Shown: positions 1 to 64,000, numbered from the stretch's first letter. The stretch is DNA of 64,000 nucleotides from an uncultured Bacteroidales bacterium (GCA_964411555.1 CAYPLF010000002.1:15334-79333); one strand, 5' to 3'. Notes: generated from the sequence alone by a model not told the origin. Translations and numbers: made by a program.

Positions 1-518
1 CCCCAACAGCAGCAGCTGAAAAATTGTTGGATACCTTGTTGGACAGGGCGGGAGAGTTGGATAACAAAGCTGAGCGGCTCATGCGGAGGGTGAATCAAGT
101 GCTGGAAACAGAGAAACTTGACTTGCACACCATGCCGGGCAGACTGGTCAGCCGGGTGCAGGATAGGCTCTTACAGGCTAAAATGAAGGTCGAGCAGACG
201 CGGTCGGGTCTTCGTGAACAGGCCGCCCATACCTTGATGCAAGGTCGGCAACAGAACACCCTGTTCGTTACCCGTCTTTCGTTGGCTTGCCGGACAGCAG
301 TTGCACACCAGACCATGCAGGTTAAGCTTTTGGAGCAATCGGTCAACTCTTTTTCTCCCTCGAAGATGCTCGAACGGGGATTTTCCCTTACCTTGCATCA
401 GGGCAAACCGCTACGGTCCGTCAAGGATTTGAAGGAAGGAACCACCGTGGAAACCCGGTTGGCTGACGGCCATTTTACCAGTACAGTACATTCCAAACAT
501 CAATACAATGAGCGATAA
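1..518 (+). CDS. xseA: Exodeoxyribonuclease VII large subunit, C-terminal part (5' end lies outside the window)
   Basis: Frame 3 is open from the window edge into ORF 24..518. The coiled-coil-rich tail ends ..LERGFSLT..GKPLRSVKDLKEGTTVETRLADGHF, typical of XseA C-termini. It overlaps the start of an xseB-like gene by 11 nt. Confidence 0.75.
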   Translation, partial: PTAAAEKLLDTLLDRAGELDNKAERLMRRVNQVLETEKLDLHTMPGRLVSRVQDRLLQAKMKVEQTRSGLREQAAHTLMQGRQQNTLFVTRLSLACRTAVAHQTMQVKLLEQSVNSFSPSKMLERGFSLTLHQGKPLRSVKDLKEGTTVETRLADGHFTSTVHSKHQYNER

Positions 519-717
519 GTCATTTTCGTACACAAAAGCCATGCAGGAAGTGGAACAAATCCTTTCAGACCTGGAGAAGGACAATCCCGATGTCGACGTG
601 ATGAGCCAGCAGGTGAAACGTGCGGTCGATTTGCTGCAGGCATGCAAGGATAAATTGTACAGTACCGATGAGGAAATCAAGCGTGTCTTTGAACAATTAA
701 ATGCCCAAAACAAATGA
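508..717 (+). CDS. xseB: Exodeoxyribonuclease VII small subunit
   Basis: A 69-aa helical protein with FSYTKAMQEVEQILSDLE...VDLLQACKDKL, the XseB pattern. It is coupled to xseA. Confidence 0.85.
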   Translation: MSDKSFSYTKAMQEVEQILSDLEKDNPDVDVMSQQVKRAVDLLQACKDKLYSTDEEIKRVFEQLNAQNK

Positions 718-1403
718 ACAACTGGCAGGCGGCCGTCAAACGTACGGCATTGATCATGGCGGGCGGAAAAGGGCTCAGGATGGGATCATCCCTTCCCAAG
801 CAATTTTTGCTGCTGAACGACAAGCCGGTGCTGATGCATACCCTGTCCACGTTTTACTCCCTGGATCCGGATATCCGCTTGATCCTGGTGCTGCCGGAAG
901 ACCAAAAAGCTTACTGGTCAAGTTTGTGCCGTGAATATGGTTTTTCCGTACCCCATGAGCTGGTTACCGGTGGACGCAGCCGGTTTGAATCAGTTCGGAA
1001 CGGACTGGCTGTTGCCGGAGAGGAAGGATTGATCGCTATTCATGACGGGGTGCGCCCGTTGGTAACTTCAGACCTTATCCTGCGTTGTTTCGAAGCGGCT
1101 CAACGCTATGGGGCTGTCATTCCTGTGACTCCTGTGATTGAAAGTCTCCGCTTGTTGGAGGCAGATGGTAGCCACGTGGTCGATCGGGAAGATTATCGGT
1201 TGGTTCAGACTCCCCAGACATTTCAGGCCGGGTTGATCCAACGTGCGTATCGTGAATCAACAAGCACCGATTTTACCGATGATGCCTCCGTGGCTCAAGC
1301 TGCAGGCTGGCCCATCCATCTTGTGGAAGGAGAGCGGCGCAATCTGAAAATTACTGAAGCAGCCGATTTGCAACTGGCTGCCTGGTACCTTAACAATCGT
1401 TAG
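714..1403 (+). CDS. ispD: 2-C-methyl-D-erythritol 4-phosphate cytidylyltransferase
   Basis: N-terminal ALIMAGGKGLRMGSSLPKQFL nucleotidyltransferase motif and ..VQTPQTF.. IspD signature. There is a 4-nt overlap with xseB. Confidence 0.9.
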   Translation: MNNWQAAVKRTALIMAGGKGLRMGSSLPKQFLLLNDKPVLMHTLSTFYSLDPDIRLILVLPEDQKAYWSSLCREYGFSVPHELVTGGRSRFESVRNGLAVAGEEGLIAIHDGVRPLVTSDLILRCFEAAQRYGAVIPVTPVIESLRLLEADGSHVVDREDYRLVQTPQTFQAGLIQRAYRESTSTDFTDDASVAQAAGWPIHLVEGERRNLKITEAADLQLAAWYLNNR

Positions 1404-1405
1404 TT

Positions 1406-3505
1406 GTGTTAGACCTGGCTGGCAAGGAAGTCAAATTCATTCCCGGTGTGGGGCCTGCCCGCGCGGAATGTCTGAAAAAGGAACTTGGCGTATTGAGTCA
1501 GGAAGATTTGCTGTATTGTTTTCCTTACAAATACATTGACCGGACCCGGTTGAACCACATCAATGAGTTGACCGCTGAACCTGTGTATGTTCAACTCAAA
1601 GGCCGTTTTCTCTCGTTTGAGTTGCTGGGAGTGGGGCGCTCCAAACGGTTAAAGGCCTTGTTTACCGATGGGACCGGGACCATAGAAATAGTGTGGTTCA
1701 AAGGTATCAAGTATGTGGAAGGTAAGTTCAGACCCAGCGAAACCTACCTTATTTTTGGAAAGACTTCAGTGTTCAACCATCAATTGTCCATGGCACATCC
1801 TGATGTGGAAACCGTGAACGAATCGACCACGGTTTATAAAGCCGGCCTTCAGCCGTTTTATTCCACGACCGAGGCAATGAAGACACATCAACTGAACTCA
1901 AAGGCCCTCCACACCATTATCTCCAACCTGATCCGGACTATTCAGGAGCCATTGCCGGAGACCCTTCCTCAACGTCTGGTCACGCAACAAAAATTGATGC
2001 CCTTTCATGAGGCAATGATGCAAATGCACATGCCCACGAATCAAAAATTGCTCAAACAAGCTCAGTACAGACTCACGTTCGAGGAACTGTTTTATCTGCA
2101 GTTGCACATCTTCCGTTACACCAGGGAGCGGGAACGAAAATACAAAGGATTTCCTTTCGACCGGGTAGGTGATTGTTTCAATACCTTTTATCACGACTAC
2201 CTCCCTTTCTCCTTGACCAACGCACAAAAGAAAGTACTCAAGGAAATACGGAACGATTTGGCGAGGCCAAGGCAGATGAACCGGTTGTTGCAAGGAGATG
2301 TGGGCAGCGGAAAAACGTTGGTGGCGTTGATGACCATGTTGATTGCCGCAGACAACGGCTTTCAGTCCACCATCATGGCTCCCACGGAAATATTAGCCAA
2401 CCAGCACTACGAGACCATTCGTCAGTTGTTGGGAAATATGGATATTCAGGTGGGACTGCTGACAGGTTCTACAAAACCAAAAGACAGAAAAGTACTCCAC
2501 GAGGCGCTTCAATCCGGAACGCTCCAATTACTCATCGGCACCCATGCATTGATTGAAGAAACGGTGCAATTTAAGAATCTGGGTTTGGTCATCATCGATG
2601 AACAACATCGATTTGGGGTGGAACAGCGATCAAAGTTGTGGCGGAAGAACCACATGCCTCCCCATGTGTTGGTCATGACGGCTACCCCCATTCCCCGAAC
2701 GTTGGCCATGACGGTATACGGAGACCTCGATGTTTCCGTCATCGATGAATTACCACCTGGACGAAAGCCCATCAAAACGGTTCACCAGTTTGACAACAGA
2801 CGGGCTCCTTTGTATGCATTTATGCGGGAACAACTTCAGGCAGGCCGTCAGATTTATGTGGTGTATCCTCTCATTCAGGAATCCGAAAAAATGGACTATA
2901 AGAACCTGGAGGAAGGAATGATACACTTGCAGGAAGTCTTTCCCAACGTGTCCATCGGCATGGTTCACGGAAAACTGAAGGCCGCAGAAAAGGACCAACA
3001 GATGCAAGCCTTTGTGAATGGCAAGACGCGTATGTTGGTGGCAACAACCGTAATAGAGGTTGGGGTAAACGTGCCCAATGCAAGTGTCATGTTGATTGAG
3101 AGTGCTGAACGATTCGGCCTTTCTCAACTTCATCAATTGAGGGGGCGTGTAGGCAGAGGAAGTGAACAATCCTATTGCATGTTGGTTACCTCGTACAAAT
3201 TATCGGAAGATAGTCGCAAGCGCATTGAAATCATGTGTTCCACCAACGATGGGTTCGAAATTGCTGAAGCTGACTTGAAGCTGAGGGGGCCGGGAGATTT
3301 GGAAGGGACGCAGCAGAGTGGGATACCTTTCGATTTAAAGATTGCCAATTTGGCTAGAGATCAGCAGATTACAGAGTACGTCAGGGAACTGGCCAAACAA
3401 ATTTTATCAGTCGATCCAGACCTGCAGGAACAGGGCAATCAGGTGCTGTTGGCGCAACTGAAGAAACGGTTTTCGCACACCATCAACTGGGGGGTAATCA
3501 GTTAA
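1406..3505 (+). CDS. recG: ATP-dependent DNA helicase RecG
   Basis: 699 aa with a GTG start. It has an N-terminal wedge/OB region, Walker A GDVGSGKT, DEQHRFG (DEAH-type) and the QLHQLRGRVGRG motif VI. Confidence 0.93.
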   Translation: MLDLAGKEVKFIPGVGPARAECLKKELGVLSQEDLLYCFPYKYIDRTRLNHINELTAEPVYVQLKGRFLSFELLGVGRSKRLKALFTDGTGTIEIVWFKGIKYVEGKFRPSETYLIFGKTSVFNHQLSMAHPDVETVNESTTVYKAGLQPFYSTTEAMKTHQLNSKALHTIISNLIRTIQEPLPETLPQRLVTQQKLMPFHEAMMQMHMPTNQKLLKQAQYRLTFEELFYLQLHIFRYTRERERKYKGFPFDRVGDCFNTFYHDYLPFSLTNAQKKVLKEIRNDLARPRQMNRLLQGDVGSGKTLVALMTMLIAADNGFQSTIMAPTEILANQHYETIRQLLGNMDIQVGLLTGSTKPKDRKVLHEALQSGTLQLLIGTHALIEETVQFKNLGLVIIDEQHRFGVEQRSKLWRKNHMPPHVLVMTATPIPRTLAMTVYGDLDVSVIDELPPGRKPIKTVHQFDNRRAPLYAFMREQLQAGRQIYVVYPLIQESEKMDYKNLEEGMIHLQEVFPNVSIGMVHGKLKAAEKDQQMQAFVNGKTRMLVATTVIEVGVNVPNASVMLIESAERFGLSQLHQLRGRVGRGSEQSYCMLVTSYKLSEDSRKRIEIMCSTNDGFEIAEADLKLRGPGDLEGTQQSGIPFDLKIANLARDQQITEYVRELAKQILSVDPDLQEQGNQVLLAQLKKRFSHTINWGVIS

Positions 3506-3554
3506 TGAAACCAAAAAAATCAGAACGGATGCTTGCTTTTTCAACTTTTCCTTT

Positions 3555-3562
3555 TATCTTTG
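3555..3562 (+). promoter_or_regulatory. Bacteroidota -7 promoter box (TATCTTTG, matches TAnnTTTG)
   Basis: Exact match to TAnnTTTG about 55 nt upstream of the M23 peptidase start. Confidence 0.45.
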
Positions 3563-3614
3563 GCAACAAAGGTTATCTCATTCTTAAGAAGATACCATAA
3601 AAAACGCTTTTTTC

Positions 3615-4511
3615 GTGATGCATTGTAGAGGAATTCTTGTTTTATTGTTGCTGCTGAATCTAATACCGGTATCCGCGCAGACACGCTACGCGGCCAACAT
3701 ATCGTATGATAAGCGGCATGCCTTGTTGGATTCCGTCATTATGAACGACCTGATGCTTGAAGAGGATGAATCAGGTGATATTTACGAAGATCTTTACGAA
3801 AACTGGAGTGATTCCAAAGTAAATCCTTACGGCGTTGACCTTGCCAACATGAAGGACAGCTTCGCCATTGACTGCCGCAGCTATTACCCACCCACGCTGG
3901 GTCATGTTACCTCGAACTTTGGGCCTCGTGGGCGCAAATTTCACAATGGGATAGACCTGAAAGTAAAAGTGGGCGATACCATTCGTGCAGCCTTTTCAGG
4001 TAGGATAAGGGTAAGACGTTATAATAGAGGTGGTTATGGTTATTTTCTGGTAATACGCCATAAAGACGGTCTTGAGACCATTTACGGGCATCTGTCAAAA
4101 TTCCTCGTCGCATCCAATCAGGAAGTCAAGGCTGGTCAGCCAATAGCTTTGGGTGGAAACACCGGTCGTTCAACAGGTTCGCACTTGCATTTTGAGGTAC
4201 GCGTGGTGGGAAATCCTATCAATCCGGCCAAAATGTTCAGTTTCACCGACTATTTACCGCTGGAAAAATACTACTATGTAGTCAAAGATAGGACCTTTGA
4301 GGAACGCATGCGTTATTCGGGCAACTACACGGTGGGTAAGGCGGGTTCAGCCGATAAATATTCCAGCCTGTCGTATTATACAGTCAAAAAAGGGGACAAT
4401 TTGAGTCAAATAGCCAAGAAAAACGGTATTTCCGTTTCAACATTGTGTAAGCTGAACAACATTAAGCAAAATGCGTTGATAAAGCCTGGCCAACGACTGA
4501 GATTGTCTTGA
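3615..4511 (+). CDS. M23 family metallopeptidase with C-terminal LysM domain
   Basis: Signal peptide, then HNGIDL...GHLSKF...GNTGRSTGSHLHFEV (M23 HxxxD / HxH motifs). The C-terminal YYTVKKGDNLSQIAKKNGISVSTLCKLNNI is a LysM domain. ATG at 3618 is an alternative start. Confidence 0.85.
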   Translation: MMHCRGILVLLLLLNLIPVSAQTRYAANISYDKRHALLDSVIMNDLMLEEDESGDIYEDLYENWSDSKVNPYGVDLANMKDSFAIDCRSYYPPTLGHVTSNFGPRGRKFHNGIDLKVKVGDTIRAAFSGRIRVRRYNRGGYGYFLVIRHKDGLETIYGHLSKFLVASNQEVKAGQPIALGGNTGRSTGSHLHFEVRVVGNPINPAKMFSFTDYLPLEKYYYVVKDRTFEERMRYSGNYTVGKAGSADKYSSLSYYTVKKGDNLSQIAKKNGISVSTLCKLNNIKQNALIKPGQRLRLS

Positions 4512-4530
4512 TTATCCCTGTAATTAGTGT

Positions 4531-4538
4531 TATTTTTG
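4531..4538 (+). promoter_or_regulatory. Bacteroidota -7 promoter box (TATTTTTG)
   Basis: TAnnTTTG match 26 nt upstream of the 4564 start. Confidence 0.45.
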
Positions 4539-4563
4539 TGGCCGAAACAAGCACCTGAACGTT

Positions 4564-5106
4564 ATGGCCAAAACAAGTACCCAATTTGATGCCGTTGTGG
4601 CTCATTGTCGTACCATCTTTACTCACAAGTTGCACGATTATGGAGCTGCCTGGCGTATCCTACGCCCTTCTTCCGTTACCGATCAAATTTTTATCAAAGC
4701 AAACAGGGTAAGGTGCCTTGAAGTGAAGGGCGAATCGACCATTCCCGAAGGAATACGCTCCGAATTCATGGGTATTGTCAATTATAGTGCCATTGGACTA
4801 ATCCAATTGGAAAAAGGCCACACCGACCAGGTTGATATGACCCCCGAAGAAGCGCTGACCTTGTACGATGAAAAAATCCAACTGGCCAAATCGCTGATGA
4901 TTGATAAAAACTCCGATTACGATGAAGCATGGCGCAGCATGCGCATTGAATCGTACACCGATTTGATCCTGATGAAACTCAACCGTACCAAGCAAATTGA
5001 AGACTTGTACGGAAAAACCTTGATTTCAGAAGGGATAGATGCGAATTACCTGGATATAATGAATTATGCCATTTTTGGATTGATTCGGTTGGAATTCGAC
5101 AAATAA
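4564..5106 (+). CDS. DUF1599-like protein (internally duplicated helical domain)
   Basis: Two repeats of the same motif are present: HDYGAAWRILRPSSVTDQIFIKANRV and DYDEAWRSMRIESYTDLILMKLNRT. Size and sequence match my recollection of DUF1599 proteins found next to tpiA in Bacteroidota. Confidence 0.6.
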   Translation: MAKTSTQFDAVVAHCRTIFTHKLHDYGAAWRILRPSSVTDQIFIKANRVRCLEVKGESTIPEGIRSEFMGIVNYSAIGLIQLEKGHTDQVDMTPEEALTLYDEKIQLAKSLMIDKNSDYDEAWRSMRIESYTDLILMKLNRTKQIEDLYGKTLISEGIDANYLDIMNYAIFGLIRLEFDK

Positions 5107-5109
5107 AGG

Positions 5110-6393
5110 ATGAAGCCCATAAACAAAACAGTGCTCAAGTACGGATTGCCCGTTGTTCAGATCTTATTGGGTCTTACATTCCTGTTTTCCGGTTTTGTCA
5201 AGGTTATAGACCCGGTCGGTTCCTTCATTAAGGTGGAGGATTACCTGATTGCGTTTGGCATCAGCCTTCCACGCTTGTTGCACTACATACTGGCCGTGGG
5301 TCAGGGTTTGTTGGAATTTGCTCTGGGTGCTTGTGTGTTGTTGGGGCTTTGGAAAAAAGAAACTGCCTGGACAATGGCTGTATTCATGGGTGTCATGACG
5401 GTTTTCACCCTATACCTGGCACTTGCCAATCCCGTATCCGATTGTGGTTGTTTTGGAGATGCCATCAAACTGACCAACTGGGAGACATTTGGTAAAAATA
5501 TACTGCTTTTGCTTTTTTCATCCATCCTGTTGCGTTTTCACGACAAGACGCCTGTTTTGTACGGTAGACGTACCAGTCGCTGGTGTTTATATTGGTCGTT
5601 GCTGTTTCCTTTACTCTTGTCCATCTATGCATACAGGCATCAGCCTGTTTTCGATTTTATGCCCTTTAAGGTAGGTAATGATTTGAAGGCGTTGACTGCT
5701 TCTACACCCGATTCGATAGATTATCAGTTTATCTACGAAAAAGAGGGGGTCCAAAAGGTGTATGGAATTGACAACCTGCCCACTACAAACGATGGATGGA
5801 AGTATGTGGACCGCACCGAAGTGGTGGTAAAAAAAGGGAAGGAACCGGTGATTGACAACCTGTCAATCATTCATCCCACACTGGGTGATATTACCCATCG
5901 ACTATTGAGCGATACCTCGTATGTGTTTTTATACATCTCACCTGCGTTGGAATATGCAAACAGGAGCTATATGGATGAGATAAACCAAGCATATGACTAC
6001 GCTACTCAATTCAACTTTGCATTTTACGGCTTGACCGCTTCAGGTAAAGATGCTATTGAGGATTGGCGATACGAATATGAATCGAGGTTTGATTTTTGTG
6101 CTGCCGATGATCGATTGCTTAGAAGTATGACGCGGAGCAATCCCGGGTTGATGTTATTGAAAAACGGCGTAGTAGTACGCAAGTGGGCATTCAGGGATAT
6201 TCCGGACTTCAACCGTCTTGATAGGCCGCTGAGCGCATCCAGGTTGGGGGGACAGCAATCAAGACAGGGTATTCGAGTGCTGGGTTTGATGATACTGGTG
6301 TTTGCTTTTCCCCTTATCTATTTTCACCAACTGCATACCGGCAAGTTGGCCAAATGGACGCACAAACGCGTCACCAACAATGAAACTGTTTAA
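5110..6393 (+). CDS. MauE/DoxX-like membrane protein fused to a thioredoxin-fold-like domain (BT_3928-type)
   Basis: The N-terminal half has 4-5 hydrophobic helices and the SDCGCFGD motif typical of MauE/DoxX. The C-terminal soluble part has a Trx-like strand pattern (VFLYISP.., PGLMLLKNGVVVRKW) but no CXXC. A final TM helix follows. Confidence 0.6.
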   Translation: MKPINKTVLKYGLPVVQILLGLTFLFSGFVKVIDPVGSFIKVEDYLIAFGISLPRLLHYILAVGQGLLEFALGACVLLGLWKKETAWTMAVFMGVMTVFTLYLALANPVSDCGCFGDAIKLTNWETFGKNILLLLFSSILLRFHDKTPVLYGRRTSRWCLYWSLLFPLLLSIYAYRHQPVFDFMPFKVGNDLKALTASTPDSIDYQFIYEKEGVQKVYGIDNLPTTNDGWKYVDRTEVVVKKGKEPVIDNLSIIHPTLGDITHRLLSDTSYVFLYISPALEYANRSYMDEINQAYDYATQFNFAFYGLTASGKDAIEDWRYEYESRFDFCAADDRLLRSMTRSNPGLMLLKNGVVVRKWAFRDIPDFNRLDRPLSASRLGGQQSRQGIRVLGLMILVFAFPLIYFHQLHTGKLAKWTHKRVTNNETV

Positions 6394-6411
6394 TTTTATC
6401 CCAATAATTCA

Positions 6412-7173
6412 ATGAGAAAGAACATTGTCGCAGGCAACTGGAAAATGAACAAGACCCTGCAAGAGGGCATCGCCCTGGCTACTGAGCTCAATCAACTCCT
6501 GGCCAACAAATCAACCAATTGTGACGTCATAATTGGCACGCCGTTTATCCACCTGGCATCAGTAAACGCTGTTGTTGATTCTGGCAAGCTTGGTGTTGCT
6601 GCCCAAAATTGTGCCGACCACGTTTCGGGAGCCTATACGGGAGAAGTTTCTGCCGCCATGGTGAAATCAACCGGGGCTCAATATGTCATCCTTGGCCACT
6701 CCGAACGCCGTGCCTATTACGGTGAAACCAATGAAATGCTGAAAACAAAAGTGGGTTTGGCCCTCGAGAACGGGTTGACCCCTATTTTTTGCATTGGTGA
6801 AGTGTTGGAAGAACGCGAAGCTGGCAAGCAATTTCAAGTGGTTGAAACTCAAATCAAGGAATCACTGTTTGAATTAAGTGCAGCCGATTTCGGTAAGCTA
6901 GTGCTGGCGTATGAACCGGTTTGGGCCATTGGTACCGGTAAGACGGCCACAACGGAACAAGCTCAGGAAATCCATGCGTACATCCGCGGTATCATCAAGG
7001 CTCAATACGGCGCCGAAGTGGCTGAAAACTGCTCCATCCTGTATGGTGGCAGCTGCAACGCCAAGAACGCCAAAGAATTATTTGCCAATCCCGATGTGGA
7101 TGGTGGTTTGATTGGTGGTGCATCCCTCAAGGCCGAAGACTTTATGGGTGTAATAGCAGGCTTTGACCTATAA
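6412..7173 (+). CDS. tpiA: Triose-phosphate isomerase
   Basis: [26 protein letters not shown] and GGASL motifs. Confidence 0.95.
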
Positions 7174-7190
7174 AAAGGATTCCATCTCAT

Positions 7191-7235
7191 AAAAAAGGAT
7201 GCCATCCCTTTAAAAAGGATGGCATCCTTTTTTTA
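7191..7235. terminator. Bidirectional intrinsic terminator between convergent genes
   Basis: Perfect 12-bp stem AGGATGCCATCC (7196-7207) / GGATGGCATCCT (7217-7228), flanked by an A-run on the left and a T-run on the right. Confidence 0.8.
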
Positions 7236-8360
7236 TTACAGATTGATGCTTATCCCGGTAGACAAAGTCAACGGGGTTGCTGTTTGATAGCGGAGCGCCC
7301 TGGTGTAAATTTGGGCACTCGCATAATGGAATGAGCAGGAAACCGAGAGCCATTTGATGGGGGTATAATTCAAACCAAGCGAAGGACCCAAAATGAACCA
7401 GGTGTCGTTGTTGTTTAGGAATGTCTGAAAATCAACGCCTACAACTGGTTGTAAGTTGTTCTTGGAAAAGCGGTAACTTAAATTGGCAGGAATCAGTAAC
7501 ATGTAGGCGAAGTTACGGTGATATTGAGGTGTCGAACTGTTTAAGCCACCTAATTTTGTGGTTATACTAAATGTGGGCAAATAAGCCCCCATTGTGAAAT
7601 AAAATCCGTTGCGTTTTTCGCGTGGTCCTTTCGTTACCGACAGACCACAAAATACATCGGTTAATTGATCATCCACGTATAAGAGATTTGGAATCATCAA
7701 GCTGGGAGAAAGGGAAATGCCCACTTGTTTATTGGGTTCGGCAACAGGCGAAGTCAGTATTGCCGACGTTGTTTTGGCCGATTTGTCAAACTTACGGTTG
7801 TACTTTCCTATTAATTCCGAAAGTAAGTATGGGGTAGGATTATCCATGCGTTCTATATCAAGCATCAATTCGGGAGCATTCACCATGGCCTTTTTCAGAA
7901 AAGCGATATAATCGGACTTGAAGGGGAACAGTTTGTTTTTATCCCAATCATACATCAAATCGACCAAATCCGCTTCAGTTTTACTCACATAAAATTGATT
8001 GTTCAACAAGACATCGAACGTATAGTACAGGTTCAGACGTCCCTGTTGCAATACTTCCAAGAACAGGCGTTTTTCTTTAAAGAAGTAAGGAACGGTAGCG
8101 CTGATGAATCGTCTGGTCATATCAACAGTTGAAAAACTTTTCAACTCATCCGGTGAATACCGGGTCACTTTTCCGGTCTCGGTCGATTTGAACCGACAGT
8201 GGTGCTTCATGGCTTGCGGGCTGTCCATGTCCACTTCTCCGTGCAGGGTATCTCCTTCAACGGTGACAACGTATCCCGGTTGGAAGGCGCCTTGTGCGGG
8301 CAAACAAAGAGTGAATGTCCCTACAATGGCAAGACACAGGTGTGCAAATGAACGTTTCAT
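7236..8360 (-). CDS. Hypothetical secreted / outer-membrane protein
   Basis: Signal peptide MKRSFAHLCLAIVGTFTLCLPAQG. The C-terminal third has alternating-hydrophobic beta-strand-like segments ending in an aromatic-rich tail. No family recognised. Confidence 0.5.
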   Translation of the reverse strand: MKRSFAHLCLAIVGTFTLCLPAQGAFQPGYVVTVEGDTLHGEVDMDSPQAMKHHCRFKSTETGKVTRYSPDELKSFSTVDMTRRFISATVPYFFKEKRLFLEVLQQGRLNLYYTFDVLLNNQFYVSKTEADLVDLMYDWDKNKLFPFKSDYIAFLKKAMVNAPELMLDIERMDNPTPYLLSELIGKYNRKFDKSAKTTSAILTSPVAEPNKQVGISLSPSLMIPNLLYVDDQLTDVFCGLSVTKGPREKRNGFYFTMGAYLPTFSITTKLGGLNSSTPQYHRNFAYMLLIPANLSYRFSKNNLQPVVGVDFQTFLNNNDTWFILGPSLGLNYTPIKWLSVSCSFHYASAQIYTRALRYQTATPLTLSTGISINL

Positions 8361-8397
8361 GTATGGATGCGGTTTAGTTGAGGCTAAGGTACATATT

Positions 8398-10833
8398 TTA
8401 TTGATTCAATGCGCCTATCATTCCGTTGCTGGTCACCGTTTCAGCACTGATGCTTACTTTTTTAGCCGAACGGTTGTTGTAAAAGGATACATGGGCATTT
8501 CCGTTTGAATCGGTGGACACGTTCGGGTTCCAATACAGCGTACGTCGAACATCATTTTCATCGGGCAAGCCCAACTTATCATAGGGTGGACTGTAAAAGG
8601 TTTTGGTCCAGGAGTACCCATCGAATTTGGTCCTTCGGATACCTATGGGGGTTCTTCGCTTGAAGTCGGTGTAAATGTAGATGGACACTTCAGCATCGGG
8701 AGCATCCGGATTGGTGCCCAAACCCTCCTTGACGGTAATCAATGTGATATCCAGCACATTGACCTCATCCAGCGGGATATCCTGCCTGTTATTTACAAAA
8801 AAAACGGTGTTTTTGCCCTTGTAACCGTCACTCGTAAAATAAGGTAACAGTTCAAACAGCATACTGCCTACTGTGGCAGGTACCCATTCGCCTTTGTCAA
8901 TAAAGGTGTCCACCGTTTTTTCCACATCGACAACAACTGTTGCATCCCTGATACCTTCCCGCTGTCGGTTTGTCCGACGCTTGGCATTTACCTGCACTTC
9001 AGGTAGTAGGGTTGATCTGGGGTTGTTGATTTTTTGAGTGGTTACCCAGATTGAATCAGTCCAAATGGGTTCAAGTTCCGATGAATCTGTTTCAATAGTT
9101 GCCAAGTCAAATTGCAGACGTTTGTCCGGCCAGTTGGGTTCAATTTCTTCAGTTGCTTCATAAGCTGTGAGGTGTGGAGAAAAAGCCCGGTCGAGTCGAA
9201 TGATGTGTTCTTTCCGTTTGCCCTTGTTGATGGTTTCAACCAATAAATCGGATGTGCCGTAAAAATCTTCCAGTTTCAGATTGAAACGGCCTGTTTTGTC
9301 GGTCACACAGGTGCCCCGTTGGGATATACTGTCACCCATCAGAATCATGTTCACTCCCACTCCTTCTTTGGCTTTTTCGCGATTGAGCGACAATACATTG
9401 CCCTCTATCAAGAGGCTTTCTTCATAGGGGTGGTAGAACTGAGAGGTATCTAGCCCTGCAACACGTTTCCAGGCATAGCGGGTCCAACCTTGTGTGAGCA
9501 TCAATACATCCAGGTCATTTTTCCGCTTCAGACTGTCATCCATGAAGTAGTAGCCCGGAGCTTCAATGTGGCCGCGTAGTTCGGAAGACAGTAGCAGGTT
9601 TGTGAGTATGTTGTCGGCATAAGCATCGTACGGACTGGTGGCAGCATCTTTTACAGAGAGGGAAAATTCGGTTTCAACCGGATTTCCTTTGCTGTCATTC
9701 AGGCTCAAGTCTATGTTGATAGGTTCGTAGGGCCTGTAACTCAGCTTGTCGGTTTTGGCCTCAATCCGCATTTCAGAGTGGTGGTTGATAAATACCAACC
9801 GTTGAGCCAGGGGTCTTCCATCCATGCTGGACAGGGTTATTTGCGTCACACCCGAAGGAAGCAGTTTTGTGGGGAAAAACAAGGAAACAACATCTCCTTG
9901 AGTAAACGTGAGGGTGTCGTCTCCGTAAACCATACCACGAGATGACAGGTTGATTTTCAGCGTTTCGTCAGGAAGTCCGTATGAACGTTGTACCACAATG
10001 GAGATGTGTTCGGAATCGGTGATACCTGCAGATAAGACATATCCGGATGGCAAGGCCTCAGGAAGGGGTATCTTGTATCTCCTCTTGTTAGCGGTGACCA
10101 AGGCCACCATTTTCTCCTTTTTAGCTTTGGCCGGTCTTAAAGAGGGGGTTATCCGGAATACTCCCATGCCTTGATGGGAAGTCTCCAATCTGGCAAGTGT
10201 GTCGCCCCTTTCTGAAACAACAACGCCTTTTATCTCCACTTGTGTCCCTTCCTTGTCAATGGCCTTGAAGGCGACGCGGGAATTCAGTCCTTCCACCAGA
10301 CTGCCTCCTTCAGGATAAAAGCTGAGGTTGAATGTGCCCTCATCTTCCAGCTTGATTCGTTTGTCCGGAACACTCAGCGATGTAGGCCGTTGAGCCATGA
10401 CCCTATTCTGATAATCACCCGTCAGTTCAGGTTTGTTGTAACAGGCAAACACCCGTGAAAATACGGCATCATCTCCCTGGTTGAGGATAAAACGGGTGTA
10501 GGCGCGGACTTCGTAATAGCCAGCTGTGAGTGAATCTTTCAGCAGAAGAAACCCGTCAGCTTTTCCGTCGACCAGCTTCATTTTCTTTGTTTCTATCACA
10601 ATACCGTCGGGTGTGGCCAATTCAACGTACAACGTTTTGCTATAGGGGCTGAGGGTGTGGCGACCAGTTTGAACCACATACGCTTTGAACCAAATGGTTT
10701 CGCCAAGAAAATACGCCGTATTATCAAAGTGCAGGTACACTTTTTCCTGTTGCGAAGGGCGCGATACTGCTGCCATGCCCGACGAAAGCATCAGCAAGAT
10801 TCCAAGCAAAGCGAACAAACGAACGGTTCTCAT
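8398..10833 (-). CDS. Large secreted protein with MG2 / carboxypeptidase-regulatory-like Ig folds (function unknown)
   Basis: Signal peptide, then KVYLHFDNTAYFLGETIWFKAYV and YYEVRAYT (alpha-2-macroglobulin MG2-like N-terminus). Repeated FYPEGGSLVEGL..V.FKA bricks and LDVLMLTQGWTRYAW follow. This is a recurrent Bacteroidota family of unknown role. Confidence 0.5.
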   Translation of the reverse strand: MRTVRLFALLGILLMLSSGMAAVSRPSQQEKVYLHFDNTAYFLGETIWFKAYVVQTGRHTLSPYSKTLYVELATPDGIVIETKKMKLVDGKADGFLLLKDSLTAGYYEVRAYTRFILNQGDDAVFSRVFACYNKPELTGDYQNRVMAQRPTSLSVPDKRIKLEDEGTFNLSFYPEGGSLVEGLNSRVAFKAIDKEGTQVEIKGVVVSERGDTLARLETSHQGMGVFRITPSLRPAKAKKEKMVALVTANKRRYKIPLPEALPSGYVLSAGITDSEHISIVVQRSYGLPDETLKINLSSRGMVYGDDTLTFTQGDVVSLFFPTKLLPSGVTQITLSSMDGRPLAQRLVFINHHSEMRIEAKTDKLSYRPYEPINIDLSLNDSKGNPVETEFSLSVKDAATSPYDAYADNILTNLLLSSELRGHIEAPGYYFMDDSLKRKNDLDVLMLTQGWTRYAWKRVAGLDTSQFYHPYEESLLIEGNVLSLNREKAKEGVGVNMILMGDSISQRGTCVTDKTGRFNLKLEDFYGTSDLLVETINKGKRKEHIIRLDRAFSPHLTAYEATEEIEPNWPDKRLQFDLATIETDSSELEPIWTDSIWVTTQKINNPRSTLLPEVQVNAKRRTNRQREGIRDATVVVDVEKTVDTFIDKGEWVPATVGSMLFELLPYFTSDGYKGKNTVFFVNNRQDIPLDEVNVLDITLITVKEGLGTNPDAPDAEVSIYIYTDFKRRTPIGIRRTKFDGYSWTKTFYSPPYDKLGLPDENDVRRTLYWNPNVSTDSNGNAHVSFYNNRSAKKVSISAETVTSNGMIGALNQ

Positions 10834-10884
10834 TTGGGAAACAAATGTACAGTTTTATATGAATTGACGTGAAATCAATCGGTA

Positions 10885-11649
10885 TTATTGCTTTTCAGTC
10901 AGGTATTTCCAAAAGCGGACGGGCATGTGTTGCCGTTGTAACCTGGGATTGAACCGCTCCCGGATGGTTAACGTCTTGATATACGATTTCCAGAAATCTT
11001 CGAACAACGCTTCGTGTTCATCGACCAGTTCGGGTCGTAACTTTCCGGAAGCAGGTATTGGGTCATTACCCTCAAAGGTGAATAGTTCGACTTTTTTCAG
11101 GTCATAGTGATAACCGTACTTCCTTATAGTATCATACACCACCCATTCCTGGTCGGAAAACCGGGAATGAAAATAGTCGATGGCCAGGGGAAGGGCATTG
11201 TATTTAGGTTCGATGGGGGCGAAGAATAGTCCATCGGCTGTTTTCTGAAAGCGCACGAATTGTCGGATGTGCTCGGCTTCGAAGTTGACCGACTTGGCTA
11301 GTTTCATTATGGCCAATACATCCTCATCGCCAAAATTGGTTTCGATGGAGGTGGGACTGTCGATGTTTTTCCGGATAAAACGGAATAAAAGTTGGTCGGC
11401 GTTGACTTCCTCCGATAGCCAGACAGCCCGGATCATGCGGCAGGCTCCCTTCGTGAGCTTTTTCTCCAGACCTTTCCATACCCGATCAGCCCTGTCATCT
11501 TGTGTCATGACGGTGTACACGTCTTTTGCAAACAAGGGTAGTGGTGAACCTTCTTCCTGCAGGATATCCGGGAAAACCTTGCGGCTGTAGGCGTCGAACA
11601 CGGCTGTCAGCAGGCCTTCAAACGTCTTGTCGTAGAGGTACACGTTCAT
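10885..11649 (-). CDS. TIGR03915-type putative DNA metabolism protein (UDG-like partner of the radical-SAM repair protein)
   Basis: 254 aa beginning YLYDKTFEGLLTAVFDAY, with the C-terminal P.RFWKYLTE pattern. It sits directly downstream of the TIGR03916-like radical-SAM gene, the canonical pairing. Confidence 0.75.
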   Translation of the reverse strand: MNVYLYDKTFEGLLTAVFDAYSRKVFPDILQEEGSPLPLFAKDVYTVMTQDDRADRVWKGLEKKLTKGACRMIRAVWLSEEVNADQLLFRFIRKNIDSPTSIETNFGDEDVLAIMKLAKSVNFEAEHIRQFVRFQKTADGLFFAPIEPKYNALPLAIDYFHSRFSDQEWVVYDTIRKYGYHYDLKKVELFTFEGNDPIPASGKLRPELVDEHEALFEDFWKSYIKTLTIRERFNPRLQRQHMPVRFWKYLTEKQ

Positions 11650-11718
11650 TCGCTCCGGTGTTTATGCGTTCTTGTTTGGCTTGAAGCAGCCTGTTCGGTG
11701 GTTGTTTGTGCAGGTGCA

Positions 11719-12987
11719 TCAGTCGTCCGGGAAAGCTAGGGTCAACTGGTTTATCGGCAGGCCTTTTTTGCCGGTCGGCTTCGCGGTGAGTACCTGTCTA
11801 ACGTATTCAGGAGTGGCTTCTTGCACCGTGAAAGCGGGCAGTTGGTGGCAGGTTATGAAGAATTTGGCCTTTTTCATCACCACCCCAATGTTCTTGAGTT
11901 TGTCGGCATCCAGTTTTCCATGACGTCTGGCTATCACAATCAGCTTGGCCGATTTCACGCCTATCCCGGGAATCCGTAAGATGTGCGAGTAATCGGCTCG
12001 GTTGATATCGACGGGGAAGAATTCCGGGTGGCGCAGGGCCCAGGACAGCTTGGGATCTATGGTCAGGTCGAGGTCGGGGTGTTGTTCGTCCACAATTTCA
12101 TTTACACCGAATTCGTAAAACCGCATCAGCCAGTCAGCCTGATAGAGGCGGTTTTCGCGAACCAGGGGGGCCTGTTTGAGTGCGGGCAGCCGCTTGTCGT
12201 ATTCGTTGACCGGAATAAACCCGGAGTAGTAAACGCGTTTCATGCTTTCCTGGTGGTACAGGGAAGAAGCCAGTGTGAGGATTTGCTTGTCGTTTTCGGG
12301 AGTGGCACCCACAATCATCTGGGTACTTTGACCGGCCGGGACAAAACGCGGTGTGGAACGGATGGTGCGCTTTTCCTCCTGGTATAGGGCAATTCCCTGT
12401 TGAATGGCCTTCATGGGTTGTAGCACACTTTTATAGTCTTTTTCCGGTGCTAGGCGCTTCAAGCTTTCTTCGGTGGGTATCTCGATGTTCACGCTCATGC
12501 GGTCGGCGTACAGCCCGGCTTCCTCAATTAACGTCCGGGAAGCTCCCGGGATGGCTTTCACGTGGATGTAGCCGTTGTAACGGTGGACGGTACGCAGGTC
12601 TTTCACCACCTGCATCATCCGCTCCATGGTGTAATCGGGGTTGTTGATTACGCCCGAACTGAGGAACAAACCTTCTATGTAGTTGCGGCGGTAAAATTCC
12701 ATGGTCAGGTTGACCAGTTCCTGCACGGTGAAGGTGGCCCGCCTCAGGTCGTTGCTCCGTCGGTTGATGCAGTAGGCACAATCGTAGATGCAGTAGTTGG
12801 TCATCATGATTTTCAGCAACGAGACACAGCGTCCGTCTTCGGTGAAACTATGGCAGATGCCCCAACCGGCTGCGCTGCCCAACTGCCCGGGTGTGCCTTT
12901 CCGCGTCGTGCCGCTCGAGGAACAGGATACGTCGTATTTGGCTGATTCGGCCAAAATTTTCAGTTTATCCAGCAGTTGGTCGTTCAT
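11719..12987 (-). CDS. Putative DNA modification/repair radical SAM protein (TIGR03916-type)
   Basis: CIYDCAYC is a CX3CX2C radical-SAM cluster motif. N-terminal KLKILAESAKYDVSC and a C-terminal helix-hairpin-helix (ILRIPGIGVKSAKLIV) are present. I place the start at MNDQLLDKL (12987) rather than the ORF-track 13083. Confidence 0.8.
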   Translation of the reverse strand: MNDQLLDKLKILAESAKYDVSCSSSGTTRKGTPGQLGSAAGWGICHSFTEDGRCVSLLKIMMTNYCIYDCAYCINRRSNDLRRATFTVQELVNLTMEFYRRNYIEGLFLSSGVINNPDYTMERMMQVVKDLRTVHRYNGYIHVKAIPGASRTLIEEAGLYADRMSVNIEIPTEESLKRLAPEKDYKSVLQPMKAIQQGIALYQEEKRTIRSTPRFVPAGQSTQMIVGATPENDKQILTLASSLYHQESMKRVYYSGFIPVNEYDKRLPALKQAPLVRENRLYQADWLMRFYEFGVNEIVDEQHPDLDLTIDPKLSWALRHPEFFPVDINRADYSHILRIPGIGVKSAKLIVIARRHGKLDADKLKNIGVVMKKAKFFITCHQLPAFTVQEATPEYVRQVLTAKPTGKKGLPINQLTLAFPDD

Positions 12988-13057
12988 GAGTGAATTTGGT
13001 GCAAAAGATGCCTTATGATACCTTAAAAGTAAGGTTCTGGCCGTTGAACGGTTAAAA

Positions 13058-13065
13058 CAAATATA
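13058..13065 (-). promoter_or_regulatory. -7 promoter box (TATATTTG on the minus strand) for the radical-SAM operon
   Basis: The plus strand reads CAAATATA, which is TAnnTTTG on the minus strand, about 70 nt upstream of the 12987 start. Confidence 0.4.
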
Positions 13066-13179
13066 CATAATTCTTTGTTTCAAACGGCAGTTTCTTCGTC
13101 CTCATTTTTTTGTAAACAGTTCTTGAAAATTAGCATGAAACAAGTGCTGTGTTATGTGGTTGGTCTGCTTTGTAACGAT

Positions 13180-13187
13180 TATCTTTG
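13180..13187 (+). promoter_or_regulatory. -7 promoter box (TATCTTTG) for the lipoprotein-umuDC-SRAP transcription unit
   Basis: TAnnTTTG match about 67 nt upstream of 13255. It lies within a direct repeat CTTTGTAA-N7-CTTTGTAA (13168-13190). Confidence 0.4.
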
Positions 13188-13254
13188 TAAGATTCCAGGT
13201 TAGTATGACAAGAAGTTATGGAATGCTATTGTTACATGTAGTAGAATCAAACAT

Positions 13255-13914
13255 ATGAGGACAAAACTATTTTCGACGATTATTCTGGCAGTTGCTGTTT
13301 TTTTTCTATTCTCTTGTGAAGAAGATGCGTATGACGGAAGCGGTACGTTTTATGGCACAAGTATCTCTTCATCACAAATCAGGTTGTATGCCAAAACCGG
13401 AGAGATAAAAAATCGTTCGGTCATCGAAAAATTTGTCAGGATACACGGAGACTTCGAACCGAACTTGGATATTATGCTGACTGCCTATAAATTCCAGGCA
13501 TCGTATGTGAATGATTCCACGGTTGTTGTCACATCGTTGGTTTCCGGTTCTGTCGAGACGATGACTGTGATTGATTGCGACAGCGTGGTGATTTGGGAGG
13601 GTCGTGATACGGTGAGGCAGTATACGCAACACAATGAAGCATTCAAGTACAAGCGTCTTCATTACACGGAGGTCTTGAATGAAGACAGCAATGTGATGAT
13701 AACCAATTTCCTGAATTGTAGGTTCGTCATACCCAGTGGGCCGGACTTGTTGATGCCCATCACCTTCTACTATCACAAGAAAGGATCCGGCAGCTCAATC
13801 AGTGAACGCAAGGGCGGGGGCAACAACGAGTTCAATCTCGGTTATTTGTCGGGTTTCGGCGATACCGATACGGTGTTGGTGTATAGGTATAATCTGCTTT
13901 TGATTAAGCAGTAA
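13255..13914 (+). CDS. Hypothetical lipoprotein
   Basis: Lipobox signal MRTKLFSTIILAVAVFFLFSC. No recognisable domain. It is AT-richer than the following genes. Confidence 0.5.
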   Translation: MRTKLFSTIILAVAVFFLFSCEEDAYDGSGTFYGTSISSSQIRLYAKTGEIKNRSVIEKFVRIHGDFEPNLDIMLTAYKFQASYVNDSTVVVTSLVSGSVETMTVIDCDSVVIWEGRDTVRQYTQHNEAFKYKRLHYTEVLNEDSNVMITNFLNCRFVIPSGPDLLMPITFYYHKKGSGSSISERKGGGNNEFNLGYLSGFGDTDTVLVYRYNLLLIKQ

Positions 13915-13930
13915 GAAAACCCAAGGTTCC

Positions 13931-14380
13931 ATGTCACCGCTCAAATTGCACGAATCGCCTTCGCTGGATATCTATTCGGCCCTTACGGATACCGAGCTCA
14001 ACCTGCCGTTGGCCTCTTCGAAGGTCAGTGCAGGCTTTCCTTCGCCGGCCAGCGATTTTACCGACGTGTCCATCGACCTGAACAAGGATCTTATCAAGCA
14101 CCCGGCATCCACCTATTTCGGGCGAGTACGGGGTGATTCCATGAAGGATGTGGGTATCTCGGACAACGATTTGTTGGTCATTGATAAAAGCCTGGAACCG
14201 GCCGATGGAAAAATTGCGGTGTGCTTCATCGATGGGGAATTCACAGTAAAACGCATCCAACTGACGAAGGATGGCTGCTGCCTCATGCCGGCCAATCCCG
14301 CCTATCAACCCATTCCGGTGACGAAAGACAATGAATTTGTTATTTGGGGCATCGTGACCCACGTCATCAAATCGTTCTGA
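13931..14380 (+). CDS. umuD: UmuD-like S24 peptidase (translesion polymerase V accessory subunit; no HTH domain)
   Basis: Ala-Gly cleavage site context ([10 protein letters not shown]), GDSM serine nucleophile motif and FTVKRI lysine motif. At 149 aa there is no room for a DNA-binding domain. Confidence 0.85.
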
Positions 14381-14381
14381 C

Positions 14382-15644
14382 ATGTTTGCCCTGGTTGACT
14401 GCAACAACTTCTACGCCTCGTGCGAGCGGGTGTTCCGTCCTGATTTGAACGGGGTGCCCATCGTGGTGCTCTCGAACAACGACGGTTGCGTCATTGCCCG
14501 GTCCAACGAGGCCAAGGCGCTGGGCATCCCCATGGGGGCACCGGCCTTCAAGCACCAGGAAGTGTTTGACAAACACGGTGTCAGGGTGTTTTCGGCCAAC
14601 TTTGCCCTCTACGGCGACATGAGCAACCGGGTGATGTCCATCCTGTCGGGCTATACCCCGAAGATGGAAATCTACAGCATCGATGAGGCTTTTCTCGACT
14701 TTCGCGGATTCGGCTTGTTCGACCTGCAGGAGGTGGGCGCGCGGATGCGGCGGGAGGTGTTGAAATGCACGGGGATTCCTGTTTCTGTGGGGTTTGCACC
14801 TACTAAGGCCCTGTCCAAGGTGGCCAACCGCATTGCCAAGAAATTCCCCGAACGGACGGGTGGTGTGTACATCATCGACAGCGAGGCAAAACGCACCAAG
14901 GCCCTGAAGTGGCTCAGTGTGGACGATGTGTGGGGTATAGGCCGCCAGCACGCCAAGAAACTGGCTTACCTGGGCATCCGCACGGCCTGGGATTTCATCC
15001 AGCTGTCGGATGACTGGGTGAAAAAGCATATGTCCGTGGTGGGCTTGCGCCTCAAGCGCGAACTCGAGGGAGAGCGCACCTTGGAAATGGACGACGTGAA
15101 GCAGAAGCAGAGCATAGCCACCACGCGTTCGTTCGACAAGATGTACACGACCCTGGAAGAACTTAACGAACGTGTGGCCACCTTTGCCGTGACCTGCGCC
15201 GAGAAACTGCGGCAGCAACACAGTTGTTGCAATGCAGTGATGGTGTTCGTCCACACCAACTTTTACCGCGAGGACCTGGACCAATACAGCCGCAGCATGG
15301 TTATCAAGCTGCCTTTTCCCACTTCGTCGAGCATGGAGCTGGCCCGGTTTGCCCGCCAGGCCCTCGAACGCATTTATCGGGAAGGCTACAGCTATAAGAA
15401 AGCGGGAGTCATCCTTATGGACATCACGCCCGAACTGCCTAACCAACTGAATTTGTTTGAGAATACCCACCCGAAGCACAAGGCGCTGATGAAGGCCATC
15501 GACCGCATCAACACTGACTTCGGTGCCCACAAGATTGCGCTGGGCTCGCAAGACCCTGCCCGTCGTTGGAAGATGCGGCAGGAAAAGCTGTCCCCGCGCT
15601 ATACCACCAAACTGGAAGACATCATCACCATCAACACCCACTGA
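14382..15644 (+). CDS. umuC: Y-family DNA polymerase, UmuC-like
   Basis: [34 protein letters not shown] and SIDEAFLD are Y-family catalytic motifs. The start is 1 nt after the umuD stop. Confidence 0.9.
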
Positions 15645-15645
15645 C

Positions 15646-16260
15646 ATGTGCTTCTACTTCAGGGCTTCCAAGAAGGTATTGGAAATGCTCAACGAAAAAT
15701 ACAAGAACCTGGAGGACGAACTCCGCAACGAGTTCGCCAGCGCTGACCACAACTACAACGGCTTCCAGCATCCTTCTACGCCGGTGGTCACGGGTGCCGA
15801 GCCCGAACGCGTGCAGCTGATGAACTGGGGTCTGATTCCCCATTGGGCCAAGGACAGAAGCATCCAGAACAATACCCTCAACGCCAAAATCGAGACGTTG
15901 GCTGAGAAGCCTTCGTTCAGGAACGTGCTGAGCAACCGCTGCCTGGTGTTTGCCGATGGTTTCTACGAATGGCAGTGGCTGGACCCTGCAGGCAAACAGA
16001 AACAGAAATACCTCATCATGCTTCCCGACGAGCAACCGTTCGCCTTCGCCGGCCTCTGGAGCCGCTGGAATGACCCGGCTTCGGGTCTTTCACTCAATAC
16101 TTATACGCTCATTACCCGCCCGGCGGATGAACTCATGAGCCGCATCCACAACAGCAAGTTGCGCATGCCCTGGATCTTGCAACCGCAGGATGAGCAGGCC
16201 TATTTGCGGGGCGGGGCGGTGTTGGATACGGAGCATCGGTTGGTGGCCAGGGCGGTGTAG
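15646..16260 (+). CDS. SOS response-associated peptidase (SRAP / YedK-like abasic-site sensor)
   Basis: Starts MC.. (catalytic Cys2). It also has WGLIPHWAKD, NAKIETL, CLVFADGFYEW and IHNSKLRMPWIL. The start is 1 nt after the umuC stop. The ORF-track extension to 15523 overlaps umuC and is not used. Confidence 0.85.
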   Translation: MCFYFRASKKVLEMLNEKYKNLEDELRNEFASADHNYNGFQHPSTPVVTGAEPERVQLMNWGLIPHWAKDRSIQNNTLNAKIETLAEKPSFRNVLSNRCLVFADGFYEWQWLDPAGKQKQKYLIMLPDEQPFAFAGLWSRWNDPASGLSLNTYTLITRPADELMSRIHNSKLRMPWILQPQDEQAYLRGGAVLDTEHRLVARAV

Positions 16261-16267
16261 ATTATAT

Positions 16268-16287
16268 TTGTTTATTCTAGTAAACAA
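16268..16287. promoter_or_regulatory. Operator-like palindrome 1: TTGTTTA-TTCTAG-TAAACAA
   Basis: Perfect 7-bp arms with a 6-bp spacer, 8 nt after the SRAP stop. Confidence 0.5.
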
Positions 16288-16300
16288 TATACTAGAATTA

Positions 16301-16320
16301 TTGTTTAATATAGTAAACAA
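16301..16320. promoter_or_regulatory. Operator-like palindrome 2: TTGTTTA-ATATAG-TAAACAA
   Basis: Same arms as palindrome 1, with centres 33 bp apart. It ends 3 nt before the -7 box of the ATPase promoter. Confidence 0.5.
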
Positions 16321-16323
16321 TAT

Positions 16324-16331
16324 TACCTTTG
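16324..16331 (+). promoter_or_regulatory. -7 promoter box (TACCTTTG)
   Basis: TAnnTTTG match 17 nt upstream of the 16348 start. Confidence 0.5.
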
Positions 16332-16347
16332 TAAAAAAGGAAGAAAC

Positions 16348-17541
16348 ATGGAAGCATTGTTTGAACGGTTTCGTCTGAAGCTGGCCCACACAGAAACTCA
16401 ATTTGTGCGAAGTTTGATGGATCGAATTGAGTGGGAAGCTAGGCTTATAGGTATTAGGGGTGCCAGAGGTGTGGGTAAGACAACACTTCTCTTGCAATAC
16501 ATCAAATTGCACACGCCCATGGATTCTTCCGTCTTATATGTCAGTCTTGACCATATTTGGTTTACCGAACACAAACTGTATGATCTGGCAGATGATTTTG
16601 TGAAGCGAGGGGGCAAGCATCTTTTTTTGGATGAAGTACACAAGTATTCGGGTTGGGCGCAGGAACTGAAAAATATGTACGATGATTTCCCCGAACTGAT
16701 GGTGGTTTTTACGGGGTCTTCTTTATTGGAAATACTGAATTCCACGGCTGATTTAAGTCGGAGAGCTGTTGTTTATGAAATGCAGGGCTTTTCTTTCAGG
16801 GAATATTTGAACCGAAACGCGAAGACCTCTTTTCCTGTTTTTGTATTGGACGATGTGTTGAACAACCACACCAAACTATCCGAACAAGTCGTATCTACCA
16901 TTAAGGTACTCCCTCACTTTGACGATTACCTCAAGCATGGGTATTATCCATTTTATAATGAGTTGCCTTCCCTTTATTTGCAGCGGGTAGAGGAAGTGGT
17001 CAACATGGTTGTGGAAATCGAATTACCCCTGCTTAGGCAGGTTGAACCAGCCTATACACGGAAAATCAGGCAATTGCTGTTGGTGCTTGCTGAATCGGTG
17101 CCTTTTATTCCGAACATCAGCAAATTGAGTGAACGGATTGGTATTTCCCGCGTGGGTTTGCTGTATTACCTGAAAGCATTAGAGGAGGCCAGGCTGACCA
17201 TCCATTTGGAAAAAGATGCATTTGGATTGACTCGATTGCAAAAACCGGAGAAGATTTTTCTGGAAAACACCAATTTGATGTATAGTTTGTCTCCGGAGTC
17301 GGTCAATCGCGGTAGTCTGCGCGAAACTTTTTTTATCAATCAGGTGGGTTATATGCACCGTGTGTTTTCTTCTTCACAAAGTGATTTTTTGGTTGATGAC
17401 ACGTATACGATAGAGATTGGTGGAAAAGATAAGACATTTTATCAACTTAATGGTTTGGAAAATGGATATGTGGCTGCCGATGATATTGAATATGGTCTGG
17501 GGAAGAAAATTCCGCTGTGGTTGTTTGGTTTTCTTTACTAA
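16348..17541 (+). CDS. AAA+ ATPase of the DUF4143 / COG1373 type (paralog 1)
   Basis: Walker A GIRGARGVGKTT, Walker B HLFLDEVHKY and a C-terminal winged-helix-like region ending IPLWLFGFLY. It resembles the 44121..45302 gene along its whole length. Confidence 0.8.
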   Translation: MEALFERFRLKLAHTETQFVRSLMDRIEWEARLIGIRGARGVGKTTLLLQYIKLHTPMDSSVLYVSLDHIWFTEHKLYDLADDFVKRGGKHLFLDEVHKYSGWAQELKNMYDDFPELMVVFTGSSLLEILNSTADLSRRAVVYEMQGFSFREYLNRNAKTSFPVFVLDDVLNNHTKLSEQVVSTIKVLPHFDDYLKHGYYPFYNELPSLYLQRVEEVVNMVVEIELPLLRQVEPAYTRKIRQLLLVLAESVPFIPNISKLSERIGISRVGLLYYLKALEEARLTIHLEKDAFGLTRLQKPEKIFLENTNLMYSLSPESVNRGSLRETFFINQVGYMHRVFSSSQSDFLVDDTYTIEIGGKDKTFYQLNGLENGYVAADDIEYGLGKKIPLWLFGFLY

Positions 17542-17563
17542 ATTTGCAAAAGAAAGAGAGCTA

Positions 17564-18067
17564 ATGATACGTCCTGCTGTTGATTCCGATTTTCAAACCA
17601 TCCACACCATCATCAACGACGCGGCATCAGCTTATAAGGGGATTATTCCTCCGGACCGCTACCACGAACCCTATATGCCCGAAGAGGAATTGAGGGAACA
17701 GATGGCCGACGGGGTTGAGTTTTATTGCTACTGCGATGAATCATCGAACGTGATTGGGGTGATGGGCATCCAGCACAAACAGGAGGTCGATTTGATTCGT
17801 CATGCTTATGTCAGTACAGTGGCTCGGAACAAGGGAATCGGTGGAAAACTGTTGGAATTCCTTTATGAAATCAGCGAGGCGCCTTTGTTGATCGGTACGT
17901 GGGCTGATGCGGTCTGGGCCATAGGGTTTTACGTGAAGCACGGATTTCGGTTAGTAACGGAATCAGAAAAGAACAGGTTGTTGCGGATTTATTGGTCCAT
18001 TCCGGACAGGCAGGTGGAAACGTCCGTGGTGTTGGCGGATGAGCGGTATTTTAATAGGTTAGCATGA
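17564..18067 (+). CDS. GNAT family N-acetyltransferase
   Basis: RNKGIGGKLLEF (acetyl-CoA Q/RxxGxG/A motif) and ..FYVKHGF.. I place the start at MIRPAVDSDF (17564). The longer ORF-track start overlaps the preceding gene. Confidence 0.75.
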   Translation: MIRPAVDSDFQTIHTIINDAASAYKGIIPPDRYHEPYMPEEELREQMADGVEFYCYCDESSNVIGVMGIQHKQEVDLIRHAYVSTVARNKGIGGKLLEFLYEISEAPLLIGTWADAVWAIGFYVKHGFRLVTESEKNRLLRIYWSIPDRQVETSVVLADERYFNRLA

Positions 18068-18513
18068 GTTACACATTTTCAATAATTTATATGAAGTCTA
18101 AAGAAGAAATCTACCAGTTGCTGAATAGCAACCCGGCCTTTCATTTGGCCACCGTTGAGAATGAACAACCCCATGTGCGTGGCATGTTGCTGTATGCAGC
18201 CGACGAACGGGGTATTATTTTTCATACAGGTACGTTTAAGTCGTTGTATAAGCAGATTTTAGCCAATCCGGCTGTGGAGCTGTGTTTCAATAGTTTCAAA
18301 ACGGGTGAACAAGTGCGCATCAAAGGGGAATTGGTGGAGATTACCAACCCGGAATTGATGGAAGAAGTTTACCAGCATCCTACGCGTGGCTTTTTGCGTG
18401 CCATGGGTGAGGAGGTTAAGGGTTGTGTTGCCATTTACCGGGTGGATAAGGCTGAGTTCAATTATTGGACTATGGCGATGAACCGTGAGTTGACTGTGTT
18501 TGAGGGGTTGTAA
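18064..18513 (+). CDS. Pyridoxamine 5'-phosphate oxidase family (FMN-binding split barrel) protein
   Basis: AFHLATVENEQPHVRGMLLY...GIIFHTGTFKSLYKQI pattern. ATGA overlap with the GNAT stop. ATG at 18094 is an alternative start. Confidence 0.65.
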   Translation: MSYTFSIIYMKSKEEIYQLLNSNPAFHLATVENEQPHVRGMLLYAADERGIIFHTGTFKSLYKQILANPAVELCFNSFKTGEQVRIKGELVEITNPELMEEVYQHPTRGFLRAMGEEVKGCVAIYRVDKAEFNYWTMAMNRELTVFEGL

Positions 18514-18518
18514 TTATT

Positions 18519-18631
18519 GGGATTGCGTCGCATTCGCGCCGCCATCCATCAATGAGTTTGGGATTGCGTCGCATTCGCGCCGCCATCCATCAATGAGTTT
18601 GGGATTGCGTCGCATTCGCGCCGCCATCCAT
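18519..18631. repeat. Perfect 41-bp tandem repeat, 2.75 copies
   Basis: The unit GGGATTGCGTCGCATTCGCGCCGCCATCCATCAATGAGTTT occurs at 18519-18559 and 18560-18600. The first 31 nt repeat again at 18601-18631. No mismatches. Confidence 0.95.
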
Positions 18632-18654
18632 GTGGGGGAAACCTTGCAACGATT

Positions 18655-18676
18655 TTAGAAAACCTCCGTTGGAGGT
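18655..18676 (-). terminator. Intrinsic terminator candidate for the tRNA-Ser transcript
   Basis: The minus strand reads ACCTCC-AAC-GGAGGT followed by TTTTCTA. Confidence 0.5.
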
Positions 18677-18685
18677 ACGCATATA

Positions 18686-18730
18686 CATGAATAGACCGCA
18701 TTCAAGCAAGCTTGATGCGGTCTATTCATG
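18686..18730. other. Long near-perfect hairpin (16-bp perfect stem, extendable to about 21 bp with one bulge)
   Basis: CATGAATAGACCGCAT (18686-18701) pairs with ATGCGGTCTATTCATG (18715-18730). The inner TCAAGC..GCTTGA also pairs. Confidence 0.7.
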
Positions 18731-18737
18731 TAATGCT

Positions 18738-18758
18738 ACGAGCTTCGCTCGTTTTTTC
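18738..18758 (+). terminator. Intrinsic terminator candidate for the plus-strand genes
   Basis: ACGAGC-TTC-GCTCGT followed by TTTTTT. Confidence 0.55.
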
Positions 18759-18769
18759 TAAAATCGTTG

Positions 18770-18857
18770 CGGAGAAAGCGGGATTCGAACCCGCGATACC
18801 CTTTAGGGGTATACACGCTTTCCAGGCGTGCCTCTTCAACCACTCGAGCATCTCTCC
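18770..18857 (-). tRNA. tRNA-Ser (anticodon GGA)
   Basis: The reverse complement folds as a cloverleaf. Acceptor is GGAGAGA/TTTCTCC, and the anticodon stem CACGC/GCGTG carries loop CTGGAAA. There is a long variable arm TATACCCCTAAAGGGTATC, T arm GCGGG-TTCGAATC-CCCGC and discriminator G. No CCA is encoded. Confidence 0.93.
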
Positions 18858-18920
18858 TTTATCAAGCACATGGGGTGGTTGGTTTTCCCAAATGCGGACG
18901 CAAATGTACGAAAGTTATTT

Positions 18921-19703
18921 TTATCCTGCAACGTCTTTTTGGGATGCGGTGAACAATCCTTGGGCGTTGGCAACGCTTTGAGCACAGATGTCGGCGGCCG
19001 GAAGCTGGAAGCAGTCAGCCATGAACTGGACTATGAGGGATATGTTGGCCGGTTCGTTGCGCTTGCCACGATAAGGTACAGGTGCCAGGTAGGGGCTGTC
19101 GGTTTCGGTAACCAGCGAGGTAAGGGGCAATTGGTTGAGAAACGCCGCAAAAGAAGACCGTTTGAAGGTAATGCTGCCGTTGACACCCAGTAAAAAACCC
19201 TGATCGGTAAGTTCAAGGGCTTGCTCATAAGTGCCCGCAAAACTGTGGAAGATACCACGAAGCCCACTACCGTAATACGAGCGAATCAGGTGCATGATTT
19301 CATCGAAGGCATCGCGGACATGCAAGATAACCGGTAAATCGAAGCGCAGAGCCAGATCGAGTTGAAAGGTCAGGACCTTTATCTGTTCGGCCAGGTAGGT
19401 TTTGTCCCAGTACAGATCGAGTCCGATTTCACCGATGCCCGCATAACGTCCCGATTCAATGGCAGTGGCTATACCGTCTAATTGTCTTTGAAAATCACGG
19501 TTCACTTCGCAGGGATGAAGACCGGCAAAAAGACGGAATAAATTGGGGTATTTGTTGGAGAGATCATCCATGGAAGAAAGACTGTCGGTGTCAATTCCTG
19601 GCAACCAAATTTCCTGAATACCCGCTTTGCGGCTGCGTTCCACTACGGCCTCACGGTCTTCGTCAAATACATCAAGGTATAGGTGAGCGTGCGTGTCAAT
19701 CAT
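18921..19703 (-). CDS. TatD family metal-dependent hydrolase/DNase
   Basis: MIDTHAHLY...IGEIGLD...ILHVRDA...GIFHSF...ETDSPYL are TatD metal-ligand motifs. Confidence 0.85.
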   Translation of the reverse strand: MIDTHAHLYLDVFDEDREAVVERSRKAGIQEIWLPGIDTDSLSSMDDLSNKYPNLFRLFAGLHPCEVNRDFQRQLDGIATAIESGRYAGIGEIGLDLYWDKTYLAEQIKVLTFQLDLALRFDLPVILHVRDAFDEIMHLIRSYYGSGLRGIFHSFAGTYEQALELTDQGFLLGVNGSITFKRSSFAAFLNQLPLTSLVTETDSPYLAPVPYRGKRNEPANISLIVQFMADCFQLPAADICAQSVANAQGLFTASQKDVAG

Positions 19704-20394
19704 TGCTTTTTTCGTTTTTTCTCAAGTAATACCGTACCCCGTATTGTTCGCACAGTTCGCGGCGCCTTTCTTCAGGCTCCTGTTCAAAATATCGTTCTGC
19801 TTGGTTCCAAATATCCAAAATAATAGCATCTCCCTCTGGCCGCATGGTGGACAGGGTGTCTAAGAATCGGTTGGTGTTTTTCTGGTGCATTTTTTGGTCT
19901 ACACAGGTGTCGCGGAAAACCTCGAAGTAAACGGTAACCTTGGCAATGGTGGGATTGTAGATGGGAGGACCTCCGGCAGCAATGCGTTCCTTTTCTCCTT
20001 TGATAATCTGTTCACCCCAGGAAAGAATGGCTGTTTCAGAATTCAGATCGGGAACGGTGTGAACATCCGGATCAAGACCGTACAGTTTCTTGTTCTCCCG
20101 TTTGATTTCATTGCGGATGACACAAAAATTCAATACCTGAATAAAGTGAGAAATGTACAGCCTGGCCATCCGTTGTTGGTTGTAGTATTTTTTGCTGGCA
20201 ACCTTCTGCTTTTCCAATGAAAGCAAGTAGTCATGGTGTGCGCTTTCAAACGTGGGCAGAAAAGCCTTGGCATCATTCAGGGTTTTGGGATCGATTACCA
20301 GCCCGGACTCATTCCCGTGGCCACTTCGTTCAATCGCAGTGGTGATGGCGCGAATGCGTGATTGGTCGGTATTGGGCAGACGTCTGTAAGGCAT
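19696..20394 (-). CDS. Hypothetical protein (helical, basic; no family recognised)
   Basis: Long ORF with coding-like composition and an 8-nt overlap with the tatD start. No motif recognised. Confidence 0.5.
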   Translation of the reverse strand: MPYRRLPNTDQSRIRAITTAIERSGHGNESGLVIDPKTLNDAKAFLPTFESAHHDYLLSLEKQKVASKKYYNQQRMARLYISHFIQVLNFCVIRNEIKRENKKLYGLDPDVHTVPDLNSETAILSWGEQIIKGEKERIAAGGPPIYNPTIAKVTVYFEVFRDTCVDQKMHQKNTNRFLDTLSTMRPEGDAIILDIWNQAERYFEQEPEERRRELCEQYGVRYYLRKNEKSND

Positions 20395-20407
20395 AGGGTG
20401 GACGGGA

Positions 20408-21388
20408 TTACGAGTTGCGTTTCATCAGTTGGGAGGCAATGTGCAGCAAGGGCTCCTTGCGCGTTGATGGCTGGGATACCGCATCCAGACACTCAAGTGC
20501 TTTGCGGTAGTGACGTTCCATTTCTTCCTGGCAGATTTCCTTGACGCCGATCTTGTCGTAGATGGCAGTGACCGCCGCAATTTTTACCTCAGGATTGGGT
20601 GAGTCTGCTGAAAACCACCGAATCAGTTCGGCGTTTGTTGCCGGGTCTGCTTGTTTGAGGGCCTGAATCAACAGGTAGGTCTTTTTATTGGTGGTGATAT
20701 CCCCGCCAATGTTTTTTCCGAAGGTTGCCGTGTCACCATACACATCGAGCAAATCGTCTTGCAGTTGGAAAGCGATGCCGATGTGAATCCCCATTTCATA
20801 CAGTTTTTTAGCATCGGCTGATGAGGATCCGGCAGCAATGGCACCCAGTTGAAGGCTGGCTGCCAACAGGACACCCGTTTTTAAGCGGATCATGTTCAGA
20901 TAGTCTGATTCCGTTACGGAACAGTTTTCCTCAAAGTCCATGTCAAATTGTTGACCCTCGCATACTTCGAGCGCTGTTTTGTTGAACAACTCAAGGCTTT
21001 CACGTAAAGCTCGGTCGGGTAAACCCTTCAGGCAATCGAAAGCCATGATTTGCATGGCATCGCCCGAAAGAATAGCCACATTCTCGTTCCATTTGATGTG
21101 AACGCAGTCCCGGTTACGGCGTTTTTGAGCCTTGTCCATAATGTCATCGTGCAGCAAGGTGAAATTGTGGAACAATTCCAAAGAAAGAGCAGCAGGAATG
21201 GCTTGTTCGGGTGAAGCTCCAAACAGTTCACAAGACGTGAGGCACATGACAGGCCGGATGCGTTTCCCCCCCATGGACAAGGTGTACCGGATGGGTTCGT
21301 ACAGGCGTGCCGGTTGTTGCTCTAAATCCAGGGATTCAATGGCTGCATTTACCATAGCGAGCAGCTCCTCTTGGGTATGTTGGATCAT
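20408..21388 (-). CDS. Polyprenyl diphosphate synthase (trans-isoprenyl diphosphate synthase family)
   Basis: First and second aspartate-rich motifs LLHDDIMD and QLQDDLLD, plus the GKRIRP motif. Confidence 0.88.
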   Translation of the reverse strand: MIQHTQEELLAMVNAAIESLDLEQQPARLYEPIRYTLSMGGKRIRPVMCLTSCELFGASPEQAIPAALSLELFHNFTLLHDDIMDKAQKRRNRDCVHIKWNENVAILSGDAMQIMAFDCLKGLPDRALRESLELFNKTALEVCEGQQFDMDFEENCSVTESDYLNMIRLKTGVLLAASLQLGAIAAGSSSADAKKLYEMGIHIGIAFQLQDDLLDVYGDTATFGKNIGGDITTNKKTYLLIQALKQADPATNAELIRWFSADSPNPEVKIAAVTAIYDKIGVKEICQEEMERHYRKALECLDAVSQPSTRKEPLLHIASQLMKRNS

Positions 21389-21541
21389 TCAATTCGGTTT
21401 TACGTCAAAAATAGGCATTCACGGTGTAAAAACAAACACAGAACACAGATTTCCGTAACTTAAGGTGACAACTTCCCGGTAGGTAGATGTAGTTGACGTG
21501 GAAAAACTGTGTATCTTTGGGTTTCAATAGTCAATACGCTT

Positions 21542-22540
21542 ATGTTACGGACAGCGCGCCTTCTTCTACTGGCTTTGGCACTTCCTTTGGGAGTGTTCGG
21601 ACAAACCGGCGAGCGTCTTTTTCCTTTTCTGGAATTGCCGGTTTCTATCGTGGCAGCAGCCAATGGGGGGCAGGTGGTTTCTTCACCCACTGCCGATATC
21701 AATCTGGCCTACCACAACCCCGCTTTGTTAGGGCCATCACTGACAGGACAAGTGGCTTTTGGGTACATGAACTATATAGCAGATATCAATACAGTATCAG
21801 CTTCCTACTGCAGGAAAATTGATGAAAAAAGCCGTTGGATGGCAGGTATCCGCTTGATTGATTACGGAACCATGCCATGGACATCTGAAACCAATGAACT
21901 ACTGGGTGAAACATCGGCTCAGGATATGGTTGCAACCGGCACCTATGCATGGAAGCTCTCATCAAACTGGAGGGCGGGGGGTAATTTCAACCTGATCTAT
22001 TCAGTCTTGGACAGCTATACTTCAACAGCTTTGGGCGTAGACTTGGGCGTGTATTACGAACAACCCGACGGGTTGTTTTCTGCCGGAATGAGCGTGGTAA
22101 ATCTGGGGTCACAATTGACAACCTATGATGGGAACTATGAACCCTTTCCCTGGGATATCAGGGTAGGTCTATCCAAGAAGTTGGCGCACGCTCCGTTGCG
22201 CTTCAACCTGACCGCCAGAAACCTGAGTCAACGCAGTTTCAATTACCTGGGTGCTATAGGCGAAAAAAACCTGAATCTGGCCGAACATGTTTTTTGTAGG
22301 TTGGTGGGAGGTGTCGATTTCATACCATCGGAACAATTTCAACTTAGCCTGGGGTACAACTACAGGCGAGTCAGGGAACTGGGTATATACCAACGAACAT
22401 TTTTCGGTGGATTTTCAACGGGCATGATGCTGCGTATCAAACAGATGACAGTAGGAGCCTCTTTTGCCAGATATCACGCAGGAGGTAATTCCCTGTTGAT
22501 GACACTTTCGTTCAACACATCTGTATTTGGAATCAAATGA
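21542..22540 (+). CDS. porQ: PorQ-like type IX secretion system outer-membrane beta-barrel protein
   Basis: Signal peptide [21 protein letters not shown], then [15 protein letters not shown] and a beta-strand-rich body, as I recall for PorQ family proteins. The stop overlaps the cmk start. I place the start at 21542, not the ORF-track 21509. Confidence 0.6.
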
Positions 22541-23229
22541 AAGCATTGACCATAGCAATAGACGGCTTCTCATCGTGTGGAAAAAGCACCATGGCCAAGA
22601 CACTGGCCAAAAAATTAGGATACACCTACATTGATAGCGGTGCTATGTACAGGGCAATCAGTCTGTATTGCCTCCGGGAAGGACTGATTAAAGATGGAAA
22701 CGTTGATGAGGAAGAACTGCGGCAGCGGTTGCCCATTGTCTCCATTGCCTTTGTGACGGCTGAAAATGGACAATCGTTTACCTACCTGAATGGAATAAAC
22801 GTTGAACACGAAATTCGCTCATTGGAAGTATCAAACGCGGTAAGCCGGGTTAGCGCCCTTCCATTTGTGCGGGAAGCTATGGTTGCCCTGCAACGCAAGG
22901 CCGGTGAATCCGGAGGCGTGGTAATGGATGGCAGGGATATCGGCACCGTTGTATTCCCCAACGCCGAGGTGAAGATATTTGTGTCAGCCAATGCTGAAGT
23001 ACGTGCGCAACGCCGTTACGACGAGCTGATGGAAAAAGGACAACCCGCCTCTTTCGAGGCCATCCTGGAAAACATCCGTCAGCGGGACGAACTCGACCAG
23101 AACAGGGCTGTCAGCCCGTTGCGCAAGGCAGATGATGCAGTGGAATTAGATAATGGTCATCTCACCATTGAACAACAGGATGCTTGGCTCATGAACCTTG
23201 TAAACAAGAAACGAAATGGCCTACATTGA
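22537..23229 (+). CDS. cmk: Cytidylate kinase
   Basis: [17 protein letters not shown]-loop, [10 protein letters not shown] and [13 protein letters not shown]. Confidence 0.92.
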
Positions 23230-24088
23230 AATTGACGATCGTTCCGGATTTTGCATGGGCGTGGTCAAAGCCATCGACAAGGCCGAAGACTTTCTCTCAA
23301 CAGGAACAACCCTATACAGCTTGGGCGATGTGGTTCACAACGGTTGCGAGATCAAACGTTTGGAGCAAAAGGGCATGCAAACCATCACTCAACAGGAGTT
23401 GGAAACACTCAGCGACATCGATGTGCTGTTCAGGGCACATGGAGAACCTCCCTCAACCTATGAACTGGCCAAACGCCAGAACATTCGCCTGATTGACGCC
23501 ACCTGTCCAGTGGTGAGGGAACTGCAAAAACGCGTCAAGAAGGAATACGAATCAACGCTTGGAACCGGTACCCAATTGGTTATTTTTGGAAAGGCAGGCC
23601 ATGCCGAAGTCATCGGCCTCAATGGACAGACGGCCAATTCAGCCATTGTCATTGAACACGTACAGGATGCCGAACAACTGGATTTTTCCAAACCCATCGT
23701 ACTCTATTCGCAAACCACCAAGTCGCTGGACGAGTTCAGGGAATTGGTGGCCTACATTTCGGCACGGATGCTGCCTGGCGTACCATTTACCCACCACGAT
23801 ACCATTTGCCGTCAGGTGGCGAACCGTTTACCCCATCTTAGGAATTTCGCCACCCGGTTTGACAGTGTACTCTTTGTAAGTGGAGCCAGCAGTTCCAACG
23901 GAAAGGCACTGTATGATGCCTGCCGTGCTGTAAATGAGCGCACTTATTTTATAACCGGGGAGCAGGATATTGAACCTTATATGATAGAACATGCCGAACG
24001 TATCGGGATTTGCGGGGCTACATCCACCCCTTTCTGGTTAATGGAAAAGGTTAAAAAAAATGTGGAAAACCAACTGTCACACCATTAA
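23216..24088 (+). CDS. ispH: 4-hydroxy-3-methylbut-2-enyl diphosphate reductase
   Basis: [17 protein letters not shown] and TICRQV provide the three Cys ligands in IspH/LytB context. Confidence 0.92.
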
Positions 24089-24093
24089 ATATG

Positions 24094-24101
24094 TACTTTT
24101 G
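24094..24101 (+). promoter_or_regulatory. -7 promoter box (TACTTTTG)
   Basis: TAnnTTTG match 45 nt upstream of pfkA. Confidence 0.45.
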
Positions 24102-24145
24102 CAGTAGGTTTTTTTATAGGTGTCAATTACGTAAAAGATTGAAAA

Positions 24146-25126
24146 ATGGGTGCTATTAAAACAATTGGACTGCTTACTTCGGGTGGAGATGCTCCGGGAA
24201 TGAATGCCGCTATTCGTGCGGTGACAAGGTCGGCCATCTACAACGGCTTGTCGGTCAAGGCTATTTACAAGGGTTATAAAGGACTGATAACGGGTGAAAT
24301 CGTCGAATTTCAAACGCAGAATGTCAGCAACATCATCCAGCAAGGCGGGACCATCCTCAAGACAGCTCGTTGTGAAGAGTTCAAGACGCCGGAAGGCAGG
24401 GCTCTTGCGTATGAAACGCTGGTGAAGGAAGGCATCGATGCCCTGGTTGTGATTGGCGGAGATGGTACGCTGACAGGTGCCCGTATTTTCGCTTCTGAAT
24501 ACAATTATCCCATAGTAGGTCTGCCTGGCACCATTGACAACGATATATTCGGTACCGACTCGACCATTGGTTATGATACAGCATTGAACACCATACTCGA
24601 TGCAGTAGACAAAATCCGCGACACGGCCACCTCGCACGAACGCTTATTTTTCATCGAAGTGATGGGACGTGATGCCGGTTTTCTGGCACTTAACGGAGCC
24701 ATAGCCTCAGGAGCAGAAGCGGCCATCATTCCTGAAATTGCCACAGAAGTGGACCAACTGGAGGAGGTAATCAAGAAGGGTTTTAGAAAATCGAAAAGCA
24801 GCAGCATCGTATTGGTGGCCGAGAGTGAAAAGACAGGAGGTGCCATGCACTACGCCGAACGTGTGAAGAAGGAATATCCGGAATACGATGTCCGCGTGGT
24901 TATTTTGGGTCACGTGCAACGCGGTGGCTCACCTACGGCCTACGACCGCATCTTGGCCAGCCGTTTGGGTGAAGCAGCCATAGAGGCGCTTATTGATGGA
25001 CAACGCAACATCCTGCTGGGTATAGAAAACGATAAAGTGGTGGCCATTCCCTTCAGTAAAGCCATCAAAAATGACAAACCCATTGATCCTGAATTGATGA
25101 AGGTGCTGAGCGTGTTGTCCATCTGA
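24146..25126 (+). CDS. pfkA: ATP-dependent 6-phosphofructokinase
   Basis: [34 protein letters not shown] and GHVQRGG. Confidence 0.93.
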
Positions 25127-25147
25127 CAACCGTCCTTCTGATAACGT

Positions 25148-26233
25148 TCAACGCTTGAAATAGGTATCCAATAAGGCCTGGGCGGCAGCGAAGGAGCTGA
25201 TTTCCTCGTTGAGCACCTGGGCCTCTTTTTGTGCCAGAAGGGCCTGGATTTTCTTGTCGTGGTAGAAGTGGTTGCGCAGGTGTTCGTTGATGGATTCGTA
25301 CATCCAGTAGCGTGATTGTACCGCCCGTTTGTGACGGAAAAAACCGTTGTTTTGTGTGAACGTCATGTATTCATACACCATTTCCATCACATCTCCGACA
25401 CCGGCTCCTGTTTTTCCTGAATAGGTCAACACACGCGGTTTCCATCCGGAATCGCTGGGAGGAAACAGTTGGAGGGCATTTTTGTACTGTGTCTGCGTGA
25501 CTAGAGCCTTGGGAATGTTGTCACCGTCGGCTTTGTTGATCACAATGCCGTCGGCCATTTCCATAATGCCCCGCTTGATGCCTTGTAGTTCATCGCCTCC
25601 ACCGGTGATTTGAATCAAGAGGAAAAAATCGACCATGGAATGGACAGCCGTCTCGGATTGGCCTACCCCCACCGTTTCCACAAAGATGGTGTCGAATCCG
25701 GCAGCCTCACACAACACAATGGTTTCACGGGTTTTTCTGGCAACACCGCCCAAGGAACCGGCGGAAGGGGAGGGGCGGATAAACGCGTTTTCCTGTATGG
25801 AGAGCTGCTCCATGCGGGTTTTATCACCCAATATACTACCCTTTGAACGTTCGCTGCTGGGGTCTATGGCCAATACGGCCAATTTTTTTCCCGTCCCGAT
25901 GAGGTGCATACCGAATGCTTCGATGGAGGTGCTTTTACCGGCTCCAGGTACTCCGGTAATGCCTACCCGGATGGAATTGCCGGTATAGGGCAAGCATTTT
26001 TCAATGATTTGCTGGGCTTTTTCCTGATGGTCCGCACGTGCACTTTCCACCAAGGTGACAGCTTGGCTCAGCATCACCCGGTCACCCTTGAGAATACCTT
26101 CCACATAATCCTCAGCCGAATAATCCTTTTTCTTGAGCCGCGTACTGCGGTACGGGTTCACGATAGGAGGTTGTTCGATGCCTTTTTGCACCGACAGGCT
26201 CTTGTAATGTGGATCGTTTTCCGGATGTTTCAT
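25148..26233 (-). CDS. meaB: MeaB/ArgK-type G3E GTPase (methylmalonyl-CoA mutase-associated metallochaperone family)
   Basis: GITGVPGAGKST P-loop, FVETVGVGQSE and INKADG (NKxD). Confidence 0.88.
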   Translation of the reverse strand: MKHPENDPHYKSLSVQKGIEQPPIVNPYRSTRLKKKDYSAEDYVEGILKGDRVMLSQAVTLVESARADHQEKAQQIIEKCLPYTGNSIRVGITGVPGAGKSTSIEAFGMHLIGTGKKLAVLAIDPSSERSKGSILGDKTRMEQLSIQENAFIRPSPSAGSLGGVARKTRETIVLCEAAGFDTIFVETVGVGQSETAVHSMVDFFLLIQITGGGDELQGIKRGIMEMADGIVINKADGDNIPKALVTQTQYKNALQLFPPSDSGWKPRVLTYSGKTGAGVGDVMEMVYEYMTFTQNNGFFRHKRAVQSRYWMYESINEHLRNHFYHDKKIQALLAQKEAQVLNEEISSFAAAQALLDTYFKR

Positions 26234-27327
26234 TTTGAAGGCGAGACTTGCGCAGTGACAAACAAGCGAGTCTGGCTGTTGTTGGGGTCGTTGGTGAAAA
26301 GGGTAGCCCGTTGCACCACGTTTCCGCTGAAGGTGCCGGCATTGAACTCAACCCTCAGTTTGATGGATTTCCCTGCCGGAACAGCCATCTTTTCGGGTAT
26401 CACTTTCATCCCATCATACTCCGGAACAATCTTACGGATCAGCAACTGGGTCTTTCCGGAATTGGTCAAGGTGACGTATTGGGTTTTCAATTCTTTCTGT
26501 TTCAGTGACCCCAGGTTCAACCGGGTGGTGGACAAGGTGCAAACCGGAGCGTTTTTCAGTTGGCTGTCCGTCAGTCTGGAAAAGTCCTCAGTGATGTAGG
26601 CACTAATCTGAATGGCATTTTTGGCGCTGGCTTTCACATTGTTGTCCATGACCAGGAAAAATTCATCCTCTTTACGGCCGTAATCCTTGGCCAGGCTGGC
26701 CCGGTAAGTAATGGTTATATACCCTTTTTTCCCGGGTTTCAGTTCTGTGTCAGAAGCGACAGCGGTGATGTGCGCAGGCACATTCCTGAGACTCAACTTG
26801 ATTGTTTTTTCTGTGGTATTGATCAGGTTGATTTTTTCCGTGCGGATACTGCCTGTTTTGGCATCCAGGATGGAAATCTGTGTTTTATCGAGCCGCAATC
26901 CGCCCATGCTGCGTGGATACGTTTGTTCAATAGTGTTCTCATTGTCACTGGGCACCACATTTCCCTTGATGGACAAGATGATTTGGGCGTTGTTGGGGTC
27001 GTTGCAGTAAACGATAATGTTTTTATAAAACTCGTTGGGCCTTCCCACTGTGTTGAAGGTTACCTTGATGATGCCGGATGCCCCCGGTAAAACAGGCTCC
27101 TTTGTAAATTCGGGCGTGGTACAGCCACAGTCAGCATTGGCCCGCTGGATGACCAGGGGTGCTTTGCCCGTATTTTTAAAGGTAAAGGTACAAATAGCTT
27201 CCTTGATGTCTTCCTTGATGTCTCCAAAGTCGTATAGGCGACTGTCAAATTGAATGGTCGGTCCGGACTGGGCCAGTGCGGTCATGCTAAACAGCACAGC
27301 CAGTGTGCAAGCGGCAAGGTGTTTCAT
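26230..27327 (-). CDS. DUF1573 domain-containing secreted protein
   Basis: Signal peptide, then DFGDIKE....FTFKNTGKAPLVI....CGCTTPEFTKEPV.PG..G.I.V.FN, the DUF1573 signature. Further Ig-like repeats follow. Confidence 0.75.
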   Translation of the reverse strand: MKHLAACTLAVLFSMTALAQSGPTIQFDSRLYDFGDIKEDIKEAICTFTFKNTGKAPLVIQRANADCGCTTPEFTKEPVLPGASGIIKVTFNTVGRPNEFYKNIIVYCNDPNNAQIILSIKGNVVPSDNENTIEQTYPRSMGGLRLDKTQISILDAKTGSIRTEKINLINTTEKTIKLSLRNVPAHITAVASDTELKPGKKGYITITYRASLAKDYGRKEDEFFLVMDNNVKASAKNAIQISAYITEDFSRLTDSQLKNAPVCTLSTTRLNLGSLKQKELKTQYVTLTNSGKTQLLIRKIVPEYDGMKVIPEKMAVPAGKSIKLRVEFNAGTFSGNVVQRATLFTNDPNNSQTRLFVTAQVSPSK

Positions 27328-27824
27328 AGCGTTACTCCTTTTATGCGGGTGAAATTTTCGTACGTATAACTGAAAGGACAGTCAGCCGAGGCAGCATGGT
27401 GTTCAGAGAACGTCTTTTCCCATTCGTTGAAATCGATGACGGGGAAAAACGTGTCTGCCTCGAAATCGTGGTGGACAAACGTCAGGTAGAGTGTATCAAC
27501 CAATGGATAGGTTTGTTGGTAAATGGAGGCGCCTCCGATGAAGAAGACTTTTTTATCGTCCGTACACATGGCCAAGGCTTCTTCCACCGAACGGGCGGTT
27601 TCGCAGCCTTCAAACGTTTCGTCGTCGAATGTTAACACTATGTTGCGCCGTTTGGGCAAGGCGCCCTTCGGCAGGGAAAAAAAGGTATTCCTGCCCATGA
27701 TGACGGTGTGCCCCAGGGTTATTTCCTTGAAGTGTTTCAGGTCACCGGGAAGGTGGCACAACAGCTTGTTGTCTTTCCCGATGGCGTTGTTGTTGGCTAT
27801 AGCGACAATGATTCCGGTTTCCAT
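27324..27824 (-). CDS. folA: Dihydrofolate reductase
   Basis: IVAIANNNAIGKDNKLLCHLPGDLKHFKEIT..HTVIMGRNTF...IGGASIY. Confidence 0.9.
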   Translation of the reverse strand: METGIIVAIANNNAIGKDNKLLCHLPGDLKHFKEITLGHTVIMGRNTFFSLPKGALPKRRNIVLTFDDETFEGCETARSVEEALAMCTDDKKVFFIGGASIYQQTYPLVDTLYLTFVHHDFEADTFFPVIDFNEWEKTFSEHHAASADCPFSYTYENFTRIKGVTL

Positions 27825-27833
27825 AGAGTGGGT

Positions 27834-28628
27834 TTATACGGCAACGGCACCCTTGATGTGCGGGTGCGGGTTGTAGTTTTCAAGGGTGAAGTCTTCGTAA
27901 ACGAAGTCAAAAATCGAAGTGCGTTCAGGATTGATGCGCATGGTAGGCAGCGGCCTAGGTTCACGGCTGAGTTGTTCATGAATCTGGTCCAGGTGGTTGA
28001 GGTAGATATGGGCATCGCCCAACGTATGGACGAAGTCGCCGGCCTTGAGTCCGGTGACCTGAGCCGCCATTTGCAGCAAGATAGCATAGGATGCTATGTT
28101 GAACGGTACTCCCAGGAAGATGTCGGCACTCCGTTGGTAGAGTTGCAGGCTCAGTTTTCCGTCCGCCACATAAAACTGGAAGAAGGCATGGCAGGGAGGA
28201 AGGTTCATATTGGGCAGGTCGGCCACGTTCCAGGAGCTGACAATGATGCGCCGCGAGTCAGGGTTATGCTTGATGGTTTCGATGGCCTGGGTGATTTGGT
28301 CGATGTTGCCTCCGTTGTAATCGGGCCACGACCTCCATTGGTAGCCGTAAATGTGTCCCAGATCACCGTTTTCGTCGGCCCACTCGTTCCAGATCCGGAC
28401 GCCGTTTGCATGTAGATATGCCAGATTGGTGTCGCCTTTTAAAAACCACAACAACTCGTGGATGATGGACTTCAGGTGCAGTTTTTTGGTGGTCAGGCAA
28501 GGGAATCCTTCCTCCAGGTTAAACCGCATTTGATGGCCAAAAAGACTGATGGTGCCTGTACCGGTGCGGTCTTCCTTCCGGACACCTTCATCGAGTACCC
28601 GTTGTAATAGGTCCAGATATTGTTTCAT
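27834..28628 (-). CDS. thyA: Thymidylate synthase
   Basis: MKQYLDLLQ..., DRTGTGT, LPPCH.FFQFYV and DAHIY. I place the start at 28628, not the ORF-track 28649. Confidence 0.95.
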
Positions 28629-28671
28629 GATGTAATTCCTACACCACAAACCTACGAAAAATATGCGAGTA

Positions 28672-30654
28672 TTAAAACAATTTGTAGGTTGTTTTGAGCA
28701 CCTTGAATTCGCTTCTGCGGTTGATTTGGTCGGCGATTTCCTGTTGTTCAGGTGTAAGGGTACCGATGTATCCTTCGTCCAGGTAGGTGTCTTCTTTTAG
28801 GAAGCGGTAGGTCTTTTCCAGGCGGCTGTCCACCTTCACCGGTTGGCTTTTTCCATACCCTTTGGCCACCAGACGATCTTTTTCCACGCCCTGTTCAACC
28901 AGGTAATTGACCACCGATTGGGCCCGTTGCTCAGAAAGCGTGTTGTTGAAGGCTTCCGTGCCGATACGGTCGGTGTGGGCGCCAATCTCGACAATGATGT
29001 GCGGGTTGTCCAGCATCAGTTTGTGTAAGCCTTCCAAGGCAGGCAGGGAAGCATCAGTAAGCGTTGCTTTGTTGAATTCAAAGAAGATGTTGTCAATACG
29101 GACCGGGCGGTACAAGGGGGTCAGTGTGAAATCAACCCGATAGCTGGTGTCCTTTTCCCGGTCGAGGGCATAAAAACGGTTGGAGTTGTTCAGGTACGAA
29201 CGAGCCGTACCCAATAGGGCATATTCCGCACCCTTTTCAATGCCAATCTTGTAGGTTCCATCCTTGTCGGTACGAATTTTGGTATTCAACCCCTTATCGT
29301 TGATCAGCCGGATAGTGGCATCGGGTACAATCTCACCAAAGTTATCACGAACGGTCCCTTGCGCAAAAATGGCTGTCTTGGCCAGTTCAAAGCTGTAAAT
29401 TTGATCCCAGCCCTTACTTTCTTTGCGGTTGGTAGAAAAGTAGCCTTTTTCTTCCTTACCGTAAAAGGTGATTCCGAAATCATCTCCTTGAGAATTGAGG
29501 GGTAAACCCATGTTTTCAACACGGTATGCGGTGTCACGTTTCAAGTTTGCCACAAATAAGTCCAGCCCTCCGAAGCCGGGTTGCCCGTCGGAAGAAAAGT
29601 AGAGTGTGCTGTCGTTGCGCAGACAGGGAAAAACCTCGTCGCCAGGCGTGTTGACCAAAGGACCCAGGTTCTCGGGCGCACCAACTGATTTTTGTCCCAT
29701 TTCGCAGCGCCAGATATCTTTACCTCCAAAGCCCCCTTTCAAGTCGGATACAAAATAGAGGTACTTGCCATCTGACGTGATAGCCGGGTGGGCAAACAGA
29801 ATGGAAGAATCGCGGTGCAGGAGTACTTTTTGGGGCTCACTCCATTCAGCACCCGAGCGGACTGATTTGAATATTTCCACCTTGGAAAAGGTTTGTATGG
29901 AGTCCGATTTGGTGACACATCGAGTGAAATACAGGGTCTTACCATCGCCTGTAACCGAACCGGCACCCTCGTCAAATTCAGAGTTGATGGGAGCCTCAAT
30001 AGGCTGCGGTCTCGTCCAGTTTCCGTCAACATCTTTGCTGCTTATCCAAAAATCGTTGTCAGGCAAGCCTGTTATACGGCTGGGTTTGCTGTCTTTTTTT
30101 ACCTTTCCGGACGAACTGAATAACATCGTTTTGTAGTCCTGAGGTAATAAAATGGGTGAAAAGTTGCCTTTTCTGGTGTTCAGGTTCGTGTTTTTTTTAA
30201 CCTGATAGGTCGGACGTTTGGCTGACCATGCCTTGATGCGGTTACAGGCATAAACCCCGTTCAATGCCAACAGATCTTCCGGATGACTGTCTAAAAAGCG
30301 GTTGAAATGGGTAGCTGCCTCTTCGTACTTGCCGTTTTTTTGTAGCGTTTGCCCCAAACGCAAGTAAAGGGTATCGTTGAGGTAATTGTATCTCAACGCT
30401 TTGCGGTATTCACTTTCTGCTTTTAGGGGGATGTTGAGGAGGCGGTAACACTCTCCCCGGTTGAATGAGACACTGGCTTTTTGTGTTTTTTCGCTGGAAG
30501 AAAGCACGCGGTAGGCCTTGCCGTATAGCGTGGCAGCTGCGTTGTACTCACCGTATGCATACGCTTTGTCCGCTTTTCTAACGGCCAAATACGAAGAACA
30601 GGCTGTCAGTAAACAGCAAGTCACAAGTCCAATTAACAGGTAAGCGTTACGCAT
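28672..30654 (-). CDS. OmpA-family lipoprotein with TPR and TolB-like (PD40) beta-propeller regions
   Basis: Lipobox [24 protein letters not shown]-like helices, repeated PD40-like ..S.DG..LYF.S.. blades, and a C-terminal OmpA domain ([10 protein letters not shown]...GAHTDRIG...NN.LSEQRA..V). The start at 30654 avoids overlap with queA. Confidence 0.8.
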
Positions 30655-30688
30655 GACCCAATAACGAAAAAACAGGTTTCTTATTGTC

Positions 30689-31942
30689 CTAAGGCCGTAA
30701 AAGCGAGCTGTCACCGTAACTAAGAAAGCGGAAGCCATTGTCAAGGGCGTATTGATAGACTTCTTTCCAGTGTTCATCGCCCAAAAAAGCTGAAACCAGG
30801 AGCAATAAGGTGCTCTTGGGCTGATGGAAGTTGGTAATCAAGGTATTGACAACTTTAAACGCATAACCTGGCGCAATGAGCAGGCGGGTTGAGGCTGTGA
30901 AGTTCCGGTATCCCATGTTGTCCAAGTACGTCAATAAGGCGTTCAATGCTGTCTTCAGGTCGGGAACGTCTTTCAAGGAATCATCCTGATAGGCGTACCA
31001 TTGGTCAAGCGTCCACTCCAGCGGTTGAAGGTCTGGGTGTCGTACCAGTTGGTGTCCAAACCAGTAGAGGCTTTCCAGGGTGCGCACCGTTGTCGTGCCG
31101 ACAGCGGTGATATGCCCTTCGTTACGGATAAGGTCTTCAATCAGACTACGTTCCACGGTGATAAACTCGGCGTGCATGGTATGTTGCCTGAGTCGGTCCG
31201 ACTGGACAGGTTTGAAGGTACCGGCTCCCACATGCAGGGTTACTTCGCTGCGTTGAATACACTTTTGGTCTATACCCTCCAGTACGCGTTCAGTAAAGTG
31301 TAAACCGGCTGTTGGAGCAGCTACCGATCCTTCAATTTTCGAATAGACCGTTTGGTAATCGGTTTCGTCGCTGGCCTCCGATTGACGGTTAAGATAGGGC
31401 GGAATGGGTATCTGACCCGCAGCCTCCAGGAGATCGCCAAATCGGACGGGTTGGGTCGCCCGGTTTGAATCCTCCCAGTGAAAACGTACCCGGAAAGCAT
31501 TGTCCACAGGCTCGCCTCGTTCTGCCGTCAACACAATGTCCCTTCCATCAATTGTCAGGTTTCTGCTCAGAACCCCTTGTTTCCACTTTTTCAGGTTGCC
31601 GATGAGGCACATCCATTCGCAGGTGGTTTCAGCCTGGAAGTTTTGGGCGTAATCGGCCGGAGAAAGCGGTTCCAGACAGAAAATCTCCATGTGGGCTCCA
31701 GTTTCCTTTTGGAAGAACAGGCGGGCATGGATGACCTTGGTATTGTTGTACACCAGCATGCTGTTGGGGTCCAATAGGTCGGGTAAATCGGAAAATCGGG
31801 TATGCGAAAGTACCCCCGATTGATAAAGCAGCAAGTTAGAACTGTCCCTGGGCTCAACGGGAAATTTTGCAATCCGGTCTTCCTCCAACGGGTAGTCGTA
31901 GGGTTCCATGTGGATGGACCGGATGGTTTCAAGCAATGACAT
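30689..31942 (-). CDS. queA: S-adenosylmethionine:tRNA ribosyltransferase-isomerase (long variant)
   Basis: IPPYL, YQTVYS...GSVAAPTAGLHFT, TLHVGAGTF.PV, AVGTTTVRTLES, TNFHQPKSTLLLLVSAF and FLSYGD. It is about 60 aa longer than E. coli QueA, with an insertion after ..RTLES. Confidence 0.88.
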   Translation of the reverse strand: MSLLETIRSIHMEPYDYPLEEDRIAKFPVEPRDSSNLLLYQSGVLSHTRFSDLPDLLDPNSMLVYNNTKVIHARLFFQKETGAHMEIFCLEPLSPADYAQNFQAETTCEWMCLIGNLKKWKQGVLSRNLTIDGRDIVLTAERGEPVDNAFRVRFHWEDSNRATQPVRFGDLLEAAGQIPIPPYLNRQSEASDETDYQTVYSKIEGSVAAPTAGLHFTERVLEGIDQKCIQRSEVTLHVGAGTFKPVQSDRLRQHTMHAEFITVERSLIEDLIRNEGHITAVGTTTVRTLESLYWFGHQLVRHPDLQPLEWTLDQWYAYQDDSLKDVPDLKTALNALLTYLDNMGYRNFTASTRLLIAPGYAFKVVNTLITNFHQPKSTLLLLVSAFLGDEHWKEVYQYALDNGFRFLSYGDSSLLRP

Positions 31943-31961
31943 GGAGGTAGTGGTTAATGGA

Positions 31962-31994
31962 AGAGAGGTTGTACCTTTAGGTTACAACCTCTCT
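31962..31994. other. Perfect 12-bp stem hairpin in the queA leader / downstream of the beta-barrel gene
   Basis: AGAGAGGTTGTA (31962-31973) pairs with TACAACCTCTCT (31983-31994). There is no U-run on either strand, so the role is uncertain. Confidence 0.4.
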
Positions 31995-32091
31995 TTGTGA
32001 TAGACGGTCATTGACCCTTCTGACAGGAATGCCGTAATGATTGAATTATGTGTGAGAACATTCTCCGCCGGAATGAAACGGAGATGGCTGA

Positions 32092-32541
32092 TTAGAAGCG
32101 ATAACGGACGCCAAATGCTCCGCCAAAGTCGTTGTAACCCCCTGCTCCGAAAATGATAGCCGGACGGGAGTCGATGCTCAATTGGATGGGCACGCTGGGA
32201 AAGGTGTATTCAATACCAATCTGTCCAACGATACCGGCACCAAATCCGCCGCTGTTGATACGGATACCTGCACCCGGACCAACATACCAGGCAAAACCTT
32301 CGGTCAGTTGTTCTTCAAGCGACCATTTCCAATGGTAGATACCTGTCAGGGCAAAACCACCATAAGTTCCAAAACCCAAATCGGCTTCCAAACGGTTGGC
32401 ATCACCCAAATCCATCTGGTATGAAACTTCGGCTCCATTGTTGTTGCCGCCATTAAAACGAACACCAATGCCTTTGTCTTGAGCAAACGTTGTGGCAACC
32501 ATAGCCAGGCCAACAACCACACATGCAATCACTTTTTTCAT
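32092..32541 (-). CDS. Small outer-membrane beta-barrel (OmpW/opacity-porin-like) protein
   Basis: Signal peptide MKKVIACVVVGLAMVATTFAQ, Gly/aromatic-rich alternating strands and a C-terminal ..GVRYRF. I place the start at 32541. The ORF-track extension to 32775 overlaps the next gene. Confidence 0.6.
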   Translation of the reverse strand: MKKVIACVVVGLAMVATTFAQDKGIGVRFNGGNNNGAEVSYQMDLGDANRLEADLGFGTYGGFALTGIYHWKWSLEEQLTEGFAWYVGPGAGIRINSGGFGAGIVGQIGIEYTFPSVPIQLSIDSRPAIIFGAGGYNDFGGAFGVRYRF

Positions 32542-32635
32542 AGGTTTTTTAGTTTTGTATTGTACAAAAGTACGGTTAAATTTCATTTTTGCAAGAAGTT
32601 CTTCAACTTGTTTTGACTCTGAACGGAAAAACAGT

Positions 32636-35617
32636 TTATCGTTTGCAAATGGCCTTATAGTCGCAATATTCGCACGAGGATAACGCCTCACATTGAACGA
32701 AAGGTACAGCTGGGTTGAACAGTTCGTGTAATACGCGTTGCAGTTCGCCCCAAAACAGATCATCATGGGGAGCATAATCGGCCAGGGTTACCTTATCTTT
32801 TCCGGAACGAAGTTGGATGTCGCCTGAATAATCGTCGGCGCCGGCTTTGTTGATGTACAAAAGCTTGGGATTCAACTGCCATTCAGGTTTGGTTCGGTGC
32901 AGGATGGCGCAATAAGTAAGTAGTTGGAAGATGTGGCTGGCTCGTTTTGGTTTCGGTCTGAACAATGCTTCAATCGAATCTGGAGAGGCAGCATCACCAC
33001 CACCTGTTTTATAATCGACCACGGTCCATGTCCCATCCTTGTAATGCATGCGGTCTATGGTGCCGCCCAGTCTGAGCAAAAGACGGCCATTGATGGTCTC
33101 AATGGGAACCAGGTATTCCACCTGGGTCTCCATTCCAACTAATTCAAACGGTGCCTCCTGTTTCTCGAGTTCCACAAACGTACGCAGGAAATGGGTCAGC
33201 AGCCTGAGCCGGATCAGTTGCTCACCACTGAATTCGGGCGTTTCTTCCGATTCGGGCTTGAGATGGAAAAAATTGATTCCCATGACATACCTGGCCAACT
33301 TATCAATGGAATGAACCGATGCAATCCAAGGTTCAAGGTCTGCCGGACAGATAGTCCCCTGTATCGTGCCTTCCTTCAACCCTCTTTGTATGGTTTTTTC
33401 CCTACGTGCCGCTTCTACTTCAACCGGACCGGGACGTTTTCCTGCTTTACGTAGCAGGATATCAGTATACAGGTATTCCGCCGCATGATGGAAACATGTC
33501 CCCAGCATGGCTCCGTCTATTTCATCACTGATGGTTTCTTCTTCTTTCAAGTTGGCCACATAACGGAAATAAAACCGAAGCGGGCAATCGATATAGGTAT
33601 TCAGCGCCGTGGGTGACAACAGGTGGTTGCCAGTACTGCTGTTGAACCGATGGCACAGTGTATCCATCAGGTGAGTTGATTTGTCAACCCGTAGATTTCG
33701 GGCAGAGCTCAATCCCATGGTGGTATGCAATTGATAGCAGGAAATGGGTTGCTGAGCGTCAACCAGCAGTTGGAGCATGAAGCGGCTCATTTCTCCACGG
33801 TTTAATCCATCGCTCGAGGTATTGTAGGCTAGTGTGATGTGCTCAGCCCGTTGAAGCAGACGGTAGAAATAATAAGCAAAAATGGAATCCTTATGGTCTG
33901 ATGTGGTCAAGCCGAAACCCTTTCTGAGGTTATACGGGATAAACGATACGTCGTTCGCCGATTTAGGCAGCATCCCCTCGTTGACCGACAGGATGAGCAC
34001 GTTCTTGAAATCGAGGGTACGGGTTTCCAGCATCCCCATGATTTGCATCCCCCTGACCGGTTCACCTGAAAAGGGAATACTGGTCACAGAAATGACCCGC
34101 TGCAACAAGGAAGTGAATACAGGCATTCCAACCTCCACCAACCCTTCGTTGAGTGTATCCCTGAGGCGGGAAATCAAGGTATAACATTGGAATATGGACT
34201 CCTGAAACAAGGGGTCGTCTTGTTGGCTATCTTCCTCCTCGCTAGGTTCAGCTGCTTTTTTTCGTGAAAGGTTGGACAGAACGTTCATGAGCCTTTCAGC
34301 CAATTCAACACTGTTGTTGACAGGTGTGAACAGCTCCTCCAGGAAAGCATCCTGCCACAGGATCCGGGTAGAAACACGAAACAAGTTCTGTTGCTTGATT
34401 TCCGCTTCAACCCGGCTTGCAGCAGCACTGGACATGACCACCAACGGATGTTGGAGGATGGGCAGCAAGTACCTGAAATTGAAGCGTGATACGCCTTTTT
34501 TGTCTGTCTGCACACCGGATGTGTGCATGAGACACACGCGGTTGATGAGGTTGCTTACGGGTGCCTGCGATAAAGGAAACCCCATGGTCACATTCAACTC
34601 ACTGACCGTTTCGGGGATGCTGTGAAGTACAGGCAGCAACAACGATTCATTGCACAGTACCACGGCTGTTTCTTCGGGTTTGAATCCAGGCCCCAGCGAT
34701 TTGATCCATTCGGGCAGGTAACGCGCCTGCGCGTTTTCAGAAGCCGAGGCTACAAAATCCAGGTGTTTCCTGTTTTTTATAAACGCGTCGAAGTGTTCTG
34801 CGCCCAGTTGGTTGGGGAAATGCTCCAGGTTCTGTCGCATGAAGCGACCGGCTTCGTGATTGTTTACCTGAAGGTAACTGTTGTCGTAATCCCAGAAAAA
34901 AAGCGCCTTGTCTTGTTTGAGCAGGTGGTTGAATAATTCTTTCTCGCACTGGTTCAGCACATTGAAACCTACGAAGACGTATTTTTCATACGAAAAGATA
35001 CCCCCTTCGTTCTTGCGAAGACCCTCTACTACCTTTCTGTTTAGCATTCCTTCGTATGCCAGCCCATCGTGCTCAAGCGTTTCCTTGAAGCTGGAGTATA
35101 CCTGCATGAGGCAATTCCAATTTTCAATGAAGCGCCGCTTGAGTTCCGTCTTGCGACTGGGGTCGAAATGGTCAAAAAAACGACGGATGATCGATACCTG
35201 TTCTTCCGACAAGTGTTCAAGGGTATCGGTGAATGCGGCCTGTTCCTTGATGTTGCGGAACAACTGGGTGGCATCGGCCAGGTTCTTGTCCACATCGTCA
35301 AAGTCGCTCAGCAAAAGTTCGCCCCACAGGTAAAATTCATCAAAGGATTCAGGCTGTTGGCTTACCTCTTGGAAGGTCTTGTACAAGCGGGCAACCAGAG
35401 AAAGGGTATCGGCCACCTTGAGCGTAGACTGGCTCTCAAACAAGTTGTTGATGGTCAGAAAGGAAGGAGTCCAGATGGGTTTTCCGGCCAGTTCCAACAA
35501 ATGTTCGCTGAAAAACAACTTGGCCCTGTTGTTGGGAAAGATGACAGCGATGTCGGAAAGACGGTCGCCATAGTGCTGATAAAGGTGCTGAGCGGTAAGC
35601 CGAAGAAAGGATTCCAT
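32636..35617 (-). CDS. AddB-like PD-(D/E)XK nuclease subunit (helicase-nuclease complex, inactive-helicase partner)
   Basis: 993 aa. The C-terminal nuclease domain has YIDCPLRFYF plus a terminal Cys cluster CEALSSCEYCDYKAIC (AddB/Cas4-type Fe-S arrangement) and GTIDRM..VVDYKTG (D..DxK). Confidence 0.75.
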   Translation of the reverse strand: MESFLRLTAQHLYQHYGDRLSDIAVIFPNNRAKLFFSEHLLELAGKPIWTPSFLTINNLFESQSTLKVADTLSLVARLYKTFQEVSQQPESFDEFYLWGELLLSDFDDVDKNLADATQLFRNIKEQAAFTDTLEHLSEEQVSIIRRFFDHFDPSRKTELKRRFIENWNCLMQVYSSFKETLEHDGLAYEGMLNRKVVEGLRKNEGGIFSYEKYVFVGFNVLNQCEKELFNHLLKQDKALFFWDYDNSYLQVNNHEAGRFMRQNLEHFPNQLGAEHFDAFIKNRKHLDFVASASENAQARYLPEWIKSLGPGFKPEETAVVLCNESLLLPVLHSIPETVSELNVTMGFPLSQAPVSNLINRVCLMHTSGVQTDKKGVSRFNFRYLLPILQHPLVVMSSAAASRVEAEIKQQNLFRVSTRILWQDAFLEELFTPVNNSVELAERLMNVLSNLSRKKAAEPSEEEDSQQDDPLFQESIFQCYTLISRLRDTLNEGLVEVGMPVFTSLLQRVISVTSIPFSGEPVRGMQIMGMLETRTLDFKNVLILSVNEGMLPKSANDVSFIPYNLRKGFGLTTSDHKDSIFAYYFYRLLQRAEHITLAYNTSSDGLNRGEMSRFMLQLLVDAQQPISCYQLHTTMGLSSARNLRVDKSTHLMDTLCHRFNSSTGNHLLSPTALNTYIDCPLRFYFRYVANLKEEETISDEIDGAMLGTCFHHAAEYLYTDILLRKAGKRPGPVEVEAARREKTIQRGLKEGTIQGTICPADLEPWIASVHSIDKLARYVMGINFFHLKPESEETPEFSGEQLIRLRLLTHFLRTFVELEKQEAPFELVGMETQVEYLVPIETINGRLLLRLGGTIDRMHYKDGTWTVVDYKTGGGDAASPDSIEALFRPKPKRASHIFQLLTYCAILHRTKPEWQLNPKLLYINKAGADDYSGDIQLRSGKDKVTLADYAPHDDLFWGELQRVLHELFNPAVPFVQCEALSSCEYCDYKAICKR

Positions 35618-35721
35618 ACCGGTAGGTTCGATTGGCTAATGTACAAAAAAGTAAGGCCCAAACCGTGTGTTTTCTAAAAAATGCGTATTTTCGAGTCCGA
35701 TTCAAACGGAAAAAACTGGGT

Positions 35722-37176
35722 ATGAAACACTTATTGGCCAGAAAATACCTTGCTGAGTTGATTCAGGAAGCTGAGGAAAACCAACATGGCTTTCGACGTC
35801 ATTTGTCGGCCTGGAATTTGGTGTTGCTTGGTGTGGGATGCATTATCGGAGCAGGCATATTTGTCCTGACCGGCTCTGCTGCAGCCAATTTTGCAGGTCC
35901 TTCGTTGATCATTTCTTTCCTCCTGTCTGCTTTAGGCTGTGCCTTTGCGGGTTTGTGCTACGCCGAATTTGCGTCGATGATACCCATTTCCGGCAGTGCC
36001 TATACCTACGGTTACGCTACATTGGGTGAGTTGGTCGCCTGGATCATCGGATGGGACTTGATACTGGAATACCTGTTTGGGGCGGCAACCGTTGCAGTGG
36101 GTTGGAGTGGTTATATGGTCAGTTTCCTGGGTGATTTTGGTGTGGATTTACCCACAGCCATAGCCGGTGCTCCCTTCAGTTATGATAGAGAAGGATGGCA
36201 CCTCACCGGTTCCATTGTCAATTTTCCCGCCATATTCATTGTAGGCATCATTACATCCATCTTGGTGCTGGGCATCCGGGAATCTGCCAAAGCAAATAAT
36301 ATCATCGTGGTGGTCAAGGTGGCTGTCATTTTACTGTTTGTCGGCTTTGGGTTATCACACATTGAGGTGGGAAATTGGGTGCCGTTCATACCTGAAAATA
36401 CGGGAACCTGGGGGCATTACGGAATTTCAGGCATTTTGGCCGGGGCCGGGGTGATCTTTTTTGCCTACATAGGCTTTGATGCTGTATCTACAACAGCACA
36501 GGAAGCCATCAACCCCAAACGGGACTTGCCCATCGGGATTATGGCCTCACTGGGAGTCTGTACGGTATTGTACATAGCCGTGAGCCTGACCATGACAGGC
36601 ATAGTGCCCTATACGGAACTCAATGTTCCGGCACCCGTTGCTGTGGCCGTGGATCGTTTTGGGGAAGGCATGAGGTGGCTGGGTCCACTGATCAAGATAG
36701 GAGCCATAGCCGGACTGACTTCTGTTGTGTTGGTGCTGATTCTGGGACAGAGCCGCGTTTTTTTCACCATGGCTGCCGATGGCTTGTTGTGGAAGCCGTT
36801 TGCCAAGGTGCATTCCCGATACAAGACACCCTATGTGACCACCTTGGTTACAGGAACGGTATGCGCCATACTGGCCGGTTTGTTTCCCATCGGACTGTTG
36901 GGGGAGATGGTTTCAATTGGCACCCTGTTGGCCTTTATCATTGTATGTGCCGGCATCATCGTCTTGCGTCGTCGTGAACCCGATGCACCCCGTTCGTTCA
37001 GGACGCCTTGGGTGCCGTTCGTACCCATCATGGGCATCATCGTCTGTTTTGTGGAAATGGCTTCTTTGCCCATGGATACCTGGGTTCGTCTGCTGGGTTG
37101 GATGCTGATTGGTTTCGTCATCTACTTTACCTACGGAAGGCGGCACAGCAAGGTGCAGGCCAGGTTTAGACGGTAA
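35722..37176 (+). CDS. APC-family amino acid permease
   Basis: About 12 hydrophobic helices, with [22 protein letters not shown] and a C-terminal cytoplasmic tail. I place the start at MKHLLARK (35722). Confidence 0.85.
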
Positions 37177-37184
37177 GTGTCCAA

Positions 37185-38306
37185 TCAGGCCAAAGGGAGG
37201 GATATGAAAAATTCGGTACCTTTGCCAACCTCGCTTTTTAACCAGATTTCCCCATTCATCTTTTCGATAAACTCCTTGCACAGGATGAGGCCAAGCCCGG
37301 TGCCGCTTTCCCGGTTCGTGCCTTTGGTGCTGAAGTTGGTATCGATGCGGAACAACTTGGGTATGTCTTGCTCTCTGATGCCTACTCCTGTATCTTTTAC
37401 AGAAAGAATGATCCTGTCCTCCTCCGTTTTTCCGGAAATAGTGATGCTGCCGCCTTCGGGTGTAAACTTGATGGCATTGCTCAGTAGGTTGCGCATGACA
37501 GTGTTCAGCATATTGTCATCGGCCATCACCATGTAGTTCCGTTCGCATTGACACTGAATCTGAATTTTTTTATGAAGCGCCTTGGGTTGTATGGTGGTTT
37601 TGGCCTGATCAACCACAGCTTCAAGGGAAATGGGAGCAATTTTTACGCTGATGGTGTTGGTTTGCAGGCGTGCCCATTCTAACAAGTTGGTCAGCAATTT
37701 GTATCCCTGCGTGGAAGACTCCTTAACCAGCATGGCATATTCCTCCAGGTTCTCATACTGCTTGTTTTGAATATCGGAAATCAAAATATCGCTGATGCCA
37801 ATCAAACCTGAAAACGGATTCTTCAGGTCGTGTGAAATGATGGAAAAGAATTTATCCTTGGTGGCATTCAGCTCCTTGAGCTCTTCAACATAAACCGCAT
37901 TTTGAGCACTGATCCGGTCTTTTTCCCTCAACGACTCAATCATGGAATTCATGGAATGTGACAGGTCACCGGAAAAAGACACCACCTGGTTTAAATCCCC
38001 CTGTGAAATCTGCTGGATTTGCCAGGCCATGTGGCGGAGTTCAGCCTGAAGATTTTTGAAAACATCAGCAAAACTGTTTTTGGTTGGAGGAACCGTATCC
38101 AGCTTTCCATTGGATAAGTCAATGACAAACTGATAATTGTCGTTAAACTGGTTGGTGAACAATTCCAATTCATCCCTGAGGTCGTTTAACGCCTGGCTGT
38201 CCGATTTGGGAATGGATAAGAAATCAACATGTATGGGCCTGCCGCTTTTTGGGGTACGAACAACTTCAGTTAGCCGCTCAATGATGTAACGGTTATTGTT
38301 ATTCAT
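37185..38306 (-). CDS. Soluble sensor histidine kinase (no TM segments, no recognisable input domain)
   Basis: H-box FFSIISHDLKNPF, N-box LLSNAIKFT, and G-boxes DTGVGI and GTGLGL. The first ~190 aa have no hydrophobic helices. The start MNNNNRY at 38306 overlaps the upstream V4R gene by 8 nt. Confidence 0.85.
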   Translation of the reverse strand: MNNNNRYIIERLTEVVRTPKSGRPIHVDFLSIPKSDSQALNDLRDELELFTNQFNDNYQFVIDLSNGKLDTVPPTKNSFADVFKNLQAELRHMAWQIQQISQGDLNQVVSFSGDLSHSMNSMIESLREKDRISAQNAVYVEELKELNATKDKFFSIISHDLKNPFSGLIGISDILISDIQNKQYENLEEYAMLVKESSTQGYKLLTNLLEWARLQTNTISVKIAPISLEAVVDQAKTTIQPKALHKKIQIQCQCERNYMVMADDNMLNTVMRNLLSNAIKFTPEGGSITISGKTEEDRIILSVKDTGVGIREQDIPKLFRIDTNFSTKGTNRESGTGLGLILCKEFIEKMNGEIWLKSEVGKGTEFFISLPLA

Positions 38307-38817
38307 GGGGTAACGGGTTGATGGAAAAACGACAGGTCCGGTCGCCGGTACACCAGCAGTCAATCTCCCTAACCGTGTAAGTGTTGCCGGTATAGACTTC
38401 GAAAACACCTTCAAAAAAGCCTTCATCAAAGTCGCAAACGGTAAAGTTGGTAACGGGCAGGCCTGAGCAATCAAGGTCTTCCGAAATGGTGACGGTAAGG
38501 GAAAGGTTGGTGGCATCCAACTTTTCAACCCGCATGATGCCAATGCCATATTCCAAAAACTTGGCATTTAATTGAGCAATGAATCCGTTTATGGGAAGGC
38601 TTTTGTCCAGCACCTCGGTACAAAAGGCCACACCCGACTGTTTGCCCGCTTTTTTAAACAAACGGCAGGCCGCTTCGTCACCATACGTTTCGCCTAGAAT
38701 ATCCCGCATGCTGTATTGCATCAGCCGGTACATTTCAACACGCGTGTTCATGCCCAGATTCGGGCGCCCTAAGGTTATGTCTCCCAATCGTTTCCAGGAA
38801 AATTGCTCCATGGCCAA
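38299..38817 (-). CDS. V4R (4-vinyl reductase) domain protein, stand-alone small-molecule-binding module
   Basis: 172 aa with C-terminal CDFDEGFFEG....EIDCWCTGDRTCRF, the Cys/Gly pattern I associate with V4R / COG1719 hydrocarbon-binding domains. Confidence 0.65.
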   Translation of the reverse strand: MAMEQFSWKRLGDITLGRPNLGMNTRVEMYRLMQYSMRDILGETYGDEAACRLFKKAGKQSGVAFCTEVLDKSLPINGFIAQLNAKFLEYGIGIMRVEKLDATNLSLTVTISEDLDCSGLPVTNFTVCDFDEGFFEGVFEVYTGNTYTVREIDCWCTGDRTCRFSINPLPHE

Positions 38818-38837
38818 GTTGTCAAATAGTGTAAATA

Positions 38838-38845
38838 CAAAAGTA
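38838..38845 (-). promoter_or_regulatory. -7 promoter box (TACTTTTG on the minus strand) for the V4R-kinase pair
   Basis: The plus strand reads CAAAAGTA, 21 nt upstream of the 38817 start. Confidence 0.45.
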
Positions 38846-38882
38846 GTTTAAAATTGGTAATTGCATCAAAAAACGCACTGGT

Positions 38883-41800
38883 TTAAACAGGCACAATTTG
38901 TTTTTCGTCCACGTACCACAGGAAGCCTTCGATGGCCGGATAACCCATGGCGGTCAACAACTGCATGTATTCCTTTACCTGTCTGTGATGGGAAGCAGCC
39001 GGCTTTCCAAACTTGAAATCGACCACCGTCAACGTGTCATCATCCTGCATCACGCGGTCGGGGCGCTTCATCAAGGTATGACCCGATGCGTCATGAGTGA
39101 GGATGGAGCATTCGTTGAATAAACGGTGGCGCCCTGAAAACCAATCGGTTGCCTGGGGATGGCTCAGTGCTTTCCGTACATAGGTCAGGCATTCCTCTGC
39201 CTGTTCGCTGTCCAACAGGCCCTCGTGGATTAGGTCATTGATGGCTGGTGCCACGTCTTCAGGGGTGCGGATAGCGGAGAATAGCCGGTGATACAGCTTG
39301 CCCCTGTCAATGAATTGATTGTGGTAGCCCTCGGTGTCCCAACCTTGGCTGAAGGCCTTCGATCGGGTGGATTGGCGGAAAAAGGCGGTGTGTTCGCGGC
39401 TGTCAAAGCCAACAGGGATATCAATGCCCAAAGGCATCAACTGTTGCATGGCGGCTTTCCGGGTCGTTTCTGGTGACAGTTGTACTGTGCCTATGGACAC
39501 CGTGGTTTCATCCCCTTGTTCCTCGCCCAACAGAGTAAGGGCTTTCAGTGTATCCAGAAGCAGGTCGGAAATCGTGGTCGGTTCTTTATCATCCGATTCA
39601 CCGGATTTCTTCTTTGCACTATTTTTCTCTTTTCCGAACACCACCAGGTTGCATCTGGCCCTGGTGAATGCCACATAAAGCACATTGATGCTGTCCAAGT
39701 AGAGCTGAAGGGTTTCTAGCTTATAGTCTGGTGAGAAGATGGTTTCTGCCAACACCTTTCCATATTTCACCGGCATCAACCGCAGTTGATTGAAAGGGGC
39801 GAGGGTGGGTTCACACCATAGCATGTCTGGTTTTTCACCCTTCAACTTCCAGTCGCAAAAGGGTACAAAGACCGTATGGAATTCCAATCCCTTGGCTTTG
39901 TGGATGGAGAGGATACGAATGCCTTTTACACCCGTGCCGGAAGGTACACTGACCTTTGAAAGGCTGTCGTCCCAGTATTCGATGAAGGTGGGCAGGTCGG
40001 AGGAATGATGTTCCAGATATTCGTTCAACTTATCCATGAAGGTGTACAGGAAGCTGTCCTGACCTTCCATTTTATCCATCGAGAAACATCGGAACAGCGT
40101 TTCCACCAATTCGTGCAGAGGAAGTTGCCGGAGTGTGTCAACCTGTTGCGTGAATTCCGCCGGAAGTAGTTTGTCGGGACGCTCGGTAAACAGGGTGTCA
40201 AAATCGATATCGGTTTCCAGTATATCCCGTTGGTAGTCGATGGAAAGCTGTGCGGTGAGCAATTCATTGCCGGGATCGGCCAGCAGTCTGAGTGCCGTTA
40301 TGAGCAGTTGCAACGACCTCGAAGCTGATAACAGGAAGGCTTCGTCGGAGATGATGTCATACGAAACACCCTGTTGCTCCAGTTCCGGGTTCCGGTGACC
40401 GGTAAAATAATCGGCAATGCGTGAAATATGCTTGTTGTTTCGTGCCAGGATGGCCATTTGTTCAGCCTTGACACCCTGAAGTTGCAGGGTTTCCACTTCC
40501 TTGAACAGGCATTCGAGCTGTACTTGTTCGTAGGAGTTTTCATCGGAGGATGACAAAAAGCGAAGCTTGACATATCCGTTCGAACCTTCACGCACCGCTT
40601 CTTGCTCAACCGAAGCATAAGCTTGCCTGATATCTTCAGCCTGTATGTCGTTTACCGATTCCAGGCTGGAAGCCGCCACTTCCGTGAGCTGTCTGAACAG
40701 TTGGTTGTTGAAGTCAATCACAACAGGGTCGCTGCGCCAATTCTGGTTTAACGTTTCAATGCTCACATCAGATGCGTCCATCTGTTGTTCGATTCCTCCC
40801 AAAATCCGCCAATCGCCGTTGCGCCACCGGTAGATGGCCTGTTTCTCATCGCCCACCACCAAACTTTTGTATCCGTTTGCCAGGCATTCAGCCAGGATGG
40901 GCTTGAATGTTTCCCATTGCAGGCGGGAGGTGTCCTGGAATTCATCGAATAAAATGTGGTTGATTTCAGTTCCCGTCTTTTCAAACACGAACGATGTATC
41001 TTGACCGGAGATGAACTCGCTCAGGAGGGCATTGGTATCAGAAAGCAGAAAGCGGTTTACGGCACTGTTGAGTTGCTTTACTGTGGCGTCAATGTCCGAC
41101 AACAGCCCCACGCTGCTCAAGTGACGGATGGAATGACGGCAGGTGAGGATGTCAGGTGCCTGTTTGGCGCGCAGGGCTTCGGTTTCGAGCAGCAAGGGCA
41201 AAAGTTGCTGTTCAACCATTCCGATAATTTCGTCGCGGCGGCGGTGTGTTTTGGCCACCCAGCTTTCCGGATTCTCTATGCCTTTTCTTATCCTTGGTCC
41301 AACTACGCGTGAATCACACTGGCCGTTTTTAAGTTTGATGAAATAAGCAGGCATACCACCAATTCCAAATGAAAAGTCTGGTATCGTCAGGTTATGAGCC
41401 TCCAGTAGGGTAAAAAAGGGGAGAACTGCTTCCTTGAGAATGGCCTCCTTTTTCGCCTGAAGCGCTTGCAGTTCCTTTTTAAAGTTCTGCAAGAAGCGTT
41501 TATCTTGAAGCTGTTCCCGCAAATAACGTTCCTTTTCCCTGAAAAATTCCTTAAAAATGGTATTTCCGAACTCATTCAGTACAGCATCGATGCGCAAGAC
41601 CTTGCCTTCCCGGTACACTTCCTCCATGTAGTCTGAAATCCAATCGAGTAACACGGGGTCTTCGTTGCTGCGGTCCAACAGGTTGTGTACAGCCTCGTTC
41701 AAAACGGCGGCATTGTTCAATTCAATGTTGAGGCTGGTGCCGACTCCCAGTTCCCTGGCCAGGTTACGCAGAATGGACTGGAAATAGCTGTCAATGGTTT

Positions 41801-42125
41801 CCACCCGAAAGCGCCCGTAATCGTGTATGATGAGCTGTAATGATTGAGCCGCGTTGTTTCGGATGGTACGGGTGTCCAAGCCTGTTTCCTTCACCAGCGT
41901 GGCGGTCATGCCAGTGGCCGGTTGGACCGGATTCAGCCGGGAAAGTTGCCACAACGCATTCAGAATGCGTTCCTTCATTTCAGCCGTGGCCTTGTTGGTG
42001 AAGGTTACGGCCAGCGTGTTGCGGTAAGCGTCCGGTCGGTTAAGCAACAACTTGACATATTCCACCGTGAGGCGCCAGGTTTTTCCGGACCCGGCAGAAG
42101 CTTTGAAAACGCTGAGCAGAGGCAT
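38883..42125 (-). CDS. AddA-like UvrD-family helicase with C-terminal PD-(D/E)XK nuclease
   Basis: Walker A ASAGSGKTWRLT, DEFQDTS, and RS/VAFTRA-type late helicase motifs (VLYVAFTRAR). The C-terminal nuclease has PDRV...VVDFKFGK. I place the start at MPLLSVFK (42125). Confidence 0.8.
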   Translation of the reverse strand: MPLLSVFKASAGSGKTWRLTVEYVKLLLNRPDAYRNTLAVTFTNKATAEMKERILNALWQLSRLNPVQPATGMTATLVKETGLDTRTIRNNAAQSLQLIIHDYGRFRVETIDSYFQSILRNLARELGVGTSLNIELNNAAVLNEAVHNLLDRSNEDPVLLDWISDYMEEVYREGKVLRIDAVLNEFGNTIFKEFFREKERYLREQLQDKRFLQNFKKELQALQAKKEAILKEAVLPFFTLLEAHNLTIPDFSFGIGGMPAYFIKLKNGQCDSRVVGPRIRKGIENPESWVAKTHRRRDEIIGMVEQQLLPLLLETEALRAKQAPDILTCRHSIRHLSSVGLLSDIDATVKQLNSAVNRFLLSDTNALLSEFISGQDTSFVFEKTGTEINHILFDEFQDTSRLQWETFKPILAECLANGYKSLVVGDEKQAIYRWRNGDWRILGGIEQQMDASDVSIETLNQNWRSDPVVIDFNNQLFRQLTEVAASSLESVNDIQAEDIRQAYASVEQEAVREGSNGYVKLRFLSSSDENSYEQVQLECLFKEVETLQLQGVKAEQMAILARNNKHISRIADYFTGHRNPELEQQGVSYDIISDEAFLLSASRSLQLLITALRLLADPGNELLTAQLSIDYQRDILETDIDFDTLFTERPDKLLPAEFTQQVDTLRQLPLHELVETLFRCFSMDKMEGQDSFLYTFMDKLNEYLEHHSSDLPTFIEYWDDSLSKVSVPSGTGVKGIRILSIHKAKGLEFHTVFVPFCDWKLKGEKPDMLWCEPTLAPFNQLRLMPVKYGKVLAETIFSPDYKLETLQLYLDSINVLYVAFTRARCNLVVFGKEKNSAKKKSGESDDKEPTTISDLLLDTLKALTLLGEEQGDETTVSIGTVQLSPETTRKAAMQQLMPLGIDIPVGFDSREHTAFFRQSTRSKAFSQGWDTEGYHNQFIDRGKLYHRLFSAIRTPEDVAPAINDLIHEGLLDSEQAEECLTYVRKALSHPQATDWFSGRHRLFNECSILTHDASGHTLMKRPDRVMQDDDTLTVVDFKFGKPAASHHRQVKEYMQLLTAMGYPAIEGFLWYVDEKQIVPV

Positions 42126-42189
42126 GGTGTGCTGAAGGATTGTTGACAAATATCGGGATAAGATTTGGTTCTTCGAACGATAAAAACGG

Positions 42190-42197
42190 TATTTTTG
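42190..42197 (+). promoter_or_regulatory. -7 promoter box (TATTTTTG)
   Basis: TAnnTTTG match 38 nt upstream of topB. Confidence 0.45.
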
Positions 42198-42234
42198 CAC
42201 CCTAAGCAAGAACCATCCAATCTCGTTGTAACCC

Positions 42235-44040
42235 ATGATAGTCTGTATTGCCGAAAAGCCCAGCGTTGCCAGAGAAATAGCTGCCGTACTGGGTGCGAAC
42301 CAAAAACACGAAGGCTACATGGAGGGGAACGGCTACCAGGTAACATGGACGTTCGGCCACTTGTGTACCCTGAAAGAACCCCACGAGTACGCGCCGCAGT
42401 GGAAGTTCTGGAGTCTGGCCGCCTTGCCCATGATTCCCCCACGTTTTGGTATTAAGCTCATCGACAACGAGGGCTACCGCAAGCAGTTTGCCTGCATTGA
42501 ACGCCTCGTAACCGCAGCCGACGAGGTGATCAACTGCGGGGATGCCGGGCAGGAAGGGGAGCTGATTCAGCGCTGGGTATTGCAGAAGGCAGGCTGTACG
42601 TGTCCGGTAAAACGGTTGTGGATTTCGTCACTGACCACCGAATCCATTCGGGAAGGGTTTGGCGCGCTTAAACCACAGGATCATTACCGGTCACTGTATG
42701 AGGCAGGGCTGCTTAGGGCTATAGGCGATTGGTTGCTAGGGATGAATGCCACCCGGCTGTTTACGGTCAAGCATGGAAAAGACCGACAGATCTTGTCCAT
42801 TGGCAGGGTGCAGACTCCAACCCTGGCCCTGATTGTGAACCGCCAGCAGGAAATTGAACAGTTTGTGCCGCAAACCTACTGGGAATTGAAAACCACCTAC
42901 CGCGATACCACGTTTTCGGCCACGCAGGGGCGTTTTTCCACGAAAGAGGAGGGGACAGTCTTGCTGGAGCGGATGGCTGAGGCACCCTTTTCCATCACCC
43001 AGGTTTCAGCCAAAAAAGGCACCGAATCTCCACCCCGCCTGTTCGACCTGACATCGCTTCAGGTGGAATGCAACAAAAAATTCGCCTTTTCGGCTGAACA
43101 GACCCTGGGATTGATTCAGTCGCTATATGAGAAGAAATTGACGACCTATCCCCGTGTGGATACCACCTACCTGAGTGAGGACATCTACCCCAAGGTGGTG
43201 CCCACGCTGAAAGGGCTGGTGGATTACCAACCATTGACTGCCCCCTTGCTCGAGGCTCCCATTCCTCGTTCCAAAAAGGTGTTTGACAACACCAAGGTGA
43301 CCGACCACCACGCCATCATTCCTACCGGTGTGAAGCCTGCAACGTTGTCGGCAGAGGAACGGCGTGTGTATGACCTGGTAACCCGTCGGTTTATAGCTGC
43401 CTTTTATCCCGATTGCCGGTTTTCTACCACCACGGTGTTGGGAGAAGCGGCCGAGGTACCCTTCAAGACAACCGGCAAGCAGATTCTCGAACCCGGTTGG
43501 CGGGTTGTCTTTGAAAAAGAAGCCACAGGATCTGCATCAGGAAACGACGGAGCAGATTTAGACGATCCCAACACCCCTCAACCCGATGAGGAACGCACGT
43601 TGCCGGTCTTTGTGAAGGGTGAATCCGGCCCCCATCAACCGGATTTGGCCGAAAAACAAACCCAACCCCCCAAGCCCTACACGGAGGCCACCCTGCTGCG
43701 TGCCATGGAAACGGCAGGCAAGCAGGTGGATGACGAGGAATTGAGGGATGCTTTGAAAGAAAACGGCATCGGTCGTCCATCTACCCGGGCCAATATCATT
43801 GAAACCTTGTTCAAACGCCAGTACATTCGGAAAGAGCGGAAGAACCTGTATGCAACCCCAACAGGCGTGGCCTTGATTCAGTTGATCAAGGTGGACCTGT
43901 TGAAATCGGCAGCACTGACCGGTTTGTGGGAGAAGAAGTTACGACAAGTTGAACGTAGGGAGTACGATCCAGCTTTGTTTTTGGAAGAATTGAAGTCCAT
44001 GGTGGTAGAGGTTGTGGACACGGTTAAGAACGAGCGCTGA
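42235..44040 (+). CDS. topB: DNA topoisomerase III (type IA)
   Basis: Toprim N-terminus MIVCIAEKPSVA, then GQEGELI and the TYPRVDTTYL active-site Tyr context. At 601 aa it has no C-terminal zinc-finger extension. Confidence 0.9.
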   Translation: MIVCIAEKPSVAREIAAVLGANQKHEGYMEGNGYQVTWTFGHLCTLKEPHEYAPQWKFWSLAALPMIPPRFGIKLIDNEGYRKQFACIERLVTAADEVINCGDAGQEGELIQRWVLQKAGCTCPVKRLWISSLTTESIREGFGALKPQDHYRSLYEAGLLRAIGDWLLGMNATRLFTVKHGKDRQILSIGRVQTPTLALIVNRQQEIEQFVPQTYWELKTTYRDTTFSATQGRFSTKEEGTVLLERMAEAPFSITQVSAKKGTESPPRLFDLTSLQVECNKKFAFSAEQTLGLIQSLYEKKLTTYPRVDTTYLSEDIYPKVVPTLKGLVDYQPLTAPLLEAPIPRSKKVFDNTKVTDHHAIIPTGVKPATLSAEERRVYDLVTRRFIAAFYPDCRFSTTTVLGEAAEVPFKTTGKQILEPGWRVVFEKEATGSASGNDGADLDDPNTPQPDEERTLPVFVKGESGPHQPDLAEKQTQPPKPYTEATLLRAMETAGKQVDDEELRDALKENGIGRPSTRANIIETLFKRQYIRKERKNLYATPTGVALIQLIKVDLLKSAALTGLWEKKLRQVERREYDPALFLEELKSMVVEVVDTVKNER

Positions 44041-44093
44041 AACAAAGCAACGTATTTTTGCTAAGTCCAGTTTGCAAAATACACATTTCTTAC

Positions 44094-44101
44094 TATCTTT
44101 G
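44094..44101 (+). promoter_or_regulatory. -7 promoter box (TATCTTTG)
   Basis: TAnnTTTG match 20 nt upstream of the 44121 start. Confidence 0.5.
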
Positions 44102-44120
44102 TCCTTTCAAACCCCGTGGC

Positions 44121-45302
44121 ATGGAACAATTCTATCGCACACACAAATACCTGGTTGAACACGTACAGTCGCATGTACGCAGACAGTTGATGGATGAAAT
44201 CGACTGGAACGACCGTCTGATTGGCATCAAGGGAAGTCGTGGTGTGGGAAAGACGACGTTTCTGTTGGATTATGCCAGGGAAAAATTCGGAACAGACCGT
44301 TCGTGTCTGTACGTCAACCTGAATCATTTTTATTTTACCAAACACAGTTTGGTTGAGTTTGCCACAGCATTCTACCAACAAGGTGGCAGGATCTTACTCA
44401 TCGACCAGGTGTTCAAATACCCGGAATGGTCCAAGGAATTACGGGCTATATACGATACATTGAAGGAATTACGCGTGGTCTTTTCCGGATCTTCCGTCAT
44501 GCGGTTGAAAGAGGAAAATCCCGATTTGGTAGATGTGGTGAAGTCGTACAACCTCAGGGGTTTTTCCTTCCGGGAATACCTGAATTTGATGGCCGGAACC
44601 AGTTTGACCTCGTATACCTTGCACGAATTACTGGACAATCACGAACAGATTGCTGCCGACATATTGGGTAAGATTGATCCGTCTGCCTATTTCAAAGATT
44701 ACCTGCATCATGGGTTTTATCCCTTTTTCCTGGAAAAACGCAATTTTTCGGAAAACCTGCTGAAAACCATGAACATGATGATCGAGGTAGATATCTTGCT
44801 CATCAAGCAGATTGACCTCAAATACCTGCCCAAAATCCGGGCCTTGCTCTATTTGATCGGTCTTGACGCGCCCTGTGCCGCCAATGTGAGCCGTTTAAGC
44901 CAGGATATCGATATTTCACGGGCAACGGTGATGAATTACCTCAAGTACCTGAAAGATGCCCGCCTCATAGATGCCTTGTATCCGGTTGGTGAGGACTTTC
45001 CAAAGAAACCGTCACGGATATACCTGCACAACACCAATCTGATGCACGTGTTGCAGGAAAAGCTGAAGGTGGATAAACAAGGCATCTGTGAGACCTTTTT
45101 CCACAACAGCGTGCACAAGGACAACAAGGTCAACATGGGTCCGAAGCGGAAACAGTTCTTGCTCAACGAAACAACACTGTTTCAAATCAGTTGCGGCAAA
45201 GTGGGGAACAAGTTGAATCCCGATCAGTGGTACGTGGTCGATATGCCGCGAGCCGGTCAGGGAAATGTGATTCCCCTATGGCTGTTCGGCTTTTTATATT
45301 AA
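44121..45302 (+). CDS. AAA+ ATPase of the DUF4143 / COG1373 type (paralog 2, Walker-B DQ variant)
   Basis: Walker A GIKGSRGVGKTT. The Walker B position reads ILLIDQVFKY. The same C-terminal IPLWLFGFLY as paralog 1 is present. I place the start at MEQFYRTHKY (44121). Confidence 0.8.
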   Translation: MEQFYRTHKYLVEHVQSHVRRQLMDEIDWNDRLIGIKGSRGVGKTTFLLDYAREKFGTDRSCLYVNLNHFYFTKHSLVEFATAFYQQGGRILLIDQVFKYPEWSKELRAIYDTLKELRVVFSGSSVMRLKEENPDLVDVVKSYNLRGFSFREYLNLMAGTSLTSYTLHELLDNHEQIAADILGKIDPSAYFKDYLHHGFYPFFLEKRNFSENLLKTMNMMIEVDILLIKQIDLKYLPKIRALLYLIGLDAPCAANVSRLSQDIDISRATVMNYLKYLKDARLIDALYPVGEDFPKKPSRIYLHNTNLMHVLQEKLKVDKQGICETFFHNSVHKDNKVNMGPKRKQFLLNETTLFQISCGKVGNKLNPDQWYVVDMPRAGQGNVIPLWLFGFLY

Positions 45303-45340
45303 AATGATACAATAATCTATAACGTTTAATAGTTCGATGT

Positions 45341-48300
45341 ATGAGTAAACAAAAGAAGTTTTTGACATGTGATGGCAATCAAGCTGCCGCCCACATTGCC
45401 TACATGTTCAGCGAAGTCGCTGCCATCTATCCCATCACCCCATCTTCAACAATGGCTGAGTACGTGGATGAATGGGCCGCTGCCGGCAGGAAGAATATCT
45501 TCAACGAAAAGCTGGTTGTGGAAGAAATGCAGTCGGAAGCTGGTGCCGCCGGTGCCATGCACGGTGCCTTGCAGGCAGGTACATTGGCCACTACATTTAC
45601 CGCTTCACAGGGCTTGCTGCTGATGGTTCCCAATATGTATAAAGTAGCCGGTGAGTTGCTCCCCGGAGTCTATCACGTATCGGCCCGCGCCTTGTCTTCA
45701 CATGCCTTGTCCATCTTTGGTGACCACCAGGATGTCATGGCTGTCCGTCAAACGGGTTGCGCCATGTTGGCCACCGGTTCCGTGCAGGAAGTGATGGATT
45801 TGGCAGCCGTGGCTCACTTATCTGCCATCAAGGGTCGTATTCCCTTTGTACACTTCTTCGACGGTTTCCGTACCTCGCATGAAATACAGAAAATCGAACA
45901 ACTCGATCAGGAGGATGTGGCCGGTTTGATCGACCAGGATGCCCTGAAGGCTTTCCGTGAACGTGCGTTGAACCCCGAAAAGCCGGTTCTCCGTGGTACC
46001 GCACAGAACCCCGACATTTACTTCCAGGCCCGCGAAGCTAGCAATCCATTTTACAATGACATCGTGGGTATTGTTGAAGAATACATCAATGAGATGAACA
46101 AGCTGACCGGCCGCAAGTATGGTTTGTTCGATTACTACGGTGCTCCCGATGCCGACCGCGTGGTGATTGCCATGGGTTCAGCCACGGAAGCGCTGCGTGA
46201 AGGCATCGACTACCTGAACGCCAAGGGCGAAAAGGTTGGTTTGGTTGCTGTTCACCTGTACAGGCCATTCTCCGCCAAGCACTTCCTGGCCGCTGTTCCC
46301 AAGACTGCCAAACGTATTTGTGTGCTTGACCGTACCAAAGAACCGGGTGCTACAGGCGAACCCTTGTACCTCGATGTGAAAGATTGTTTCTATGGTCAAG
46401 CCGACGCTCCCCTCGTTGTAGGTGGTCGCTACGGTTTGTCCTCCAAAGACTTCACACCTGCCCAGGTGTTGGCCGTATACGAAAACCTGGCCATGAAAAT
46501 GCCCAGAAACCAATTCACTGTCGGTATCGTTGACGATGTGACCTTTACTTCCTTGAACATGAAGGAAGAAATCGCCCTCGGTGCTGCCGGTACGTTTGAA
46601 GCCAAGTTCTACGGACTGGGTGCCGACGGAACGGTAGGTGCCAACAAAAACTCCATCAAAATCATTGGTGACAACACCGATAAGAAGGTACAGGCCTATT
46701 TTGCCTACGACTCAAAGAAGTCTGGCGGTTTTACCTGTTCCCACCTGCGTTTCGGTGACGCTCCCATCCGTTCCACCTATTTGGTAACCACCCCTGACTT
46801 CGTGGCTTGCCACGTTCAGGCTTACCTGAACCTGTACGATGTGACCAAAGGGCTTAAGAAGAACGGTACCTTCTTGCTCAATACGGTTTGGAATGCCGAA
46901 GAAGTGAAAAAGAACTTGCCCGCCAAGGTTAAGAAGTATTTCGCTCAAAACAACATTACCCTCTACATCATCGATGCTACCAACATCGCTCAGGAAATCG
47001 GGCTGGGCAACCGTACCAACACCATCCTGCAGTCGGCCTTCTTCAAGATTGCCAACGTAATTCCTTACGAACTGGCCGTTGAAAAGATGAAGTACGCCAT
47101 CAACAAATCATACGGCAAGAAGGGCGAGAACATTGTCAACATGAACTATGCAGCTGTTGATCGTGGTGGTGAATACAGCAAGGTGGAAATTCCGGCTGAA
47201 TGGGCCAATATCGTACTGGAGAGCGACATCGTGGACGAAAGCGTCCCTGCTTTTGTACGCAACGTGGTTAAACCCATGAATGCCCAAAACGGTGACGACC
47301 TGCCTGTTTCCGCCTTCAAGGGCCGTGAAGACGGTACCTGGGATCAGGGTACGGCTCAATATGAAAAACGCGGTGTGGCCAGTCATGTACCTGTTTGGGC
47401 AGCTGAAAACTGTATCCAGTGTAACCAATGTGCCTACGTTTGTCCTCACGCCACCATCCGTCCATTTGTATTGGATCAGGCTGAACAAGCCAACATGCCT
47501 GCAGGCGTGACAACGTTGAAGGCCACCGGCAAGCAATTTGCCGACATGGTGTTCAAAATTCAAGTGAATGTGCTTGACTGTCTGGGTTGTGGCAACTGCG
47601 CCGACGTTTGTCCGGGCAACAAGGGCAATAAGGCCCTTGCCATGACGCCCATTGAAACGCAATACCACGAACAACCTGTTTGGGACTACATGACCAAAAA
47701 TGTAAGCTCCAAGCAGCACCTGGTGGACATTCAAGCCAACGTTAAGAACTCTCAGTTTGCAACACCGCTGTTTGAATTTTCCGGTGCTTGTGCCGGTTGC
47801 GGCGAAACCCCCTACGTGAAGTTGATTTCCCAGTTGTTTGGCGATCGTCAGATTGTTGCCAACGCCACGGGTTGTACTTCCATTTATTCAGGTTCTGCTC
47901 CTTCCACGCCTTATACGACCAACGAAAACGGCAGGGGACCCGCTTGGGCCAGTTCCTTGTTCGAAGACAACGCCGAATACGGTTTGGGTATGCATTTCGG
48001 TACCGAAGTGTTGCGTGAACGCCTGGCCGGTTTGTTCGAACAGGGCCTTGCTTGCGACTGCTGCAGCGAAGAACTGAAAGGCTATTTCACCGAATGGTTG
48101 GAAAACCGCGAGAACGCCGCCAAGACCATCGAGCTGGAAGCTAAGATCACTCCGTTGGTGAACGCCTGCGACTGCGATACCTGCAAGAGCATCCGCCCGT
48201 TGACCAAGTACATCATCAAGCTGTCCCAATGGATCATCGGTGGTGACGGTTGGGCGTACGATATCGGTTACGGTGGTCTCGACCACGTGCTGGCTTCCGG

Positions 48301-48868
48301 TAAGAACGTAAACATCCTGGTGGTTGACACCGAGGTTTACTCAAATACAGGTGGTCAATCATCCAAATCAACACCTGTCGGTGCTGTGGCCAAGTTTGCT
48401 GCTGCAGGCAAACGGGTTCGTAAGAAAGACCTGGGTTTGATGGCAACTACCTACGGATACGTGTATGTGGCTCAAATCGCCATGGGCGCCAATCAATCGC
48501 AAACCTTGAAGGCTATCCGGGAAGCTGAAGCTTACGACGGACCTTCATTGATCATTGCGTATGCTCCTTGTATCAACCATGGCTTGAAAGCTGGAATGGG
48601 CAAGGCTCAGAACGAGGAAGCCCGCGCGGTTGAATGTGGTTACTGGCACTTGTACCGCTTCAATCCCGACTTGGAAGCTCAGGGTCAGAACCCCTTCCAA
48701 TTGGATAGCAAGGAGCCGGACTGGAGCAAGTTCCAGGACTTCCTGATGGGTGAGGTGCGATACAATTCATTGAAGAAAGTTTTCCCCAAGGAAGCTGAAG
48801 AATTGTTCAAGGCTGCCGAGGAAAACGCCAAGTGGCGTTACAACGGTTACAAGCGTTTGTCTTTGTAA
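45341..48868 (+). CDS. nifJ: Pyruvate:ferredoxin (flavodoxin) oxidoreductase
   Basis: 1175 aa in a single polypeptide. It has two ferredoxin-type clusters (CIQCNQCAYVCP, CLGCGNCADVCP) and the TPP-binding GGDGWAYDIG motif. Confidence 0.95.
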   Translation: MSKQKKFLTCDGNQAAAHIAYMFSEVAAIYPITPSSTMAEYVDEWAAAGRKNIFNEKLVVEEMQSEAGAAGAMHGALQAGTLATTFTASQGLLLMVPNMYKVAGELLPGVYHVSARALSSHALSIFGDHQDVMAVRQTGCAMLATGSVQEVMDLAAVAHLSAIKGRIPFVHFFDGFRTSHEIQKIEQLDQEDVAGLIDQDALKAFRERALNPEKPVLRGTAQNPDIYFQAREASNPFYNDIVGIVEEYINEMNKLTGRKYGLFDYYGAPDADRVVIAMGSATEALREGIDYLNAKGEKVGLVAVHLYRPFSAKHFLAAVPKTAKRICVLDRTKEPGATGEPLYLDVKDCFYGQADAPLVVGGRYGLSSKDFTPAQVLAVYENLAMKMPRNQFTVGIVDDVTFTSLNMKEEIALGAAGTFEAKFYGLGADGTVGANKNSIKIIGDNTDKKVQAYFAYDSKKSGGFTCSHLRFGDAPIRSTYLVTTPDFVACHVQAYLNLYDVTKGLKKNGTFLLNTVWNAEEVKKNLPAKVKKYFAQNNITLYIIDATNIAQEIGLGNRTNTILQSAFFKIANVIPYELAVEKMKYAINKSYGKKGENIVNMNYAAVDRGGEYSKVEIPAEWANIVLESDIVDESVPAFVRNVVKPMNAQNGDDLPVSAFKGREDGTWDQGTAQYEKRGVASHVPVWAAENCIQCNQCAYVCPHATIRPFVLDQAEQANMPAGVTTLKATGKQFADMVFKIQVNVLDCLGCGNCADVCPGNKGNKALAMTPIETQYHEQPVWDYMTKNVSSKQHLVDIQANVKNSQFATPLFEFSGACAGCGETPYVKLISQLFGDRQIVANATGCTSIYSGSAPSTPYTTNENGRGPAWASSLFEDNAEYGLGMHFGTEVLRERLAGLFEQGLACDCCSEELKGYFTEWLENRENAAKTIELEAKITPLVNACDCDTCKSIRPLTKYIIKLSQWIIGGDGWAYDIGYGGLDHVLASGKNVNILVVDTEVYSNTGGQSSKSTPVGAVAKFAAAGKRVRKKDLGLMATTYGYVYVAQIAMGANQSQTLKAIREAEAYDGPSLIIAYAPCINHGLKAGMGKAQNEEARAVECGYWHLYRFNPDLEAQGQNPFQLDSKEPDWSKFQDFLMGEVRYNSLKKVFPKEAEELFKAAEENAKWRYNGYKRLSL

Positions 48869-48900
48869 TCCTGTTTTATACAGTATACTCTCTTTATAAG

Positions 48901-48944
48901 GTGGGTGTCTCGAATGCGAAAGCAGGGGGACACCCACTTTTTTT
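48901..48944 (+). terminator. Intrinsic terminator after PFOR
   Basis: GTGGGTGTC (48901-48909) pairs with GACACCCAC (48929-48937), followed by TTTTTTT. Confidence 0.8.
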
Positions 48945-48979
48945 CGGCTCTTCCGGAATAGTTGCCTGTTTCCGTTCCG

Positions 48980-49160
48980 CCGGCAGGGTAGTCTGTGGCT
49001 TCGACTCGAGTCGCTAAAAACCTTCACGCTTACGGCTAAAACTTCAAAGCGTCGGTCGCCTTGCGGCTTCCTCCTCGGAAGATGAAGTTTTTAACGCCTG
49101 CAGCTGTTCAGTTTTCTTAACGCGCCTCAGCGCAACTACGCCACAGACTACCACTGCCGG
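48980..49160. other. Imperfect palindrome of about 180 bp (rod-like RNA or palindromic element candidate)
   Basis: The closing stem CCGGCAGGGTAGTCTGTGGC (48980-48999) pairs with GCCACAGACTACCACTGCCGG (49140-49160) with a 1-nt bulge. Inner pairings are AAAACTTCA (49038-49046) with TGAAGTTTT (49084-49092), and an apical CTTCC-TCCTC-GGAAG. It also contains the 12-bp palindrome CGACTCGAGTCG. Confidence 0.5.
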
Positions 49161-49389
49161 CTCCACTGCAACGCTCATTGGACTGAAGGTAGTGAAATAT
49201 ACATTAAGGTGAATTATTGGTTAATGCGGAAACAAATAGATTTGTGAAATGACAAAAAGGGTAAATATGTTGCATTTTTAGAAATACAAAAATCTGTTTA
49301 AAATTCACATACGGCGTCAAAAAGAAAGGAAAAACAAGTAATAGGTATTAAAAAGATAGAAATAAATTTGTTTTTTCAAAAATACGCTG

Positions 49390-49397
49390 TATATTTG
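49390..49397 (+). promoter_or_regulatory. -7 promoter box (TATATTTG)
   Basis: TAnnTTTG match about 36-42 nt upstream of dapF, at the end of a very AT-rich 230-bp stretch. Confidence 0.5.
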
Positions 49398-49432
49398 CAT
49401 CGTACTAACTCTTTGTAGGTTTAATTAGGTTA

Positions 49433-50269
49433 ATGCACATGCGATTTACAAAAATGCACGGAACGGGAAACGATTACATCTATGTGGATGCATCCACAGT
49501 TGATGTGCAGGATCCTTCCATCTTGGCCAAGCGGGTCAGTGACAGGCATTTTGGAGTCGGTTCGGATGGGCTGGTATTGATTATGCCTTCCACTGTGGCC
49601 GACTTTCGTATGCGCATGTTCAATGCCGATGGTTCCGAGTCGGAGATGTGCGGAAATGCCTCCAGGTGTATAGGTAAATATGTATTTGATAAAGGGTTGA
49701 CTTCAAAAACAAGCGTGTTGTTGGAAACAGGAGCCGGGATTCGGGAATTACAGCTAAGCCTTGTCAATGGGAAAGTCGGTTCTGTTTGTGTGGATATGGG
49801 CAAACCTATTTTGGATCCGGCGTCGATACCTGTGTCTGTGTTTGGAGAACAAGCGGTTTACGTGCCTGTTACTGTTGATGGTGTAGTGTTCGAAGTGACA
49901 TGCGTGTCCATGGGTAATCCCCACGCGGTTCTTTTCACAACCGGTATCGACGATTTGGATTTGACCAAATTGGGGCCGTGCTTTGAGAACAATGTTTTAT
50001 TTCCCAACCGGGTAAACACGGAATTTGTGGAGGTCCTTTCCTCCAGTCATGTCAAGATGCGCGTGTGGGAACGGGGTGCCGGAGAAACGCTGGCTTGCGG
50101 AACCGGAGCTTGTGCTGTTTTGGTGGCCGGTGTCTTGAGGGGATTACTCCAGACAAAGGCTACGATCGACCTGCCCGGAGGCTCCTTGACCATTGAATGG
50201 AAACAAGACAATCAGCACGTCTACCTGACGGGGGAGGCTGCTTTTGTATATGAGGGAGAATTATACTGA
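49433..50269 (+). CDS. dapF: Diaminopimelate epimerase
   Basis: FTKMHGTGNDYIYVD, the first catalytic Cys in EMCGNASRC and the second in ETLACGTGACA. ATG at 49439 is an equally good start. Confidence 0.9.
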   Translation: MHMRFTKMHGTGNDYIYVDASTVDVQDPSILAKRVSDRHFGVGSDGLVLIMPSTVADFRMRMFNADGSESEMCGNASRCIGKYVFDKGLTSKTSVLLETGAGIRELQLSLVNGKVGSVCVDMGKPILDPASIPVSVFGEQAVYVPVTVDGVVFEVTCVSMGNPHAVLFTTGIDDLDLTKLGPCFENNVLFPNRVNTEFVEVLSSSHVKMRVWERGAGETLACGTGACAVLVAGVLRGLLQTKATIDLPGGSLTIEWKQDNQHVYLTGEAAFVYEGELY

Positions 50270-50336
50270 CCTTCTTCCTGAAAACATCCAAAAGAGGAGT
50301 CTTGGATGGATGTGAAAAAATGAATAGATTGAGTAT

Positions 50337-51569
50337 ATGAGTGTTGTAGTGAATGAACAATTCCTGGCCTTGCCGGGTAGTTATCTGTTTTCCGAGGTAG
50401 CCCGACGTCTACGGGTTTTCCAGTCCCAGCATCCTGAGGCTGACTTGGTACGGATGGGTATCGGCGATGTGACAAGGCCACTTCCTGAAGCGGTGGTAAA
50501 GGCCATGCATCAGGCTGTGGAAGAGATGTCGGCAGCTGACTCTTTCAAGGGGTATGGTCCCGAACAAGGTTATGGTTTTCTGAGGGAAAAAATTGTTGCC
50601 CATGATTTTTCGGCAAGAGGTATGGGTATAACAGTCGAGGATATCTTTATCAGCGATGGCTGTAAAAGTGATATGGGGAATATAGGCAGCATTTTGGGTG
50701 TCGACAATGTGGTGGCTGTGACAGATCCTGTATATCCGGTATACGTCGATGCCAATGTCATGGACGGCCGCGCAGGATTATTGGAAGGAAGTGGTGCCTG
50801 GAGTCGGATTGAATACCTGCACTGCGGATTGGACAATCACTTTGTTCCTGCCTTGCCGAAGCAACCGGTCGATATCATTTACCTGTGTTTTCCCAACAAT
50901 CCGACAGGAACGACACTCACAAAGAACGAATTGAAGAAATGGGTGGATTATGCCCTGGAAACGGGTGCTTTGATCCTGTTTGACGCAGCGTACGAAGCTT
51001 TCATTGTTGAACAGGATGTGCCCCACAGCATTTACGAGATACCTGGCGCTGAGCGTTGCGCCATTGAATTCAGAAGTTTTTCCAAAACAGCCGGTTTTAC
51101 AGGCTTGCGTTGCGGGTATACCGTGGTTCCCCAATCGTTGATCGTTAAGGCCTCCGATGGACGTGAAGTATCACTGAATGCCTTGTGGAACAGGCGGCAG
51201 TCGACCAAATTCAACGGAGTGTCGTACGTGACACAAAAGGCGGCTGAAGCAGTATATTCGCCTGAAGGTATGGCCCAATGCAAGGCCAATATCGCTTACT
51301 ACCTGGAGAATGCTGCCATAATCCGTAGGGGTTTGCAAGACATGGGTTGGGAGGTCTTCGGTGGTGTCAATGCGCCCTACATTTGGTTCAAGACACCCGA
51401 TGGCAGTGATGACTGGGCCTTCTTCGACAGGTTGTTGTCTGACGTGCATGTGGTCAGTACACCCGGTTCCGGTTTCGGTCCGAGTGGACAAGGGTATCTG
51501 AGGCTGACAGCCTTCGGATCGAGAAAATCAACCCTCAAAGGTGTGGAACGGCTGGCTGCTTTGCAGTAA
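50337..51569 (+). CDS. dapL: LL-diaminopimelate aminotransferase (DapL type)
   Basis: N-terminal NEQFLALPGSYLFSEVARR, then NPTG and the PLP-lysine context RSFSKTAGFTGLRCGY. It lies adjacent to dapF. Confidence 0.88.
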   Translation: MSVVVNEQFLALPGSYLFSEVARRLRVFQSQHPEADLVRMGIGDVTRPLPEAVVKAMHQAVEEMSAADSFKGYGPEQGYGFLREKIVAHDFSARGMGITVEDIFISDGCKSDMGNIGSILGVDNVVAVTDPVYPVYVDANVMDGRAGLLEGSGAWSRIEYLHCGLDNHFVPALPKQPVDIIYLCFPNNPTGTTLTKNELKKWVDYALETGALILFDAAYEAFIVEQDVPHSIYEIPGAERCAIEFRSFSKTAGFTGLRCGYTVVPQSLIVKASDGREVSLNALWNRRQSTKFNGVSYVTQKAAEAVYSPEGMAQCKANIAYYLENAAIIRRGLQDMGWEVFGGVNAPYIWFKTPDGSDDWAFFDRLLSDVHVVSTPGSGFGPSGQGYLRLTAFGSRKSTLKGVERLAALQ

Positions 51570-51631
51570 AAACATGACTGTGAGATGAATGAATGTTGTT
51601 TTGTTAAACAGGATATCAGCGTTATAAATTG

Positions 51632-51639
51632 TATATTTG
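51632..51639 (+). promoter_or_regulatory. -7 promoter box (TATATTTG)
   Basis: TAnnTTTG match 70 nt upstream of the GSIII start. Confidence 0.45.
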
Positions 51640-51708
51640 CAGGTTAAGATAGTAAAGGTAAATAGAGGTAAAAAATTCAAATTGGATTAACCACTAAAAA
51701 GCAAGCGT

Positions 51709-53898
51709 ATGTCATCACTTAGATTCCATTTGGTCAAAGAGGCTTTTTCGCATAAGCCCGTGTGTGTTCCTGTCCCCGACAAGAAAACGTCTGAATTCTA
51801 CGGCGTCAATGTGTTCAATCGGGAAAAGATGAGCAAATTTCTGTCAAAAGAAACCTTTAAGATTGTGACAGACGCCATCGATAATGGAACCCCTCTTGAC
51901 CGTGAGATAGCCAACCACGTGGCAGCCGGCATGAAGATGTGGGCGATGGAAATGGGTGCGACTCACTATACGCACTGGTTCCATCCGTTGACTGACGGAA
52001 CGGCTGAAAAGCACGATTCCTTCATCGAACATGCAGGCATGGGTGCAGTCACCGAAGAATTTGAAGGTAAGTTGCTGGCCCAGCAAGAACCCGATGCATC
52101 CAGCTTTCCCAGCGGCGGTATCCGCAATACCTTTGAAGCCAGGGGGTATACAGCTTGGGATCCTTCCTCACCTGCCTTTATCATGGACGATACCTTGTGT
52201 ATTCCCACCATCTTTATCTCCTATACGGGTGAAGCACTCGACTACAAGACTCCACTGCTCAAAGCCATTGCAGCGGTAAACAAAGCAGCTACTGAAACCT
52301 GCAATTTCTTTGATCCGAACGTGAAGCGTGTTCAATCCAACCTTGGATGGGAACAAGAATACTTCTTGATTGACGAAGCTCTGTTCAGCGCACGTCCCGA
52401 CCTGATGTTGACCGGCCGTACCCTGATGGGTCACGAATCTGCCAAAAACCAACAGTTGGAAGACCACTATTTCGGTTCCATTCCCGGCCGTGTGGCTGCT
52501 TTTATGAAGGACCTTGAATTTGAAGGGTACAAATTGGGTATGCCTCTCAAAACCAGACACAACGAAGTGGCTCCCAACCAGTTCGAGCTGGCTCCCATTT
52601 ACGAAGAAACCAACTTGGCCGTTGACCACAACTTATTGGTCATGGATGTCATGCACCGCGTTGCCAACCGTCACAACTTCCGTGTACTCTTACACGAAAA
52701 GCCGTTTGCCGGTATCAACGGATCGGGTAAGCACAACAACTGGTCGTTGAGTACTGATACGGGTGTCAACTTGTTCAACCCGGGCAAGACGGCTGAAGGA
52801 AACTTGTTGTATGTCACTTTTCTGGCCAATACATTGATGGCTGTTTACAAGAACAACGCCGTATTGAAAGCTTCCATCGCTTCCGCTACGAACGAACACC
52901 GTCTGGGTGCCAACGAAGCGCCTCCCGCCATCATTTCAGCTTTCTTGGGTGCACAGCTGACCAAAGTGTTGGATAAACTGGAAGCCAGCACTACCGATGA
53001 AGCCATCAAGTTTGATGCCAAGGGTGTGTTGCACCTGAATGTGGGTCAGATTCCTGAATTGTTCATCGACAATACCGACCGCAACCGTACCTCACCGTTT
53101 GCCTATACCGGAAACCGCTTTGAGTTCCGCGCCGTCGGTTCATCCGCCAACTGTGCTTCAGCCATGACCGCTCTCAATGCAGCTGTTGCCGCTCAGTTGA
53201 CCGAATTCAACGCCGAGGTGAAGAAGCGCATAGCTGGTGGTGAGAACAAAGAAAAAGCCTTGTTTGCTGTTATCCGCGAATACATCAAAGCCTCCAAACC
53301 CATCCGCTTCGACGGAAACGGTTACAGCGATGAATGGAAAGCTGAAGCCGCCAAGAGAGGCCTGGATTGCGAAGTCAGCGTACCGGTACAATACGACGCG
53401 TACCTGAAGCCCGAAGTGGTGAAGATGTTCACCAACATGGGTGTTTATTCTGAAAAGGAACTGCATGCACGCAACGAGGTGAAATGGGAAACATACACCA
53501 AGAAAATACAGATTGAAGCCAGGGTGTTGGGCGATTTGGCCATGAACCACATCATTCCGGTGGCTACCCGTTACCAATCATCCTTGCTTGAAAATGTATC
53601 AAAGCTGAAAAACCTGTACAGCGCCGAAAAATTCGAACGGCTCGCAGCTGAAAAATTGAATCTGATTGAGGAAATCGAATCATACGTTGACAATGTACAG
53701 ACCTTGGTGGGCTTGATGATTGAAGCCCGCAAGGTGGCCAACCGCATTGAAGTTGAACGGGAAAAAGCAGTGGCTTACCACGACACGGTGGCTCCCTATT
53801 TCGAAAAGATCCGGTACAACATCGACAAGCTCGAGTTGATCGTGGACAACGAAATGTGGCCTTTACCCAAGTATCGCGAACTCCTGTTCATCCGCTAA
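51709..53898 (+). CDS. Glutamine synthetase type III
   Basis: 729 aa. N-terminal EFYGVNVFNREKM, then HYTHWFHPLT, NLGWEQEYFLID, HNEVAPNQFE and HEKPFAGINGSGKHNNWS are GSIII hallmarks. Confidence 0.92.
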   Translation: MSSLRFHLVKEAFSHKPVCVPVPDKKTSEFYGVNVFNREKMSKFLSKETFKIVTDAIDNGTPLDREIANHVAAGMKMWAMEMGATHYTHWFHPLTDGTAEKHDSFIEHAGMGAVTEEFEGKLLAQQEPDASSFPSGGIRNTFEARGYTAWDPSSPAFIMDDTLCIPTIFISYTGEALDYKTPLLKAIAAVNKAATETCNFFDPNVKRVQSNLGWEQEYFLIDEALFSARPDLMLTGRTLMGHESAKNQQLEDHYFGSIPGRVAAFMKDLEFEGYKLGMPLKTRHNEVAPNQFELAPIYEETNLAVDHNLLVMDVMHRVANRHNFRVLLHEKPFAGINGSGKHNNWSLSTDTGVNLFNPGKTAEGNLLYVTFLANTLMAVYKNNAVLKASIASATNEHRLGANEAPPAIISAFLGAQLTKVLDKLEASTTDEAIKFDAKGVLHLNVGQIPELFIDNTDRNRTSPFAYTGNRFEFRAVGSSANCASAMTALNAAVAAQLTEFNAEVKKRIAGGENKEKALFAVIREYIKASKPIRFDGNGYSDEWKAEAAKRGLDCEVSVPVQYDAYLKPEVVKMFTNMGVYSEKELHARNEVKWETYTKKIQIEARVLGDLAMNHIIPVATRYQSSLLENVSKLKNLYSAEKFERLAAEKLNLIEEIESYVDNVQTLVGLMIEARKVANRIEVEREKAVAYHDTVAPYFEKIRYNIDKLELIVDNEMWPLPKYRELLFIR

Positions 53899-53956
53899 AG
53901 AGAAAGTCTTCATAGTTTTTTGGGTCAGAATGCCGAGAGGCGAAATTATGAAGCAT

Positions 53957-53988
53957 AAACCGTTCTCCCAAGCGTGGGAGAACGGTTT
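53957..53988 (+). terminator. Terminator-like hairpin after GSIII
   Basis: Perfect 14-bp stem AAACCGTTCTCCCA / TGGGAGAACGGTTT with loop AGCG. The trailing T-run is weak. Confidence 0.55.
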
Positions 53989-54031
53989 AACTGTGAATCG
54001 TAAGGTTTCAATATTATAGAAAAGAGAAGGT

Positions 54032-57000
54032 ATGGTTAATTATTTATCTCCTATTGGGTTGTATGATCCCGAATTTGAGCACGATGCCTGCGGTGTAGGA
54101 TTTGTGGCTCGTATTACGGGTGAACGCACGCACGACATTGTGGAAAGCGGACTCCAGGTACTCGAGAACATGGTTCATCGGGGAGCAGAAGGTGCTGACC
54201 AGAAGACAGGGGATGGGGCCGGTATCCTGGTTCAAATTCCCCATGAGTTTATCCTGTTGCAAGGTATTCCCGTACCGGAGCGCGGTCATTACGGAACCGG
54301 ACTGGTGTTTTTCCCGCGCGTCAAACAGGAAGCCGACCTGTGCATGGAAATGCTTGTCTCGATTCTTAAGGCAGAAGGACTTACGTTGTTGCAGGTCAGG
54401 GATGTTCCTGTAAACAGCGACATTCTTGGAGTCATTTCCCGATCGAATGAACCGGTTATCCGTCAAATCGTGGTTACCGGACCCGGCAAGCCCGATGAAC
54501 TGGAGCGTAGCCTGTACATCGCCCGCAAGAAAGTGGAAAAAGCGGCCGCCCAATCCGTATTGACCGAGAAGCGCAACTTTTATATCGTAAGCCTTTCAAC
54601 CAAGAAAATGGTCTATAAAGGCATGCTCAGTTCCACGCAACTGAGGGCTTACTTCCCAGACTTGAGCCATCCGAACTTTACTTCGGCCATTGCGCTGGTG
54701 CACTCCCGCTTCAGCACCAACACCTTCCCCACCTGGGATTTGGCACAGCCATTCCGGTTGTTGGGACACAACGGTGAAATCAACACCATCAAGGGCAACC
54801 GTTTCTGGATGCAAGCCCGTGAAAGCGTGCTCAAATCGGAGGTGCTGGGCAACCTGGACGAACTTTACCCCGTTCTGCAACCGGGCATGAGTGATTCGGG
54901 TTCGTTGGACAACATGCTGGAATTTTTGGTTATGGCGGGCAAATCCCTGCCTCAGGCCTTATCCATGTTGGTCCCTGATTCCTGGAACGACAAAAACCCC
55001 ATCCCTGACAAACTGAAAGCCTATTACGAATATTACAGCACCATGATGGAACCCTGGGATGGTCCCGCCACCCTGTTGTTCTCCGATGGACGCTATGCCG
55101 GTGGCATGCTGGACCGCAATGGTCTGCGTCCCGCCAGGTATTTGATTACAACTGACGACGTCATGATTGTGGCCTCTGAAACCGGAGTCCAAGCTATTCC
55201 AGCAGAAAAGGTCCGTGAGAAAGGTCGCTTGAAACCTGGCAAGACCCTGATGGTCGATACGAAAGAACACCGCGTCTATTACGATGCTGAATTGAAGGAT
55301 ACCATCGCTTCCGAACATCCCTACCGCGAGTGGTTGGAAAAGAACCGCATCAAGCTCGATGATTTGTCGTCCGGTCGTGAGGTGAAAAACAACCTGACGA
55401 ATCTGAAAGCCAACATGCAGGCTTTCGGTTATTCGAAAGAAGACATCGAACGAATCATGGTTCCCATGGCCATTGAAGGCAAGGAACCCGTTTCCTCCAT
55501 GGGTAACGATACCCCCATTGCCGTACTTTCCGACAAACCACAACGCTTGTTTGCCTACTTTCGCCAGTTGTTTGCGCAAGTAACCAATCCCCCCATCGAC
55601 CCCATCCGCGAAGAGCTGGTCATGTCGTTGACCGGATTCATCGGTGCCCACCAGGCCAACTTGCTGGAACCAAGTGCTGAGCACTGCAAGGTGGTCAAGC
55701 TGAAAAGCCCTGTCATTACCAACCGCGAGTTCGACATCCTGAAAAATATCCGTTACAAACGGTTCTCTTCCGTTGAATTGCCCATGCTGTTTCCGGCATC
55801 CGGTGGTACGAAAGCCTTGGAAAAAGCAGTCAACAGCCTGTGTATCAAGGCGGAGGAAGCGGTGGAAAACGGGCATAATTACCTGATTCTAACCGACAGG
55901 GGCGTGAATGCCGAATTGGTGGCCATTCCCTCCCTTCTGGCTGTATCGGCTGTCCATCACCACCTCATCGAATGCAGGAAACGCATGCAGATCGACATCG
56001 TGGTGGAAAGTGCCGAACCCAGGGAGGTCATGCACTTTGCCCTCTTGTTCGGGTACGGAGCCAGCGTGGTCAATCCCTACATGGCCTTTGCTGTTCTTGA
56101 TGACCAGGTAGCCCGGAAGGAAATCCAGGTGGATTACGAAACAGCCGAAAAGCATTACATCAAGTCCATCAACAAAGGCCTGCTCAAGGTGCTGTCAAAA
56201 ATGGGCATTTCCACCCTGCGCAGTTACCGGGGAGCCCAGATTTTCGAAGCCATCGGTATCAGTTCCAACGTGCTGCACCGCTACTTTGAAGGCACGACCT
56301 CGAAGGTGGAAGGTATAACGCTGGAAGATATTGCCCGCGATGCCATCGAGATGCACAAGGCAGGATTCGGTGTGGAAACGGTGAAAGATATCGAAAACAA
56401 AGGCGTCTATTCCTGGAGAAAAGACGGCGAACTGCATGCCTGGAATCCCGAAACCATTGCCCGTTTGCAGATTGCTACCCGTACCGGTTCCTGGGAAAAA
56501 TTCACCGAATACGTGGATGCGGTCGATCAAAAGGGACATCCCATCTTCCTACGGGATTTCCTGTCATTCAAGACAGATAAACCCATCGATGTGGAACAGG
56601 TGGAACCGGCTTCCGCAATCACCAAGCGCTTTGTAACCGGAGCCATGTCCTATGGTTCCATCAGCCGCGAAGCCCATGAAGCCATGGCTATTGCCATGAA
56701 CATGATTGGAGGAAAGAGCAATACCGGAGAGGGGGGTGAAGACCCCGAACGTTACAAGTTGCGCCCCGACGGAACCAGTACCCGCAGTGCCATCAAACAG
56801 GTTGCCTCCGGTCGGTTCGGCGTTACAGCCGAATACCTGGTCAATGCCGACGAAATACAGATCAAGGTGGCCCAGGGCGCAAAACCCGGTGAAGGCGGAC
56901 AGCTTCCCGGATACAAGGTCGACGAGATCATTGCCAAGACCAGACATTCCATTCCCGGCATATCATTGATTTCACCGCCACCGCACCACGATATTTACTC

Positions 57001-58537
57001 CATTGAGGATTTGGCGCAGTTGATTTTTGACCTTAAAAACGTCAATCCCCAAGCTCGAATCAGTGTGAAACTGGTTTCAGAGAGCGGAGTGGGTACCGTT
57101 GCCGCCGGTGTAGCCAAGGCAAAAGCCGACATGATCCTCATCAGTGGTTGCGAAGGAGGAACAGGGGCTAGCCCATCCAGTTCCATCAAGCACGCCGGCC
57201 TGCCCGTAGAAATCGGTTTGGCCGAAACCCAGCAGACACTGGTGTTGAACGGTTTGAGAGGGCAGATACGTTTACAAACCGACGGACAATTGAAAACAGG
57301 TCGCGATATTGTCATCTCCGCCATGCTGGGCGCCGAAGAATTCGGATTTGCCACCAGCGCCCTGATTGTTTTGGGTTGCGTGATGATGCGCAAGTGCCAC
57401 CTGAACACCTGCCCGGTGGGTGTGGCCACACAAAACGAAGAATTACGGAAGAAGTTTACCGGCAGGTACACCTACCTGGTGAATTTCTTCAATTTTCTAG
57501 CCGAGGACGTCCGTCGTCATTTGGCCGCCATGGGCTTCACCAAGTTGGAAGACATTGTGGGTAGGGCCGATCTGTTGCAGTTTGTCCCCAAGAACGACAA
57601 CCCAAAGATGCAGAAGTTGGATTTCTCGAAGTTGTTGTACACGTTCCCGGCCGATTCGGAGAAAGCCATCCACAACGTCAAACCCCAAACCCACGCCATC
57701 AGCGACGTGCAAGACCGCTCCATCATTGAGTTGGCCATGCCGGCGCTGGAAATGCAAAGTCCCATCCAGTTTACCCGTGAAATACGGAATACCGACAGAA
57801 CGGTGGGAGCCATGCTGAGCGGCGAAGTAGCCAAGCGGTATGGAAATGATGGCTTGCCCAACGATACGATACTGTGCACCTTCAAAGGTTCAGCCGGACA
57901 AAGTTTCGGTGCCTTCCTGGCTAAAGGTATCACCTTCCGGCTGGAAGGCGATGCCAACGATTACCTGGGTAAGGGCTTGTCGGGCGGACGCATTGTGGTT
58001 GTTCCTCCTGTAGGAACCACGTTCAATCCGCACGAAAATATCATAGCCGGCAATACCCTGATGTACGGAGCCACCAGTGGAGAAGTCTACATAAACGGTC
58101 AAGTGGGCGAACGTTTCTGCGTCCGCAACTCAGGTGCGGTCGCAGTGGTTGAAGGAGCCGGAGACCATTGCTGCGAGTATATGACCGGTGGCCGTACCGT
58201 TGTGCTTGGTAAAACAGGCCGCAACTTTGCAGCCGGTATGTCCGGTGGTATTGCTTACGTGTTGGATGAAGACGGCGACTTCGATTTCTTCTGCAACATG
58301 CAGATGGTAGAATTATCGTTAGTGGAAGATATGGCCGACAACCGCGAACTGCGCAACATCATCGCCGCGCACTACCGGTACACCCAAAGCCCGAAAGCCC
58401 GCCACATCCTCGACAATTGGAACGAATACGTGGAAAAATTCATCCGTGTCATCCCCATTGAATACAAGAAGGTGCTGCACGATGAAAAGATTGAAGCTGT
58501 CAAGAAAAAAATTGCTCAAGTAGAATACGACTATTGA
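54032..58537 (+). CDS. gltB: Glutamate synthase large subunit
   Basis: 1501 aa. The N-terminal amidotransferase has the Cys in EHDACGVGF. The FMN/Fe-S domain (ISPPPHHDIYSIEDL, C..M..CHLNTCPVG) and the C-terminal GXGXG beta-helix domain follow. Confidence 0.95.
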   Translation: MVNYLSPIGLYDPEFEHDACGVGFVARITGERTHDIVESGLQVLENMVHRGAEGADQKTGDGAGILVQIPHEFILLQGIPVPERGHYGTGLVFFPRVKQEADLCMEMLVSILKAEGLTLLQVRDVPVNSDILGVISRSNEPVIRQIVVTGPGKPDELERSLYIARKKVEKAAAQSVLTEKRNFYIVSLSTKKMVYKGMLSSTQLRAYFPDLSHPNFTSAIALVHSRFSTNTFPTWDLAQPFRLLGHNGEINTIKGNRFWMQARESVLKSEVLGNLDELYPVLQPGMSDSGSLDNMLEFLVMAGKSLPQALSMLVPDSWNDKNPIPDKLKAYYEYYSTMMEPWDGPATLLFSDGRYAGGMLDRNGLRPARYLITTDDVMIVASETGVQAIPAEKVREKGRLKPGKTLMVDTKEHRVYYDAELKDTIASEHPYREWLEKNRIKLDDLSSGREVKNNLTNLKANMQAFGYSKEDIERIMVPMAIEGKEPVSSMGNDTPIAVLSDKPQRLFAYFRQLFAQVTNPPIDPIREELVMSLTGFIGAHQANLLEPSAEHCKVVKLKSPVITNREFDILKNIRYKRFSSVELPMLFPASGGTKALEKAVNSLCIKAEEAVENGHNYLILTDRGVNAELVAIPSLLAVSAVHHHLIECRKRMQIDIVVESAEPREVMHFALLFGYGASVVNPYMAFAVLDDQVARKEIQVDYETAEKHYIKSINKGLLKVLSKMGISTLRSYRGAQIFEAIGISSNVLHRYFEGTTSKVEGITLEDIARDAIEMHKAGFGVETVKDIENKGVYSWRKDGELHAWNPETIARLQIATRTGSWEKFTEYVDAVDQKGHPIFLRDFLSFKTDKPIDVEQVEPASAITKRFVTGAMSYGSISREAHEAMAIAMNMIGGKSNTGEGGEDPERYKLRPDGTSTRSAIKQVASGRFGVTAEYLVNADEIQIKVAQGAKPGEGGQLPGYKVDEIIAKTRHSIPGISLISPPPHHDIYSIEDLAQLIFDLKNVNPQARISVKLVSESGVGTVAAGVAKAKADMILISGCEGGTGASPSSSIKHAGLPVEIGLAETQQTLVLNGLRGQIRLQTDGQLKTGRDIVISAMLGAEEFGFATSALIVLGCVMMRKCHLNTCPVGVATQNEELRKKFTGRYTYLVNFFNFLAEDVRRHLAAMGFTKLEDIVGRADLLQFVPKNDNPKMQKLDFSKLLYTFPADSEKAIHNVKPQTHAISDVQDRSIIELAMPALEMQSPIQFTREIRNTDRTVGAMLSGEVAKRYGNDGLPNDTILCTFKGSAGQSFGAFLAKGITFRLEGDANDYLGKGLSGGRIVVVPPVGTTFNPHENIIAGNTLMYGATSGEVYINGQVGERFCVRNSGAVAVVEGAGDHCCEYMTGGRTVVLGKTGRNFAAGMSGGIAYVLDEDGDFDFFCNMQMVELSLVEDMADNRELRNIIAAHYRYTQSPKARHILDNWNEYVEKFIRVIPIEYKKVLHDEKIEAVKKKIAQVEYDY

Positions 58538-58538
58538 T

Positions 58539-59960
58539 ATGGGAAATCCAAAAGCATTTTTAACCATAGACCGCAAGGAAGCCGGTTATCGGCCTGTTCA
58601 CGAGCGGAAAACCGATTTTGGCGAGGTGGAACAAACCTTGAGCAACGCTGACCGCATGCTCCAGGCTTCCCGCTGCATGGATTGCGGCGTTCCCTTCTGC
58701 CATTGGGCCTGTCCGTTGGGCAACAAGATGCCTGAATACCAGGATTTGTTGTACAAAGGAAAATGGAAGGAAGCCTACGAGATACTCAGCGAAACCCTTG
58801 ATTTTCCAGAGTTCACCGGTCGCGTTTGTCCGGCGCTGTGCGAAAAATCGTGTGTGCTGAACATTGACCACAAGGCAGTAACCATCCGAGAAAATGAAGC
58901 GGCGGTAACCGAAAGAGCCTGGTCGGAAGGCTGGATAGTACCCAATCCTCCCCATACACGCTCCGGAAAGAAAGTGGCCGTAATTGGCAGCGGACCTGCC
59001 GGTTTGGTGGCAGCCAACCGCTTGAACCGCTTAGGACATGAGGTCACCGTATTTGAAAAGGATCCGGCCATCGGAGGACTCTTGCGTTTCGGTATCCCCA
59101 ATTTTAAGTTGAACAAAACTGTCATCGACAGGCGGTTGGCTTTATTGGAAGCCGAAGGCATCCATTTTGTGACGAACACAAAGGTTGGGAAAGATGTAAC
59201 CCTCGACACACTGAAGAAAGACTACGATGTCGTTTGTTTGGCCATGGGCGCAGGTGTGGCCAGGGATTTGCCCGTGGAAGGCCGCGACATGAAGGGCATT
59301 CACCTGGCCATGGAGTTGTTGTCACAGCAAAACCGTCAGTTGGTGGGTTTACCACTGGAACATGAACCCATTTCGGCCAAAGGCAAGCACGTGTTGGTTA
59401 TTGGAGGAGGTGATACGGGTTCCGATTGCGTAGGCACCTCAAACCGTCACGGTGCGACACAGGTAACACAAATTGAATTGTTGCCACAACCCCCCACCGG
59501 CGACAACCCCCAAACCCCCTGGCCCTACTATCCCAACATCCTGAAAACATCCTCTTCACACGAGGAAGGCTGCGAACGCCGTTGGAGTTTGACGACAAAA
59601 CGGTTTATTGGAAAAGATGGTCAGGTAACCGGAGCCGAAGTAATTACCGTTGAATGGGTCAAGGAGCCTGAAACAGGAAGAATGCTCATGAAGGAAGTTG
59701 GCAAGCCGGAAATCATCAAGGCTGATTTGGTATTGTTGGCCATGGGTTTCACCCAACCCGAACACGAAGGTTTGCTCGATAAACTGGGTGTTGACTATGA
59801 TGCGAGAGGCAATGTGAAAACCGGAAACAACACCGAATCTTCCGTCAAAGGTGTGTTTGCCGCCGGCGATGTGGCCTCGGGTGCAAGCCTGGTGGTTCGA
59901 GCTATGGCATCAGGACGTCAAATGGCCAAATCGGTACATGATTTTTTAAGCGGAAAATAG
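58539..59960 (+). CDS. gltD: Glutamate synthase small subunit (NAD(P)H-dependent)
   Basis: CMDCGVPFC and CPLGN Fe-S motifs, VAVIGSGPAGL dinucleotide fold and FAAGD. The start is 1 nt after the gltB stop. Confidence 0.93.
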   Translation: MGNPKAFLTIDRKEAGYRPVHERKTDFGEVEQTLSNADRMLQASRCMDCGVPFCHWACPLGNKMPEYQDLLYKGKWKEAYEILSETLDFPEFTGRVCPALCEKSCVLNIDHKAVTIRENEAAVTERAWSEGWIVPNPPHTRSGKKVAVIGSGPAGLVAANRLNRLGHEVTVFEKDPAIGGLLRFGIPNFKLNKTVIDRRLALLEAEGIHFVTNTKVGKDVTLDTLKKDYDVVCLAMGAGVARDLPVEGRDMKGIHLAMELLSQQNRQLVGLPLEHEPISAKGKHVLVIGGGDTGSDCVGTSNRHGATQVTQIELLPQPPTGDNPQTPWPYYPNILKTSSSHEEGCERRWSLTTKRFIGKDGQVTGAEVITVEWVKEPETGRMLMKEVGKPEIIKADLVLLAMGFTQPEHEGLLDKLGVDYDARGNVKTGNNTESSVKGVFAAGDVASGASLVVRAMASGRQMAKSVHDFLSGK

Positions 59961-59983
59961 ACGCTGTCACATACCTGACAACG

Positions 59984-60036
59984 AACCCACCCTGAAACGA
60001 CTCATACGGGAACTTTCAGGGTGGGTTTGTTGTTTT
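59984..60036 (+). terminator. Intrinsic terminator after gltD
   Basis: 14-bp stem AACCCACCCTGAAA (59984-59997) / TTTCAGGGTGGGTT (60014-60027), followed by TGTTGTTTT. Confidence 0.7.
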
Positions 60037-60108
60037 AAACTGACACAATATTTGTGTATCTATTTCGGGTGTAAACTAAATTTTGTATTATTGTCCAACG
60101 ATTATACC

Positions 60109-63100
60109 ATGAAACACCTTTTCCTTATACTGACGGTTTTTATAGTTGTTGGCCTCAAGGCCGAGAACAGGGTGTTGCATACCCTATACACAAAAGACGA
60201 CGGTTTGTCACAAAACCGGGTTATGGACATTGAACAAGATCAAAAGGGTTTCATGTGGTTTGCCACGTGGGACGGGTTGAACCGTTTTGATGGAAAACAA
60301 TTTCGGATATACAAAGGTCTTCCCGGCGATCCAGAAGGGCCTGACAACAACCGTTTTTTGTCGGTCAAGGCCGACGCCTTCGGATACTTATGGCTATTGA
60401 CAGGGAATGGAGACGTTCATCGATTCAATCCCGAAACAGAAAAATTCCAACGACTATCTTACAATCCGGCTGTCAGATCGGGTATGATTAATCATTCAAT
60501 CAATAGCATCCGGATATTAAAGGAAAACAAGGTTGCGTTATTGTCCATGTGGGGGTGTTATTTGATTCGTATCAACCCGGATGCATCCATTGGAAAATGC
60601 ATTTTCATGAGCAGGGAAAACGGCAAACTGGCCGGTAACAGGGTCGTTGATGTGGATGTTGACGGGAAAAGCGATGTTTGGTTTATCACTTCAACCGGTG
60701 TCACAAATTACAATTACACCTATAACCGTACTCAGCATTTTTTCAACCATCAAAATAACAGGGAGGCTTTCAGGTGCTTACATAAAAGCGGAGGTAGGCT
60801 GTATTTCGGTACGGAGTCCGGAAAGGTGTGGTTCAAAAATGGAGGCGACAATTCATTCAAAGGCAACCAGATTTCAGCATCTTCCCCTGTCGTCGCAATC
60901 AATTCACTACCAGGGAATAAACTAATGCTTGCTACACAGGGTGATGGCTTATATATCGTCAATGCCAATCTGCAAATCTTGAGACACATGACAACAGCCA
61001 CCAACCCGGAATTGGGAAACAACAACGTTCATGCGTTATTACCTGATAATGATGGCTTGATTTGGTTGGACGTTGAAGCAAGCAATTTTGTCTATTTCGA
61101 CCCAAATAAAGACAAGTTGTTCCAGTGTATCAATCCGTCAGCGAAGATACTACCTGCCTCAAACCGTTCGAATATTCGAATAATTGAAGGCAAGGGTGAA
61201 TACATTTGGTTATACTCAAATAGCAGAGGGCTCTTTGCCTGTAACCGGGAAAGCAAAAAAATTCAATCCATCAACATCATGGATAATGCTCTGGGTGCTG
61301 AAAACCTGGGTTTGATGACCGATGCCATGATGGATAGGGATGGAAACGTATGGATCAGTTCAGGAGAACCGCGGTTGGAAAAAATAACAATGGAAGATGA
61401 AAAATTTATGTTTACATCAGTAGCTTCCATTAAACCCCAATTGGATGGATCCGAAGTTCGAACAGTGTTTGAGGATAAGCAGAAACGAATTTGGGTCTGT
61501 GATAAGGAAGGAAAGATTCAATTAATGGATGAAAACCGGCGTACTCTTGGATGGTTGAAGTCTGACGGAACCCTTTCAAAAACAGTCCATCAAACAGACA
61601 TGATGGTATACGATATGATTCAGGACAAGAAAGGGCGCATTTGGATGGCCTGCAAGGGAAAGGGAGTACTTATGTTGCAGGAAAAGAATGGTCTGACTCC
61701 CACTTTTTCAATCCGCCATTTTAACCGAGATAAACCAACAAATCAACTCAGTTCCACTTTGTGCTATGCCTTACTGGAAGACGCAAATGAACAGATTTGG
61801 GTGGGTACATTCGGAGGAGGCCTCAATCTGATAAAAGAAACCAACGATACGTTCAGCGTATTTAATAAATGGAATGGATTGACAACGTATCCGTTGGATA
61901 CCTTTCCCAACATTCGGGATTTGACTGTAGATTTAAAGGGTATCATTTGGGTGGCAACCGATAATGGATTGGTCGCTTTTGATTCACATGTGACTAACCC
62001 AACTAAACTATCGTTTTTAACTTACCGCAGAAACGGACAGATCCCGGGTAGCTTACGAACCAACGATGTACATTGTATCTACGTAGACAGACAAAACAAC
62101 CGCTGGTTTGGTACGTTTGGCGGAGGATTGAATGTGATCAGCGGCGATGTTGAACCGACTAAATCCACTCAATTCCGTTCTTTTACGGAAAAAGACGGCT
62201 TGCCCAGCAATATAATTCTAAGTATTGAAGAAGATTTTCATGGTTTTCTGTGGCTTTTTTCAGAAAACAGCATTACCCGATTTGACACCAAAACACATGC
62301 TACAGATGTGTACAACAAGGATTATGGACTTGATCCTGTGATGTTTGCCGAATCACCCAGCTTGGTTTCACATACGGGTGACATGTATGCAGGAACCATG
62401 AAAGGTTATTATCGGTTTACCCCGTCTACAGTAAAGAAGGCTGGTTTCACCTCCCCCTTATTCTTCACCGGTCTCTATTTATTTGATAAAGAAATTACAC
62501 TCGACGAATCCTTTGGTATTCTGAACAAAAAAATAGACATGGCTGATAAGATTGTCCTGAAAAGAGAACAGTCTGTTTTCAGCCTTGAGTTTGCAGCCCT
62601 TGATTTTAGAGCCCCGGGTAATATACAGTATGCTTACAAACTAGAACCTGTTGACAACGATTGGGTAGCTCTAAACAAAGTAAACCGGGTTACATTTTCG
62701 AGCCTTACTCCGGGAGAGTATACGCTGGTTATCAAATCCACCAACAGTGAAGGGGTGTGGATGAACAACGAAAGACGATTGAAAATTGTGGTCAAACCCT
62801 CGGCGTGGCAAACGGGGTGGGCCATCACCCTATATGCAGCAATCGGTCTCATTATGATGTTGTTCATACACAGGAGAATAATGGAAAGGCTCAAATCCAA
62901 GAGTAAGGTGATGGTGGATAAGAAAGTGGTTGAAGCCAAAAAACAATTCTATTCGGATATGACGCAAGAGCTGCGTATTCCCTTGATGCTGGTTGAGGAT
63001 CCGGTTCAACAGATAGCCGGAGACCCGGGATTGTCTGCCGATTCCAGGAATAATTTGTCCATCATACAGCGTAACATTGACCGCATATCGCATTTGGTCA

Positions 63101-64000
63101 ATCGGATTCTTGACTACCAAAAAAATGCCAACAGGAAGATGGTGTTGATGGTTGAAGAAATTCCTATTGGAGAGGTATGCCAAAAACTTGCGGATCAATT
63201 CAGTACAATCGCCCAGGAACGAGGCATTCGCTTTTTGTTCAATGACGAATCAAATGGTGTTGAGGTATATCTGGATAAAGAAAAATTTGAGACCATACTG
63301 CACATCCTTTTGACCAACGCCATTAAATACACAAAAGGAGACAGCATGGTTTCTTTACATGTGTATCTTGACAATCAGGATGTCGTGGTCAAAGTGGATG
63401 ATGAAGGGATAGGGATTTCAAAAGAAAAACTCGTTTATTTATTTGATAAACAGGAACTAACAGATGAAACAGCCGGTGATCGTCAAATGGGTATTGGACT
63501 GGGTTTGGTCAAAGATTTGGTGGAATTGCATGGAGGTCGTATTCTTGTCAGAAGTCAGGAAGGAGAGGGTACTTCATTTGAGTTGCATTTTATACCCGGA
63601 AAAGATCATTTCTCCGATACGGGTGTCGTGTTTGTCCAGCCGGAGTATTACCCGGGTGAACTAAGCAACAATGAGCAAATCAAATGCATGGATGAGATGC
63701 AAAAGACAGTATCGACTGAGCAGTATCTGTTCGTAGTAGTGGATAATCCGTTGAGGTCTGAGTTGTCAATTGGCACATATTTATCTCATCAATTCAGGGT
63801 TGCAATTATCAGGAACACGCCCATGACATTGAGTGAGATAGAAGGTTTAATGCCCGATTTTGTCATCATTGACCATGAAGTTTCCTCCGATGGAGGGCAG
63901 GGTCTGATCAGTCAATTAAAAGGAAATGAACGCACTTGTCACATTCCAATAATACTGGTTGCAGAAAAAACAGCTGAAGCAATCAATCCGACCAAGTTGC
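60109..64000 (+). CDS. Hybrid two-component system sensor (propeller repeats + Y_Y_Y + TM + HisKA-like + HATPase + receiver); 3' end outside the window
   Basis: This frame is not in the supplied ORF track because it has no stop inside the window. My hand translation from ATG 60109 is stop-free to 64000. It has signal/TM MKHLFLILTVFIVVGL, repeated two-component-regulator-propeller units (GLSQN.V..I.QD..GFMWFAT..GLNRFDG), Y_Y_Y (IQYAYKLEPVDNDW) and TM WAITLYAAIGLIMMLFI. An H-box-like FYSDMTQELRIPL, N-box LLTNAIKYT, G-boxes DDEGIGI and GIGLGL, and a receiver (..DFVIIDHEV..HIPIILVAEK) follow. Confidence 0.85.
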   Translation, partial: MKHLFLILTVFIVVGLKAENRVLHTLYTKDDGLSQNRVMDIEQDQKGFMWFATWDGLNRFDGKQFRIYKGLPGDPEGPDNNRFLSVKADAFGYLWLLTGNGDVHRFNPETEKFQRLSYNPAVRSGMINHSINSIRILKENKVALLSMWGCYLIRINPDASIGKCIFMSRENGKLAGNRVVDVDVDGKSDVWFITSTGVTNYNYTYNRTQHFFNHQNNREAFRCLHKSGGRLYFGTESGKVWFKNGGDNSFKGNQISASSPVVAINSLPGNKLMLATQGDGLYIVNANLQILRHMTTATNPELGNNNVHALLPDNDGLIWLDVEASNFVYFDPNKDKLFQCINPSAKILPASNRSNIRIIEGKGEYIWLYSNSRGLFACNRESKKIQSINIMDNALGAENLGLMTDAMMDRDGNVWISSGEPRLEKITMEDEKFMFTSVASIKPQLDGSEVRTVFEDKQKRIWVCDKEGKIQLMDENRRTLGWLKSDGTLSKTVHQTDMMVYDMIQDKKGRIWMACKGKGVLMLQEKNGLTPTFSIRHFNRDKPTNQLSSTLCYALLEDANEQIWVGTFGGGLNLIKETNDTFSVFNKWNGLTTYPLDTFPNIRDLTVDLKGIIWVATDNGLVAFDSHVTNPTKLSFLTYRRNGQIPGSLRTNDVHCIYVDRQNNRWFGTFGGGLNVISGDVEPTKSTQFRSFTEKDGLPSNIILSIEEDFHGFLWLFSENSITRFDTKTHATDVYNKDYGLDPVMFAESPSLVSHTGDMYAGTMKGYYRFTPSTVKKAGFTSPLFFTGLYLFDKEITLDESFGILNKKIDMADKIVLKREQSVFSLEFAALDFRAPGNIQYAYKLEPVDNDWVALNKVNRVTFSSLTPGEYTLVIKSTNSEGVWMNNERRLKIVVKPSAWQTGWAITLYAAIGLIMMLFIHRRIMERLKSKSKVMVDKKVVEAKKQFYSDMTQELRIPLMLVEDPVQQIAGDPGLSADSRNNLSIIQRNIDRISHLVNRILDYQKNANRKMVLMVEEIPIGEVCQKLADQFSTIAQERGIRFLFNDESNGVEVYLDKEKFETILHILLTNAIKYTKGDSMVSLHVYLDNQDVVVKVDDEGIGISKEKLVYLFDKQELTDETAGDRQMGIGLGLVKDLVELHGGRILVRSQEGEGTSFELHFIPGKDHFSDTGVVFVQPEYYPGELSNNEQIKCMDEMQKTVSTEQYLFVVVDNPLRSELSIGTYLSHQFRVAIIRNTPMTLSEIEGLMPDFVIIDHEVSSDGGQGLISQLKGNERTCHIPIILVAEKTAEAINPTKL

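Follow-up and report, generated by a model that had tools for sequence, protein, structure and literature searches.

A Bacteroidales hybrid two-component sensor without a phospho-acceptor histidine: a candidate phosphorylation-independent regulator

In this work, we characterized a hybrid two-component sensor (HTCS) encoded at the end of the window, the 64,000-nucleotide stretch of DNA from an uncultured Bacteroidales bacterium that was analysed. The protein belongs to a clade of eight lineages in which the phospho-acceptor His is replaced, by Gln in the window and by Arg in seven relatives. We consider it probable (roughly 0.6) that the gene encodes a functional, phosphorylation-independent HTCS, a membrane-spanning regulator of the AraC type in which both kinase and receiver are pseudo-enzymes. 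Because residues for phosphate transfer have been lost while selection has kept the gene intact, the protein probably signals via shape change alone. Pseudo-kinases and pseudo-receivers are each already known kinds; here they are combined in one HTCS. Besides the His, the clade has lost the kinase-specific N-box Asn, the Thr at H+4, the second acidic (Mg-binding) residue of the receiver and both residues of the Y-T switch. These losses support the central proposal of an earlier, sequence-only reading, namely that a canonical intramolecular His-Asp relay would probably be impossible.

Gene and domain architecture

The frame that opens at the ATG at 60109 runs free of stops to the end of the window on translation, as had been stated, and covers 1,297 codons; the gene was absent from the ORF list solely because its frame continues past that end. 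Its predicted full length is 1,464 aa, the last 167 of which were supplied by P0139, a sequence with 100% identity to the final 101 residues encoded in the window. The typical HTCS layout described earlier was recovered (Table 1). Pfam matched Reg_prop repeats (109.5 bits), Y_Y_Y (59.6 bits, aa 833-896), HisKA (29.0 bits against a cut-off of 26.9) and HATPase_c, and the transmembrane helix was read from the translation. The C-terminus past the window, about which the sequence-only reading had asked, is an AraC-type HTH (PF12833), carried by P0139 and by every clade member. When the window protein's own REC-HTH portion was modelled with AlphaFold2, the receiver took a normal fold with high confidence (pLDDT 91.7, pTM 0.86), and AraC DNA-binding domains match the model at a TM of ~0.85.

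Table 1. Features of the HTCS gene and its upstream region (window coordinates).
Feature	Position	Strand	Basis
gltD intrinsic terminator: 18-bp-arm hairpin, then TTTGTTGTTTT	59980..60036	+	RNA fold
Conserved upstream block, promoter-like element: TTTG 60082-60085, TATTATTG 60086-60093	60061..60108	+	alignment
HTCS coding sequence, codons 1-1297 of predicted 1,464 (exceeds window)	60109..64000	+	translation, Pfam, P0139
Periplasmic sensor, Reg_prop beta-propeller repeats + Y_Y_Y, aa 21-896	60169..62796	+	Pfam
Transmembrane helix, ~aa 899-921, AWQTGWAITLYAAIGLIMMLFIH	62803..62871	+	hydrophobic run in translation, between Y_Y_Y and HisKA
DHp / HisKA domain without phospho-acceptor His, aa 943-1006	62935..63126	+	Pfam HisKA 29.0 bits; HK853 alignment
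Codon CAA, Gln953, phospho-acceptor His position	62965..62967	+	read directly; register from PDB and family alignments
Codon for Ile957 at H+4	62977..62979	+	Thr position in other HTCSs
CA / HATPase_c, aa 1056-1161	63274..63591	+	Pfam 70.5 bits
Codon for Ile1066 in place of first N-box Asn	63304..63306	+	family alignment
Degenerate receiver (pseudo-receiver), aa 1205-1297; window ends after beta-4	63721..64000	+	Response_reg below cut-off; residue table; AlphaFold2
Codons for Asp1212-Asn1213 where the acidic pair Glu-Asp belongs	63742..63747	+	family alignment
Codon GAC, Asp1255, retained phospho-acceptor Asp	63871..63873	+	direct reading
Codons for Cys1277-His1278-Ile1279-Pro1280, receiver half of C/SHIP-D-K latch	63937..63948	+	invariant in clade and sister
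Codon GCA, Ala1285, in place of beta-4 switch Thr	63961..63963	+	family alignment

Catalytic residues and the latch

Direct reading bore out the Gln at the phospho-acceptor position, and its register was found to be correct, since fysdmtQELRIPL aligned to fianisHELRTPL of the Thermotoga kinase HK853 in a phmmer comparison with the PDB. The HisKA domain of an HTCS normally carries the acceptor His; here the domain is present, but with Gln953 or, in the relatives, Arg. A recognisable HisKA from which the phosphorylatable His is missing makes the window protein a pseudo-histidine kinase. In a 121-sequence family alignment, the Q953 column holds His in 113 of the 114 sequences outside the clade. 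Additionally, reference genomes provided 78 related HTCS loci in which 80 H-boxes were recognised, every one of them with His, so the Gln or Arg H-box is not a product of chance.

The single base between CAA and a His codon would fit a sequencing error or a private mutation of one strain, an explanation that has next to no chance of being right. CAA and the identical H-box DNA recur in an independent low-coverage contig of another assembly (L095), the acceptor His is missing from seven further lineages, and about ten other catalytic positions have changed in concert. The explanation, both forms of which the sequence-only reading had wanted checked, was thus refuted. The proximity of CAA to a His codon is real, but the relatives point to a less direct path, from His (CAC) to Arg (CGN) to Gln (CAA). 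Their acceptor codons are CGC, CGC, CGG, CGT, CGC, CGA and CGC, all Arg, and a single transition separates the window's CAA from CGA. This indicates that Arg is the clade state and Gln a secondary change. HisKA phosphatase activity requires Thr or Asn at H+4 (PMC8292422); Thr occupies this position in 113 of 114 other HTCSs vs. I/V/A/T/V/I/V in the clade, where it is lost in six of seven members.

The ATP-binding boxes, at first described as intact, are so only in part. G1 (DEGIG) and the Asn that binds Mg (N1070) remain, and the N-box, F-box and G2 are altered: the F-box no longer has its second aromatic, and G2 has Gln for its first Gly and Met for its Thr. The first N-box Asn, present in 114 of 114 other HTCSs, is Ile in all eight clade members, and I1066 matches the first Asn of HK853 'vllNllNNgvkys' in the phmmer alignment. 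ATP binding by this HATPase_c domain is possible and catalysis unlikely, to judge from these residues. In the kinase-dead bacteriophytochrome DrBphP, loss of the N-box Asn pairing with the H+1 acid likewise accompanies kinase loss; DrBphP keeps its His and acts as a phosphatase via the H+4 residue, whereas the window HTCS has neither the His nor the H+4 Thr (PMC8292422).

The divergence of the receiver was also as first reported, with VVVDN for the usual VVEDN, HEVS for MMMP and ILVAEK for ILLTAK (Thr to Ala), and its Response_reg score of 14.0 bits falls under the Pfam cut-off of 30.2. Of the five active-site residues of an HTCS receiver (acidic pair, Asp, Thr/Ser and Lys), the window protein has Asn for the second acidic residue and Ala for the Thr; the Lys and Asp1255 are present, the latter, already noted as kept, being invariant across all sequences examined. 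His-containing HTCSs have Asp as the second acidic residue without exception (113 of 113), and six of eight clade members have lost it, P0005 and L096 being the only ones to keep it. The beta-4 switch residue is Thr or Ser in all 113 and Ala in all eight. The beta-5 switch aromatic is replaced by Leu or Val in all clade members where it is known, D+1 to D+4 are rewritten, and the beta-5 Lys is kept in seven of eight members (present in P0139, replaced in L096). These substitutions, in a domain modelled with a receiver fold, are those of a pseudo-receiver. Atypical receivers often retain the Asp for structural charge interactions (PMC12632262).

HTCS receivers hold the DNA-binding domain shut via a C/SHIP-D-K latch that phosphorylation normally releases, and this latch occurs in ~74% of Bacteroides HTCSs (PMC11253607, PMC13292587); it was defined crystallographically for BT4124 (PMC13292587). 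The latch of the window protein is complete, with C-H-I-P encoded in the window and the Asp and Lys found in P0139, and all of its residues are kept in every clade member. An intact latch, the invariant Asp1255 and a beta-5 Lys-Pro in seven of eight members would suit a membrane-anchored response regulator without a kinase of its own, phosphorylated in trans by a different HTCS, some other kinase or acetyl phosphate. Pairing between HTCS kinases and receivers has been described as relaxed in its specificity (PMC11253607), and such a route is most plausible in the P0005 and L096 lineages, where the acidic pair is full. Even so, we judge it unlikely. The Mg-binding residue is lost in the other six lineages, D+1 to D+4 are rewritten, L096 lacks the Lys, and the H+4 Thr for a matching phosphatase is gone. 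Moreover, with Ala for the switch Thr throughout and Leu or Val for the beta-5 aromatic, a phosphorylated Asp would still lack the usual Y-T relay.

The DHp domain carries the densest clade-specific fixed changes (7 in ~70 residues). Such changes in a dimerisation domain under strong purifying selection would be compatible with a modulator of other HTCSs, which heterodimerises with or titrates a canonical HTCS instead of acting as a stand-alone regulator, and there are documented cases of pseudo-histidine kinases that have become part of other networks (PMC4211667, PMC12632262). We find this very unlikely here, given that a pure kinase-modulator would need neither the AraC HTH nor the latch, both of which are conserved, and that a partner HTCS was not linked at any clade locus looked at. 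Under the reading of a phosphorylation-independent regulator, the clade proteins are presumably not phosphorylated at all.

The His-less clade, selection and genomic neighbourhood

In the tree, the His-less sequences form a monophyletic clade that lies within the His-containing orthologues, and a profile search leaves a discrete score gap at its edge (at least 2,526 vs. at most 1,982 bits). This HTCS lineage is small and rare; the best identity to sequences labelled Bacteroides in our searches was at most ~31%. We compared the clade with 113 His-containing HTCSs at the 121 columns where conservation among the latter reaches 93% or more. No clade member departs from the conserved residue in 90 of these columns, and all members do in 12, among them the columns of the acceptor His, the beta-4 Thr, D+3/D+4 and the first N-box Asn. 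The clade-wide changes fall in 11 of 71 cytoplasmic columns vs. one of 50 periplasmic columns, so that 49 of the 50 universally conserved columns of the sensor have none. With its Gln, the missing first Gly of G2 and a DHp evolving 1.65 times faster, the window lineage is a little more derived than the sister lineages, and its protein may work less well than those carrying Arg.

Every domain is under purifying selection, with dN/dS of 0.07-0.17. The values come from P0001 vs. P0002 (dS 0.32), the one close pair that gives an unsaturated ratio: 0.17 overall, 0.17 for the periplasmic sensor, 0.10 for DHp, 0.14 for CA, 0.07 for REC and 0.12 for HTH (Fisher p 6e-5 to 5e-10 for the last four; 5e-68 overall). 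An intact ORF of ~1,465-1,502 codons is found in all eight lineages despite saturated synonymous sites, and in a neutral simulation the ORF stayed open in 0 of 200 runs. Arg at the acceptor position has been maintained across all four synonymous codons. The HTCS evolves ~3.3 times faster than its sister, fastest in REC (9.8x) and HTH (8.9x). Since its branch ratio is 3.25 vs. 0.73 for gltD in the same genomes, the acceleration is gene-specific and does not reflect a fast genome; it could represent partial relaxation instead of re-optimisation.

A strong terminator lies between gltD and the HTCS gene. Its hairpin (-31.8 kcal/mol, z = -6.4, equalled by 0 of 200 shuffles) is present in five of six aligned clade loci, being deleted in that of P0003, and the stems of P0005 and P0001 show compensatory changes relative to the window. 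The upstream block is almost invariant over six clade loci, and TATTATTG ends 15 nt ahead of the HTCS ATG. The core, TTTG-TAnnnTTG, is common to this block and the first gene of the sister-clade islets, and we take it to resemble the Bacteroidetes sigma-A -7 box (TAnnTTTG).

The downstream gene, about which the sequence-only reading had also asked, encodes an OPT-family transporter. It is the sole conserved operon partner, missing or fragmentary in four of eight lineages. Among the window ORFs scanned there was no susC/susD pair, in keeping with the first impression of the locus, and no glycan-degrading enzyme; the flanks of the seven relatives, covered to as much as 10 kb, had neither. His-containing orthologues share the gltD-to-OPT/guaA slot, amid genes for pectinesterase/GH88, pectate lyase, GH28 and cupin, none of which occurs in the sequence available around the eight His-less loci; the sister-clade loci do have pectinases, with no susC/susD in the stretch seen. 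The position beside nitrogen-assimilation genes was correctly reported but is inherited synteny instead of a sign of a nitrogen role.

Absence of the adjacent pectinase genes at all eight loci, acceleration of the HTCS but not of gltD, decay or loss of OPT in several lineages and additional degradation in the window lineage are what would be expected of an orphaned relic heading for loss, left with nothing to regulate and with its catalytic residues the first casualties of relaxed selection. This seems quite unlikely in view of the open frames and of the low dN/dS in each domain, the supposedly dead ones included. Furthermore, the replacements are fixed instead of scattered (Arg in seven, Ile in eight and Ala in eight lineages, with 35 clade-specific invariant residues), and the latch and HTH are preserved.

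Proposed mechanism and related systems

A functional HTCS that works without phosphorylation could have arisen as follows, in an order of events that we infer. The ancestor would have been a pectin-islet HTCS between gltD and the OPT transporter gene. Arg may have replaced the acceptor His in the stem lineage of a small Bacteroidales clade, to be replaced in turn by Gln much later in the window lineage. The N-box Asn, the H+4 phosphatase Thr, the receiver Mg-binding Asp and the Thr/aromatic switch pair would have been lost, and the flanking pectinase genes deleted. Selection would have kept the periplasmic sensor, the DHp/CA/REC scaffold, the receiver Asp, the C/SHIP-D-K latch and the HTH. Ligand binding in the periplasm would then send a mechanical signal via the membrane helix and DHp bundle to the tethered receiver, whose changed docking would open or close the latch, which would thus be under allosteric control. 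On this proposal, conformation alone would set the output, much as it does in membrane-bound one-component regulators. In ToxR-like regulators of that kind, a single polypeptide directly links periplasmic sensing to a DNA-binding domain in the cytoplasm without phosphotransfer. Their architecture and origin are unrelated to those of the window HTCS, in which the coupling would use a fossil kinase-receiver scaffold.

The Bacteroides pectin-locus HTCSs BT4111 and BT4124 (homogalacturonan PUL) share with the window protein the sensor-TM-HisKA-HATPase_c-receiver-AraC HTH layout and the same latch between receiver and DNA-binding domain (PMC11253607, PMC13292587). The likeness extends to the locus, in that the nearest His-containing orthologues of the window HTCS sit among pectin-degrading genes. 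Unlike BT4111 and BT4124, the window HTCS lacks the His, the N-box Asn, the H+4 Thr and the Y-T switch pair, its receiver active site is degenerate, and it has no adjoining glycan-degrading or susC/susD genes.

Approximately 0.9% of HisKA domains lack the His (PMC12632262). One example is Caulobacter DivL, a HisKA/HATPase_c protein without the acceptor His that is likewise retained for signalling (PMC4211667). DivL (4q20) was among the PDB sequence matches of the window protein in the phmmer search. Its acceptor position is Tyr, vs. Arg or Gln in the clade. DivL stands alone and reads the state of a separate response regulator, whereas in the window protein a single chain joins the pseudo-kinase to a pseudo-receiver and a DNA-binding output of its own. 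Similarly, the pseudo-receivers NblR, BldM, GlnR and others are soluble (PMC12632262), whereas that of the window protein is attached to a membrane-spanning sensor as well as to a pseudo-kinase and keeps the HTCS-specific inhibitory latch.

An open frame for an HTCS without an acceptor histidine

Glycan-responsive regulation in Bacteroidota is mainly the work of hybrid two-component systems (HTCSs), and in the current model, intramolecular His-to-Asp transfer frees a latch between the receiver and the DNA-binding domain. Translation of the HTCS frame 3′ of gltD gave 1,297 stop-free codons, which are missing from the ORF list only because the frame runs off the window. Pfam matches comprised Reg_prop repeats, Y_Y_Y, HATPase_c (the CA domain) and a HisKA domain (DHp) barely over threshold; Response_reg stayed below threshold (14.0 bits vs. 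a cut-off of 30.2). No exact DNA match to extend the window was found in metagenome contigs. An exhaustive protein search returned P0139, a protein with 100% identity to the final 101 window residues plus 167 further residues, giving a full-length HTCS of 1,464 aa. P0139 is carried on L095 (ENA ERZ2648158), a contig from a noisy, low-coverage (1.4x) assembly of a strain almost identical to the window's, with ~45 single-base deletions in homopolymers as the main difference. These deletions break the HTCS of L095 into three called genes, an artefact of assembly that might be taken for a pseudogene. An AlphaFold2 model of the window's own receiver (REC) and AraC HTH sequence (pLDDT 91.7, pTM 0.86) showed confident receiver and DNA-binding folds, and matched single domains only in a Foldseek search of the PDB. 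In the model of P0139, alpha-4 between beta-4 and beta-5 was not predicted (pLDDT about 60), and the crystal structure of BT4124R is also poorly ordered in the matching region.

The Gln codon at the acceptor position and the phospho-Asp codon that had been read from the sequence alone are correct, and the proposed H-box register was borne out by phmmer against the PDB, in which fysdmtQELRIPL falls under fianisHELRTPL of HK853. Seven further lineages also lack the acceptor His and form, with the window, a clade of eight. All are from metagenome assemblies of uncultured Bacteroidales, and the window's own source has Paludibacter-like neighbours. The six nearest database relatives (54-65% identity, about 1,465-1,472 aa, AraC HTH present) carry Arg in its place, as does L096, an eighth lineage reached via its neighbouring gltD. 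In a 121-sequence family alignment, 113 of the 114 non-clade sequences have His in the acceptor column. A nearby His in another register was ruled out by the PDB and family alignments; the sole clade-specific gained His, H1065, lies in the CA N-box helix, outside the DHp. That the window's Gln codon is a sequencing error is refuted, with virtually no probability left to it, by the same CAA codon in L095, and the absence of His from the seven other lineages likewise disposes of a strain-private mutation.

Related reference-genome HTCS loci have His in 80 of 80 recognised H-boxes, and no His-less member was seen among the best 80 loci of GTDB species representatives. About 0.9% of HisKA domains overall lack the acceptor His (PMC12632262). 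Targeted full-text searches yielded no description of an HTCS without it, and the mechanistic HTCS papers PMC11253607 and PMC13292587 make no mention of such proteins. The acceptor codon is CAC in the His-containing sister clade (P0007-P0012). Arg members use CGC (four times), CGG, CGT and CGA, a spread over all four synonymous variants which indicates that Arg has been held. The window's CAA is one transition away from CGA, and as judged from the codons, the position likely changed from His to Arg to Gln. Arg has also arisen independently at the acceptor position of two unrelated hybrid kinases, P0091 (1,891 aa; PAS domains, no hit to an AraC domain) and P0193 (1,238 aa). With Ile at H+4 as well (VARELRIPL), P0091 shares both changes with the clade, and pseudo-kinases may repeatedly arise by a route in which His gives way to Arg and the H+4 Thr is lost.

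Coordinates of the features discussed (window positions unless a locus handle precedes them)
Feature	Position	Strand	Remark
HTCS open frame	60109-64000	+
Acceptor codon	62965-62967	+	CAA
Phospho-Asp codon	63871-63873	+	GAC
Clade-specific sensor residues	aa 411-429 (about 61339-61395); aa 76-79	+
Poorly modelled receiver segment	P0139 model residues 91-106 (window aa about 1287-1302)
Y-family DNA polymerase	14382-15644	+	IMS, IMS_C, DUF4113
426-aa ORF antisense to the polymerase	14367-15647	-	no family match
Sensor histidine kinase	37185-38567	-	460 aa; HisKA + HATPase_c
Clade HTCS of L096	L096:11463-15971
OPT fragment in the locus of P0003	L092:6161-6514		117 aa
Sister-clade T9SS-tagged proteins	L006:14576-19288; L007:6233-10945; L008:18859-23601

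Selection on a single clade

A neighbour-joining tree groups the His-less sequences together at the end of a long stem; they fall within the His-containing orthologues and are sister to P0007-P0012, and P0005, from genome GCA_964438045.1, splits off first among them. A discrete score gap separated the clade from everything else in a profile search, and clustering at 50% left one representative for all of it. Estimates of dN/dS were taken from the clade members P0001 and P0002 (dS 0.32), the only informative pair since synonymous sites are saturated in the others (dS >1 or undefined). Each of the four cytoplasmic modules is non-neutral (Fisher p 6e-5 to 5e-10). A relic in slow decay appears an improbable explanation: the ORF is intact in 8/8 lineages, and neutral simulation at comparable divergence kept it open in 0 of 200 runs, with a mean of 16.5 internal stops. 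Moreover, 35 residues are invariant and specific to the clade, most densely in the DHp, such that its replacements are fixed rather than scattered. Faster change than in the sister clade counts in favor of such a relic. The branch ratio is 3.25 for the HTCS vs. 0.73 for gltD of the same genomes, so the acceleration is specific to the HTCS gene, whether through partial relaxation, re-optimisation or a mix of the two. Conservation under selection is nonetheless shown for the scaffold, latch, sensor and HTH.

Selection and relative rate by module of the clade HTCS
Module	dN/dS, P0001 vs. P0002	Rate vs. sister clade
All	0.17	3.3x
Sensor	0.17	2.4x
DHp	0.10	6.2x
CA	0.14	4.3x
REC	0.07	9.8x
HTH	0.12	8.9x

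Fixed residues specific to the clade also occur in the periplasmic sensor, where one blade carries the charged residues D411, E420, R422 and E429. This cluster includes a change to Arg where 113 of 114 other HTCSs have Gly, and it may mark an altered ligand site.

Phosphotransfer residues, the latch and a possible docking switch

The ATP-binding boxes had been described as looking intact in the sequence-only reading, which holds for the Mg-binding Asn and G1 but not for the first N-box Asn (Ile in 8/8 clade members), the F-box aromatic or the G2 Thr, all of which are lost; the window has also lost the first G2 Gly. The receiver deviations it listed are real, with Asp-Asn for Glu-Asp, HEVS for MMMP and Ala for the beta-4 Thr. 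The 113 His-containing HTCSs share 121 columns conserved to 93% or more. Ninety of these are fully retained in the clade and 12 are altered in every member, including the phospho-His, first N-box Asn, receiver D+3 and D+4 (offsets from the phospho-Asp) and the beta-4 Thr. Clade-wide alteration affects 11 of 71 conserved cytoplasmic columns vs. 1 of 50 periplasmic ones. The H+4 Thr, required for HisKA phosphatase activity (PMC8292422), is lost in 6/7 members, the second acidic residue of the receiver in 6/8, the Y-T switch's beta-5 aromatic wherever its identity is known, and the beta-5 Lys in L096 only. The residues on which autophosphorylation, phosphotransfer, phosphatase activity and the receiver phospho-switch depend are gone. 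All members keep the H+1 Glu, Mg-binding Asn, G1, phospho-Asp and AraC HTH, together with every residue of the C/SHIP-D-K latch, which by crystallography and mutagenesis keeps the HTCS DNA-binding domain shut until receiver phosphorylation (PMC11253607, PMC13292587).

L096 (ENA ERZ27249138, a 183-kb contig) was missed by both protein searches. It is further diverged, with Arg for the beta-5 Lys (ITRPF) and His for the H+3 Arg (RELH), and its acidic pair is still Glu-Asp. The gltD of this lineage is found on at least seven contigs, so the lineage is not rare in its samples.

In architecture and latch, the clade belongs to the HTCSs. It has neither the acceptor His nor the receiver quintet, two catalytic features that define them, and it fits the published definitions of a pseudo-histidine kinase as well as of a pseudo-receiver (PMC12632262). 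In the literature examined, we found no published description of the two co-evolving within one polypeptide, of which the clade would be a concrete case. It is also a natural separation-of-function variant, in which the phosphotransfer apparatus has been removed and the sensor, scaffold, latch and HTH are still selected.

From these residue patterns we infer that the clade HTCS signals without phosphorylation. Periplasmic ligand binding would act mechanically, by way of the DHp bundle, on the tethered receiver and then on the latch. One form of this, to which we give a probability of only about 0.15, is that the kinase-receiver pair is a purely mechanical switch, with the Arg (Gln in the window) at the old His position docking in a retained acidic pocket of the receiver. 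Asp1255, the first acidic residue and an acidic residue found at D+2 in the clade alone would make up this pocket, and in touching it Arg/Gln953 would imitate the phosphotransfer complex. Shifts of the DHp helices driven by the ligand would then make or break this contact and thereby open or close the C/SHIP-D-K latch. Phosphorylation of the retained Asp in trans is just as unlikely as docking; it would account for the phospho-Asp kept in all members, and the losses in the receiver phospho-switch weigh against it. A role as modulator of other HTCSs leaves the selected HTH and latch to be explained, and we consider it somewhat less probable even than slow decay. If the docking switch were true, the clade would be a natural experiment demonstrating that HTCSs can signal with no phosphoryl transfer at all, and the step controlling the latch would be receiver docking rather than phosphate chemistry. 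Knowledge of how the latch is controlled in the clade would show the actual contribution of the phosphorelay, and these proteins offer a direct handle on control of the HTCS latch.

Locus and ancestry

The order of genes is dapF, an aminotransferase, GS-III, gltB, gltD, a terminator and the HTCS, followed in L095 by an OPT-family transporter gene that starts 4 nt past the HTCS stop. The terminator after gltD is strong (-31.8 kcal/mol, z = -6.4) with compensatory changes in relatives, and the HTCS ATG is preceded at 15 nt by a conserved TTTG-TAnnnTTG element; given this terminator and promoter-like element, the HTCS is probably transcribed apart from gltBD. A role in nitrogen regulation, as adjacency to glnA-gltBD might imply, is unsupported, since pectin-linked orthologues share the adjacency and the terminator and separate promoter-like element intervene. 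In the seven relatives, gltD precedes the HTCS wherever the contig reaches the upstream gene, the 3′ side holds OPT, an OPT fragment or a convergent guaA, and no glycan-degrading genes are present in the up to 10 kb covered around the HTCS. OPT follows the HTCS by 4-10 nt in four lineages, is reduced to a fragment in the locus of P0003, and is absent 3′ of the HTCS in three others (L003, L094, L096), so it is being lost independently of the HTCS. Missing or fragmentary in 4/8 lineages, OPT is unlikely to be the sole HTCS target.

In His-containing orthologues, the same slot holds pectinesterase/GH88, pectate lyase, GH28, a cupin and a 1,570-aa T9SS-tagged protein. As this islet occurs in both the sister group and the outgroup, parsimony makes the ancestor a regulator in a pectin islet whose enzyme genes were later lost from the His-less clade. 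Synteny therefore records a stepwise history, from pectin-islet regulator through enzyme-gene loss to a rewired orphan regulator. The tagged proteins of three sister-clade islets (about 1,570-1,580 aa) carry RicinB-lectin, fn3 and T9SS sorting domains, and no susC/susD is visible in the islet stretch covered. This suggests pectin use by secreted enzymes in a non-PUL style under HTCS control.

The other window ORFs scanned are housekeeping genes. A conventional sensor histidine kinase is encoded 21 kb upstream of the HTCS, and the ORF of nearly the same extent on the strand opposite the Y-family DNA polymerase is probably a shadow ORF.
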